Assembly: GCF_001194135.2 (NCBI RefSeq)
Contig: NC_068985.1
Location: 40,378,646 to 40,442,645 of the forward strand
DNA length: 64,000 bases
Reading direction: 5' to 3'
Origin: Octopus bimaculoides
Lineage: Eukaryota
The first letter of the stretch is position 1, and each line of letters begins with the position of its first letter. Positions 1 to 64,000 of this stretch are shown here, piece after piece. A program made the position numbers and the translations under genes. The notes beneath the pieces were generated by a model. It searched no databases. It saw only the letters and a list, made by a program, of their open reading frames with translations, and was not told where the DNA came from.

Positions 1-580
1 GCTATTATGAGACCCTCTGTTTCCGATTTAAGTCCAGATGCAGCCAACCATTGATAAGTCATATTTTTATCTACATCAGGATTCCTGGCCCTTGTAGAGT
101 ATTTGCCAAGCAATGCTTTCCTTTTTCATGTATTTTGCAACACTGAAATTCCATTTTATTTCACTTTTGTGGTTTTATCTGTTTTACTATTACAGTGGGT
201 TCATCTGTTTCATCTAGTTGTGCATCAGTCTCATTCATTTTTAATTCCTCTACATACTTCTTTGTGTCAAACATTGAGTATATCATTTTTGGAACTTTCA
301 TATTTACCAACAAGTTTAACCATCTAGTCATTGATGTTCTTTAGATAGTCATCTACCCCCACAGTTGCTATCTTTGAAGATAGTTGCAGCTGCATCAGTC
401 CACATCCTTCATCCTTTCGTGAGATATATAGTCAATTTACATCTACTTTAGGGTATGCATATGATGCAGTGTGAAGTGCTTGTGTATTTTTGTATCATTT
501 TACTGATCTTTGTTGAACCATTTTATGATGTTAAAGCTGTAGTCACAACAGGTATAGCTAAGTTATAGGTTGCATCAATC
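1..580 (-). mobile_element. Degenerate R4/Dong-like (RLE-type) non-LTR retrotransposon, post-RT region, running off the window edge
   Basis: Minus-strand translation across stops/frameshifts gives LAIPVVT..., HPKVDVN*LYISRKDEGCGLMQL...IATVGVDDYLKNIND*MVKLV and DVDKNMTYQWLAASGLKSETEGLIIA. These match the HPKADVDRLYxPRKEGGRGL and WLxxxxLKxETEGxIxAAQDQ motifs of this clade. Confidence 0.75.
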
Positions 581-3500
581 TTTTTTTTTTTTTTGCATTA
601 AATTTGCTTTTTAGGATAGCTCTAACTCTACAATAACATTATTATTATTTCATTTGCCACAGGGACCCTAAGTGAAGGGGACTTTACAAACACAGGTTAC
701 ACAAGGTGTGTGGGTTTACATAGAAATAATATGAGGTAAGGAAAAAAATCAAATGAGATTAGGAAAAAGTATACATAGAATACAAGGAGGAAAAGAAGCA
801 TGTAACTAATTAAAAACTTATATTTAGCATTCTAAAGTAGTAGTAGTAGCAGTAGTATATAGCTTTGAGAAAATAATTATAAAACTTTACTCCTACTCCC
901 TTTAGAATCTCATGAGGTTTACAGAGTAATACAACAGAAACTACTTAGGTGGGTGAATTGAGTACTTGTCCATAAACATACTCTTGAAAACAAAATAGTG
1001 AAAATAAACACTATGAATAACCCCAATGCTGACATACAAGCTTCAGCATCATTAACTAAGAAACAAGGGAGGTGGATGGTTGTAGTAAAAGAACTGAAAC
1101 TGGATCTCATGACTAGGGAACTCATTATCACAAAGGAAAGTGCTCCATCTGCTATTTATAAATATGAATTTAGTCAATAATAGACTAACAAAAAAGAAAA
1201 AAGTAGAAATGAATTATAAATTGCATCTAATGGTATTGGTATATAACATAAATAAAGTAAAAGAATCTAGTAGAAATGGCTTATAGCAAAAGAGAAAATG
1301 ATAATATATAAAGAAAAAAGAAGGTATACTATTTAGAAGTTGCAAGATTTTTTTCACTATTTTGCTTTTGTGTATCATGTCTTGAGTACATAGACAAAAC
1401 AAAAACCAGCACACAGGAGCATGTGCATATAGATGGGTACCCACATACACACATATATAGTTTAAAAAAAACATGTGCATATCTTATTTGAATTTATTTC
1501 TCACATATATTCACAAATTTATGCATGTACATGCAGCAACAGTTCTTTGATACAGTAATGTAGAGATAAAATGATTTCCAAATTAGGTACAACCCTGAGG
1601 AAGGGATGTAGTTGGCTGATTAAATCAACTTCACTGGTAATTACTTCATTGCCCTAAGAATGATGAAAGACAAAGTTGACTTTGGTAGAATTTGAACTCA
1701 CAACATAATGATGTGCATTTAAAAACTGCCAAGTGTTTTGTTTGGTGCTTTATTAATTCAGCCAATTCACCAAATATTAAGAATGAAAAGACATCCCACT
1801 TTAAAATACTGAGATGCCTTTTATATTCCTAACTACAATGTGATATGACATAAGACAAAAGGCACAGATATAATGACAACCATGGTGATGAATTTTTTTT
1901 TTTTAAGGATCAAGATAAATTTTAAGGAAAAGCTACTATACAGGTCCTTTGTATGATAAGGTCATCATCATTACCATCATCATTTTATGACCACTTTTTT
2001 ATGCTGGAAAGAGTTGGATAGATTGTCAAAGACCAAGTAGTTCTTATTCAAAGTTACTCTCTTCTTAGATGGATCAGAGACTACATCTGACTTATACATT
2101 ACCCCATATAAGTGTGCTAAACAAAGTCATCTGTTTGAACTTTTGTGATTACTAGCGATTATAGGTGTTATTCTGAGACTATATATCAGGCCTAAGTGCT
2201 TGCAACAAAACATATTGTACTAAAGACAACAATTGGTTAGATGGTAATGGTTAACTGGTCAACAGATTTCTTCAGAAAACAAGTCTGTGTTTGTACATGG
2301 TCATAATACCTAAATAAAAATAAGTCATTTACAATAAGAGACCAAGTTGTATAACTGCTGTCTGTAAATAACAGAAAATATAATTACCTGAGTTCAGTAA
2401 ATTTTTCTCAAATGTAGCATCCTCTTCAGTTTCTAGACATCATTATGTAATAGACCTAGCTGGTACTCCTAAATTTTTATAGTACAATTCAAAATTCCCT
2501 TCCTTTGTAAATCTTCCTGCTCTGGCTTTGCTGTAGTAAAAAAAAAAAAATTAAAAAATTTTATTATCCATGTTAAACTATAAAAACAATATATTTTCAT
2601 ATCGCATTGGAGAATCAATTGGTAATATAATTGAAAAGAAAAATATTAACAAGCTAGTAGAAATTCAAGTCAGATTTCTCAATGTTCTGAGTTCAAATGT
2701 GGCTTGGAATGGCAGTTCTTCCCCTTAATTATCAATATATAATATAATACACTACATGTCTTTCTATATATACTTTTTTGATTTGAGTAACATTTTAGCA
2801 TTTGAAGCCGTTGAATTTATTCCACTTTATGACATTTACTTTCTAAATCATTCAACATGAGCTGGAGTCATCCTGTTTATTTTTTGTATTTGTCTCATAA
2901 TGCTTAATGAAATAGTTTGAGGTTTTCTAAATTAACCAACAGTGTTTCTACCTTCTTACTGCAACAGCATCTCTATTTAGTTGTTCTGCTTTGTATATGA
3001 AAGTTCATTCGTTCTGCTTTTTTAATGCTTAACTAATGACTTAATATTTATAAATTTTGATAATTTGACATATATTGCAACAACCAGAATGGTTCTTTTG
3101 AGATAAGTTGCTGTCATAGAACAATGACATCTAAGTTTGATTTGATCCCCCACCACCACCACCACTAAGACCAATAAAAATCGTTCTCTCTAAATTTTCA
3201 AACGTCTCTACTTAATTACTGGAGTAGTTCTGTCTATTTTTTTTATTCAGAAATTCATTCTGCTATCTTCATTGTGTCATAATGTTTTATGACACAGGCA
3301 TAGTGTTTCTTGGACTACATTTCCAACATATACTTTTTTTTAAGACAGAAGGATGCCATTTGAAAGAGATTTTGCTGTTATTTCTAGCAGGTTAAGAAAC
3401 CAGATAAAATCTTTCCTGATAGCTCTTCTGATCTTTCAAATAGATGATTATAAAGCACAGGAGAAAGCTAGATACAATGCCAAGGTTTGAGTCACTTAGC

Positions 3501-4415
3501 AACAATTTGATGAGATTCTTTCTCAGTGGAAATCATACCAGGTTAAACAATTATTAGTAAACAAGAATGATGAGATGTTTACAATATGAAGTTTTTTCTG
3601 CTAAATGTCTGACCTGGGATAAAGGTTAGATATTTGGCTCAGATAATATGAAGATCAGCTACTGATTATGACCACCAACGAGAATGGAGAGTCAGTAGAT
3701 AGTAGATTCTATTAGAATAGAGCTCATACTTTCAATTTACCAAGTGTCAGATTCTGGTGAAACAATTTAAAGGAAGGACAAAATAGAGCGATTTATCAAA
3801 CATTTCCCTTTACTTTCTGACTTTCATCCAACTTGAATTCAGTACAGAGAACATATTCTTGAAACTCTGCCAAATAGTATATTTTCTCAATAAATCTTTG
3901 ATTTCTCAAACATTTTCCGCATTAATAGAAAACTTAATGAATTAGCATTTAGAACTGAATACTATATTTAAAATTTTTCTCTCTTTACCTAATATTTCCT
4001 ATAATTTCTAACTTCAGTTTGTCTTCTCATGCTGTGATTAGCATCATTCTACATATATGGAATTATCAAATGTAAGATACTTTGACTCAGAAAGTTTCAC
4101 TGTGAGACCATTTAGACTAATTAAATACACACACTTGCATACACATGTGCACCTCATTACATTTGGCTGCCTGGAATTAATTAAGGTGTGGTTGAAGTGC
4201 CATAAAAATGATGACTTACTCCTTAAAAACTTGTGCTTTATGAGGAAATACCTACCACAAGGCTTTGAGACATTACAAATTTAAAATTACAAAGAATTTG
4301 CAAAATAACAAGTTGTGAAAAATAAAATATATTTTTTATAAAAATCTGGTCTATTAAATAGTGTTATGAAGAATATTTGGTTGTAGCCTCAAACAAATTA
4401 AGCAATCCTAGCCTA

Positions 4416-4574
4416 GCTGTGTGGTAAGAAGCTTGCTTCCCAACCATATAGTTCTGGGTTCAGTACCACTGCATGGCATCATGGGCAAGTATCTTCTACT
4501 ATAGCCTCAGGCCAACCAAAGCCTTGTGAATGGATTTGGTAGACGGAAACTGAAAGAAGCCCATCGTATGTGTA

Positions 4575-4635
<61 letters not shown>

Positions 4636-4823
4636 TTATGTCTTTTTGTCTGTGTTTGTCCCTCCCTACCTCACCATCACTTGATATCCAATGCTGGTGT
4701 GTTTACGTCCCGATAACTTAGCAATTTGGCAAAAGATACCACTTGAATAAGTACTAGGTTTACAAAGAATAAGTCCTGGAGTCGATTTCTTTGACTAAAA
4801 AACCCTTTAAGGCACTGCTCCAG
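4416..4823 (+). mobile_element. tRNA-derived SINE, family A
   Basis: A-box-like gctgtgtggtaag, B-box ggttcagtacc, conserved body (gccttgtgaatggatttggtagacggaaactgaaagaagc), internal (TG)n(TA)n, and the same 3' module as the copies at 6185 and 30744. Confidence 0.9.
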
Positions 4824-5936
4824 CACTAAATTTAATTCTTTAACTGCAAAATTAAATTTCATGGTTATTCCAGTAAGGATGTTTATCTACCAAAAGAATA
4901 CTATTGGACTTTTCTGCTGGTTACATTCCCTCATTAAACTTGATAATCTCAACAAAAAAATAGTTTCAAACATGACATTCCTCAACAAAAGATAGGTTTC
5001 AGTTAAGAATAATGAAATTTTGAGTAGATATATCTGATTTCTACAATAAAAAGGTTAAAACCATAGAGATGTTAGTAAATTTTACCATTTAAATATACTT
5101 AATACAAGCACATTTTGTTATATGTAATATAACTTGAGTCATGACTGTATTAGAAGGGTTTCTTTTTTATATCTGTAATTAAATCGTCTTGGGTCTGGTC
5201 CCATTGTGTGACACTTTGGGCTAGTGTCTTTTACTATAACCTTGCGAGTTAAAGTTGATAGAAACTGTGAATATTCTTAGCAAGCACATTCCTACATTAG
5301 GATAGTAGGGTTAAATCCACCTCTCAGTTTAATACCAAAACCTGTTCTTAGATTTCTTTAGTGGAAGCCACTCTATTATAGGCTTTCAGGCTATTTCTCC
5401 ACTCTGTGGATAAATTTGTTTTCCTTCCTTCCACTAATTTCAGAAGCCTTGGAAAGAGTTATAGGTTCTGCTTCTCCTTTTAATAGCTATAAAAAATATA
5501 TATAAATATATAAATGTATATAAAAATATATCTAATTTACTGGGAGAGAGATGTAGTTGATTAAATGGCCAGGTAGTGGGTGGAAGGTGAGAGAGAGAAG
5601 GAAACTGACTGCTTAGTCATGTGGCAGGAGTGCAGCGTCCACATAGATAACAAGTTAGGGACAACGTTGTAAGAAAGAAAAGTGGTACATTTCTTCTGAC
5701 CCATTATTAATGTCAGGGCCTCAACTGCAGGGGAAATAGAGGAGGATGAATGGCCTTGAATTGAGAAGCTATGGAGCTGGCTTGTCCAGAAAGCAAGGAC
5801 ATTGTAGTAATGGTACAAGTCAGAGAAAACAAATTGCAAATCTGTGAACTAGTAGTTGAAGAATGTTGTGAGTATAGTTTTGCTCATAAGTTGGATGGTC
5901 TTCTTTTAAATGTGGTCCAAGATGGAGCGGGGGGGA

Positions 5937-6054
5937 TGCACATAACCTAATGGTTAGGGTGTTGTACCCACGGTGTGATATTCCTGAACCAGAAAGTTCT
6001 TTGTGTTCCTGAGCAAAACACTTCATCTCATATTGCTCTGTGATTACTTCAACA
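5937..6054 (+). mobile_element. 5' half of an older tRNA-headed SINE, interrupted by the 5S+SINE insertion; probable continuation at about 6599-6730
   Basis: Head taatggttagggtgttg...gtgttcctgagcaaaacacttcat resembles the head at about 44735-44840 (tagtggttagggtgttgg...tgttcttgagcaaaacacttcat). The continuation after 6598 is from recalled family consensus, not verified. Confidence 0.55.
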
Positions 6055-6174
6055 GCTTACGGCCATATCATGTTGAAAGCACCGGTTCTCGTCCGATCAC
6101 CGTAGTTAAGCAACGTTGAGCCTAGTTAGTACTTAGATGGGTGACCACTTGGGAAACCTAGGTGCTGTAAGCAT
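6055..6174 (+). rRNA. 5S: 5S rRNA gene copy, full length and dispersed; probably a retroposed pseudogene
   Basis: About 120 nt, GCTTACGGCCATATC...GGTGCTGTAAGCAT. Helix I GCTTACGGC/GCTGTAAGC; box A AGTTAAGC at +50; loop E TTAGTA; helix V CCTAG/CTAGG; helix IV TGG-GTGA-CCA with a GNRA loop. No oligo(T) terminator follows and there is no tandem array. Confidence 0.93.
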
Positions 6175-6184
6175 CACACACTTA

Positions 6185-6349
6185 GGCGTAGGAGTGGCTG
6201 TTTGGTAAGTAGCTTGCTTATGAACCACATGGTTCCAGGTTCAGTCCCACTGCGTGGCACCTTGGACAAGTGTCTTCTACTATAGCCTCGGGCTAACCAA
6301 AGCCTTGTGAGTGGATTTGGTAGACGGAAACTGAAAGAAGCATGTCGTA

Positions 6350-6390
<41 letters not shown>

Positions 6391-6598
6391 ATATGTTTGT
6401 GTCTGTGTCCCCCAACATCGCTTGACAACTGATGCTGGTGTGTTTACACCCCCATAACTTAGCAGTTCGGCAAAAGAGACCAACAAAATAAGTACTAGGC
6501 TTACAAAGAATAAGTCCTGGGGTCGATTTGCTCGACTAAAGGCAGTGCTCCAGCATGGCCACAGTCAAATGACTGAAACAAGTAAAAGAGTAAAAGAG
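6185..6598 (+). mobile_element. tRNA-derived SINE, family A, full length, 10 nt downstream of the 5S copy
   Basis: Starts ggcgtaggagtggctgtttggtaag, B box ggttcagtccc, internal (TA)n, ends gactgaaacaagtaaaagagtaaaagag; colinear with 30744-31165. Confidence 0.92.
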
Positions 6599-6766
6599 CT
6601 GACATGTGACACACTGTGCACCTGTTCAGGGAACATTTATTTGATAGAATGAGTGAGCTAATGTACAGTACATACATTTGGTCACTATAAACAAATCACT
6701 TCTGCAGGATGTTCAGCAAGAAGTTACAGAATAATTTTTCATGGACTATGAGAGACTATCATTATA

Positions 6767-7572
6767 TGAGATACATTCATTCCTGAAGTTCTGAGGCTTT
6801 TTTTTAGGAGAGGCAGTTATAACTGTCCTAGATTACTGTAATTTTAGTATATATCATTGCTATACTAAGCTGACTTATCAACTTATCTTATTCCAGATTG
6901 AAGGAGACAGCTGTAACAGATGACTAGTTTGCAGAATGCAATCATAGCATGAAGACAATTTGGAAGCTTACTGTGCAATAAAGTTTAGTGCTAAACTGGG
7001 CAAAAATGTTACAGAAACTTATGAAATTCTCCAGCCTGCTTATGGATTAATCTGCAAATGCAGTGCATCTGCTTTTAGCTGGTACAGGAAGCCAGGCAAA
7101 ACAAAGTCTCATGATAATTCCCTTTTTTGACAAGGGCATCATCTACATCCATCGTATTCCTTCTGGCCAGATGGTCAACAAAGAGTACTTTGCAGAGGTT
7201 TTGAGGGAGTTCAGGAAGAGATTTCTTTGCAAAAGCCAGAGTACCAGCACTAGGGCAATACCATCCTGGTCCACAATTCCATCCTGGTAACCAACTACTT
7301 GACAGAGGTAGATATCAAAACTGTCCTTCAGTCCAGACTTTGCCCCCTGGTTGATCAGCAAGTTATAGGAGAAGATGAATAAGGCTGTGACAAGAGTCCT
7401 GGACATCTTCACTTTGGAGGACTTCCATGGGTGCCTTCACAGAGTGGTTGGAGCACTATAGCAAGTGTATTGATGTAAAAGGAACCTCCTTTGAAGGAGA
7501 TTAAAGTTTTGTACTTCTTTGAAATTAATAAATGTCTCTCCTGAAAATGTCTCAAAACTTCTGGAATGGACC

Positions 7573-7574
<2 letters not shown>
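6767..7574 (+). mobile_element. Internally deleted mariner DNA transposon
   Basis: Imperfect TIRs (tgagatacattcattcctgaagttctgagg / tctcaaaacttctggaatggacct) flanked by TA. Remnants: AIKFSAKLGKNVTETYEIL, MIIPFFD-KGIIYIHRIPSGQMVNKEYFAEVLREFRKRF, HNSILVTNYLTEVDIKTV..SPDFAP, and C-terminal ...SFEGD*. Confidence 0.85.

Positions 7575-7576
<2 letters not shown>

Positions 7577-7610
<34 letters not shown>
7577..7610 (+). repeat. (CA)n microsatellite
   Basis: Perfect CA run directly after the right-hand TA of the mariner. Confidence 0.95.
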
Positions 7611-7614
<4 letters not shown>

Positions 7615-8280
7615 CCCATATACCTAAACAATATTCTGATGTCAGTGTTACATGAGCACTGTAGTAGAAGCAGTACACCAATGCTGATCTTATTTGTTGA
7701 ACTTTGTAGGCTAAAATTAGACTAAGGTTTATTGGGAGTAAAGATATGCTATACGCTAAATATGATTTAGTACTCAAGTACTTTATGGTCAGAGTTCAAT
7801 ATACAGTGATGTAAACATTTTCCAAACCCAAGTAGCAGTTTCCTTAAGCACAATTATTTATAGAATATGTAAGGACTATATATATTTGACTTCTCTCTCT
7901 CTCTCAATGAAAAGAAAATGAGTAAAGTGAAAGCATATGCACAAGTCTACTACTTAACTTCTAACAGAATTGAGGAAAGGGTTATAGTTGTTTAAATCAA
8001 CCCTCAATAAAGAGTTGTAACTGAATCCCAGAAAGTATTTTGTCAGTGCTTACCAATATGTTATTTACCACTTTCCTACAGCTTAACACGGTTAATTTGT
8101 GTGATTTGTCATATCATCATTATTCTAAACTAGTTTAATATTTCATTATTAAACTGTAGCTAACAATTTAATCTCCATTTAGTTCCTAGTATTAATGTAC
8201 ACTAAATTAGTAGTATGTAGGAGTGTGGTTATACTGGAGTCGTATTTCTTTCGTTCTTAAATTCAGCATACGGTTCATTC

Positions 8281-8677
8281 TTTTACTCTTCTACTTGTTT
8301 CAGTCATTTGATTGCGACCATGCTGGAGCACCACCTTTAATCGAGCAAATCAACCCCAGGACTTATTATTTGTAAGCCTAGTACTTATTCTATCGGTCTC
8401 TTTTGCTGAACCGCTAGGTTACGGGGGACGTAAACACACCACCATCAGTAGTCAAGCAATGGTGGGGGGGACAAACACAGACACACAAACATATACACAC
8501 ATACATATATACGACAGGCTTCTTTCAGTTTCCATCTTTCAAATCCACTCACAAGGCTTTGGTCGGTCCGAGGTTATGGTAGAAGACACTTGCCCAAGTT
8601 GCCATGCAGTGGGAATGAACCCAGAACCGTATGGTTGATAAGCAAGCTACTTACCACACAGCCACTCCTGTGCCTAT
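8281..8677 (-). mobile_element. tRNA-derived SINE, family A, full length, reverse strand
   Basis: Reverse complement matches 6185-6598 from head (ataggcacaggagtggctgtgtggtaag) to tail. Confidence 0.9.
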
Positions 8678-8787
8678 AACAATTTATTTTTTTGTAAATT
8701 AAAATTAAACTTTTTGACAGAANNNNNNNNNNNNNNNNNNNNNNNNNNNNNNNNNNNNNNNNNNNNNNNNNNNNNNNNNNNNNNNNN

Positions 8788-8828
<41 letters not shown>

Positions 8829-8917
8829 AGGTATATATTATATATACACAGCAAAAGTAATGCCCTTTTTTGATTTATTAACTTTTATTGAACAAACATA
8901 AATTACAGTATTCTTTC

Positions 8918-9118
8918 TTTTATTCTTTTACTTGTTTCAGTCATTTGACTGCACCTGTGCTGAAGCACCGCTTTGAAGGACCTTCTTTTTTTTAAAGCAT
9001 AGTACTTATTCTATCAGTCACTTTTGCCAAACCACTAAGTTATGGGGATATAAACACACCAACACCAGTTGTCAAGCAGTGATGGGGGGACAAACACAAA
9101 TACACACATACATATATA
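8918..9118 (-). mobile_element. 3' half of a family A SINE
   Basis: cttgtttcagtcatttgactgc...gataataaacacacc-type and ttgtcaagcagtgatgggggg sequence matches the 3' module; the head is missing. Confidence 0.8.
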
Positions 9119-9563
9119 TATCACACTTTCTGATCAAAATATAATCTTTGAGATGCCAGTCCTTAAATCTTGGGTGCATTCAGGTGGCTTTATATTTATT
9201 TTTCTGCTTAAACAGAATATTGGTAACAACCAGATTATTCTCAGTACAAAACATCTAAAAGAACTACTACATTTTTATTACATGGGGTTGAGAGGACTTC
9301 TTTGTTTTGATGAGGACATGGTAACTTCTCCAAAATATGTACTAAGACAGAATGTACCTAGTACACTCTGCAAAGTAGCCAACGTTATAAAGGGTCTAAA
9401 GCCATAGAAACCAAGCCCAAAATAAAATATATGAGCAAGATGAGAGTTTCTGATCCATGCAGTAGTGCAGTAACTTTGAGTAAGAACTGATTCTGACTGG
9501 TAAAACTTGCCCAACCCAGATTAGCATGACAGTAGATGTAAAATGATGATGATGATGATGATG

Positions 9564-9595
<32 letters not shown>

Positions 9596-11432
9596 ATCTT
9601 AATATTTGTCTATCTAAGTGTAAGTTAGCAAGAAATAGTAAGATCACTAGGCTGAATAACTTACAACAACTAACTCAGTACTAAACTACTTCAAGTTTAA
9701 ATATCTCTATTTGTCAATATTACATTTCATTGCCACCACCCCAGTAGTGCAAGTAGAATAATTATCACTAAGATCTATCAACTATATCCTCCTTCCTCGA
9801 AACAAAAAGGGTTTTATGCCTTTAAGCCAAGCCAAAACAAAAAAAAGAAACATTATTTGTCTGTTGTCTGCTGAATACAAAGGTGTAACAAGATTCAACT
9901 GAATTCCTAGACATGACTATATTTAGCAGCAATGCAGAACACCGATCCTACCCAGTTTGTTATTGATAAAATATAGTGGTTTAGGGGGAAAAAATGAATT
10001 AGCAATGAATATATTATATAAGAAGCAGCAGTGAACATGTAATGAGAGGAAGGTGTAGGGTAAAAATAGAGTTTATCTCCTTTCCCCATCACCTAACTAG
10101 AATATGAAAGAAATATTTATGAATGAAAAAGTCACAACCAGCTAATGTAATGTGTATAACAAGTAACTAATATTTTAATAAGTGATTTTAGTGTAGAATA
10201 TGTAGTGGTAGGCTGACAGAAACAGTAAAACCACCAAGACAGACAGCAAAGGAAAAAAAACTAGAGACCCATGAAAATAGTGATGGTCTACATTGGTTAA
10301 AATAAGATCCACTTATTAGCCATGACGGGAAAGCACATTATGCCATTTCAAATAGGGCCCTTCTCTGGAGAATAAATACCTCATAGTATAGGTTTCCCTC
10401 ACTTCAAATGCAGTCAAGGTTCACTGTCTTTTATCCTTCAAGGATCAGCAAATTAACTACTGGTGTCATATAAGTGACTGTACTGTCTTAAAAACATTGG
10501 CCTTCAACTTTGCTACATTTAGAGTATAGGGAGTTCCATTAACAAACTTCCATAGAGATGATACAATTAGATGTATGAATGCCTTACAGCTTAGATATTA
10601 TAACTGTGTACTGTGGTCGATTCAACCAACTAGTTTAATTTGAGTTAGTAAGAATTTTGGGAAAGTGATGAACATTACTCAGTTGTGTAACTGTGTAATT
10701 TGGTACCAAAGTAAGTAATTATTATAATAGGATAATTAACACCAAGGTGCAGCATTAAAAAATCATTGAATAAAATCCATAGGCAAGGGTTAATCTTAAC
10801 TGGTATGATTTGTATCTCTTCACTCCCTTGACAAAAAAAAAAGACATTGGTTATTGTAGTAAGAAACTCCTAAAAAGTTGGGATGATCATAGCTGAGATG
10901 CTTTTTTAACTTAGGTTTGCTTGATCAGAATTGACTTTGGGTTAAATAACAACAACATAAGATGTTATTATGTCTTTTTTACTTTCTATCATTCCTCCTC
11001 TCTCTCTCTCTTTCTTTTTTTTTTTTTAGTTTTCTCAACAACACATATTCCACATTAATAAATAAATAAATAAATAAATAATAATAATAAAGTAACAGAT
11101 ATTACAAATCCCATGATGAAATTTTCTGTTTTAGAGATACATGTAGACCATCCTCTAATTTAGTTATATTTCCAAGTATTGCAATGTTAAACAGGTGTTA
11201 CGTCAAGAAGTAGTGACTCATTATTTAGAACTAATCTGAGAGGAAACTAATGGAAAATTTTAAACATTTTTACACAAGAATACTAACAAGAAAAAAAGCT
11301 ACTGAAAAAGTTACTGAAACAAAGATAAACTAGAATATGTAACATATGCCATGGGTACTGCTGGAACAAGGTGAGGTGTTGAGCCATAAACTGATACCCA
11401 TTTAAAGTAAGTTAATATTAGAACATCCCAAA

Positions 11433-11648
11433 AGAGGCAAGCTGGCAGAATCATGAGCACACTGGGCAAAATACTTAATGGTATTTCATCCGTCTCAACA
11501 TTATGAGCTCAAATTCAGCCAAGGACAACTTTTCCTATCATCTTTTTAAGGTCGATAAAATAAATACCAGTTGAGCATTGCAGTCAATTAAATTGACTTA
11601 GCCCCTCCCCTGGAATTTGCTGGCCTTGTGCCAAAACTTGAAACCAAC
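11433..11648 (+). mobile_element. tRNA-derived SINE, family B, with target-site duplication
   Basis: Head gaggcaagctggcagaatc, B-box-like gagctcaaattc, tail gtgccaaaacttgaaacc; flanking direct repeat attagaacatc at 11417-11427 and 11649-11659. Confidence 0.85.
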
Positions 11649-13699
11649 ATTAGAACATCTCTAAATACTACATTACAAATTAACAGTCATCTATTAGTGC
11701 TACATTACAAATTAGCATGTTAATTATTTGAAAGTTGCTTGAATTAAAGTATGTTACAATATATAACTAAAACATTTCAAAGTGAAAATAACATCCTCCC
11801 TTAAATCTGTCTGAGAGAACAACATGAGAATGTGGATGAAGTACCAACCAATTTGTTGAAATCAGTCTTTACATGGTTGCTCAAACTGCTAGGAATATCA
11901 ACCAAATCTTTACTCTGTACTCTGCTACCTTTAAAAAACAAACAGGGCATATTGCATAATATAGTCAGACTATTTTTGGAATAATGTGTTGGTCATGGCT
12001 CAATCAGGATTAATCTCAGACCAAACAACTAATTGAAAAGTTAACAGTTTGTTGTCTTTAGCAAAGACATTTATTTCTCAGAATGGACCAGTCCATTGTG
12101 CTCAAAATAAATACAGGAGAAAAGGAACAACTACCACTGAATATAAAGCAACTTTGTAAAATTGAGAAATGATTTGTTAGCTTGAAGAGGTATATTCAAC
12201 TCCATCTAAAAGTATAGAACTTTTTAAAGTTGATTTGCATTAAAAATGATAAATGATAGTAATTTACTTGAATGATTTGCCAATAACAACACATTTCTCT
12301 GAAATCTTTATTTTCTTTCTTTCATTTGAGAAGAGGAATCTTTAGCCAACTTATATAAAGTAGTAATACAATATCTTCTCTTTTTGTTTTCATTCATTGA
12401 CATTATCTTACATATTTTGCTTAACTCATCACCTGTATTGCTTGAAGGATTTTGCAAACATTTCTCTCATGATAAATGAAGATGAAGTCTTCAGTGACAT
12501 GCCAACAAACCCAAGGGATCACAAGACAAAAAATAATCCATCCAACTTTCAGAAAGAAAGTAGGATCTTTCTTAGAATTAATGCGAAATAGAAAATAGAA
12601 GTTAATAAGAAGAAAAGAGAGAAATGATAGAAAGCATTTTATATTCCACTTTATCGGACAAGGGTTAATAATAGGTTTAGTTCATTATAAAATTTGCAAG
12701 CTCTCAATACATATAATCATAGAAACAAGCTCTCAATACATATAAACTGAAATAATAATAGATTGAAACAAGGTATGCAATTTGAAACAAGATGTACAAC
12801 AATTTGAAACACGCACACACAGGGTTTGCATTGTCAATATATTTATTTCTGATAAAATCTTATATTTAAGAATTACTATTAATCCTGCAATATGCATTCT
12901 ATTACTTTTGCACAAAACACTGAACAGTACTTGCTCAAGATTTCCAAGCCAAAGTACAAAATTATTAACATTATTACACATATATGAGATTAACAATAGC
13001 AAAAGTGAATGAGGTAGAGAAAAATAAAAGCAACTGGCTGCAGACAAGTGATGCTGTAAATATCAATTTCTGCCAGATCATCAAAAAAACACAAGTAAGA
13101 TAGCTACTTACTCTTTAAGATTGAAACCTATATGTAGAAAGTCTATGAATATCAGCTAACTTTTACCTCAGAAAAAAAATAACCTACTTCTGACTGAGTG
13201 ATCAGGAAGTAAATAAGCCTATACAAATACTAAAAAAAAAACACTGTAACATTAAGACAGAAAGATATAGTTTGAAATTTGACTATTAGTTATAGCTAGT
13301 TGAGTGACTTCATAGATGCTTTGTTGAGGATTATGAGAGTCTCATCTGGACTCTTAATCTCTCCACAACAAATGACAAAGAACAAAACAGTATACTTTGC
13401 ATACATACCACAGCCACTGATCAATTATACAACGAAGCAAAAATACTAAGAATGAAAAAGAGCACTGTTTATTACTATTGTAAACTCTACTCCCCATAGT
13501 CCCTACTGCTAGTTACAACTACTCAATCCTAACAATCAGTCATATCTTCAATACCTCATAACACTACAACAATAGCAGCCTAAACATTCTCTCTTCCAAA
13601 CAATGTAAATATTTAAAACACATATACACAAGTAACTTCATAGCTCCCAAACCAATAAACGAGTCTGTGTGTAATCACCTGACCTCCTAGAAAAAGACA

Positions 13700-13920
13700 T
13701 ACTGTCTGATAGAATGAAAGAGCACATTAGATAATGTGGCTCTACATAAATTTATAAAGATAGGATGGGCTTTTTAAGTACATGGATGTACTCAATAAAG
13801 ATCATCCTGGGTCTTAAATAGCAACAATATCATTAGTTTCCAAAACTGTACTGAGATAAACACCACTTAAGACAATTGAAGAGAAACTAATTATCAAGCT
13901 CCAACCAAGTTTCACCATGC
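13700..13920 (+). mobile_element. Very degenerate GIY-YIG (Penelope-like) C-terminal fragment
   Basis: LSDRMKEHIR and LKTIEEKLIIKLQPSF resemble the conserved RxxEH and E..LI..L.P.LN blocks of PLE endonucleases. Confidence 0.4.
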
Positions 13921-16308
13921 CCATCACTGCTATGATTAACTAAACAGAAAGACAGGCAGGCAGACAATGGAAAAGAAATAAAAAGATTAAAACTGAGGAA
14001 AAAGTTGGGAGCCTAAACAGTTACACTTCATACTGGAGAAATGGGATATCAGGAATAATGGATCTCACACCCTAATCACTGGACCATGGTGCATGGGAGA
14101 ACTAAATGATAATAAAACACAACACTGACATTTTTTCTATGCTGTTAGTTAATAGAACTTTCAGTGAAAGATCCATATTTGTTTCACAAAAAAAACAGCT
14201 TTAATAAGAGTAAGCAGCCATATCAAAATCTTTATACTAATACAAGTATATAGCCTAATCTCAAATAGCATATACCCGAATTTCAATTTGTTTTCATTTC
14301 ATTCCTTGTAAGTTAGAAGAGGAAAACAAAGCCCATGAACTTTGCATGGCTCCTAGATGGATGAGGTTTTTATGTGGTTGAAATCTAATTGTCAAATCTG
14401 TAGCAAAATTTTGGGTCCCAGTTTGAATGCTTGCAACAAAGTTGTCTACACTAAAGGCAACCAAGGACCTGGTGGTGATGATCAACTCTAACAATTATAT
14501 TTCGTATATGTGTATCGTTGGAATTAATGGTTTCTATGGGGTGGGGTCTACAAAGCTGAGCTACATTATGACACATATAGAGATTAAAAAAAAAAACCAA
14601 GTCAATGTTTTGGATCAGTAGTTAACCCTTAAACAGCAAACATCATAAATTTAGATTTCAAAAATTTTACCTGGATATGACCATCATCAATCAATGCCTA
14701 AGCATAAGCAGCCCTTGTTGAGGGGAGAAATCAAATAGCAAATAGAAGATTTTTACAGTAATAATGAAATGTTTTCTGACTTTTCTTCATCATCAGACAA
14801 AGTAGATGATGGTGACAATCCTCTAAATAATAAAAGTAATGCTTCAACTTGCACCAATTTTTCATCATTTGTATATTCATTTGGCAACAACATGAGAATC
14901 TCAAATGAATTTATGCCTGTGCCAGATATGCAAGGGAAAGTGAATATTTTATGTCATTTTTCAATAATGGGACTGTAAATTTTCATAGCTTTTGTACTTA
15001 CTTAAAGTGAAGATAGGTACAAAAATTATCTTGAAGAAAGAAAAGATATTTTCTTTTGTTGTTTTGCTCATTCAGCACACACATTCATGGAACCCTTTCC
15101 TGCTGTTTAAGGATCAAAGGGTGTTGACTTCAAATTAACTACAGGAATCTCATTATGTAACTTGATCAATGCACTTAGTAGTAGGCAATACAATTCACCA
15201 TGATGTCACAAATAAGTTGCTGAATACTATGGGATTGTTGACTTCGATAGAGCTCCCTCCTATCCAAAGGCATGATTATTGCTCAAATACTGCACACCAA
15301 CGAATTGGGACTAAGTATGTCAAAACAAAAGAAAGAAGTCATCTTGTGCTCTCCTTGGGCTTTAGAAGGGAGTTATATTTATCATATGAAGACAAAATTT
15401 TTCATAGTCTTTACAAACAAATGAATTACATATTTTGCCAACAAGCCAACAAAGAAGCCTCTACATGAGCACTTCACCTGCTAGAAATAGCAGTGAAAAT
15501 CCATAAAAGTCATATGTTGTCATCCTAAAAAAAGGGGGAAGATACACTGGATAATGTAGTCATTGACATGGTATGACTGAGAATAAGATTGGTTGGTCAT
15601 GGCTCAAACATCCTGACCATATATTATCTTGATTGATCAGAGCTGGCCAAGGGTTAAACAACAGTATATTCTGATATAACTGACTAACTGATACTTTTAC
15701 TCTGAAACAGGAAGGAATGAAAAAGATTAAAACAACAGTAGGGTTTAAGCAAATGGAAACAGAGAGGAAGCCTCCAATGTGATACTCAATCCCAGTCATT
15801 TCCATGGCTGACCTTCTAAAATCATGATGGTCATATGGCAAAGAGTTGTAAAAGAAAACATTTAATTACCGTATCTGTTTCAGCAAACAACTAAAATAAG
15901 TTGAGCCACCTCAGCAAGTAAATCTACAGCTGTAGATTCACTAACAAAGTTTCATTGAAAATATGGTTTTTTCAAGCATACTACTACATTATCATATTTG
16001 ATAAACAATATCAACAATCAAAAACAAAAATGAAACACTTCCTTAGTAGGCAGAAGTATTATCGTCATCATGACTTTATACTTTGGACAGATAGTAATAT
16101 GTAACTAGGAAGGTAACTAAGTGTTCTATATTAAAAATATAAAAAAGCAGTGAGAGAGAAAAAAAATTTATTTCATTCTATAAACTAACCAGCCAGTGTA
16201 ACACCACCCACCTCCAACTCATTACTATCAAAGCATAAAATCTTTTTCTTTTCTTGCCTTTTGTTCCACAACAGATATTTAAGTTTAACAATGTATGAAA
16301 ATAGTATA

Positions 16309-16340
<32 letters not shown>

Positions 16341-17169
16341 NNNNNNNNNNAGATCTTAAGTTTCTTCCAGCCTCTTCAAGTTTTTCAAATTTTCACCAGA
16401 TTATTTTCAAAAAATATAGTTCTGATGTAGATTGTCATGATGATGAGAAAATTAATTTTTTTCTAGAAATTAATAATAAAAACAGTTACAAGCATTTAAA
16501 GTTTTGTAATTTTAGCCAATCAGCAACCTTCATTGCCAGATATATCAAACATCACAACTGTTTGTCCAATGGGAACAACAGATATAAACCTTTTATGCAG
16601 TCTCTCGACCTGCTAGAAAGAACAGCCAAATCTTCCTTAAATTACACCATAATATCTCCAAAAAAANNNNNNNNNNGAAGAAGAAAAGGACAACATTTTG
16701 TGCCACAGCACCATTTTTTCCTCAGATCAATATTAAATGTCTTTTCTCTTTTCTTATGATAAAATTGTTTTTACACGGTCAGGTGGCAGAGAAAGAATAC
16801 CATCATTATCATCATCAACATTGCACTTCATATAATAGCATTGGTAACCAGTTCTTTGTCCACCTCCTCTTCCACAATTTCCTTTTAACTTTGATTACAA
16901 TTTTATCATAAGGAAAGAGGAAGTACATTTAATATGAATTGTGGGGCCCTGTAACTGATTTAAGGGCCACGAGGTCAATCAAAAGTTACATCTGTGGAGA
17001 CTAACTTTAATTTAAATGTTATTAATAGCATTCAACAAGTGGGCTTGCCTCAACTGGGGAAATAAATGGTGCTGTAACTCAATGTGTTGTTATTTTTGAA
17101 TTTTTTAATGTTATGGCACAGTTTAAGGAAGATTTGGCTGCTATTTCAAGCCAGTCAAAAGAACATGTA

Positions 17170-17480
17170 ATGGTTTTGTGTGTGCTGCTCCCATGTACAG
17201 AAGACTACAGTTCTTGAAAGTGTTTAGTGCAGGGCATTAGATAGAGGGTGAAAAGACGCTGTAGAGATGACAAGAGGGATATGTCATATAGTTTGCAAGT
17301 TCAGAAAACAGAAACTGTAGAAGAGAGGGAAGAAATAATGCTGTGATTCAGTGGCTGTAATGCATTGATAAGTTGCGATAAATCATAAAATGTCTTTCAG
17401 ATGCAATGTGGGATAGTTCTGTACCTAGTAACAGTGCCTCTGCAAGTATTCCAATATAGGACTTGGTTGTCATTTTCCTA
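17170..17480 (-). mobile_element. Degenerate CR1-like LINE 3' end
   Basis: Minus strand gives LQPLNHSIISSLSS...SELAN, resembling the LQPLxHRRxVxSLxLFYRY...SELA C-terminal block. Confidence 0.45.
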
Positions 17481-18153
17481 TTGAAGGACATTCATTATGT
17501 AAGTCTATGTATATGAATGTATGTCAGTAAAGGATAGCAGTTAGGCACCTTTTTTTGTAAAAAGGTATTTATTTAAGAACTGTAGTCCTACACCATGTAT
17601 TAATTTAGCAAGGTATTTTGCAAAGCTTCTTCAACCCTTGATAATTTGGTTAACAGGTTATCTGAATTAAAATGTCAGCTGCCATATTATTAGACTGAAC
17701 AAATATTTTCTTTACTGGAGTTCACTGCTGTATCATCAGGTTATTCGCTATTCCTTTGCTTTAGTTTAGAAGCCCTACTTTCCCACCAACCATCACCAAC
17801 TGGATAGTAGAGTGCTACCCTATTGTTAACTTTACAGGGTGAAATACCACCACCACCACCATCATCATCTTCACATGAGCACTTAGTAATATTTTACTTG
17901 CACAAATATAGGTAGACTAAACTGCTTTAAATGATATGCATATAAAAATGCTAGAACGCACACATACACATGGATATGTTGCTTGACCTACTAGGTATAA
18001 CAAGCATATTTCTTAACTCATTACCAGATTTAAAAACTACAACATATTTGAAAATGCCAAACATTTAAAACCATATTTGCAAAGTGCTTCCCATGCTATA
18101 TTGCCAATTTTCAAATCGTTTTCTCTAATCTAGCAGCTTGCTTCCTGATTTAC

Positions 18154-18212
18154 CTGGTTGAATATTGAAGGTCTTGTTTCAGAATATCTTTGAATTTGAG
18201 CCTTAAGATTGT
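18154..18212 (-). other. Candidate 59-nt internal exon of an unidentified host gene
   Basis: Acceptor atgttttatag and donor CAG|gtaaat; two frames open (TILRLKFKDILKQDLQYST or NLKAQIQRYSETRPSIFNQ). No homology recognised. Confidence 0.2.
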
Positions 18213-19348
18213 CTATAAAACATATCCTTTGATGAGTTGAAAAGTGAACCTTTTTGTGGTAGCTCAGCTAGCAAGAAATCGAAGCCAAGCTTTTCTCACA
18301 TGACACCTTATCCTCTTTAAAAAGTAAAGGAGACCTAATATAATGTAGTCTTAGATACACAGCATCTGAAAGAAAGTAGGTGGATGGTCATAGCTGAAAT
18401 GTTTTAAATCATAGGTCTATTTGAACAGAAATGATGGTGGGGGAATACTGAATAACTTCCAGAACTAGTCTTCCGGAATTACCATACTGACCACACTTTA
18501 TATATTGAACCTCAATTAATTAACATTTACTCTAGCAAAAATAATTTCTACATGCCCTACCTAGTATATGCACTCTGACTCATCCCATTAAAACTGGTAC
18601 ACCTCAGCCCATATCTAGTATATGTACTCCTTGGGCCAAGCCAAAGATATTGATCACAGACAACAAGTGCATTTTCTATTAAATATATTAGTAACATTCA
18701 TATCTTATGAAGTTGTGGTGTTTGTGCACATTTTAAAGCAGAATGTGCTATTTTATTTCTAAAAGAAAACTTTGATTGGATGCAAAGCTAGTTAGTACAG
18801 CAGAGAAATATACTGTTGATTGAATTCATCCAAGTATATTACAGGTACATTTTTATGAAATCCGGGCAAGTGAAAGAAAGACAAAACTCAAGCAGAAACT
18901 TGAACTCAGAAAATAGATGGATGGAACTAACTATTGGCTTTCTTTCAATACAGAAGGCCATGTAATTTACAAAGAGCAAACAAGAGGTGTATTGTTCATG
19001 CATTTTCTATAAATATTAGCAGCAGAAGATAAGTGAAGTGGCTTTCATCAGAAATAGAAACTGTGTTGACTCAGCTTCCTGGAAGCTTGCCTCTTGCTCT
19101 ACATGGTGCTGCACAGTATTTAGTATGCCATTTCTGTTTCACTTGCCACACAGGTTCGTATATTTTTTCATGTGTGTGTGTATGTATATGTATGTGTGTG
19201 TGTATATAGAAATAAAATAAAATATAATAAATTATAATAAAATAAGATTGATAGGGGATAAAGAAGTTAATACAATATAAAATGGTGCAATTAAAAACAA
19301 AAAATGGAATAAAGTTGCTTTGTTGCAGGAGGTTGTAGAGACAGTCAC

Positions 19349-19703
19349 TAGGTGGAGGGGGTTGTGTTTAGTTCGAAGGGGATAGTTGTTCATAGATTAA
19401 AAATATAATACTGTTCCAGGTGGAGTCGCAAGTGTGTGGATCTGTGGTGCAGATCAAGGCCAAAGACGGAGTTGTTAGAAGAGGAGTGGTTGGCCAAGCA
19501 GAAGTGATAGGCAATGGGGGTGTTCAAACATAGCCGAACATCCCTTAGGTGTTTGGTGAACCGGATGGCCAGCCGGCGGCCCGTCTAACCTACATATCGT
19601 TTGCCACAGAGGTTGCATCTAATACAGTATATGAGGCTAGAAGAGGTGCAAGAGAAGGAATTTATGATGTGAAGAGTGTGCTGATTGGAACCAGTGAGGG
19701 AGG
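19349..19703 (-). mobile_element. Penelope-like element, GIY-YIG endonuclease C-terminus; 5' part lost in the assembly gap
   Basis: Single frame: NSFSCTSSSLIYCIRCNLCGKRYVG*TGRRLAIRFTKHLRDVRL...PIAYHF..ANHS...RLHLEQYYIFNL*TTIPFELN, with only two premature stops and a CxxC between the GIY and YIG motifs. Confidence 0.9.
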
Positions 19704-20295
19704 NNNNNNNNNNNNNNNNNNNNNNNNNNNNNNNNNNNNNNNNNNNNNNNNNNNNNNNNNNNNNNNNNNNNNNNNNNNNNNNNNNNNNNNNNNNNNNNNN
19801 NNNNNNNNNNNNNNNNNNNNNNNNNNNNNNNNNNNNNNNNNNNNNNNNNNNNNNNNNNNNNNNNNNNNNNNNNNNNNNNNNNNNNNNNNNNNNNNNNNNN
19901 NNNNNNNNNNNNNNNNNNNNNNNNNNNNNNNNNNNNNNNNNNNNNNNNNNNNNNNNNNNNNNNNNNNNNNNNNNNNNNNNNNNNNNNNNNNNNNNNNNNN
20001 NNNNNNNNNNNNNNNNNNNNNNNNNNNNNNNNNNNNNNNNNNNNNNNNNNNNNNNNNNNNNNNNNNNNNNNNNNNNNNNNNNNNNNNNNNNNNNNNNNNN
20101 NNNNNNNNNNNNNNNNNNNNNNNNNNNNNNNNNNNNNNNNNNNNNNNNNNNNNNNNNNNNNNNNNNNNNNNNNNNNNNNNNNNNNNNNNNNNNNNNNNNN
20201 NNNNNNNNNNNNNNNNNNNNNNNNNNNNNNNNNNNNNNNNNNNNNNNNNNNNNNNNNNNNNNNNNNNNNNNNNNNNNNNNNNNNNNNNNNNNNNN

Positions 20296-20987
20296 AGAGC
20301 AAAATCTGTGGCCTCTGCCAGAAGTGTAGCCAGCTCACTTATTTGTATCTTTACTTCATTGGACATTAAACTCTGCTTGCGAAGACCTGTTGAGGCAAAT
20401 GAATTTGAAATCGAAATCGAACCAAATTCGATGACTGGCACCCATGCCAACATCTCCTTCATTGGACAATAAACTCTGCTTGTGAAGACCTGTTGGGGCA
20501 AGTGAAATCGAAATCGTAATTGAACCATATCTGATGACTGGCACCTGTGCCAGTGGAGCACTAACAGCACTGTCTGAGCGCAATCATTGCCAGAGCAGCT
20601 GTCTAGCTTCCGGGCTAGTGGCCCGTAAATAGCACCATTCAAGCAAGCATCGCCTTACTGGCACTTGTGCCGATGCACGTTAGAAAACCATTCAAGTAAG
20701 GTCGTTGCTAGTGTCGCTGGACTGGCTCCTGTGCAGGTGGCACGTAAAAAACACCATTTTGAGCATGGCTGTTGCCAGTACCGTGCAACTGACTCTCGTG
20801 CCGGTGGCACGTTAAAGCACCCACTACATTCTCGGAGTGGTTGGCATTAGGAAGGGCATCCAGCTGTAGAAACTCTGCCAGATCAGACTGGAGCCTGGTG
20901 CAGCCATCCGGTTCACCAGTCCTCAGTCAAATTGTCCAACCCATGCTAGTATAGAACGCAGACATTAAACGATGATGATGATGACGA
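20296..20987 (+). mobile_element. RTE-type LINE (or RTE-dependent element) 3' UTR with internal tandem modules
   Basis: Ends ...ggaagggcatccagctgtagaaactctgcc...ccaacccatgctagtatagaacgcagacattaaacgatgatgatgatg. A similar tail follows an RTE-like ORF end at 63812-63960 (-) and recurs at about 9510, 49490, 57020 and 63620. Confidence 0.7.
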
Positions 20988-21454
20988 TATATATACATAT
21001 AATATTATTACAAATTTGGAATTTTACGAATAGAACCGCAACTCCTATTTCAGGACAACCTTATTGTCTGGAATACACATAGAAAGTTATGTCCTGTATA
21101 ATAATAAAATAATATAAGCATTTTAAAACCTACTATAAAGTACAATAAAATTATTTAAAAACTTATTTGTAAAATATTTGAAAAAATATATATACCTTAC
21201 CCGTTATTAGTCTGTGGGGACAGAATATATTTTTAATCAACACTACACATGTTTCTACGCTGGTGGTGTGTTTTTCCAGGCTATACCTATTACATAAATC
21301 CACCAGTGTGTCCTCAGGCTATTTATTTTATTGTTATTATTATTAACTGATCAAAGTTAAAACTACATATTCTAATACAAATTAAATAGAAAACTAAGAA
21401 TATAAATAAAAATATTATAAAAATATATAACTTACAAATATATTCTTAAAAATT

Positions 21455-21610
21455 AAAAAATATATATACATACATATATATATACACATATACATATATA
21501 TAAACACATATATACATATATATATACATACACATGTATATATAAACACACATATATATATATACATATATATACATATATATACATACATATATATACA
21601 AATACACATG

Positions 21611-21644
<34 letters not shown>

Positions 21645-21665
21645 CAAATACACATACATATATGC
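21455..21665 (+). repeat. Compound TA/CA microsatellite, continuing across the gap as (TA)n at 22211-22276
   Basis: Directly visible low-complexity tatatatacacata array flanking an N gap. Confidence 0.95.
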
Positions 21666-22210
21666 CCTTCCNNNNNNNNNNNNNNNNNNNNNNNNNNNNN
21701 NNNNNNNNNNNNNNNNNNNNNNNNNNNNNNNNNNNNNNNNNNNNNNNNNNNNNNNNNNNNNNNNNNNNNNNNNNNNNNNNNNNNNNNNNNNNNNNNNNNN
21801 NNNNNNNNNNNNNNNNNNNNNNNNNNNNNNNNNNNNNNNNNNNNNNNNNNNNNNNNNNNNNNNNNNNNNNNNNNNNNNNNNNNNNNNNNNNNNNNNNNNN
21901 NNNNNNNNNNNNNNNNNNNNNNNNNNNNNNNNNNNNNNNNNNNNNNNNNNNNNNNNNNNNNNNNNNNNNNNNNNNNNNNNNNNNNNNNNNNNNNNNNNNN
22001 NNNNNNNNNNNNNNNNNNNNNNNNNNNNNNNNNNNNNNNNNNNNNNNNNNNNNNNNNNNNNNNNNNNNNNNNNNNNNNNNNNNNNNNNNNNNNNNNNNNN
22101 NNNNNNNNNNNNNNNNNNNNNNNNNNNNNNNNNNNNNNNNNNNNNNNNNNNNNNNNNNNNNNNNNNNNNNNNNNNNNNNNNNNNNNNNNNNNNNNNNNNN
22201 NNNNNNNNNN

Positions 22211-22280
<70 letters not shown>

Positions 22281-25200
22281 CAAGTAATGTTAGAAATCAT
22301 AAGATAAACATTTTTTAAGACAGTCTGCATTTAAAACAGATGTAGCTGACTCTACAGTAGTGGAGAAGACTGAAAAAGAAATAGCACCAGCCAAAATTGG
22401 AAATGAAATCTGATGCTCAGCATCTTATCTGAAGCAATTTCTGTGTTTTGCCACTTCAGGGAAGGTGAAAAGAAGGAGAAGAAAAAATAAAAAAATAAAT
22501 AAATAATTACTGCCCACGCTTACATCTCAATATAGTTTCAACTAATAGATTCTATATACTATCTTTTATGAAACTATGATGATAAAGCCAACAACAACAA
22601 GAAATATTTATTATATAATAGATTATGCCATTTGAAAAAGCTTATGAGTTACCTTTTTTTTATTTACAATTAAAGCAAAACACAATCAGCACCACCATTC
22701 TGGCAATACTTCCACCACATACACCATCACCACTACCATGGTGGTGTCTGCTACCACTGTAATCTCCATCACCACATTAGGATAAGAGCTATCAAGTATG
22801 GTATTTATTGCCAAACCTTACACAATAGCTGTGATAGTTTGACATGTAAAAAAATAATTCAAGTTGAAGAAGAGCTGATGAATGACTAGAAACAAGGAAT
22901 TTCTAAGAATAACATCAGTTATTCATGGGTACTTTTTGATTAGTACTAAGTGAAAAGGTTTAGTTTACAGGCAGAAGTGGAAGAATATAGGAAAAAGGAA
23001 TGATGGGAGGTATATTTTTGGCTTAAGGAAATAAAAGAACATATCTGCACATAGTGTCAATTCCATCTTCAGTATAAGAAATAGTTTATATTTTACTTAT
23101 TTATGTATTTTTGCTTTCGTTTGCTTTTGTCTCTTTCTTTTCCCCCAAAATAGATATAGTTCATGTCATTTTGTTTTTATACTTGGTTTAAAAATTGATT
23201 TCTTTTGATTAGGTGCAAGGGCAATTTTGGAAAGGGAAGTAGGTGAATCCACAAATCCAGAAAAGGGCAAAGTCAACTCCAGTAGGATTTGAACTTGCAA
23301 TCAGCAGATAAAGAAACAGGAAAACTCATTTAGTTTGGTTACTCCCAACTCTTAGCTCTTAGTAACACACATATATATGCATACATATATTACTTCTTTA
23401 AAATAAATTTTATGGAGAAATAGCAACTAAAATTGGTTCAGATTCAAATTCACAAATTTGTAAGGTAATTTTACTGAATCACTATATAGCTAATACGCAT
23501 TTTACTGTAAGGTCTCACATACTACTATTTCTGCCATTTCACTTCCCTTAGGGAGAATAATAATTACATGTATTATTATTAGGATTACTATTAGTAATAA
23601 TAATTATTGTTGTTGCTGTTCTGAGCAATGGACAGGAAATTAACAGTGTATGGGACAAAATGCCTTGCAATATCTTAATATATCCCTTCACATTTAGAAT
23701 TCAAGTTTCATTGGGCTCAACTTTACCTTTCATCCTCAAGGTCCATTAAAATAGAGAGGATAGTCTAATCAACTACACTCCACTTCAGCTACATTCTACC
23801 ATTGTTGCCTCCCCCAACCCCAAAGAAAAATTTAGGCAAATGTTCCTATGCTAGAAATCTTCATTAATTATAACTACTATTATTTATTATTGAACTAGTT
23901 ATCTGCATAGTATAGTTTAGGAATAGTTTGAGCTGTAAAAAATGAATACAATTTCCATATGGCAATTAAATAGTTTAAATAATTTTTTTTTTATAATTAG
24001 AACCACATATGTTATGATTAAACCAGGCAGGCATTTACTATAGATAAAAGTAGTCTGACTGAACTGGAAATTTAGTTTGGTTTGAAAGAATGTGACATAC
24101 AGCTCTATTTATGGTCAGCCCTTTTGCCTGAGTAGATAAAGTAACATCAAAAATAAATCCTGTCCTACAAATATATTAACCTTTCATATCTAACTGAATT
24201 TCATCTTGTGGTATTGAATTTCTTTTTAATATATATGCTAAAAAAAATTGTAATTCCTTTACAGGAATAGCTATTTCTTTGCAGAAAATATCTATTTAGG
24301 TGAACATAAATCACTTCCTCATGTTTATAGCAAATAATTTTTCAACCTATCAAAGGCCGAGCATTAGAAAATTATATATATAAGCTATAGAATAAGATTC
24401 TGTATAGTTGCTTGATATGATCAATGTAGCAACCAAATCTCCAAATTAATTCCTTACCATTATTAAAATGGGAATTACATGTCTTGAAGTTATAACTCTT
24501 TTGAAGTTCTATGGCCAACAATAAAGAAACAGAAAACAGCAATTATTCAAAACAGCTATCAAATATTACATAGATCTGCTCTCAGTATCAACCATGTTAA
24601 CACAGCAACTGCAAAAGTTTCATTATTTGGTCTCAATCCCACGATGTTGGATACTAATAAAATGCTGGTGCTTCAGTAACACCAACACTTGTTATGGCCT
24701 AAAATATTATGGCATGAACATGTGTGTAGGCAAGCTAACACACACACATATATACTGACACCTACTCAGGCTGAAACATGTGTCAAGACTTCTTCTCTCC
24801 AGGCAATAAGCCTGTCTTTTCCTTTATGGCATGTGAGCTTTGGTGAATACTTGATTCTTGAAGTTATCTCTCCTCCTCATATGGAGCTATTCTCAATTGC
24901 CATTTGGTAATTGCAACATATCCTCTAGAGAGATATAATTTTAATAATCAAGAATTTATGTTGTATAGTATTTAATATAACTGTATTTGCCTATGTTGTC
25001 CATATACATGCCATGTAGCTCATTTTTGTCACACACGCACACAATGTGGATACACAGAAGAAAAAGATTGACTGAGGCTTTGACAGTTTAGTTTACTTGC
25101 TTTTATCAGACTGTGACTTCCTTTGGCTTTTGAAGCCTTATTTTTGCTTGATTTTTTTTTTTTTGTCTTTATAAGGATGGGATCATCTGGTGGGTGGCAC

Positions 25201-25880
25201 AATGTGAATGTAAAGTAGATTTGGTACTAATGCATTTGTAGAGAAAAAGTAGAAATGGCTATATAGGAAACAGGGATAGAGAAAAGGAGAAATGTGAATG
25301 AGTCTGAAGTAGAAAGAAATGGTTCATCAGGTGTTTATACACTGCTCCACCTACCAGATGAATGCCCCTCAAAAAATTTATATATATATATAAGACTTGA
25401 AGAACCAAGCTGATAATGGTTAGCAAATTGAAACTTCGAAGTTACTGTCAACCTTTTCTGGGTAAAAAAGTAAATATGATACTCAAGTGATCCTTCAATT
25501 TAATGTTCAACTACTTTTTTTATATATAATTTTACATAAAAACAAGCATTGATACACACACATAGTTCATTACTATAGTCAGCACAGAGCATAATTGATA
25601 AGTTTCTTTGGTATGCAATGCTGATGTGCAAAGACTCCAATTAATAAAGTTTATACAAGGAAAAGAAATTGTACAGAAGTACAAGAGATAAAATGCATAA
25701 ATTCTAGAAAGCTCAAATGTGTTGTGAGAGGATCTGAAAACCTTTTCTCAGTTTAGCTGCCATTTAGTATGGTATTTGGGGTATATTGAGGGTCATATCG
25801 TCATTCAGTACACCAGCAATACATTCTCAATATCTTAACCAGTAGCTCTCAAACAATATGCTGCAGCACATAAGTACATA

Positions 25881-26221
25881 TCAGGTCATCCTATAAGTTC
25901 TGTCCGATTTTACCTTTTTTAAAATTGAATGAAATTTAATAATATTTTAGAATGTCTAATGGAATTAAAAATTATTTTTATGCATTTGTGTACATTTAAA
26001 CTAATTAAATATTATTTTACAGAATAATAGAATTAAAATTTCTTTGGTTAAAACCCTTTCTAACATGGAAGTATCCAAAGAGCATTTGAGGCACATAATG
26101 CTTTATGAGTACAAAAAGGAAACTCTGCAGCCGAAGCAACTCGAAACATACACTAAGTTTATGGGAAAGAATGCTTGAATGAAAGAACTTGCAGAAGATG
26201 GTTTGCAAAATTCAGAAGTGG
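25881..26221 (+). mobile_element. Mariner transposon 5' end (TIR plus transposase N-terminus), cut by the gap
   Basis: TA|tcaggtcatcctataagttctgtccga terminus. ATG at 26065 gives MEVSKEHLRHIMLYEY.KGNSAAEATRNIH*VYGKECLNERTCRRWFAKFRSG, the Hsmar1/SETMAR-type HTH (RRWFAKFRSG). Confidence 0.9.
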
Positions 26222-27626
26222 NNNNNNNNNNNNNNNNNNNNNNNNNNNNNNNNNNNNNNNNNNNNNNNNNNNNNNNNNNNNNNNNNNNNNNNNNNNNNNN
26301 NNNNNNNNNNNNNNNNNNNNNNNNNNNNNNNNNNNNNNNNNNNNNNNNNNNNNNNNNNNNNNNNNNNNNNNNNNNNNNNNNNNNNNNNNNNNNNNNNNNN
26401 NNNNNNNNNNNNNNNNNNNNNNNNNNNNNNNNNNNNNNNNNNNNNNNNNNNNNNNNNNNNNNNNNNNNNNNNNNNNNNNNNNNNNNNNNNNNNNNNNNNN
26501 NNNNNNNNNNNNNNNNNNNNNNNNNNNNNNNNNNNNNNNNNNNNNNNNNNNNNNNNNNNNNNNNNNNNNNNNNNNNNNNNNNNNNNNNNNNNNNNNNNNN
26601 NNNNNNNNNNNNNNNNNNNNNNNNNNNNNNNNNNNNNNNNNNNNNNNNNNNNNNNNNNNNNNNNNNNNNNNNNNNNNNNNNNNNNNNNNNNNNNNNNNNN
26701 NNNNNNNNNNNNNNNNNNNNNNNNNNNNNNNNNNNNNNNNNNNNNNNNNNNNNNNNNNNNNNNNNNNNNNNNNNNNNNNNNNNNNNNNNNNNNNNNNNNN
26801 NNNNNNNNNNNNNNNNNNNNNNNNNNNNNNNNNNNNNNNNNNNNNNNNNNNNNNNNNNNNNNNNNNNNNNNNNNNNNNNNNNNNNNNNNNNNNNNNNNNN
26901 NNNNNNNNNNNNNNNNNNNNNNNNNNNNNNNNNNNNNNNNNNNNNNNNNNNNNNNNNNNNNNNNNNNNNNNNNNNNNNNNNNNNNNNNNNNNNNNNNNNN
27001 NNNNNNNNNNNNNNNNNNNNNNNNNNNNNNNNNNNNNNNNNNNNNNNNNNNNNNNNNNNNNNNNNNNNNNNNNNNNNNNNNNNNNNNNNNNNNNNNNNNN
27101 NNNNNNNNNNNNNNNNNNNNNAGAGAGACAGACTCTATGAAATGGACAATCTAGCTAAATTTAAGATTTGTTTCTTTTTGGCATTTGATTACAGTAGAAT
27201 TGTGGTAAAACTATCAACATTCATGACAGTAAATATTTTCTATCAGTAATTAGTCTCAAAGGAAGAGGGTTATATTTGGAGTTTCATAGACTGAAATGGT
27301 TGGATGAGGTAAAATGTTAAATTTGAATTCTTGCAATTTAATATCTGCTGGAAGAACTTGGATAGTTTTAGAGAGTTCTCATGGATTGAACATAAATTTC
27401 TTACAGTGGTAGTAGAGGTGATGTTGGTGATAATGAATGTTTCATATTTGCATCAATCTCACTAGTCTTGGAAGAGCCTATAAAGGTTAGAATCAGTGAC
27501 TAAAACGTTTTAAGATTGATATTTGTTAACAAAAGAAATAATAGTACAACTTCAACAAAATGACTATGGGTAAGATACAAGAATGCCAGCTCATGTCACT
27601 AAGCAGGACTCTGAAATTCTACTCAC

Positions 27627-27638
27627 CCTCTGTTCAGC
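27627..27638 (-). other. Candidate 12-nt microexon
   Basis: tttgttgttttccattgcag|GCTGAACAGAGG|gtgagt: strong pyrimidine tract plus CAG, and a near-consensus donor 12 nt later. Confidence 0.35.
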
Positions 27639-28869
27639 CTGCAATGGAAAACAACAAATCTACAAATGTTGCTAGCAACAGGCTAGTCTCTCATCCACAG
27701 AGAGATTTATCTTTTATCCACTGTTGGCATTTCCTTGTCTATTTAGTCAGCATGCTGAATAATACAAACTTCATTCACCTAGATGCTGGGAATAGACTCC
27801 TTATTATCTATGATAGGTTAGTGTCCAATACAGGGAAGGATTTATCTGTTATCTGTTAAAACACCATAAAACCAGAGCTAAGCACCAATCTTGTGTGCTC
27901 TGTAAACTCATGAAGACATTTTATTTGCATATACAACATAAATCTAAAGAACAAGGAAGTAAATCTGAGTTCTGGTTTTATTTTTTATTTCCTATTCTTT
28001 AACAAATGAAGGAAGAAAGAAAAATGAAAGGCAGAAAAAGAGAAGAAATAAAAAGGAAGAAAAGAAATGACTTTAAAATGAAGAAATAAAAAAAAAAGAG
28101 AAAGGAAAAAACTACCACCTGACATTTTATTTGTTGATTAAAATTTTCTTTTCCTCACATCTCTCAATAAGCTTTCGGTGTTTTGGAACAAGCCAAATGA
28201 GGCATTTAATTGAGGTAGCATTACACATATTCTTAGACACACACATACAGCTCTATATAATACATAATAGAAAATGTTCAAATATCAACAAAATAAACAT
28301 TACATAACATCCGTATTAAATTCACTTTCCCTAATATTATCCAAACATCCTTCATTTTCATAGTTTTGCAGAAAACAGCTGTTTTCTTCATTATAAACCT
28401 TACTGCTGTATTTCTTCAGCCCCTTTTTTTCCATATTTCATTTAATTTATTTATTCATTCACCAATTCCTACCACCCTATTCCATCTTCAAGGATATTTA
28501 AGCAACATATTTCTCATTTGCTCAAACCCAAAGCAGAAATATTTGCTGTCAACTTCTTTAAACTTTGTGTCTATTTGTTACAAAGAACAGTCAGCCTTCC
28601 AGTCCCACTCATTTTTCTTTATTTTAATTTTCTTTGTATTATTTCACTAAAAAACATTCAAGCATTCCTATGCACCAAGAAATCAATAAACTAAATCAGC
28701 AACATAGAATAAAGACTATGAGAAATGGAAATTAACAACAACATTAGAGTTGTTTCATTCGATATTTTGGGGAGATTTAATGAAACAGAGATAGAGACAA
28801 ACAAATACAGGGATTTGGGCTAATTTGATGATATTTCATATCTCCTTTTTGCAGGAACAGTCAACAGCA

Positions 28870-29296
28870 TTGGAGAACATAAAGATTAAAGTTGTCGTTG
28901 AGAAAAAGTTAGCTGACATGAAGTACTGGAAGCCATCTGAATGTCAGAAAAGTGTTACTTGTATAATGAGGATTTGCACTGGGTATTAAAATGTCAATAT
29001 CATGGTTGCTGCTCCATGCTCGGTGAACACTATAAAAGTTGTGAAATGTGTTACACATATCATAAAAATCAAGTTGCCCCAATTTGTGATGGTGTATGTG
29101 TATCCAGTGAGGGTGACATCATGCTGCCACACAATTTCGAACAGAGCCTTAGGCTCAATTCAGATGACTATGTAAAGCTGCTGGAGACTGCAGTCAAACC
29201 TTGGCTGGAGAAGGATGCTGCTGGAAGGCCATATGTATAGCAGCAAGATTCAACTCCCTATCTCTGGAAAGAGCCAGAAGTGGTTATCAGAGAATT
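28870..29296 (+). mobile_element. Internally deleted maT (DD37D, Bmmar1-like) Tc1/mariner transposon, truncated at a SINE array
   Basis: N-terminal MKYWKPSECQK...SVNTIKVV and catalytic-region VCVSSEGDIMLPHNFEQSLRLNSDDYVKLLETAVKPWLEKDAAGRPYV*QQDSTP...KSQKWLSEN. Confidence 0.8.
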
Positions 29297-29303
29297 ATTA
29301 TTA

Positions 29304-29932
29304 AGGCAGTGAGCTGGCAGAATTATTAGCATACCAGGCAAAATGCTTAGCGGTATTTCACCCCCAACTATGTTCTGAGTTCAAATTCTGCTGAAGTTGA
29401 CTTGCCTTTCATCCTTTCAGGGTCGATAAATTAAGTATCAGTGAAACACTGGGGTCAATATAATTGTCTCCTCACACCAAATTTCAGGCTTTGTGCCTAT
29501 AGTAGAAAGGACCATCATCATCATTATTATTATTATTATTAAGTCAGCAAGCTAGCAGAATTATTAGCATGTCAGGAAAAGCTTCCTAGCATTTTTCCCG
29601 ATTTTAAGTTCCAAGTTCAAATGCCATAGAGGTCAACTTTGCCTTTTAGAATCAATAAAATAAGCCTAATCCTCCAAAATTTCAGACCTTATACCTATAG
29701 TAGAAATCATTATTTTATTTTATTTTTATTAATAAGGGAGCAAGTTGGCAGAATCATTAACATACCAAACAAAATGCTTAACAATATTTCTTCTGGCTTT
29801 ATGTTCTGAGTTCAAATTCCACCGATGCCAAATTTGCTTTTCATCCTTTTAGGGTTGATGAAAAGTACCAGTTGAGCCCCTTACCCAAAAATTTCAGGTC
29901 TCGTGCCTATCTCAGAAAGGATTATTATTATT
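29304..29932 (+). mobile_element. Three head-to-tail family B SINEs, each ending in an (ATT)n tail
   Basis: Heads at about 29304, 29541 and 29734 (gctggcagaatt/c-attagcat); each ends gtgcctat..tagaaagg followed by an att-rich tail. Confidence 0.88.
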
Positions 29933-30743
29933 TAGATTAGAATCCTACAAATCAGATATCCACCTTCCTATAGATATTTGAGTGTGATAAGTATGTAATG
30001 ACATAAAACCTAAATTTAATTGCAAAGATCATGCTAACTAGAGGATTGCACAGGAATGTCTTCTCCAAACTCTATTTTCAACTCCTGCAAACAGGAGGGG
30101 GTTGAAAATGAAAACTATCCCCATACTCTAAATTTGAGATGTACTTGTGTAAGAAACCAATATTAGAGTACACAGTAGTTTGACAGAATCAGGAGAACCC
30201 CCAAGCAAGATATAGTATTCGATTCATCACTATATATACTGAGCTCAAATCTCACTATAGTCAATTTTGTCTTCATCCTTTCGGTGGTTGATAAAATTTG
30301 TACCAATCAAGTACTGAAGTTGAGTTAAATTAATATATTTATGACCCCAAAATGCCAATATGAGAAATCAATATTTCAATACTACAACTGACTATAGTAG
30401 CCAACTGTTCTAGTCTATTTTCCGCCAATGATAGACTATGAGCCACTAATCATTGGTTGGTTGTACAATGATCTATCAACTCCAATGTCCATTCTTTGAT
30501 TTGTATCAAAGAGACCATGAAACAATGCAGGTAAAGGCAGGGAGTCTACAATGATTGGATAATTACTCATGATCTATAACAAGGACTTGAGTTAGGTTCA
30601 ATAAAAGTTGAGTAAGAAGCTGTCAAAAACAAAGCAATTGTTTACAACAATAGTTAACAATTACTGCTAGCTTTCTGTGATTGTCAGGAACAGTTACAAA
30701 GAATTACCATGAGATTTACATAAAATTGTAAGCAACAATTATA

Positions 30744-30905
30744 GGCGCAGGAGTGGCTGTATGGTAAGTAGCTTGCTTACTAGCCACATGGTTCCAGGTT
30801 CAGTCCCACTGCATGGCACCTTGGGCAAGTGTCTTCTACTATAGCCTCAGGCTGACCAAAGCCTTGTGAGCGGATTTGGTAGACAGAAACTGAAAGAAGC
30901 CTGCC

Positions 30906-30955
<50 letters not shown>

Positions 30956-31165
30956 ATGCGTGCATGCGTGCGTGCATTTGTCCCTCCACCCACCATCGCT
31001 GGACAACCAATGTTGGTGTGTTTACATCCCCATAACTTAGCAGTTTAGCAAAAGGGACCAATAGAATAAGTACCAGGCTTACAAAGAATAAGTCCTGGAG
31101 GTCAATCTGTTCAACTAAAGGCGGTACTCCAGCATGGCCACAGTCAAATGACTGAAACAAAGAAA
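30744..31165 (+). mobile_element. tRNA-derived SINE, family A, full length
   Basis: ggcgcaggagtggctgtatggtaag head, internal (TG)n, gactgaaacaaag tail. Confidence 0.92.
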
Positions 31166-32120
31166 AAAGAAAAAAAACCAGTTGCTAAGAATTACAGCTA
31201 GGTTTTTGCTGTCTTTCTCCAACTAAGGTAGAAATTTCAGTCAATTGGGAATATTTCTGATGTACATTATTCAGTTGTCTTTTTATCATTATCATTGTCT
31301 GAAGATCATAGGTTTAGATGAAGCAGACCACTATTTTAAAGATGTTAGTAAGTTTGTTGAAGATTTGATAGCTGTATTGAACAAGGTGAGGAATGACAAA
31401 AAAGCCATTTGAGGTTCGAGAATTAATAAGCTAACTGACCTACTAGAAGAATGTACAGAAATATCTAGTTGTGCAGACCTGTTCAACCCATGGAAACATG
31501 ATGAAGATCAGAGTTGAGAAGAATAAAAGATAGTAAGCAGAAGATGATTTCAAAGACAAAAAAGAAATAGCAAAAAGATACACTGACAGGGCGTCAACAG
31601 GAAGTTGTACAAACAATGCAGTAACTGTATTGAGTGTGTGAATAAGAAGTCTTGTAGACGGAATGACACCTGCATGTTGGAACAGTTATTGTATATTATG
31701 AAAACGTTTTTTCAATCTAGAAAAATCTAGAAACATGTTTGTGTTTATCTATGTAAGGGTGTTTGTCATCTCTTCACTGAGGACAGAACTAAGGTCAATG
31801 GTTGAAAAGAAAATAAGATACTGTGAGGATGAATAGAAAATAGTTCACATCTGTAAGTTATCAATAATACTGAAACAGAAATCTATTATAGCAGAAACAA
31901 ACCATACTACCACCACTATTCACCCAACATTACTTCCAATTTTCAATCTACCGCTAAGTTTCCAAAACTCCAAAACTTATAACTATTATTTTTCTACATA
32001 TGGACTCACTCAACATGTCTCTTTGTTCTGTTTTTTTAAATACTGCAGTTACCACACAACCTTTCTTTTATATAGCTTATCTGTGAAAGAAGCTTATTGA
32101 TATAATAACCTCCACCTCAC

Positions 32121-32161
32121 CTTTTGCTTACATTATACAGCCTGTAAGTGTCAACTTCAGA
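32121..32161 (-). other. Candidate 41-nt exon (alternative internal donor would give 30 nt)
   Basis: Acceptor cccattttgtttcag; donors AAG|gtgagg (41 nt) or AAT|gtaagc (30 nt); reads SEVDTYRLYN(VSK). No homology recognised. Confidence 0.25.
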
Positions 32162-32265
32162 CTGAAACAAAATGGGTGTATTCTGATGTTCAAAGCTTAT
32201 TGAAGACAGTGGATTCATATGCAAAAGAAGCACATTCATAGAAAGCCTATTTTCCTTTACACAAG

Positions 32266-32366
<101 letters not shown>

Positions 32367-32718
32367 ATCATTTTAATACCCACTTTTCCATGCTCACATA
32401 GATAAAACAGAATTTGTTGAGGCAGAATTTCTAAGTCTGGAGACCCTTCCTGTTGCCAAGCAAGGTAAATCTTTCCCCAAACCTAGAGACATTTTCATGA
32501 GAGATTGGAAACAAGACACCACTTGCATGACAGTGACACTTGTTTACAATTATCACATGATGTCAAGACAAGGAGACAGTAACAAACACACACATACACA
32601 CACACACATGCATTATGGGCTTCCTTTAGTTTCCATCTACCAAATTCACTCACAAGCCTTTGGTCAGCTCAGAACTACATAAAGATGCCCAAATAGTTAT
32701 GCAGGGAGACTCATACAC

Positions 32719-32756
<38 letters not shown>

Positions 32757-33819
32757 NNNNNNNNNNACACACACACGCACGCACGTGCATGCACAATTCC
32801 TTCAATTTGCTGTATCCAGCAACCATGTAATTTGCTGTTCCTAATTTACTCTACTTTGTTTGCTTGACTATTTCGTTACCTCCTAAAATACAGAAGTTAG
32901 AGAAAATTCACATTATTTATAATTAATAATTTCTAAACAAAACAGGACAAAATGCCTTGTGGAATTTTGTTGCATACTTTTACATTGTTGAGTTCATAGC
33001 CAACCAAAGTTGACTTCACTTTCATCTTTCTATGCTTGATAAAATAAGGATCCATCCCTTAAATTTGAGACCTTGTACAAATTTTTAACTATGCAAAATA
33101 ATGTTTTTAGCAAGTTATTTGAATATATGCCAAGCAAGTTAAACTTGTTACATATATACTGAAACACAAAAGTAATACATTCATACATGTCTATATTACA
33201 ATATTTCATTCAAATATTTTGTTATAATACACATGACAACATAAATTGAAATACAGACCACATATAACAATGGCTTCACTGAATACATGCTCAGGTATAC
33301 AACTCATCAGAAAAGAATAAAAGAAGTGATAAAAAGCAATAATACTGGCCAACATTAGACCAAATGATTCAATTATGCAAATGAAACAGGGCATGGGAAG
33401 GGAGGTATCGCATCAAATATAACCTTAGGTTTTATTTATGGATTTACATGTTTGTAAATGGACTTGCTTTGGATGATTTTAAATACACTGTTATGGTAAA
33501 GCTAAAGCATCAACATCATTCTATGTTCATTTGAGTTCAATGAATTGTAGAAGTATATAAAAGAATGCACTAAAAGCTCAACCAACTGACATTTCCTAAA
33601 ATTCTAGAAACCATTCCCAAAAGGTAGCTGGACTAGAATAATATTGAATAAGACATTTGTTTGACAGAGAAACGAAACAGAATGCTTGCAGCAGAACCGA
33701 ACTCATTCTCATACAATGACATGTATATTGTATCTACTTGTTTGTTAGTTTGTATTTACATTATTAAGTTGGTGAGAGAAGGAATGTTAGTAACATAATA
33801 ATATTAAGACATGTCCATA

Positions 33820-34620
33820 CACTGGTGGACCTGTGTGACACCTATCTAGGGACCAGCCCTTCTCCAAGTCCAATATACTTAGCCACTATGGCTAAGCATA
33901 TCTGATTTATAACTGGGGTTCTTGACTGTACAACCACCCTAGGCCAGAGTGAATCTAGGAGTAGCAATGACTAAGGTTTAACTCCTTACTCTCCAAAACT
34001 CCAAACTGCCTGAACTAGAGCCTCGTTACTAGATGCAATTTGATATACTGCCCAAAGCCTTCTACCTAAAGACATGATCTATATAAAAAAAAAAAAGACT
34101 AATGTTCAGTTTGAATTTCTGTAGGTCAATACCTCTCTCACTCTATTCATGCACCTGTTTTATAGGGCATAGGGGACCATGGACCTCTATGACAAAATGT
34201 GAAAACGATTTTTCTTGGGAAAAGATACAGCAGCAATTTTTTGTTTGCTTTCTGTTGATTTATTTACAGTTTATTCTACTAGTTTCCCATTCTCCTAAGC
34301 TTATCCTTAAGGCACAGGATTCATTCAATCCTTAGGTAGGGAGACTGGCTCATGTGATATCAGAGCATGTCTATACACTTGTGGACCTGTGTAACACATG
34401 TTTAGGGCAATCCATCATCAAGTTCTGTACACTTTAACCACAAGTTCATCTTCTATTTGACTTATAACTGGAGTTTTTGACAGTACAACCACCTTGGGCA
34501 AGTGTGACCTGAAAGTAATGGTAACTAAGAGTTAACTCTTGACTCCCCAAACGCCTGAACTCTTATCTGGAGCCTTACCACCAAATATGGTTTGATATAT
34601 CTTGCCCAAGGCCTTCAACA
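33820..34620 (+). repeat. Two diverged tandem copies of an interspersed repeat; third copy at about 50540-50820
   Basis: Shared blocks gtggacctgtgtgacac, cttctccaagtcc, gtacaaccaccctaggcc and atgactaagg at about 33830 and 34380 (period about 550 bp) and at about 50570. Confidence 0.65.
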
Positions 34621-36309
34621 TAGAGACATACTGTAACAAAAGCTAAAGATTGCTTCACTCCCAGTGGTTCTACAGCATGCTGGCAACAGATACATTTTAA
34701 TCACATCGACTGAAAAATTATTCCACCACATGAATTGATTCTCTATTCCAAACCAAAACAACACATACCAGTATTGTAAACCAGTACTGCATACAATGAT
34801 AATAAATATGATGCTAACAATTTTTACAGGACACAATTCTTACCAGTACATGTGTCAGCTGTACCCATTTAAATTGTAAAAAGAAAATCGAAATTTTACT
34901 TAAAAAGTATCTATTTTTAGAGAAGATTAGGATATCTATTTTTTTTTCAGCAAAATAATTACACATTGAAATTACTCAATGCAAATTTATGACTTTTGGC
35001 AATAAATGAATTTGTACTAAATATGAATAAACTGAAGTAATTTTCCTCTCCATTTTATAGAGATTAATTTTCCAACATGCTCAAATTAATACCAAGTTCT
35101 TTGCTATTATATATAATTAGATACTCTATATTTGGAATATGAATATTCCTATCAGACTGAAGAATCATCTGCTGATGGTTATTTTTACCTGTTTTTCCTG
35201 AATAAAAATTTAGCTATTGCTGGCACACCTTTGTTTTCCTGCACCCCATCCTAATATAACTCCAAAGGAATCCTGTCAAGTAACACCCAGACTATTAATA
35301 TGAAGTTAACAACAACAATAATCATGATGATGATGATGCTTCTTTCCAAGCAAAAGTACAATCTTTCTCCTTACAGACAATTTCACTTTTAATACATGAG
35401 CCATCTGCTGGTGATTCATCATTAGCCAATATATCTTCATCTTAAATTTTAAGCAGTCTATTATCACTTCCATTTGACTATAAATGACAGCTGCATCAAG
35501 TCTATTATCATCAAAATATGAATGACAAGAGTATTTATAGTTCTTTTCTGTTATGTTGTGTTATGCTATGCTCGTTTTATTTTTAATGAATTCCACATGA
35601 GGGAGAAGTCTTTGAAGGATCCAGATAATTAATGTAGACATGTATAGTGAAGTTAAGACGTTTGACTTGCTAAAGATTTTATCGCTATATACTTCATTCA
35701 TTACCAACTCATCAATGTGCATCTCTCAGCAAATCATTGCAATTAAATCTCAGATGTAAAATATAAATTGCATGATTGTTTCTTTTGATTACAAATGAAA
35801 GAAAGATTAGTTATGCATGTGTGTGCTTAAAAATTTAAACAAAGCTAAACATACTAATACAAAGAGTACTCCTATGAGAGGAGTTTCACACATCTTTATC
35901 CTTTCTCTTATGAACATGTTTTGTGGATGCAAGCATGATCCTGTAGTCAAGGAGTTTGCTTCACAATCACATGGTTTTGGGCTCAATACCACTGTTCAGA
36001 ACAGTGTACAAATATCTTGTATAGTAACAGGTAAACTTAAGCCTTGAATGAAATTGTATAGGTAGAAACTATGCAGGAGCTTTACACTTCCTTTTCTAAG
36101 TTGTGCGTGTGAGCATGCACATGTAAGTGTACAGTAATAACACAGCACTATACAGAGTCTTTGTAGGCAGACTTTGGCCAATGGTTAGGAAGTTTGCTTT
36201 ACAATCAGGAGGTCTTGGTTTCATATCTACTGCATGGTATGTAGGGCATCAAGTTGACCCATACCTACATTTGGGATAAGATTAAATATTGAGGGTCTTC
36301 CTTACACAC

Positions 36310-37370
36310 TAGTTGCTTTTCAAAAAAATGCATCTTATGTTCTCTGTATCTTCTTGGATCATCTCTTATGAACGAGTTCGCATTAGCAGTATATCATGTC
36401 CAAAACACCTTTCTTTGCTTGCTGCTGCACTCTTAGTCAAGGCTATCCTCAGTAATCTTGATGATGCTGTTAAGTGAGAAATTCAGAAATGAACAATTCT
36501 TTCTGGTGTTACTGGCACAACAGAAGGATCTTCATTTGACATGTGCTGACTTGCTAACTCAAGTAATTCTTTAATAAACTCTTACTATAAGATTCTATTA
36601 ACTCCTCCAAATATTTTGCATCATTGTTGTGCATTTTCCCTTCAGTGGCCAACTCAGTGATGTCACTGATAACTAGAAGTCATAATATGCTTCTGGCCAT
36701 AGATTCTACCAAACTCTGCAGATCTTGGTTACTTTGACCAAAGCTGCTTTGATATTTATGCAGAGTCTGAGAAACTGTTTCACTTGTCTTTTTTTTTTTT
36801 TTTTTCATCAACAAATTGTTTAAAAGTGGTGGTAAGTGTCAGAAGCCTTATAAATTATACCCTGATCCACAGGTTGTAATACATAAATGATGTTTGATGG
36901 TAGGCAAAAACTACTTCAACAAGAATGCTGGTCTGCAGTGTGTTGAAATTTGGAGGATGGCCTGGAGCATTAGGTATAAGGTTGTATCTTTCACATTTTT
37001 TCACTGCCAGACAAAAACACCATTCGAAAATTTCTTTGGTCATCTAGGCTTTGTTTGATTCTAAAATAACATGCAGTTGAATTTTCTATATTCCCCTCAT
37101 TTACTCCTTAACAAGTCAACTTCTTTGCTGAAAATAATGAAGTCATCATGGATGAAGTTCTTATTTTGTCTACATTTTGCACGGTGGTTCTAATTTTTGA
37201 TATAGCCAAGTTTAAAAATTTACCTACATATACCTGACATTCATTAGCCTCTGATCATCTCAACACTTGTGATTTTACATCCAGTGTTATATTTTTTCTT
37301 AGGATGTTAGATAAACTTTTAGCACTTGGAAAAGCGGGCTATTTTCCACTCATGAAGAGTAAAAAGAACT
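36310..37370 (-). mobile_element. Tigger/pogo transposase relic with internal deletion
   Basis: N-terminal MSGK*PAFPSAKS...RKNITLDVKSQVLR...LAISKIRTTVQNVDKIR; DDE region MTKEIFEW...NAPGHPP; C-terminal W*NLWPEAYYDF and ISDITELA...LEELIESY. Confidence 0.8.
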
Positions 37371-38634
37371 GTAAACAATTCAGGTGGAAGTGGAAGTAAG
37401 CATGTGTGTGAATCATAGTTTCTTACATTCCTTCATAGTTTCAATTTCTTGGAAAAACATTCATCTGAAAACATTTATTTTTTAGGAAAACACTTTTTTG
37501 TAAAAGAAACTATTTTCACCTTCATTTTTACTTTCATAGGAGGCAAACGGTAAGATGGCAACGAAAGTATTCTTGTTTCTTGCTATCTTTTATTATCTTT
37601 TTACACTTCTGAAAACTTTTTGCACTACAAATTTTATTCTCACTTCACATTTAAACAACATTCACTCTGGTAAAAAAAAAAAAAAAACCAAAGACTTTAA
37701 GCAATAAAAGAAACAATGAGTAGAAACTTGCTGAGAAAGAATGAGAGAACACAGACAAGAAATAAAAAGGAGTCAAAAATCATTGGTAAATAAGAGCCAA
37801 CATGAGCAAGCACATATAAATGGGATACCTAAAATATCAGCGCAAAAGACAAATACAAAGAAAGAACATAGATAATGAACAACAAGTTGATTATATGCAA
37901 CAACATCAAGAGTTAAGTGCATCAAAGTAATGAACTTCAAGAAAGGAAAAAAGTCTGACAAGAAAAACATAAGGGCAGAACAGTTGCTTGATTTGAGAAA
38001 TATTCAAACAAGAAGACAATATCAGAGACAAATTTTGTGTTGCTATGATACACCATCAAAATGAACTTTTTTTTTTGTGTTTTCAATAATTTCAATCCAT
38101 AGTCTGGCTCAGGCATGAGCAGCCCTTTACAAAAAGTGGTTCACATGAGACATAGCTCATTATGAAGTAGGCCACACACTAAAAAAATTTTGTTTAAATG
38201 TATCATTCAAAAAGCCCCACAGGCCATAGCTTGCCCATGACTGGTCTAGGTCATTATCATAAGAATCTTCAGTGTAATGAAACAATATAGTAAAGATTAT
38301 ATAAATTCATGCATCAAAAGTAAAGACGGTTATAATTTTGGTTGAATTTCCAAGGTCTCATGAGTTATCATCTACTGTTGTCCCACTGAAAATATTATCT
38401 CCAAAAAAAAAAAAAAAAAAAAAAAAGAGTGCTATGCTGTAGCAAATCAACTCTAAACAGAGTAGCATTAAGTGGGGTATTACTTTGAATGCACACACAC
38501 ATATAAATACTTTACAGAAAATAGAGGAAATCTAGAATGCAGAATAGCTGTGAAAACAACTTAAAAGATCAGGTAAATACCCTTTGAAGACAGAAAAAGG
38601 TGGCCAGCAAGCCACTACAAAAAATATATGTATG

Positions 38635-38676
<42 letters not shown>

Positions 38677-39023
38677 GAAGGTAGGATGGGGATAAAGAGA
38701 GAGTTGATGTATGATTCACACTTCAGGAAAACAAGCACATACAAATGAGAAACTTGGAGAAGCAAAAGCGAAAATCAACAGCTTCAACAAAATAAGTAGC
38801 ATTTTTCCTTCTGTCTAGACATTTGTGCAGTGCATGCATGTGCATCTGTGTGTGTGTGTACACGCACACATGCATGTGCATGCACACACGTACTTGTACT
38901 GCTGTTTGCCAAATCTGATTGTTAGCAATTATTAGGGAGAATTGCTTTTTCAATGTGGATGTCCTTTTACTGTTACTGTGGAAGATAGGGTACATCTCAC
39001 CAGACAGACTAAGGCAAGCATAT

Positions 39024-39055
<32 letters not shown>

Positions 39056-39057
<2 letters not shown>

Positions 39058-39246
39058 GAGAATATACGAAAAAACAACAACAGACGAGGACAGGTGGTGT
39101 AAATAACAAAAGGATGTATTAGTATGACGCTCGGGAATACGGAAAGTCTTTGACGTTTTGAGCTACGCTCTTCAACAGAAAGAATACGGAGACAAGGAGA
39201 AAAACACGGAGAAAAAAAATTGAATAGTGTCCAGTCAACGGTCAGT
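39056..39246 (-). mobile_element. Short CpG-retaining interspersed element containing a hammerhead-like motif (possible PLE pLTR or retrozyme-like relic)
   Basis: Minus strand tcttt-ctgttgaaga-gcgtagctc-aaaacgtc-aaaga; element abuts a (TA)n run. Confidence 0.5.
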
Positions 39247-39993
39247 AGAGAGTTAGAACACAAAGGAAATAATGAGTATGATATTGGAGCAGTGTTGAAA
39301 ATTAAAGTTACATAAAATATAAAATCAAAACTAGACCATGGACTTAGTACTTACACCTGAGGGCTTACTTAATAGTCACAAGGATATTTTCACTTGTTTT
39401 TTTTTTTTTGCTTTGTGTTTGTGTCTGTGTGCCTGCGCATGCGTAAAAGGCAGAGCTAAAAGAACATAGATATTCCCAAGAGCTTCAGATATTAGTAAAG
39501 AATGGCTTCCAATCACAGCCAAAAGATGCTCTATTGTTTTCTAAGTAGAAACATTTGTCATTAATGCCCTTCCCAAGAGCATATGTAACATAAGTGGCTC
39601 CAGCCAGGTACGGAAACCAGTCCTCAGCTTTTGCTCTATAACATTCACAGCCATTAATCATTCAATTTAGATTAATTTAAATTTAAAAATTACAAAGGAA
39701 AATGCAAATCAGTTGAAAACCTGAAGGCCTTATATATGTGAGCATCAAAGTCTGGTTATATGGCACTATATAGAAGAGAATTAAATCTCAACATTCTCAC
39801 TTGGATGAGAAGTAAATCTCTGGATAAGATGTCAGTCTATAACTGGTAACATTCCCAGACAATTTGTTATCAATTTGCAACAGCTGGATAAAGTGTAGAT
39901 TTAGAATACTGCTATATTTACAAAAACAAAACAATTTGAACAAATATATTATAAACCAGTAGTGAATTTCCTTATCTATATGGCCATTTAACT

Positions 39994-40897
39994 TGTAAAC
40001 GACCGTGCGAAGGAGAGGTGACGAGAATGGCTCCTTTAGTAAATCACACAGTCAATACAATAAATATGAAAAGGATAAATGAGTATAAGTGCCAGAAGGA
40101 AAAGAGAGACACAACTGGGTAGAATGTTTAAGAGAAGATTTTATTGATAGGCTAACATGTGTGTCTGTCTATGCATCATATATGCATACTAATAGACAGG
40201 CCATCATGTATACAAAGTGTGTGTGTACAAATATGGATGTATGCATGTACGTTAAGTACAGAGCATTGAAAGAGTCTATTATATGATGTTAGAAGAATAT
40301 TCAGACACAAGGATGATAAATACCAGTTCATAGTCAAGGTACACAATAGTTGAAATGCTGTATCAAGAAGTTGTGGCTGCAATGCAGAGTCGGTTGAGGT
40401 ACTGTTGTATAAGAAACTGTGGCTACAATGTAGAGCTGGTCACTTGTTACAGGAGCTCTCGCAGGTTGTATTTGCTGTTAACCATGGTGAAGTAATTCAG
40501 TGTTGAGATAGAACCTGTGCGAGTGCTGCTGGTTGCTATGTACATAGAGAGACGATGTTGACGCTGTTGGAAGAGTGTTGATGAGTCTCCATGTGGCTGC
40601 TGTTGTGTCGTCGCTGGAACTGGCTGTGTGCTCTGTGGTCAGTGGCTAGACCTCAAAAGGTCTGGAGCCGAAAGACATCACTATGGTGTAAAGCTAGCGT
40701 TTTATATGGTGCAGTCGGCGCAAACTGAGGTTTAGAAGAGACTGTCTCATGTGACCTTATCAGAAGCCTGCAATTGGTTGGGTTGCATATTGGCACGCAA
40801 TAGAGCAAGAGACAAATTGCACCAATACCAACCAATCAGAGTAGTGGACACAACAGGGTCCAAAAGGGCGGCCGAAGGCTAGCTGTTATCTACTACA
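39994..40897 (-). mobile_element. Probable solo LTR (904 bp)
   Basis: TGTA...TACA termini; on the minus strand CCAAT (40777-40773), TATAAAA (40706-40700) and AATAAA (40145-40140) in U3-R-U5 order; CpG-rich relative to flanks. No TSD found. Confidence 0.6.
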
Positions 40898-41818
40898 TCC
40901 GTATTTATGTATATATAACAGAGAGAGAGAGAGGAATTTCCCTCAAGTCGTATGCTACAAACTTCTACAACATAAATGTGACTATCTACAAAGCCCAAGT
41001 ATTGGTTCTGGCTTCATGCTGTGACGATGAGAAATAACTTTTCCTTTGGAAAAACAATATTTTACTAGAAGTAATGTATGCAGATGATCTGTTGGCAACA
41101 AAAGGCTAACACTTGATTTAAACACATGACCCAAAGGGTTGAAGTTACTGATCACTTCGTACACTATTCATTGGAACAAACTGGCAAGTGGCTTTCATCC
41201 TTATTAATGGTCATACACTTAATTGCTTTTGCAGAGAAACAGATCAACCTTGGCAGCAGCTTTCTTGGAAATGTTAAATTCCTGCAAAGAGGAGTTTTAT
41301 GAACACATTCCACCTATCTCAACTTTTGTTGCTCAATATAGAGCAGGTATGGCTGGCCACTGCTAGCATGCTCAACACCAGGCCATATCAGATGTTATAT
41401 TTTGGAAACTGTGTCCTAACAGAGGACAAAGATCACTCAACAACATTGCTATTATTGGCAGGAAGACATAAAACATGAAACTGAGAACATACCAACTCCT
41501 GGTGTAGTGTGGTGAAATGCATCTCAGTCATGGTTACTTAAAGAAGACTATAAACTCAAGACCAACAGGCCAGTAGTCTAATACTTTTTCCAATTAGTCC
41601 TTTCATATTTATAGTTAAATCAAGTAACCTAGAAAACAATGTGCAACAAATATAACCACCTACAAAACCTCAGAGGTTTTTAAGGACCAGTGAATCTGGT
41701 TTCATTTCCTGACTCGCTTTATAGTTAGTATTCACTCCATCACAAGTAACATTTGAAGGTAATCTGATGCAGATTCCCAGCAATTACATAAATTAATACA
41801 TATAAAATTAAGCACATG

Positions 41819-42190
41819 TCACAGGAATGGCTGTGTGGTAAGAAGTTTGCTTCCCAGCCACATGGTTCTGGGTTCAGTCCCACTGAGTGGCACCTTGAGC
41901 GTCTTCTATTATAGCTTTGGGTTGACCAAAGCTTTGAGAGTCAATTTGGTAGACAGAAATTGAAAGTCTGTCATGTGTGTGTGAGAGTGTTTGTTCATAT
42001 CTGTGCTCCCACCACTATTTGACAACCAGTGTTGGTGTGTTTACATCCCCATAGCTTAGCAGTCCAGCAAAAAAACCGTTAGAATAATTACCAGGCTTTA
42101 AAAAAATAAGTACTAAGATTCATTCAGTCAACTAAAATTTCTCAAGATAGTGCCCCAGCATAGCCACAGACTAATGACTAAAACAAGACA
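41819..42190 (+). mobile_element. tRNA-derived SINE, family A variant with divergent 3' part
   Basis: cacaggaatggctgtgtggtaagaag head and shared body; the 3' module carries extra sequence (aaaaaataagtactaagattcattcagtcaactaaaatttctcaag). Confidence 0.85.
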
Positions 42191-44149
42191 ATATAAAAGC
42201 TAATAGAAAAAACAGAACGCCAATAATGGATTTGAACTCAAGATCTAAAAGCTGGTAATGCAACACCTTATCCATTTTATTATTTCACATCTACAATTAA
42301 GGAAGCCAGCAATATGTATTAGCTTATAAATCATATCACATGGTTCCAGTTTGTTACCAATTTATAAAGCATGCATTTAATTGCCGCATGTGATATAATG
42401 ATTTACATCACATACAATAATTAAATGCATGTTACATACCCACATATATTCATTCATGTTGTGCATGTAGTTATTTGTATGTGAAGTGTAACAGAACACA
42501 ACATGGATGCAGTGATAGGTTAGGTCTTACACAAACTAAATTAATCAAAACTAGATTTGTTTCTTTTCTTTTTTCTTAATATTCTTCATATGACTGCAGC
42601 CATACATAGAAATTGACAGAAGAACCCATGAAGTAGCAATTGTTTATGAGTAACTTCCTGAAACACGAAGAATGGTAGTAGGTGGGAGAAAAGGAGCAAG
42701 GCAGAACTTAGGCTTTTGTTTATGACAATGGATTAAACAAAAAAAAAAAACAATAAATATTCAACTGATAGTAACTAAACTGAATTAAAAATCAGATACA
42801 GTATAATATCAGTTTTAAATCAAAACTTGGCAGATGTGTAAATAAGTTACCTGATGACTAATACACAATCCCAAGTTAACATTCTCAGAACACTTAAATT
42901 ATATAATATTGTTTCTGTGTGTGTGTGTGTGTGTGTGTGAGCGCATGCGTGCGTGTGATAATTTCTACTTGTTTTCCATGCTGACAAGAACTGGAAAGGC
43001 TCTAATGGGGTGGATATATATATATATATATATATATGCATTTACTGTTGCATGCTAATTACAAAAGCAATATTTTTCTTTCATGTAAACAGGAGAAACA
43101 AGTTCAATTCTGATCTGGTGTGGAAGACTCAGATTTAATCAAAATGGAAACATATTTCTGAGTCATTCTGCGATAATAAAATTTCAACTAATTGAAGACA
43201 ATGAATGAGAGAACAACTGGCTTGAGCATGTGCCTGTGTACACTTATCACTTCACTTAGGTGTGCCTTGTGTATTCTGAATGTCACAACAAGAATACCTA
43301 CATGTTCACATGTGTGGGAGTGTAGAGAGAAAGAGAAATAAACAGAAACAGAGACAAAGACAGACAAGATAACCCAAACAACATCAAAACACATACACAT
43401 ATCCCAGTAACGTAACAGAATGGTTGATGTGGCTAGAAGTAAATTTAAGTTTATTACAATGACTTTAAAATCTTCAAATGACAGGTATTACATAATGAAG
43501 GATTAGTATGACGTCCTTACTAAGTTTATAAATAATCCAAACTATGAGAACAGTGAAAAATAGGTACAACAAAAGTTAAAATACTGATATATTATTGTTG
43601 TTAAGACCCAAGTTAACCCTAATCAAGCAATCTTATGATCAAAGATACTCTCATCTCTTTAGGGATATGAAGGACTAAATTATCCAATGTTTAAATAGTA
43701 GTGATTTCACAGAAATTTGGCTGTTATTGCAAGCAGATCAAGCAATCACATAATGACTCCCTTGTTGGTTCAAGTTAAGTAGAGAAAGCTGGTATTCCAT
43801 AAAATTATTTCCTTACAGGTTTCAGTATCTTTGCACAAGACTGGTAACTATCAAGGATGCTACTAGAAGTTATGTATTCATCTCTTGTAGGAGAAAAACA
43901 TAACGATGTGATACAACACCAGAATAGACAGGATGTAAATACTTACATTGCTCTCTGAGCCTATTTTTAAATGTAAGAGGCTGTATTTACAACCTCATAT
44001 TTACCAGTATACCAAGTACAGAACTATAAATCAGTTTTAAATAATTAGATCAGAGAATGCTTTTAAATTTATCAGTTTGTATTAGGATCAAATCACTTAA
44101 AGAGATTGTACCATTGAAGATTACTTGTTTTTCCTAAATGTATCCTTTG

Positions 44150-44525
44150 TATGAGAGAGAGAGAGAGTATGAGTGAGAGAGAGAGTATGAGAGAGAGAGA
44201 GAGAGAGAGAGTATGAGAGGGAGAGTATGAGAGAGAGAGAGTATGAGAGAGAGAGAGAGTATGAGAGAGAGAGAGAGAGTATGAGAGAGAGAGAGAGAGA
44301 GAGAGAGAGTATGAGAGAGAGAGAGTATGAGAGGGAGAGAGTATGAGAGGGAGAGTATGAGAGAGAGAGAGTATGAGAGAGAGAGAGTATGAGAGAAAGG
44401 GTATGAGAGAGAGTGCAAGGGTATAAGAGAGAGAGAGAGAGAGGGTATGAAAGAGAGAGAGGTATGAGAGAGAGCAAGGGTATGAAAGAGAGAAAGGGTA
44501 TGAGAGAGAAAGCGTATGAGAGAGA
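44150..44525 (+). repeat. Polypurine compound minisatellite, (GA)n-GTAT units
   Basis: More than 20 units of variable-length GA runs punctuated by GTAT. Confidence 0.95.
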
Positions 44526-44734
44526 AGAAAAATAGAAAGTGATTGAGAGGGAGAAAATGATTGCATCTTTATGTTTTTGTGTGTGCAAAAAGAGAACAAA
44601 GAGTATTCAATACATGTAACAGAATTGCATTAACTTAGATTTCAGTCAATATCAGACCGGGTCATATCATCACTCCTCAGAGTTTACCCATGCTTATGCA
44701 TTTGGTCAGAAATAACCCTTTGTCGTGAGTGTTG

Positions 44735-44885
44735 AGGTGCATGACTTAGTGGTTAGGGTGTTGGATTCATGATCATAAGATTGTGATTTCAATTCCTGGA
44801 CTGAGTAATGCATTGTTCTTGAGCAAAACACTTCATTTAACATTGTTTCAGTCCACTCAGCTGGCAAAAATGAGTATTTCTGCAA
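44735..44885 (+). mobile_element. 5' portion of a tRNA-headed SINE (family C-like)
   Basis: ggtgcatgacttagtggttagggtg...gtgatttcaattcct head, similar to the head of the minus-strand copy at 61625-62016. Confidence 0.7.
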
Positions 44886-47800
44886 TGTACCATTGTCCCA
44901 TCCACTGGGGAGTATATATGCCGGAGAATCCAGGAAACTGGCCCTATAAGCCTATATGACTATGTGCATATGTATGTGTGAGGGGAATGCTTCTTTCAGT
45001 TTCCACCCACCAAATCCAATCACAAGGCTTCGGTTAGCTTGAGAATATTGTAGAAGAGACCAGCCCAAAACCATATAGTTCCCAAACACACATCCACATC
45101 TGCACCTTCATGAGTAGGAAGTCGTTCAGTTGGTTAAACTACTGAATGCTCATGGTCAAGACTGAAAAATCCACCAATGAGTCATGAGACAAATTAGCCA
45201 AATAAAAATGTTGATTAATAATTTAATGCTATATTTAAATATATCTCCCAATAAAATTTCCTGCAGAGCAAAATTTTCCACACTCCCACCTACCCAATAT
45301 TTCTTTATAAGATTTAAGGTGATTTTTAAAACAAGTTTTGTCTGTGTTGTTGATTTTTAAAAATGTCCAACATATAATTATATTAGCCAAAAATAATGTT
45401 TAAACTATTCCAGATAAATTCCAAATGAGCAATTAGATTTTCATGATTAATTTAAGAAAATGGAATAATGTGTCCTGCTATGCAAAGTATAGTAACTAAC
45501 CATTTATCTTGTAAAGTATATATAAAAATAGTAAAGTTAAAAACAAAATAGCAGAAAAATAGATTCTAGTATCCAGTTTGAGAAAGAGAAAGTGGTTTGG
45601 CATACAGGAGTCATGTCAGTAGCCTGTTGTTCTCTTCTATTTCAGATTGTTGCTTATATTGTTTAATATCACTCACAAATGTAATGTTTGGTATCTACAG
45701 GCTATCTGAATAGTTGATAACCCAAACATTTTTGGAGTAGTTACCTAAATAACTGACAGTAATTAGTAACAAGATGGTAAAATTAATAGAGATAATGAAA
45801 AGTAGTTGTTAATGAGGGTGGATATAGACAGTTCCAAAGATGTATAGTTTTGTGATGAGGAAGATTATAAAAAGTAGTACATGAAGTACCCAGGAACACA
45901 GCGTGAACACAATAAGGGTATTAAGAGGAGGAGAAACAGGTGGGATGAGGGAAATGGCTCAATGTGGCAATCACATACAATCAAATTAAGAGGTGAAGCT
46001 CACTATTATAACAGTAATGTAGGAGAGTCAGATTACAAATCAGCAACAAGTGAATTAATTGAGATATGAGAGAAAAGGTTTATCATACAATGAAAAATAT
46101 GACTGTTTTGGATGAGAACAATTTCCTAGCTATGTAAGAAGTACTGTATTGGATATACATTTTGGAGCTGAAGTATTTGCAGGTCCTGAAAACATAACCA
46201 ATCTCTTGTGATACAACCTTAACTATGAAGTTCTTATGTAAATGCTTCGAAAGGTCATTAGAACTAGTGAAGCCTAGCACTTGTAAGAAGATTGAATGAT
46301 ATTAAGTTGTCATCTTTACATTGCAGAATGCTTTTGAAGTTTCTATTTATAGAGGGCATATATATATATATATATATATATGATTATCAAGAAATGTGGA
46401 GGTAACACCTAGATGATTCCTAAGTGCAAAAAAAGGGAGGGGTAGTCTAAAGCATTTGTTTAGAGGTGAGAAAGTCTGAGTCATGAAGGTAGTGATTAAA
46501 GGGCATTGGAAAGATATTCAACTGAAGTACATACTAGTTGATGGAATGTGAAAGTACCATCACTATGAGCTGTATTTGAAGCAACAGGAGAAAAACTAAG
46601 CAATTCATATCATTAAGATTGAGAAGAGCCTAAAAAAAATATTTAAAAAAAAGGTAGCTTTACATAAGTTTTCATGCCAGATATAACCAACAGCTTTCCA
46701 GGTACCAAGGGTAATCTGCTTTCATCAAAACTTTCAAGATGAAGTAAACCTTATGGCATTAGAGAAAATCTCCAGCAGATCTGGTTTTGTGAGAGTCATG
46801 CTCATGATTATCAAGAAGTGAAAGAAATTTGAGGTGGTTAAAAAGGTAATAACTTATAATTGTTTCATTTACTTTAGAGACATTGGAAGTGAAATCAATA
46901 CGATCAGAGTTGACAATATATTTTGTTCTTTGTTTAGGTATACTACACACTGTTATGTGCTTTCATATCTTATACATAGAAAACAAGAATAACAATTTTA
47001 GTAATGATATAAGTTGTAACAGGAGTATATCAAGCAAAACCATCTGAACTAGTTACTTTGTAAGGCTTAAGTGACCAAAGACTTACCAAAATTTGTGGCT
47101 GTATATATGTTGTGCACTGAAGAATGGATGATGAGAAAGAATAGGAGTGTCCATATGCACAATGTGGGATTGTGGTTATTTCTGGTACATTTATTACTTA
47201 CAGAGCCATCTAGATTAAATTTGGTAATACACTTGAAGTTTCTGTAAAGTTGGCTGAGGGCCTTTTACCAACAATCTCATAATGACTAAAACAATTTTAC
47301 TTTCACACATTATCATTATTCTTCAGTGACCAAAAATTGGGTAAGTTCTATAACTATTGGTTGAAAAGAAAATCAAGGGACAGCTACAGAATCTCTGAGA
47401 TTTGTATTGCTCTTTAGTGCTCTTTAAACAAATGCTGTGAGTTGCAATAGATTGTTCGAATGATGTAAAAGAGTGCTTGCAAATTTCTCTTTTTTAGTTT
47501 GTAAGGCCATATTTGAATATATTTATCACATCTATGCTTCATTACTCCTAGTTTAGAGTTCAAGTCCTACCAGAATCAACTGATTTTTGTATCTGGATTG
47601 TACACCTTCCATTCAAGAATTGACCTTGTGTTTAAGAAAGCAGTTGTTAATCACACAAAGATGATGGAAAAGCAAATTTTTCTCTTCAAGCCTTCTTCTG
47701 ACATTTTTGACAGGATCTGTATTTTTTTTTTTTTTTTTCATATATTTACTGTTTAACATTCACTATTTGATAGTTGGAATGGTCTATTTGTTTGTTTTTA

Positions 47801-48148
47801 CAGCTGGATGATGTGCTTCTCCCAAGCAACTATTTCACAATGAAGTAGTAAAAGTATAATCTGAAGAATTTCTAATTCATTGTCATCTCATTTTAACATT
47901 TACTTTCCCATACATAGATTAAAAAGAATCTGTTGGAAAAGATTTGCTATGGCTAGATGACCTTCCTGTCATCTAATCATCAAGCCATCTAGCCTGTCAT
48001 CTAGATGATCAACTCTTACCTATTTTCAAACATGGCCAGATGTTTTCACAGAATATTGGAAATGAATGACATTCATTCACTTCGGTCATATAATATCAAG
48101 ACAAGAAGACTCAAAATATCTGCACTCACATACATATATATATATATA

Positions 48149-48600
48149 CAGGGTGTCCCAAAATTAAAACAACTGAAATTTCAGGCTTTAATAACCCTGA
48201 ATAAGTGTGATAAGATATGAAAATTATACATCATTATAAAAGCTTAGAGTGTCTTTTTGTTTCAGACTAAATAAATTCAGATTTATAAATTAGATAATGG
48301 CTACAGACCGAAATACAATCATAACCCTCCACAAAGGAGGCAAAAGTAATACAGCTATAACAAAAAAAGTTTAAAATTAACCAACAGTCTGCAAAATTGT
48401 TGAGAAATTTCAAGAGACTGGTTCCACCGCTGATAGACGTGGACATGGCTAAAAAAGAAGTGTGCAGACCACTCAGCTTATCAAAAGCACCGGAGAAAAG
48501 ATAAAGCAAAATCCTTGTCATTCCATCAGAAAACTGAGTGCCACAGCAAAAATAAGTCAAAAACATCAATGTATCGAGTGCTGAAGGACCCACCCTTTTA
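48149..48600 (+). mobile_element. Tc1/maT-like transposon 5' end
   Basis: TA|cagggtgtcccaaaa terminus. MATDRNTIITLHKGGKSNTAI...KIVEKFQETGSTADRRGHG*KRSVQT...IKQNPCHSIRKLS...SMYRVLKD is a paired-like HTH with GRPR-like linker. Confidence 0.8.
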
Positions 48601-49627
48601 GGTGATCTACCATGTGTGTGGGGGGACAGAAGTTCTTTCAAGGCAAATGAGTTCAGATTCATGGTTGAGTTAATAAACTTCACAGTACTATTGCTTAGAG
48701 TGAGAGGTACATGAGTATTGTACAATTTCATATTTCACCTTGTCCATAAAAGGTGAGCTTATGACTAAATAAGAAATTATTTTTATTAAGAATCATGATG
48801 ATGATGACAACAACAATAATAACAAAGATGATGAGAATTAGTTTTCAAACAACAATACTTTGTGTGTATATCCAAAGTAAGTTACTGTTATCTTGTGAAT
48901 ATTCATTCATGTATACCAACAAACCACTTAATTCAGGTTTTGGTAAAACGAGTAGGACATACACCATGTTAATATTAGTAATTAACTGTTTGGTAGTAGT
49001 ATTTTAAATTATGGGCTCTATAACCAGTAAGTAGTGCTGGTATCCACAAAATATAAAGAAATCTACAAGATTAAATGAATGGTTTCACCAGAATTTAATG
49101 ACACCTTATCAACTGCATAAACAATGGTCTTCATGTTCATCATGTTATCTAAATTACACTACTGTTCAAAATAAAGTACTGGGATCAAACAACAAAATAC
49201 ATTCTTGAAATATGTTCTCTTAAAAAACAATATAAAAATATATCTTCCAAAAATCACTGAATAAATAAATAAAGAAAGAATGAAAAGTTAAAAATGAAAA
49301 TAGCTTAGATTCTTTTCTTTTGGCAGCTTCCATTGATAGCAGGATGATATAAACCAAAACAGAACAGACAACAAAGAAAACTTTTCATATGTTCAACACC
49401 CACATATTAGCTAAAATACGGGTTATTCAATATAAAGTGTTTAACAATATTACTACTATTATTATTTCATTTTCTACCTAGTTTTCCAAGATTGGCATGG
49501 GTTGGACAAATTTGTTAATACATCACTCTTCTACAGATATCAAATCTATGCATAGCACATCATAAGATTTTTGCAAAGTGGATGCTCTTCCAATCATCAA
49601 CCACAATGAGAAAGAACATTAAGTGTA

Positions 49628-50005
49628 TCTATATATATAAAAATGAGAATGTGTGTCTGTCTGCCTGTCTGTCTGTCTGTCTGTCTGTGTGAATCCCTAA
49701 AACTCGAGAACTACGCAACCAATTTCATTCAAATTTTACAGATGCCTTACTTAGGGTTCCAGTTGTGTTTTATTATCACTACGACACACATAGTCCCCAG
49801 TTGGTAACATTGATTTCAAGGCCCTCCTAGATGAGAGACTGGCATTCCACTTAATGTCTATGTTCCATGCTGGCATGGATTGGAGAGTTATTAATGTAGA
49901 AATATGGTATCGTAGCTACTAACAGTTGAGGGTTGCGTAGTCTAGACGGCGTTTTTAGATTTCATTATTCTCTTTAACCCGGGCAAAGCCGGGTATTTCT
50001 GCTAG
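49628..50005 (+). mobile_element. Complete non-autonomous Helitron (378 bp)
   Basis: 5' TC, 3' CTAG, subterminal hairpin cccgg-gcaaag-ccggg (49978-49993), inserted between A (49627) and T (50006), no TSD, (TGTC)n near the 5' end. Confidence 0.88.
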
Positions 50006-51505
50006 TTTAATATAACACTAACACTTCAATAGTTGTTTTCTCATACTTTGGGCCTTTTCCTTTCGCTTTACAGTATGTATCTAATTTTTATATGTATGCA
50101 TTCCATGAACACATAAATACTAGTTATATAAGTATTTTTAATAGTTTTATATTCAAAATTGTAGAAACCCTATCAGTCATGTTTACTTCCACTCTTTCTT
50201 CCCAAGTCACAGAAGCCTTGCATAGAGGTAACTGGCTCTGCCCTTCCTTCCCTATGTAAAAAGAAATAATTTTAAACTTTAGAGGTGAATTAATAGTCAA
50301 AGCAAATTCTCTCTCTCTCTCTTTTGTTGTCCCTCTCTTTCTCCCCTCTCTCTTTCAATGTACCATGGTACCATGCCAGTTTTACAGGTGTTGGTGATTA
50401 CAGACCTTCATGCCAAAATCTGAAGATATATTGTTTTTCTTGGAAAAGATATAGCAGTAGTTTTTCATTGCCGTCTGCCAGTTTATTTCAGCTTACCCTG
50501 CTAGCCTCCTTCTAGGTACACTATTCAACCCTTACACAGGGGGACTGATTCACATGACATCAGGATATGTCTGTCCACCAGTGGTTTATATGATACTTGT
50601 ATAGAGGTCAGTCCTTCTCCAAGTCCTGTATACCTTAGACATAGGACTATCTGCTGCTATCTGAACCATAAGCAGGGCCCTTGACAGGTACTGCCACCCT
50701 GGGCCAGTACAGACCTGAGGAACAGTGATGACTAAGGGGTGAATTGATGCTCAGCAAACTCCTGGACTACAAAGCTGGAGCTTCACAACCAGATGAAGTT
50801 CAACATCTTGCCTACAACTGGTAATAATCTTAAAAAAAAAAACAGAAAACAACTTCATAAGGAAAAGGACAAAGGCTTATTGACGTGTCTAAAATACTGA
50901 AATTTGTAATATAATAACTGCAAGTAAGATTTGACATTGATAATGGTATTAATGAATACTAATTAAGATTATATTTACTAAATAATAGCTTGGGTGGAAT
51001 AATGTCTAGTTGTCTTCAGTAACTTTGTTTTATGCTATTTAATAAAAGAATGCAATATTACACACACACACCCATAAAAACAAACATACATACTGCATGA
51101 ATGCTATTTAGAGAGAAAGAAAGTGTGACTGAAAGAAAGAGTTTGACAGTTTATAAGTCTGTTTTTAAAAATACATTCATAAATTAAAAGAGGTACCAAT
51201 GGATAGCAATAAAAATCAGGGCGGTCACTTCAATCTATTAAGCTGTACAATCAAATCTTGCAAAAGGCATTGAGAGTTAACCCTATGCAATGTGGTGTCA
51301 TTATCCTCACATTATAGTTAATTCAGTGGCAGAAGGAAAGGTAACCAACTATACTCACACCAACTCTAAAAGAAAATAATAAATTTATTTTCAGAACCAG
51401 CTAAACTAGATAGACTATTAAAAAATAAAGACTATGACTGCAATAGGACTTGAACCTAAAAGTTACTGATTTATAAGTCTAAGTTTTGAATATCAGTAAT
51501 AAATG

Positions 51506-51721
51506 TAGGGTGGCAAGCTGGCAGAACCATTGACACATCAGGCAAAATGCTTAGCGACATTTCATCTGTCTTTAGATTCTGTGTTCAAATTCTGCCGAGG
51601 TTGCCTTCGTCTTTCGTCCCTTCAAGATTGATAAAATAAGCACCAATTGAGCAATGGGGCTGATGGAATTGACTTAAACCTCTCCCCCAAAACTACTGGC
51701 CTAGTGCCAAAATTTGAAACC
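51506..51721 (+). mobile_element. Family B SINE with 15-bp TSD
   Basis: Head gggtggcaagctggcagaacc, tail gtgccaaaatttgaaacc; TSD aatatcagtaataaa (51489-51503) / aatattagtaataaa (51722-51736). Confidence 0.88.
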
Positions 51722-53545
51722 AATATTAGTAATAAACATACCAATGAGCCATGCTAATTTAGATTGATTTCTTCATTGTATCCATTTCAATACACAGCAA
51801 CTAGTATTCTCGACATTCATGAATTCATATATTATCATGTCACCAAAAAAAATGAAAGAAATTTGTTCTTATGCAAGAATTTGCTCATATAACAAGGTTG
51901 TAGGCAAATGTAACAACTTGTCCATTGATCTGGGACCCATGAAATGCTTGTAGCGATATGTAGATTCATTACATAGTGAATAGGTATATGATTTCATATA
52001 GACACAAGGTCTTGATTTGTAAAGGTTGAGTAAAATCAACTGAATCAACCATTGTACATGACTGCTAGTTATTTTATAAACAATGGAGAGACAAAAAGTA
52101 AAATTAAGAAGTAAGAATTAAACTCAGAACATACAAGACACTATAAAGCATTTAATCTAGCACAGTGTTGTTTCTGCTAATGTATCACTTTTAATAATAG
52201 AAGCAAATTGTTATGATGGTGGCAGTGGTGATGATAATATCCATCTTGTGTAAAGCAGGATCTAGTAACGATGGTGGCAGCTACCTAACCATGGAGAGCC
52301 CTTTTTGTAAGGTAAAATATATATAATATAATATATATAATATCAAACAGTTGAAAGATAAATTTACTCCTCATAGAATTCAAAATTTAGCACTTTAGAA
52401 CAGTGAGATGCTGAACTTTGGATAATGTTAAAAGCAAACAGTCCAACTCTACACCACCTCTTTTGCTCTCATACCAACTGTAATAATGTTAATGTTTTTT
52501 AAGACAGGAATTTTAAATGATGTAACCAATCCCAAAAACTTTTGAGAGAAAGGGTGATTAAGAAAAGAAAGAAGAGGACAAATAAGGCTGTAGTTTATTA
52601 CATAATCATGAAAGATATTTGATCTAATACTAACCAAAAAGTTAAGAATGAGAGCAAAATAAGTTTTCTCTACATACTGGTCTTTAGATGTATTTTGCTA
52701 CTAGTAACTATTATAGCAACCAATATCTGAAATTTTCTGTCTACTATTTAATTACATGTGACATAAATTTTCATATAATTTGCATTACTATTGCATGTAT
52801 ATCTCACTGCATAAACTTCAATAACTTCCAAACAATTTGTTTTATTTAGTAATCAGTGACAAGAAATTTGGATATCATGGCTTCAGGAAATTGAGATACC
52901 AGAGAAAACACACAAGCAAACAAAACAGACACTAACAGAGGCACCTAATATTTTAGTGGTTGGATGTTTTAGATTTGGAGAATGATCATAATGGTGCACA
53001 AAATGGAAATAAAGAATAACTGTCTTGTGGGTGTTTTTTAGGTCCAAATCAACTTTGTTTGAGCAAACCTATGACCAAAGTCATTTCAGCTGTAATCATC
53101 CTGTTCTGTCTATTTAGGGATATGCAAAACTATATTATTTAATGTGTTCCTTCGTTACTAAAAACCGTAAGTCTGATCAGAGAAATTTGGCTACAATTTC
53201 CAGCAGGTCGAATGACCATAGCAGCTGCTTCATTGGCTCAGCTTAGGTCATATAATTTATACAGGTGTGTACTAAAAGCAGTGTAGATGACCAAAAAAGA
53301 TCTAAACTTAATACTTTAACATATTTAGTTCGAAGTTCAAAACCTCCACCACCAGGTTTTGTTTTTAATTTGAATAAAATTGAATATTTCTAACCTAAGT
53401 CTAGAACACATCAGTTTTGACAAGTTTATTGGAGGTGTGTCATAAAATTTTAACAAGGTACACAAATACTACACATTTGAAGTACATATGTACTTCCAGA
53501 GGCACATGTGTGTATTGTATGTACATATGCATAAATGTGTTTGTG

Positions 53546-53665
<120 letters not shown>

Positions 53666-54329
53666 ACTCACTGAAAGTTATCTGAGAGGTGAGGGTAGGG
53701 AAACAATTCCTGAAAACTTCCTTAGCTCAAACAAGGAGGATAAAGCTAATTCAACAGCAACAAGCAGGAAACTAAAACCATTAATAGTTTGAAGAATAAG
53801 CAGTAAGACACTGAAAAAAACAATGATGTTTAAAGATGTCCAAATGATATTGGCAAATGTACAAGGTTAAGCCTGTTAGTCATTGGAAATGAGCTATATG
53901 TGTTTGCACAACCTAGCTTTCAAGGGAAGCAGGCAGAGATGCCAACTTCAAAACACGCATAAATAAAAAAAATTATGAAATTAAGCATGGATATATCCTG
54001 TGATTATAGAATTTAGTATGAAAATATGAAAGTTTATATTTGCAGCTGAATGCTGAAGGAAAGTTTATTTTTAAAGAATACAATGGCAGCCTTGCAAAGC
54101 CCAATTAGCTGAAACCAGCAAAAGAGTTATACTATGTTTATTTTTGTTGTATCTAAATGGTGTTTGAAAATGAAACATAAATCATAAAGAAATAATAATT
54201 TGGTTTATTTGGAGAGAGTTTTTTTACAACCTGAATTTGGTAAGTGGTTTTCTGCTTAGAAATTCCAAAGCACAAAATTTTAAATTTTAACTCCAGTTCT
54301 AAGAGGAGAAAGAGATATGATCTATGTGA

Positions 54330-55200
54330 AGTATCCAATAGTGCCAATCTGTTTGTTGGTTGCTCTTTTCATACATCCCCACTCAGAGCTTTAGAGTCTA
54401 GACACCAGTCTTATCCATTAACAACTCACAGCTTTCATTGCCTTCATAAACTCCTACTCTACCTTAGAATTCATTTGTATCATCCTCACATCTCTAACTT
54501 TCTAGACCAGTCCATTTCTACTGACCATCCCAATCTTTCTACCTATGTCTTTCATAAATCTACCAACTCTCACTCCTATTTCATTTCTCACCAAATCTGA
54601 TATCCCCTACATACAATCCCTCCACCTTCAAGACTGCTACTACAAAATAATCTACCAGCTCCAACAATGTGGTGATCCCCTACCAGCTACTCTTCCTACT
54701 GTGCCCTGCCTACTGACAACCCCCAACCCCCACACACACACTTTCTGCCCTATATCTGCTGCACCACTAACTGTCTTTCCTTCCTCTTCACCTTTCATCC
54801 CCTCTATCAACTTCTCTAGCATGCCATCCTATGAAACTTCCATTTCCTTCAATCCAACCTTGTCATCTCAAACATTTTCCCTGAATACCCTTTGTCTTCC
54901 TTCAGAGATGTAACTGCAATTTGGGACACCATCTGGGCCACAGTTTCTTCACTCTTTTAAACACCTATATGGATGCTGATTATCTTTTCAGGTCATAGAT
55001 GGCTTCACTTTCAACTTCAGAAATGCCATCTATTTCAAATACTAAATTAATGGTTTAGTGTATACTAGGAAAACTGGTAACAGGCTGGCCAATTATTTTG
55101 AGGGAACATTTGTTGGACATCCATTACAAAAATAGTTATTTCTGTAGGCTTACAATTCAATTCTCCAGGCCACTCGCACCTGCAACCTGCTGTTTGTGAG
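54330..55200 (+). mobile_element. Degenerate Penelope-like element (RT C-terminal half plus GIY-YIG)
   Basis: SANLFVG (cf. YANLFVG); LTAFIAFINS; FLDQSISTDHPNLSTYVFHKSTNSHSY (cf. FLD...TSVYxKPTxSHSY); later FRNAIY...GLVYT.KTGNRLA...REHLLDI...VGLQFNSPGHS with frameshifts. Confidence 0.75.
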
Positions 55201-56404
55201 ATCATACAATGATCTTACCCATTGACAACTCACAGCTTTCATTGCCTTCATAAACTCCTACTCTACCTTAGAATTCATTTGTATCATCCTCACATCTCTA
55301 ACTTTCTAGACCAGTCTATTTCTACTGGCCATCCCAACCTCATTATTATATAATGATTCAGGATACATTTACTTCTTGAATTCATTTGTATCATCCTCAC
55401 AACTCTAACTTTCTCTCAATTTCCTGGCTTTTTTGGCAATATCAGTTAATCTTTCATTGGCTGGCATCAGTAACCAATTTGCTTTCCTCTAAAACACTAC
55501 CATATACACATTGCTAAATGCCCAAACCTGCATTTCACAAAACCCCTTTTCTTTACACATTCACTCATGCACACTTCACTTCCAACCCACCACACACTAT
55601 CATGCTTTTCACCATATATTTATTCTCCACCATACATACACACATTTACTCACAACATTGTTCACACATTCAAATCTCTGTTTGTTTCAATGACACTGCT
55701 TCACTACACTGGCTCATGCTTGTTATTTATATTGCACCAATTACTCACTTCCTCTCTGCTATTCCAACATACTTCATTTTTGACCTAACATTGTCTTTTC
55801 TTCCTTTCCAATTTTTTTCTTCCTGTTCTCCTTTCATCTATACTGACAAAAGACAAGTGTCCAAAACGTCCATTTCTCTTCTTTTCCTTGCATTGAAATT
55901 ACATTGACTTATTTTATCAGTTTCTTTTGCTGAACCACTACATAACAAGGATATAAACAAACTAACACTGGTTGCTGAATGGTGGTGGAGGGGACAAAAA
56001 CACACACACACATGTGCACATGCATACACACATGCACACACACACACACAAAGAGCTTCTTTCTGTTTCCATCTACAAATCTACTCACAAGGTTTTGGTT
56101 ACAGGTTTTGGTTAGCTAGGGGCTATAGTAAAAGACTGCCCAAGGTGCCATTCAGTGGATCTAAACATGTAGTTGGAAGAAAACTTTTTACCATGCCATA
56201 ACATAACTTATTTTGTTGGTGCCCAGCATGTAACATTTTTTACCTACATATTTCTTGAATTATTTGAACATACAAATACTATACTTTAGCAGACATAACA
56301 CAGATTAGATTTTATATCATCATCATTGTTATGTTGGAACTATAAATAAAGCTTAAATTTTCCTCATATACAGACACTCCAGTTACTAACCTGACAAAAA
56401 TATT

Positions 56405-56610
56405 GGTTTCAAAATTTTGGCACTAGGCCAGCAATTTTGGGGGAGGGAGTAGATCAATTACATTGTTCAACTGGTACTTATTTTATCAACCCCTAAAAGA
56501 TGAAAGGGAAGGTCAACCTCAGCAGCATTTGAACTCAGAACATAAAGACAGACGAAATGCAGCTAAGCATTTTGCCCGGTATGCTTATGATTCTGCTTGC
56601 TCACCACCTT
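56405..56610 (-). mobile_element. Family B SINE with 17-bp TSD
   Basis: Reverse complement matches the 51506 copy; TSD aacctgacaaaaatatt (56388-56404) / aacctgatgaaaatatt (56612-56628). Confidence 0.88.
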
Positions 56611-56791
56611 AAACCTGATGAAAATATTTACCATTACAAGATAAAAACAGTGCCTTTTCAGTAGCAAGGAAATATCTTCACAGATGCTCAACTTACTAAT
56701 AAACTAATAAGCTAACTAAAGACCCTCTAAGTGGCCCCTCAACCTGCAACAAATAGCACCCATATCTTCCTGAAATCACACCTTACTGCCT

Positions 56792-56826
<35 letters not shown>

Positions 56827-59129
56827 CAGAAAAGAAAAGAGACAGACATACTGGATAATGTATATACAATGTCTAAATAAAAGACGGAGTATCACTGATG
56901 GAACACTTGATCTAAACTGACCCAAGTCTAAACAACTGCAACAAACCTGCTTAATGCTTGAAGCAAACCTATTGTCCTTCCTAAGTGTGTGTGTGTGTGT
57001 ACACATACGTATATATTATGAAGGAATCCTGTCATAGAAGCCATGCCAAAGCAGGCACTGGAGCTCAGCGCAATCTTCTGGTTCATCAGTTCCTGTCAAA
57101 CCAATCTGACCCATGCCAGCATGAAAATAGACATTAAATCATGATGATGATGATAAAAAAGCTTGTGCTATTATAGCATTTACTTACTTATAATTTAATA
57201 AGTAGTCTTCTGTTACTTCTATTTGGCATCATCTTGGGAACAAGAAGTAAATGGATCCTGAATTATTATATAACAATGAGGTTGGGATGGTCAGTAGAAA
57301 TGGACTGGTCTAGAAAGTTAGAGATGTGAGGATGATGCAAATGAATTCTAAGGTAGAGTAGGAGTTTATAAAGACAATGAAAGCTGTGAGTTGTTAATGG
57401 GTAAGACTGGTGTCTAGACTCTAAAGCTCTGAGTGGGGATGTATGAAAAGAGCAACCAACAAACAAATTGGCACTATTGGATACTTCACATAGATCATAT
57501 CTCTTTCTCCTCTTAGAAATGGAGTTAAAATTTAAAATTTTGTGCTTTGGAATTTCTAAGCAGAAAACCGCTTACCAAATTCAGGTTGTAAAAAAACCCT
57601 CCCCAAATAAACCTAATTATTATTTCTTTATAATTTATGTTTCATTTTCAAACACCATTTAGATACAACAAAAATAAACATAGTATAACTCTTTTGCTGG
57701 TTTCAGCTAATGGTCAGTTTGATCTTCATTCCAAGTTACCAAAAAAAGCTTTCATTTGGGCCTAATTTTACAGCAAATAAATAAGGATAGAACCCCCATA
57801 TATTTACTTATTCTTAACTCAAGCTGTATTGGTATTCTAGTGATTTTTATCCTTACATATAGTCTATTGTCTTAAGTAGAGCTTTCGCTCTACTCATCAA
57901 TTACTTTTCCTCGTGGAATATAGGGACTAAATATAGATTATTCGAAATTTTAAAAGCTCTAACTGAATGTGTAATGCTATAAAAGATAGGAGGGAGATCA
58001 TATGAAGCTATTTGTATACAAAAAACACCAAATGATGAAGGATGCTCTTTAGGAAAGTAACAAAAAAAAAAAGATATTAACAGAAGTGTATGCCTTGTCA
58101 ACTTACAAAAGAGCTAGTTATTGACTCCTTGAATAGCTAGTTATTCATGAAAATTAATCTCTTCTATACACAGATATCACTAACTATATCTTGCAAAAAT
58201 AAAATTAAAATATTCATTTGATTATTCACTAAAAATGAAAAGGGTAAGTGGGAGTTCTATGAGATCATGTAAACACAAACTTTCTGAAAGCAAAATAAAG
58301 AAAAAACAATCTGTGAAAGACTTATGTGCTTTAGCACATATAAGATTCCCAGCACCCACACAGTAGGACATCTTTCAACACATTAGTGATACTGAAGAAC
58401 TTTAGGTGGGTAACAATCTACACAAAATAAATATTTGCTCTAATTAAACCATACAAGCATCCTTTCATTGGTGAGATAGCAACATGCTCTCCCTCTTGCT
58501 GGGTTGTTTGGTGTACCACTAAAAACTGTCTTTATATGATGCATTCAGGGAGGATACAGCAGACTAATTTTCTGTTCCATTCTTAAGAGAATTTTTCTGC
58601 TTAAAATTTCAAACTACTTTTAATCATTTATCAGTTTTAAACCATCCACACTACTAACATCAGTAACTGTTGTGTAATATATATCCACTGTCAAATGGAC
58701 TGTAGCATTCAGAGTTTAAGGTCCTGCACCAAAAGCTAGCTCATTGACCCTTTAATAGAGTACACTCTGTTGCAAGCATTCAGGCAAAGTCTCCCATTTG
58801 AGGATAACATCCTTCTGTCCTCCCACCTATCTTTGAATCTTGAAAGTTGGGGTCACAGTCACTGCTTAGACTCCACTAAGACATGTAAAATAGAATAAAA
58901 GAAAAACAGATTCATGAAACAGACTGTTCTAGATTCATTTGCTTAAGAAGATGAGAAAAATAGACTTATTCATGACATAATGTCATGAACAGATAAAATT
59001 AAATGAATACTTGCATCAGATATGAACTAAAAATCTATGCAGTGGTAGTCTAGTAATCACTATACTCAACCATTTTACATGAAATATTCCAATTAGAACT
59101 TATGTAGTAATTGTTACTGGTGGTATTAT

Positions 59130-59690
59130 TATTATTATTACTACTATTATTATTGAGTGAGAGAGCAGTGCATGCCATTGAAGTGACACTGGGGTAAAAT
59201 ATATGAAGCCCAGTATACCCATCATGACAATCTGTCAGATAAGGGTACACCAGGCATATGCATCACAACCATATGTGAACGACATATTAAGATAAACAGT
59301 GCATGACCTCGCAGGTGGAGCCCTGTTAGAATTTTCTTCAGATCAAGTAGCCTATCCTGCTCAAAAGGTCCCTGAATAAGGGTTGTTTAAGGATGTTGAA
59401 TGAAACACCCATGTTTCCGGAAGTGAATAATCCAAACCCCAAAGAATTCCTCTCAACACATGGCTATGATGCTCCCCTACTACTTCTGTTCGTGATCAGA
59501 GATGCAAATATCATCAGCCACTAAGGGACATGCTCAACTGGTTAAGGTCAAACAACTGACAAGCAAATCTGTGGTATTGAGCAGAATATGTGCTGTAGCC
59601 CATCTTTTGTACCAAGACAAAACAATGTACTAATTAACACTTCCAGTCAGCTAAGATCAGAAGTCATGAGAGCAACTGTCTGGTACTGCA
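59130..59690 (-). mobile_element. SINE-like interspersed repeat with (TAA)n tail on the minus strand
   Basis: Recognised repeat body (tgctcaataccacagatttgcttgtcagttgtttgaccttaaccag... on minus), bounded by ATT/TAA runs; family not named. Confidence 0.55.
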
Positions 59691-59717
59691 TTATTATTAT
59701 TACTATTACTACTATTG

Positions 59718-60125
59718 AGATGGCAGAATCATTAGCATGCCTGGCAAAATACTTAACAGCATTACTCCATGTTCTGAGTTTAAATTTTACTGAAGACAAC
59801 TTTTTCATCCTCTTGGGGGATCAATAAAATAAGTACCAGTTGAGCACTGGGGTTTATGCAATCAACTAACTCTCTTCCCTGAAACTGCTGGACTTGCACC
59901 AAAATTTGAAACCAATATTTAGTGCAGTCTTTTATCTTCTAAGTTCAAGTTTCTCCAACACCAACTATGCCAGTTATACATCAAAGACTGATAAAATAAA
60001 TACCAGTTAAATAATGGGGAGGGTATATAACAATGGGGTTTATATACCCAACTTTTTCCTCTCCCCAAAATTTTTGGCCTGGTGAGGTCAAGATTGTGCC
60101 TATTTAAGAAATCATTATTATATTA
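59718..60125 (+). mobile_element. Two family B SINE copies in tandem, the second partial
   Basis: Head gagatggcagaatcattagcatg after an (ATT)n run; tail ccaaaatttgaaaccaatatt at about 59900-59920; second copy ends gtgcctatttaagaaatcattattat. Confidence 0.75.
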
Positions 60126-60829
60126 TTGCTAAAAACATGAGTCATGACTTGTTACACTTCTTGTCAGCTTTGTCAATATAAAAGGTTTGTTTTGTTTTTT
60201 CTTTCCATCATACATTGTTTTATAGTAAAACTGACTGATGGCACAATACACTGGTTGCCTAATTCTTCTTACACTCATTCAGGCCAAGTCTGTGCTTTTC
60301 AATTTTCATAAATACTGATTTAAAAATAAAATTCATTTTAATATAGCTTCACTTGTTTGTTTAATAAACCAGGAAAGGAGTCAAGAAAAAGTAAGAAATA
60401 CTAGAAAGGTGGAGGAACAAAGTTAGCACCTCACCTTTACTAAAACAACAGAGAGAAGAAAAGCAGGTAATTTTCTCACTCCAGCTGTCTGTGACAGTGA
60501 TGGCCTGCCAAGCCTTGCCATTGCCATCACCAGTAACACCTGTTTCACTTACATCGAAGAAGGTGTTGGCAGTATTTTGGTATCTTCAACAGATGACATC
60601 TCCAGCAGCGAAACCACCACCAACAACATCAACAACCTCTCCACCAGAACCACCACCATAAATACCACTGCCAGCAACATGAATAATAATAAAAGCCACA
60701 AACTGTGCCTCAAAAAGAGATTGTTTGCACAAATAATATAACTCTGGAAAGAACACCCTTGGCAACTGAAGGCCAAGAGTTAGGAGACCAAATCTGCTGT
60801 TGCTTCCAGAAGAGGAACTATTGAAGGAC

Positions 60830-61330
60830 AGAAGAGTCTAGATGCAGAAGTGGTTCACTGCACCCTTTCACTTTCAGGAAGCCCTATGAGTGATTGTGGA
60901 AACAGCAAAACTGTTAACAAATGCACTGAACAGTAATACGATCCAGTCAGTCATATTCTTCTGAGACCTAACACTGTGTATCACTGATACATCAAAAGGC
61001 TAATGAGCTGCCACTTACACCATTTACTATCTTTAATGAATATTTCATGAAAAGGACATATCTCCAATCAGAAGATCTTGTAGTGTGCAAATATGCCTTG
61101 TGTGAGTCTATTTTGCTGGAATTGCAGTTGCAGTGGGTGGAACACATGATCCATACAGAGGACACTAGTTTCCACAAGGCTATTCTCCACAGTGAGCTGA
61201 AATGTGAAAGCCATCAAAGAAAATGCTCAAAACTTCATCATAAGAATATCTATCACCAAACAACATTTCAATGAAGCAGATGACCTGAACAGAATTACCT
61301 TAAGGGAGACATTAAACACAATAACAAGAA
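60830..61330 (+). mobile_element. Degenerate RTE (BovB-like) LINE ORF2 C-terminus
   Basis: SLDAEVVH; SET*TVYH*YIKRLMSCHLHHLLSLMNIS*KGHISNQKIL*CANMP; ESILLELQLQWVEHMIHTEDTSFHKAILHSEL. These match RTE ETWTxY...LERFH...WQD.ISN.EVL..A..PSIE..L...QLRW.GHV.RM...R.PK.ILY.EL. Confidence 0.8.
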
Positions 61331-61624
61331 TAAAAGAAAGCGAAAGCTAGAGCAAGATTCTCTACATTAACTCTGTCAATAAATATTCTGCAGTATTTAC
61401 AAACATAATAATACCAGCACTTTTGGTCAACATGAAAGTACAAATCACTGCTGATGAAGAAAATATACTTTTTTACCATCAAGTTATACATGGTTATGAG
61501 TGACTGCTGAGATGTGAGTGTGTGTAAAGACCAAGTATTATTAATCAAATTCTAACAGCTTTTCATCCTACAGGGTTTAATAAAAAAAAAAAGTAGTACG
61601 TATGTGTATATGGGCACACACACA

Positions 61625-62016
61625 TGTTGTTGTTGTTGTTGGCACTCCGTCGCTTACAACGTTGAGGGCTCCAGTTGATCTGATCAACGGAACAGCCTGC
61701 TCGTGAAATTAATGTGCAAGTGGCTGAGCAATCCACAGACACGTGTACCCTTAATGTAGTTCTCAGGGATATTCAGCGTGACACAGTGTGACAAGGCTGG
61801 CCCTTTGAAATATAGGTACAACAGAAACAGGAAGAAAGAGTGAGAGAAAGTTGTGGTGGAAGAGTACAGCAGGGTTCGCCACCATCTCCTGCCGGAGCCT
61901 CGAGGAGCTTTAGGTGTTTTCGCTCAATAAACACTCACAACGCCTGGTCTGGGAATCGAAACCACGATCCTATGACCACGAGTCTGCTGCCATAACCACT
62001 GGGCCATTGCACCTCC
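61625..62016 (-). mobile_element. tRNA-derived SINE, family C, full length with (CAA)n tail
   Basis: Minus strand begins ggaggtgcaatggcccagtggtt...gtggtttcgattccc (A and B boxes) and ends ...gacggagtgccaacaacaacaac. Confidence 0.9.
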
Positions 62017-62763
62017 ATGGGCACACACACATACATATATATTAAATGATCATTAGTTTAAGGTCATGAAACAATAACATATGGACTGATAACCTAAATG
62101 GAGTAAGCCTGAAATGTTTTATTGCTATGCCTTATAAACTTGAAGTCTTTTAGCTGTAAAAGAAGTGAAATACAAAGTAATAGTCTTTTAAAGCATTAAT
62201 GAGAAAATTGAAACCTGTCTATGTACTCTAGTTATCAGAATGTGAACTGCTGCCATTATTTAAAGTAATACCTTGAAAATTTACTAGAAAAAAAAAGCAT
62301 GAGTTGATAATAAATTTCCATATAATATAAAATATCACATACAAAAGAATATTGAAAACAGTCACGATAAAACAAATCATTATAAGAAATGTTTTTTTTT
62401 TTTAATTTTTAAACATTTTATTGGGTATTATTGACAGTCAAACTATGATGATTCTGATGAATGATGTATGTTACACATATACACACCATTTAGCAGTGAT
62501 CAACTACTTTTGTTAGCTGTTTACACATACATGAAAGTGTGCATAGAGGCATGCTCTAGTATTTTGCAGTTTAAGAAAGTGAAGACTGCTAGCTATGAAA
62601 GAACAGTAATGCAAAACTGTGTCAATCATGTTCTTTTCACTTCTATATATAATTAGTTTATAAATAAAACAAAAACTGGCAACAAATATCTTTGTTTAAT
62701 TGCAAGGTTTCTTTGAAAACCCTCCATTGAAAAATAGCAGAAAAAGAAACAATTCACACACAT

Positions 62764-62813
<50 letters not shown>

Positions 62814-63337
62814 TGTCTAAATACAGTTTACTTCCTTCCAGTATCCAAACATTTGGTTTCAATTTAATACAATCTTGTAGACTAAATCTTGTTCCTTTAA
62901 ACTTTAGTGCTGAAGAAGGCAGCAAAAGAAAGAGGACAGTTGGAATGGGGTAAGGGGGCAGGATGAGGAAGAAGGAAGGGAAATAATAAAAAGGAGCTGG
63001 ATAGCAGGGAAGTACTGTTTAAATGGCTGTTCAGTAGGGAGGGGACAACAATAATTGAAATCACTTCCTGATTTGACTACAAAGTTCTCTACAGTAGAAT
63101 AAATAGATAAGGTGTTGATTACAGTTGCTTATAAACATTGCTAACTATCACCAAATTAGACATTTAGATAAGCCATTGAATCCACAAGATGGTAAATAAT
63201 ATATTTTATCTGACATCATTAACAAAACTAAAATCCAAATTATTCATCAATGTGATAGATAAAACAAGCTTACTTGAATATTCATCATGTAATGAATAAA
63301 ACAAGCTTATTTTAATTATCTATGAAATTCAAAGTAT

Positions 63338-63713
63338 GCTATGTGGTTAAGTAGCTTGCTTCCCAATCATGGGCTTCAGTCCCTTTGAGCAGTACAAGTG
63401 CCTTTTACCACAAGCTGCAGGCCAATCAAAACCTTGTGAGTGGATTTGGTAGACTGATACTGAAAGAAGCCTGTTGTGTATATGCATGCGAATCCTAGTC
63501 TAGACCTCATACAATGATTGTAAATGAGCATCGATCTCATACAAGTGAGAGTGTTTGTTTCCAATTTTCTGTGAAAAATCATGTCTAGGAATGGGGAAAT
63601 ATTACCTTGCTTGGAAACAGGTGAGGGCATCTGGCAATAGAAAATCTGCTTCATTAAATTCCATCTGACCCATGCATACACGGAAAAGTGAATGCTAAAC
63701 AAAGATGATGATG
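63338..63713 (+). mobile_element. SINE with a family A head and an RTE-type 3' tail
   Basis: 5' 150 nt match family A; 3' part ends ctgacccatgca...aagatgatgatga like the RTE tails. Confidence 0.7.
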
Positions 63714-63811
63714 AAACTTTGATACGTTCATTTGTGTAAACAATAATCAATAATAATTGTTGATTACGTAGTAGAGGAAATGCTTAAGAGCATTTAATTG
63801 TCTCTCTGTAC

Positions 63812-63960
63812 ATCATCATATGTTCATCTTTTCCATGCTGCCATTGGTTGGACAGGTCTTCACCACTTGTTGTGGACCCTTGTCATTTCTTTCATTAGTC
63901 TCATCTTTAGGTCAGCCTTTCTCAGGTTTTCCTCAATATCCTGAAGATACCTTCCTGTTC
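63812..63960 (-). mobile_element. RTE-type LINE extreme 3' end
   Basis: Minus strand tail ccaaccaatggcagcatggaaaagatgaacatatgatgatg, preceded by a degraded GRP-like ORF end. Confidence 0.55.
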
Positions 63961-64000
63961 AACTGAATTCAAATTCTATCTTGGTCAAATTTACGATTTT

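What the first reader, a model, noticed from the sequence alone, without database searches (positions are those of the whole stretch)
5937..6730. 5S rRNA fused to a full-length tRNA-SINE: candidate 5S-headed composite retroposon (SINE3-like)
Seen: a 120-nt 5S copy with all helices base-paired, no oligo(T) terminator, only 10 nt (cacacactta) before a complete family A SINE, and no run of four or more T anywhere from 6055 to 6598 (first T4 at about 6735). A Pol III transcript started on the 5S internal promoter could therefore read through the entire SINE. The trinucleotide gct occurs at the 5S 5' end (6055-6057) and again at 6598-6600, as a microhomology or mini-TSD. Known: 5S-derived SINE3 heads exist in fish, amniotes and some insects, and small-RNA/retroelement chimeras arise by template switching (e.g. 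U6-L1). Inference: 5S+SINE inserted as one unit into an older SINE whose 5' half is 5937-6054 and whose 3' half resumes at about 6599. That would be either a one-off chimera or a member of a 5S-headed SINE family that I do not know to be described in cephalopods. Caveat: box C has A where G81 is usual, which may weaken TFIIIA binding.
Basis: partly seen in the sequence, partly recalled or inferred. Interest (0 to 1): 0.72.

Follow-up and report, generated by a model that had tools for sequence, protein, structure and literature searches.

The report
5S rRNA copy fused to SINE
A complete 5S ribosomal RNA copy sits 10 bases upstream of a complete octopus-type SINE and most likely arrived with it as one retroposed unit; this kind of mobile-element chimera is already known, so the finding is real but fairly ordinary.

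Summary
Window 6055-6173 is a full-length 5S rRNA copy (Rfam 114.9 bits, 34/34 model pairs canonical). It has no T-run terminator. Ten bases later (6184-6598) lies a complete copy of the window's commonest SINE, and the first T4+ run is at 6735.

The left flank (5940-6035) is a decayed second SINE. The right flank shows no detectable similarity to that SINE, so the "empty site" is unproven. The shared "gct" is chance-level, and no target-site duplication flanks the unit. A 7-mer (ACACACT) brackets the SINE alone at p≈0.035, but it is misplaced by 10 nt.

Circumstantial evidence favours one event. Chance adjacency is about 6e-4. The SINE copy is the youngest in the window, and the 5S is undecayed.

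No cephalopod genome could be reached, so copy number is unknown. The literature already reports about 24,000 5S-derived loci in giant squid, four "SINE/5S" families (9.8 Mb) in Octopus vulgaris, a 5S-headed SINE in a scaphopod, and the 5S+tRNA composite AmnSINE1.

Verdict: probably a template-switch 5S–SINE retrocopy, either a lone chimera or a family member. It is a new member of a known kind, of modest interest.

The parts
5940..6054 (+). 5' part (tRNA-like head plus CORE-like motif) of an older, decayed SINE of a second family ('family B'). It forms the left flank of the insertion.
   Evidence: 5940-6035 aligns to the family B copy at 44715-44960 with local score 34 against shuffles 9.6±1.5. 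6036-6054 cannot be assigned.
6055..6173 (+). Full-length 5S rRNA copy
   Evidence: RF00001, 114.9 bits, model 1-120, E=1.3e-24. 34/34 model pairs are canonical. It is the only 5S in the window, even at E<=10.
6174..6183 (+). 10-nt spacer TCACACACTT between the 5S 3' end and the SINE head. Its origin is unknown (non-templated or 5'-extended SINE RNA, or target DNA). There is no oligo(T).
   Evidence: Sequence. Alignment of SINE copies starts at 6183/6184.
6184..6598 (+). Complete copy of the window's main SINE ('family A'). By eye: box A-like TGGCTGTTTGG at 6195-6205, box B-like GGTTCAGTCCC at 6238-6248, CORE-like CCTTGGACAAGT at about 6260, internal (TA)n(TG)n at about 6347-6408, and tail GTAAAAGAGTAAAAGAG at 6582-6598.
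   Evidence: BLAST and MAFFT against copies at 8279-8676(-), 30742-31174(+), 4416-4799(+) and 41823-42187(+). It is the least diverged copy: 11/264 = 4.2% private differences. ARAGORN and Rfam do not call a tRNA in it.
6176..6182 (+). ACACACT, the upstream copy of a 7-nt direct repeat. It is a candidate TSD for an independent SINE insertion.
   Evidence: The chance frequency of such a repeat in this window is 0.035.
6609..6615 (+). ACACACT, the downstream copy. It lies 10 nt beyond the SINE tail.
6599..6734 (+). Right flank of unknown origin, with no T4 run. It would be included in any read-through transcript.
   Evidence: No match elsewhere in the window. No significant similarity to family B.
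6735..6739 (+). First T-run (T5) downstream of the 5S start. It is the first canonical Pol III stop.

Best explanation
The 544-bp block 6055-6598 is one retroposed unit: a full 5S rRNA copy joined head-to-tail, in the same orientation, to a complete family A SINE. Inferred mechanism: the reverse transcriptase of the SINE's LINE partner primed on the SINE tail and copied the SINE RNA to (or within 1-3 nt of) its 5' end. It then added or copied about 10 further nucleotides, jumped to the 3' end of a mature 5S rRNA, and copied that to its first base. The cDNA was joined to the target inside an old, decayed SINE. Either this locus is that primary chimera, or it is a daughter copy of a 5S-headed SINE family that arose this way. 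I put these two at roughly even odds. Because the 5S lacks its oligo(T) terminator and no T4 occurs before 6735, a Pol III transcript started from the 5S internal promoter could run through the whole SINE and its tail. Such a transcript would be retroposition-competent in principle. Shown: the anatomy, the integrity of both parts, and the absence of terminators. Inferred: co-insertion, template switching, and transcription.
For: (1) Both parts are complete, in the same orientation, and 10 nt apart. (2) Chance adjacency is unlikely. There are 5 family A heads in 64 kb, which gives about 6e-4 for a same-strand head starting within 15 nt downstream of a given point (inference). (3) The ages agree. 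The SINE copy is the least diverged in the window at 4.2%, and the 5S has 34/34 canonical pairs. Simulation gives 17% for that outcome at 4.2% divergence, 3.7% at 8% and 0.07% at 17%. Both parts are therefore young, whereas the left-flank SINE is old (about 69% identity to its relative). (4) The 5S ends at its mature 3' end with at most one T, as expected for a copy of processed RNA rather than of a gene with its terminator. (5) The other family A copies have A/T-rich sequence directly upstream of the head, while the focal copy has 5S plus a CA-rich spacer. (6) The mechanism and the product type are documented. [quoted passage not shown] Small-RNA chimeric retrogenes are known from Buzdin 2003 (cited) and 5S/LINE-1 chimeras. 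(7) 5S-derived repeats are abundant in cephalopods: about 24,000 loci in giant squid, and four 'SINE/5S' families covering 9.83 Mb in O. vulgaris.
Against: No target-site duplication of 6 nt or more flanks the unit, and the shared 'gct' is chance-level. The right flank cannot be shown to continue the left-flank SINE, so a clean empty site is unproven. The 10-nt spacer is longer than the few non-templated bases usual at template jumps. A 7-mer ACACACT brackets the SINE alone. There is only one 5S among five SINE heads in the window, and no second copy of the junction was seen anywhere. The O. vulgaris '5S' class may partly be tandem 5S rDNA: its 7 'recent insertions' average about 6 kb each.
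Confidence: 0.6

Rival explanations
1. Two independent insertions. A 5S retropseudogene was already present in the old SINE, and a family A SINE later inserted 2-10 nt downstream of it (or the reverse order), each event with its own target-site duplication.
For: The 7-nt direct repeat ACACACT at 6176-6182 and 6609-6615 brackets the SINE but not the 5S. No TSD exists for the whole unit. SINEs make up about 11.7% of an octopus genome, so nesting is common.
Against: The repeat is expected by chance at 3.5% of equivalent positions, and several boundary pairs were tried. Its downstream copy lies 10 nt past the tail, and those 10 nt match no other copy's 3' end. The prior for a same-strand SINE head within 15 nt of a given point is about 6e-4. 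The two parts appear similarly young.
Confidence: 0.2
2. An orphan but genuine 5S rRNA gene whose terminator region was hit by a SINE insertion. The 5S would then be genomic, not retroposed.
For: The 5S is structurally perfect and carries protostome-type internal control regions. The 14-mer GTTAAGCAACGTTG of its box A region also turns up in seven papers on filarial and other nematode parasites; I take it to be their 5S rDNA PCR primer, from my own knowledge, as those papers were not opened.
Against: At most one T remains between the 5S and the SINE, and no T-run is duplicated after the SINE tail. There is no other 5S within 64 kb, so it is not part of an array. The 5S begins exactly at base 1 inside a decayed SINE, which is the signature of a retrocopy rather than of a gene with its own 5' flank.
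Confidence: 0.05
3. A DNA-level rearrangement or assembly chimera juxtaposed unrelated sequences.
For: The window contains assembly gaps (an N-run next to the SINE copy at about 8720). Repeats are prone to misassembly.
Against: There are no Ns or coverage-type breaks in 5900-6800. Both junctions fall precisely at the natural ends of the 5S (base 1, base 119/120) and of the SINE (head, tail). That is expected of RNA-templated joining, not of random breakage.
Confidence: 0.05

Closest known systems
AmnSINE1 / SINE3-type Deu-SINEs with composite 5S + tRNA heads (Nishihara et al. 2006; Kapitonov & Jurka 2003), as summarised in PMC4824008 and PMC4758252
   Same: A 5S rRNA sequence is fused to the 5' end of a tRNA-derived SINE. 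The proposed origin is a reverse-transcriptase template switch from a SINE RNA to 5S rRNA. The 5S internal promoter is able to drive the composite.
   Different: [quoted passage not shown] Here both the 5S (119 nt) and the tRNA-like head with its A and B boxes are complete, which corresponds to the hypothetical starting state. The body here carries a CORE-like motif rather than a demonstrated Deu domain. Amplification is not shown.
Bipartite chimeric retrogenes made by template switching: U6/L1, 5S/L1 and small RNA + Alu (Buzdin et al. 2003; Law & Burns 2025 preprint)
   Same: A small Pol III RNA at the 5' side is joined in sense to a retroelement copy that ends in its normal tail.
   Different: Human 5S/L1 chimeras are mostly antisense and have a truncated 5S. 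Here the 5S is sense and complete. Human chimeras show 7-17 bp TSDs, and none is seen here. The partner here is a SINE mobilised by a non-L1 LINE of unknown type.
Ante, a 5S-headed CORE+V SINE of the scaphopod Antalis entalis (Luchetti & Mantovani 2016, PMC5804259)
   Same: It is a mollusc SINE with a 5S-derived head and a CORE-type body.
   Different: Ante has no tRNA-like module between the 5S head and the body, and it is a demonstrated multi-copy family. It comes from a different class of molluscs, and sequence relatedness was not tested.
'SINE/5S' families in the Octopus vulgaris repeat library (Bonar et al. 2026, PMC13282606) and the ~24,000 5S-derived loci of Architeuthis dux (PMC6962438)
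   Same: These are 5S-derived interspersed repeats in cephalopods. In O. vulgaris there are 4 families covering 9.83 Mb (0.35% of the genome), which predicts about 0.4 copies of a 540-bp element per 64 kb, close to the one seen here.
   Different: Neither paper gives consensus sequences or structures, so identity with this composite cannot be checked. Part of that class may be tandem 5S rDNA.

Membership tests
5S rRNA (Rfam RF00001) | Covariance-model score above the gathering threshold over the full model | tested here: met
   114.9 bits against 38, model positions 1-120
5S rRNA (Rfam RF00001) | All consensus helices able to pair | tested here: met
   34/34 pairs canonical, 29 WC and 5 GU
Functional 5S rRNA gene (Pol III type 1) | Oligo(T) terminator directly after position about 120 | tested here: not met
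   The 5S is followed by TCACACACTT; the first T4+ run is at 6735
Functional 5S rRNA gene (Pol III type 1) | Internal control region (box A, IE, box C) compatible with TFIIIA | tested here: inconclusive
   All three regions align to the model. Differences from vertebrate box C (A81, U88, A93, U95) preserve pairing. Binding itself is not testable here.
Functional 5S rRNA gene (Pol III type 1) | Tandem-array or conserved gene context | tested here: not met
   No other 5S in 64 kb at E<=10. The copy is embedded in a decayed SINE.
SINE3 / 5S-headed SINE (SINEBase criteria, PMC3531059) | Short (<1 kb) interspersed element | tested here: met
   544 bp, 6055-6598
SINE3 / 5S-headed SINE (SINEBase criteria, PMC3531059) | At least 60% identity to 5S rRNA over at least 60 nt at the 5' end | tested here: met
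   Full-length 5S match at the 5' end of the unit; criteria quoted
SINE3 / 5S-headed SINE (SINEBase criteria, PMC3531059) | Extra body and LINE-type tail beyond the RNA-derived head | tested here: met
   The family A SINE body and GTAAAAGA-repeat tail follow the 5S
SINE3 / 5S-headed SINE (SINEBase criteria, PMC3531059) | [quoted passage not shown] | not testable with these tools
   One copy in the window. No cephalopod DNA was found in the protein, metagenome, GTDB or viral collections.
SINE3 / 5S-headed SINE (SINEBase criteria, PMC3531059) | Diagnostic substitutions in the head relative to the cellular 5S rRNA | not testable with these tools
   No octopus 5S rDNA reference was available
Template-switch chimeric retrogene (Buzdin type) | A small Pol III RNA copy at the 5' side, in sense, joined to a retroelement copy that ends in its tail | tested here: met
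Template-switch chimeric retrogene (Buzdin type) | Target-site duplication flanking the whole chimera | tested here: not met
   No shared k-mer of 6 nt or more between 6000-6060 and 6590-6700; only 'gct'
Template-switch chimeric retrogene (Buzdin type) | Uninterrupted target sequence when the chimera is removed (empty site) | tested here: inconclusive
   The left flank is SINE-derived; the right flank is not detectably so. No orthologous locus was available.
AmnSINE1-type composite head | 5S fused upstream of a tRNA-derived SINE head | tested here: met
   A- and B-box-like motifs seen by eye at 6195-6205 and 6238-6248
AmnSINE1-type composite head | Partial loss of the tRNA region, and a Deu domain in the body | tested here: not met
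   The tRNA-like head is complete relative to other copies. The body shows a CORE-like CCTTGGRCAAGT motif (recognised from memory); a Deu domain was not tested.

The most novel reading that the evidence does not exclude
This locus is a copy, or even a source copy, of a young 5S-headed composite SINE that is amplifying in octopus. In it, a complete 5S gene (type 1 promoter) and a complete tRNA-like head (type 2 promoter) coexist. That would be the still-intact first stage of the route that produced AmnSINE1/SINE3, caught before the tRNA part decays. It would account for part of the uncharacterised 'SINE/5S' class in octopus and possibly the many 5S-derived loci of squid.
Probability: 0.25. Interest if true: 0.5.

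Novelty: new member of a known kind. Interest (0 to 1): 0.3.

Why it matters
If the junction recurs at many loci, it would give a sequence-level description of a 5S-headed SINE in cephalopods. These are so far only counted, not characterised. It would also be a rare example of the intact starting state of a 5S+tRNA composite SINE, useful for testing how SINE heads are exchanged by template switching. If it is unique, it is one more small-RNA/retroelement chimera. It would then show only that the octopus LINE machinery template-switches onto 5S rRNA.

Tried and rejected
1. I tried to reach octopus DNA through spurious ORFs. The 84-aa ORF on the SINE's reverse strand gave one unrelated ENA hit, and its contig L001 has no similarity to the region. 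Exact look-ups of two window ORFs returned nothing.

2. The metagenome scan with TAAGCAN{4,20}GGAGTGGCTGT was too loose. 

3. GTDB and viral scans with an octopus-type 5S 23-mer and a SINE 26-base pattern returned 0 hits.

4. A full-text search for five sequence strings found no cephalopod paper; the only hits, for one 5S string, were seven papers on filarial and other nematode parasites.

5. I considered a conserved A/T-rich 'leader' upstream of family A heads, with (TG)TAAGCA microhomology to the 5S 3' end. I rejected it because pairwise upstream similarity is not above composition-matched shuffles (p=0.06-1.0). The focal/c30742 8-mer (p=0.014) does not survive ten comparisons.

6. I considered a tripartite chimera (family B head + 5S + SINE). 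No repeat flanks 5850-5950 and 6590-6700.

7. Continuity of the old SINE across the insertion was not significant.

8. I tried dating the 5S by structural integrity. It is compatible with the SINE's 4.2% divergence but does not discriminate between hypotheses.

9. Walker & Doolittle 1983, Albertin 2015 and Buzdin 2003 are not held in the library.

Full report
**What is there.**
- The sequence 5400-7300 was read directly. A gathering-threshold Rfam scan of the whole window finds exactly one RNA family hit: 5S rRNA at 6055-6173 on the + strand. It covers model positions 1-120 at 114.9 bits (threshold 38), with no non-canonical pair flagged.
- Parsing that alignment gives 34 of 34 model pairs canonical, 29 Watson-Crick and 5 G:U. 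The MFE fold reproduces the three-arm 5S shape.
- The copy is followed by TCACACACTT (6174-6183), not by an oligo(T).
- A regex scan shows no run of four or more T from 6055 to 6734. The first is T5 at 6735-6739.
- Local BLAST of 6174-6600 against the window aligns 6183-6597 end to end with two copies at 82-83% identity: 8279-8676 on the minus strand and 30742-31174 on the plus strand. It also matches older copies at 4416-4799 and 41823-42187 and a 5'-truncated copy at 8916-9121.
- The focal SINE ('family A') is therefore complete from its tRNA-like head to its GTAAAAGA-repeat tail. ARAGORN and Rfam do not call the head as a tRNA; the A- and B-box-like motifs are my reading of the sequence.

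**The box C caveat.** A81 is present, but in the fold it pairs with a U. From my own knowledge of the Xenopus 5S, the four differences in 80-97 (A81, U88, A93, U95) include the covarying partners G81:C95→A:U and U84:G93→U:A. The Drosophila 5S, recalled from memory, also has A81/U95. The box A string GTTAAGCAACGTTG also occurs in seven papers on filarial and other nematode parasites; I take it to be their 5S rDNA primer, from my own knowledge, since I did not open them. The 5S therefore looks like a faithful copy of a normal protostome-type 5S rRNA, not a damaged one.

**The flanks.**
- The left flank 5940-6035 is significantly similar to a second tRNA/CORE-like SINE ('family B') at 44715-44960. 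The local score is 34 against 9.6±1.5 for shuffles, at about 69% identity. The 5S thus begins inside, or at the end of, an old SINE fragment.
- The right flank 6598-6740 matches nothing else in the window. It scores at shuffle level against family B (10 against 9.8±1.5).
- The tempting CAGCTGRCA match across the joined flanks is also at shuffle level (alignment). The claim that the old SINE resumes at 6599 is therefore unproven rather than disproven, because the window holds only one informative family B copy.

**Target-site duplications.**
- No k-mer of 6 nt or more is shared between the 60-90 nt upstream of 6055 and the 100 nt downstream of 6598. The 'gct' at both ends is a 3-nt match of no weight.
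- The 7-mer ACACACT occurs at 6176-6182, inside the spacer, and again at 6609-6615. It would bracket the SINE alone.
- In this window, a 20-nt and a 30-nt piece 415 nt apart share a 7-mer 3.5% of the time. I tested several boundary pairs. The downstream copy lies 10 nt beyond the tail, and those 10 nt resemble no other copy's 3' end.
- I treat this as a weak pointer to two events.
- Only one other copy (30742) shows a convincing TSD, 13/15 nt. Absent or unclear TSDs are therefore common in this small sample.

**Arguments for one event.**
- There are five family A heads in the 64 kb. This gives roughly 6e-4 for a same-strand head starting within 15 nt downstream of any given point (my inference). 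Chance adjacency to the only 5S in the window is thus unlikely.
- The focal SINE is the least diverged copy, with 11 private differences in 264 well-supported columns, or 4.2%. The other copies range from 5.5% to 27%.
- A simulation shows that a 5S of the same age keeps all 34 pairs 17% of the time. The figure drops to 3.7% at 8% divergence and 0.07% at 17%. Both parts are therefore young and the left-flank SINE is old, which is compatible with simultaneous arrival but does not prove it.
- The 5S ends at its mature 3' terminus with at most one T, as a copy of processed RNA would.
- The junctions fall exactly at the natural ends of both RNAs.
- The other four family A copies have A/T-rich DNA directly upstream of the head; the focal one does not.

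**An idea I dropped.** The other copies seemed to share an A/T-rich 'leader' ending in (TG)TAAGCA, identical to the 5S 3' end. That would have implied a microhomology-guided switch. Composition-matched shuffles show that the upstream similarities are not significant (p=0.06-1.0). The single 8-mer match (p=0.014) does not survive ten comparisons.

**Family or one-off.**
- This cannot be decided here. The 5S is unique in the window even at E<=10, and none of the other four heads has one.
- No cephalopod DNA could be reached by any route:
  - The protein collection does not hold SINE-derived ORFs of this genome.
  - My metagenome pattern was too loose and returned only chance hits.
  - The GTDB and viral scans were empty.
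- The literature changes the prior:
  - The giant squid genome paper reports about 24,000 loci derived from 5S rRNA and suggests that many are SINEs.
  - The curated O. vulgaris repeat annotation lists a SINE class '5S' with four consensus families covering 9,831,953 bp, one of them with recent insertions.
  - A coverage of 0.35% predicts about 225 bp per 64 kb, the same order as the one element seen here.
- Two cautions apply. A composite consensus would also attract ordinary family A copies. The seven 'recent' insertions average about 6 kb, which looks more like tandem 5S rDNA.
- I put lone chimera against family copy at about even odds.

**Comparison with what is known.**
[quoted passage not shown] It differs in that neither module has yet decayed.
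- It also fits the class of small-RNA chimeric retrogenes (Buzdin 2003; 5S/LINE-1 chimeras). However, human 5S chimeras are mostly antisense and truncated and carry TSDs.
- A 5S-headed CORE+V SINE (Ante) is already described in a mollusc.
- By the SINEBase criteria, the unit meets the tests for size, head identity and body/tail. The copy-number and diagnostic-substitution criteria could not be tested.
- It fails the tests for a functional 5S gene, having neither a terminator nor an array context.

**Verdict.** The feature is real. It is most likely a single retroposed 5S–SINE unit made by template switching (0.6), and less likely two adjacent insertions (0.2). It is a new member of a known kind. 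Interest is modest unless genome-wide searches show it to be an amplifying family whose two promoters are both still intact.

Noticed in passing
window 7099-7236 (+), within ORF 7063-7290: A decayed mariner-type transposase fragment about 500 bp downstream of the finding. Pfam Transposase_1 (PF01359) matches at E=0.0019 and 18.5 bits, below the cut-off of 24. The frame is broken by stops further on.
   Followed up: partly
window 30693-30707 and 31180-31194, flanking the SINE copy at 30742-31174: This copy has a 13/15-nt direct repeat (GTTACAAAGAATTAC / GTTGCTAAGAATTAC). Its upstream member lies about 35 nt before the tRNA-like head, which suggests a 5'-extended transcript or a longer subfamily. 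A conserved 'leader' across copies was not statistically supported.
   Followed up: partly
window ~8720 onward (upstream of the minus-strand SINE copy 8279-8676): An assembly gap (run of N) begins 47 nt beyond the 5' end of this SINE copy, so its 5' flank and TSD cannot be read.
   Followed up: no
window 4566-4635, 21463-21667, 38605-38899, 6322-6411 and others: The (TG)n/(TA)n microsatellites, including the one inside every family A SINE, give sub-threshold Rfam matches to mir-297, mir-466, mir-1277 and mir-3149 (30-50 bits against thresholds of 80-100). These are low-complexity artefacts, not miRNA genes.
   Followed up: yes
window 44715-44960 (+) and 61914-62015 (-): There are at least two further tRNA-like/CORE-like SINE families besides family A. 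The copy at 44715 abuts an inverted family A fragment at 44987-45068.
   Followed up: partly
window 6202 (box A-like motif of the focal SINE): The focal SINE has a private G>T transversion inside its box A-like motif (TGGCTGTGTGG to TGGCTGTTTGG). If the 5S promoter drives the unit, loss of the tRNA-type box A would be tolerated. This is speculation only.
   Followed up: no
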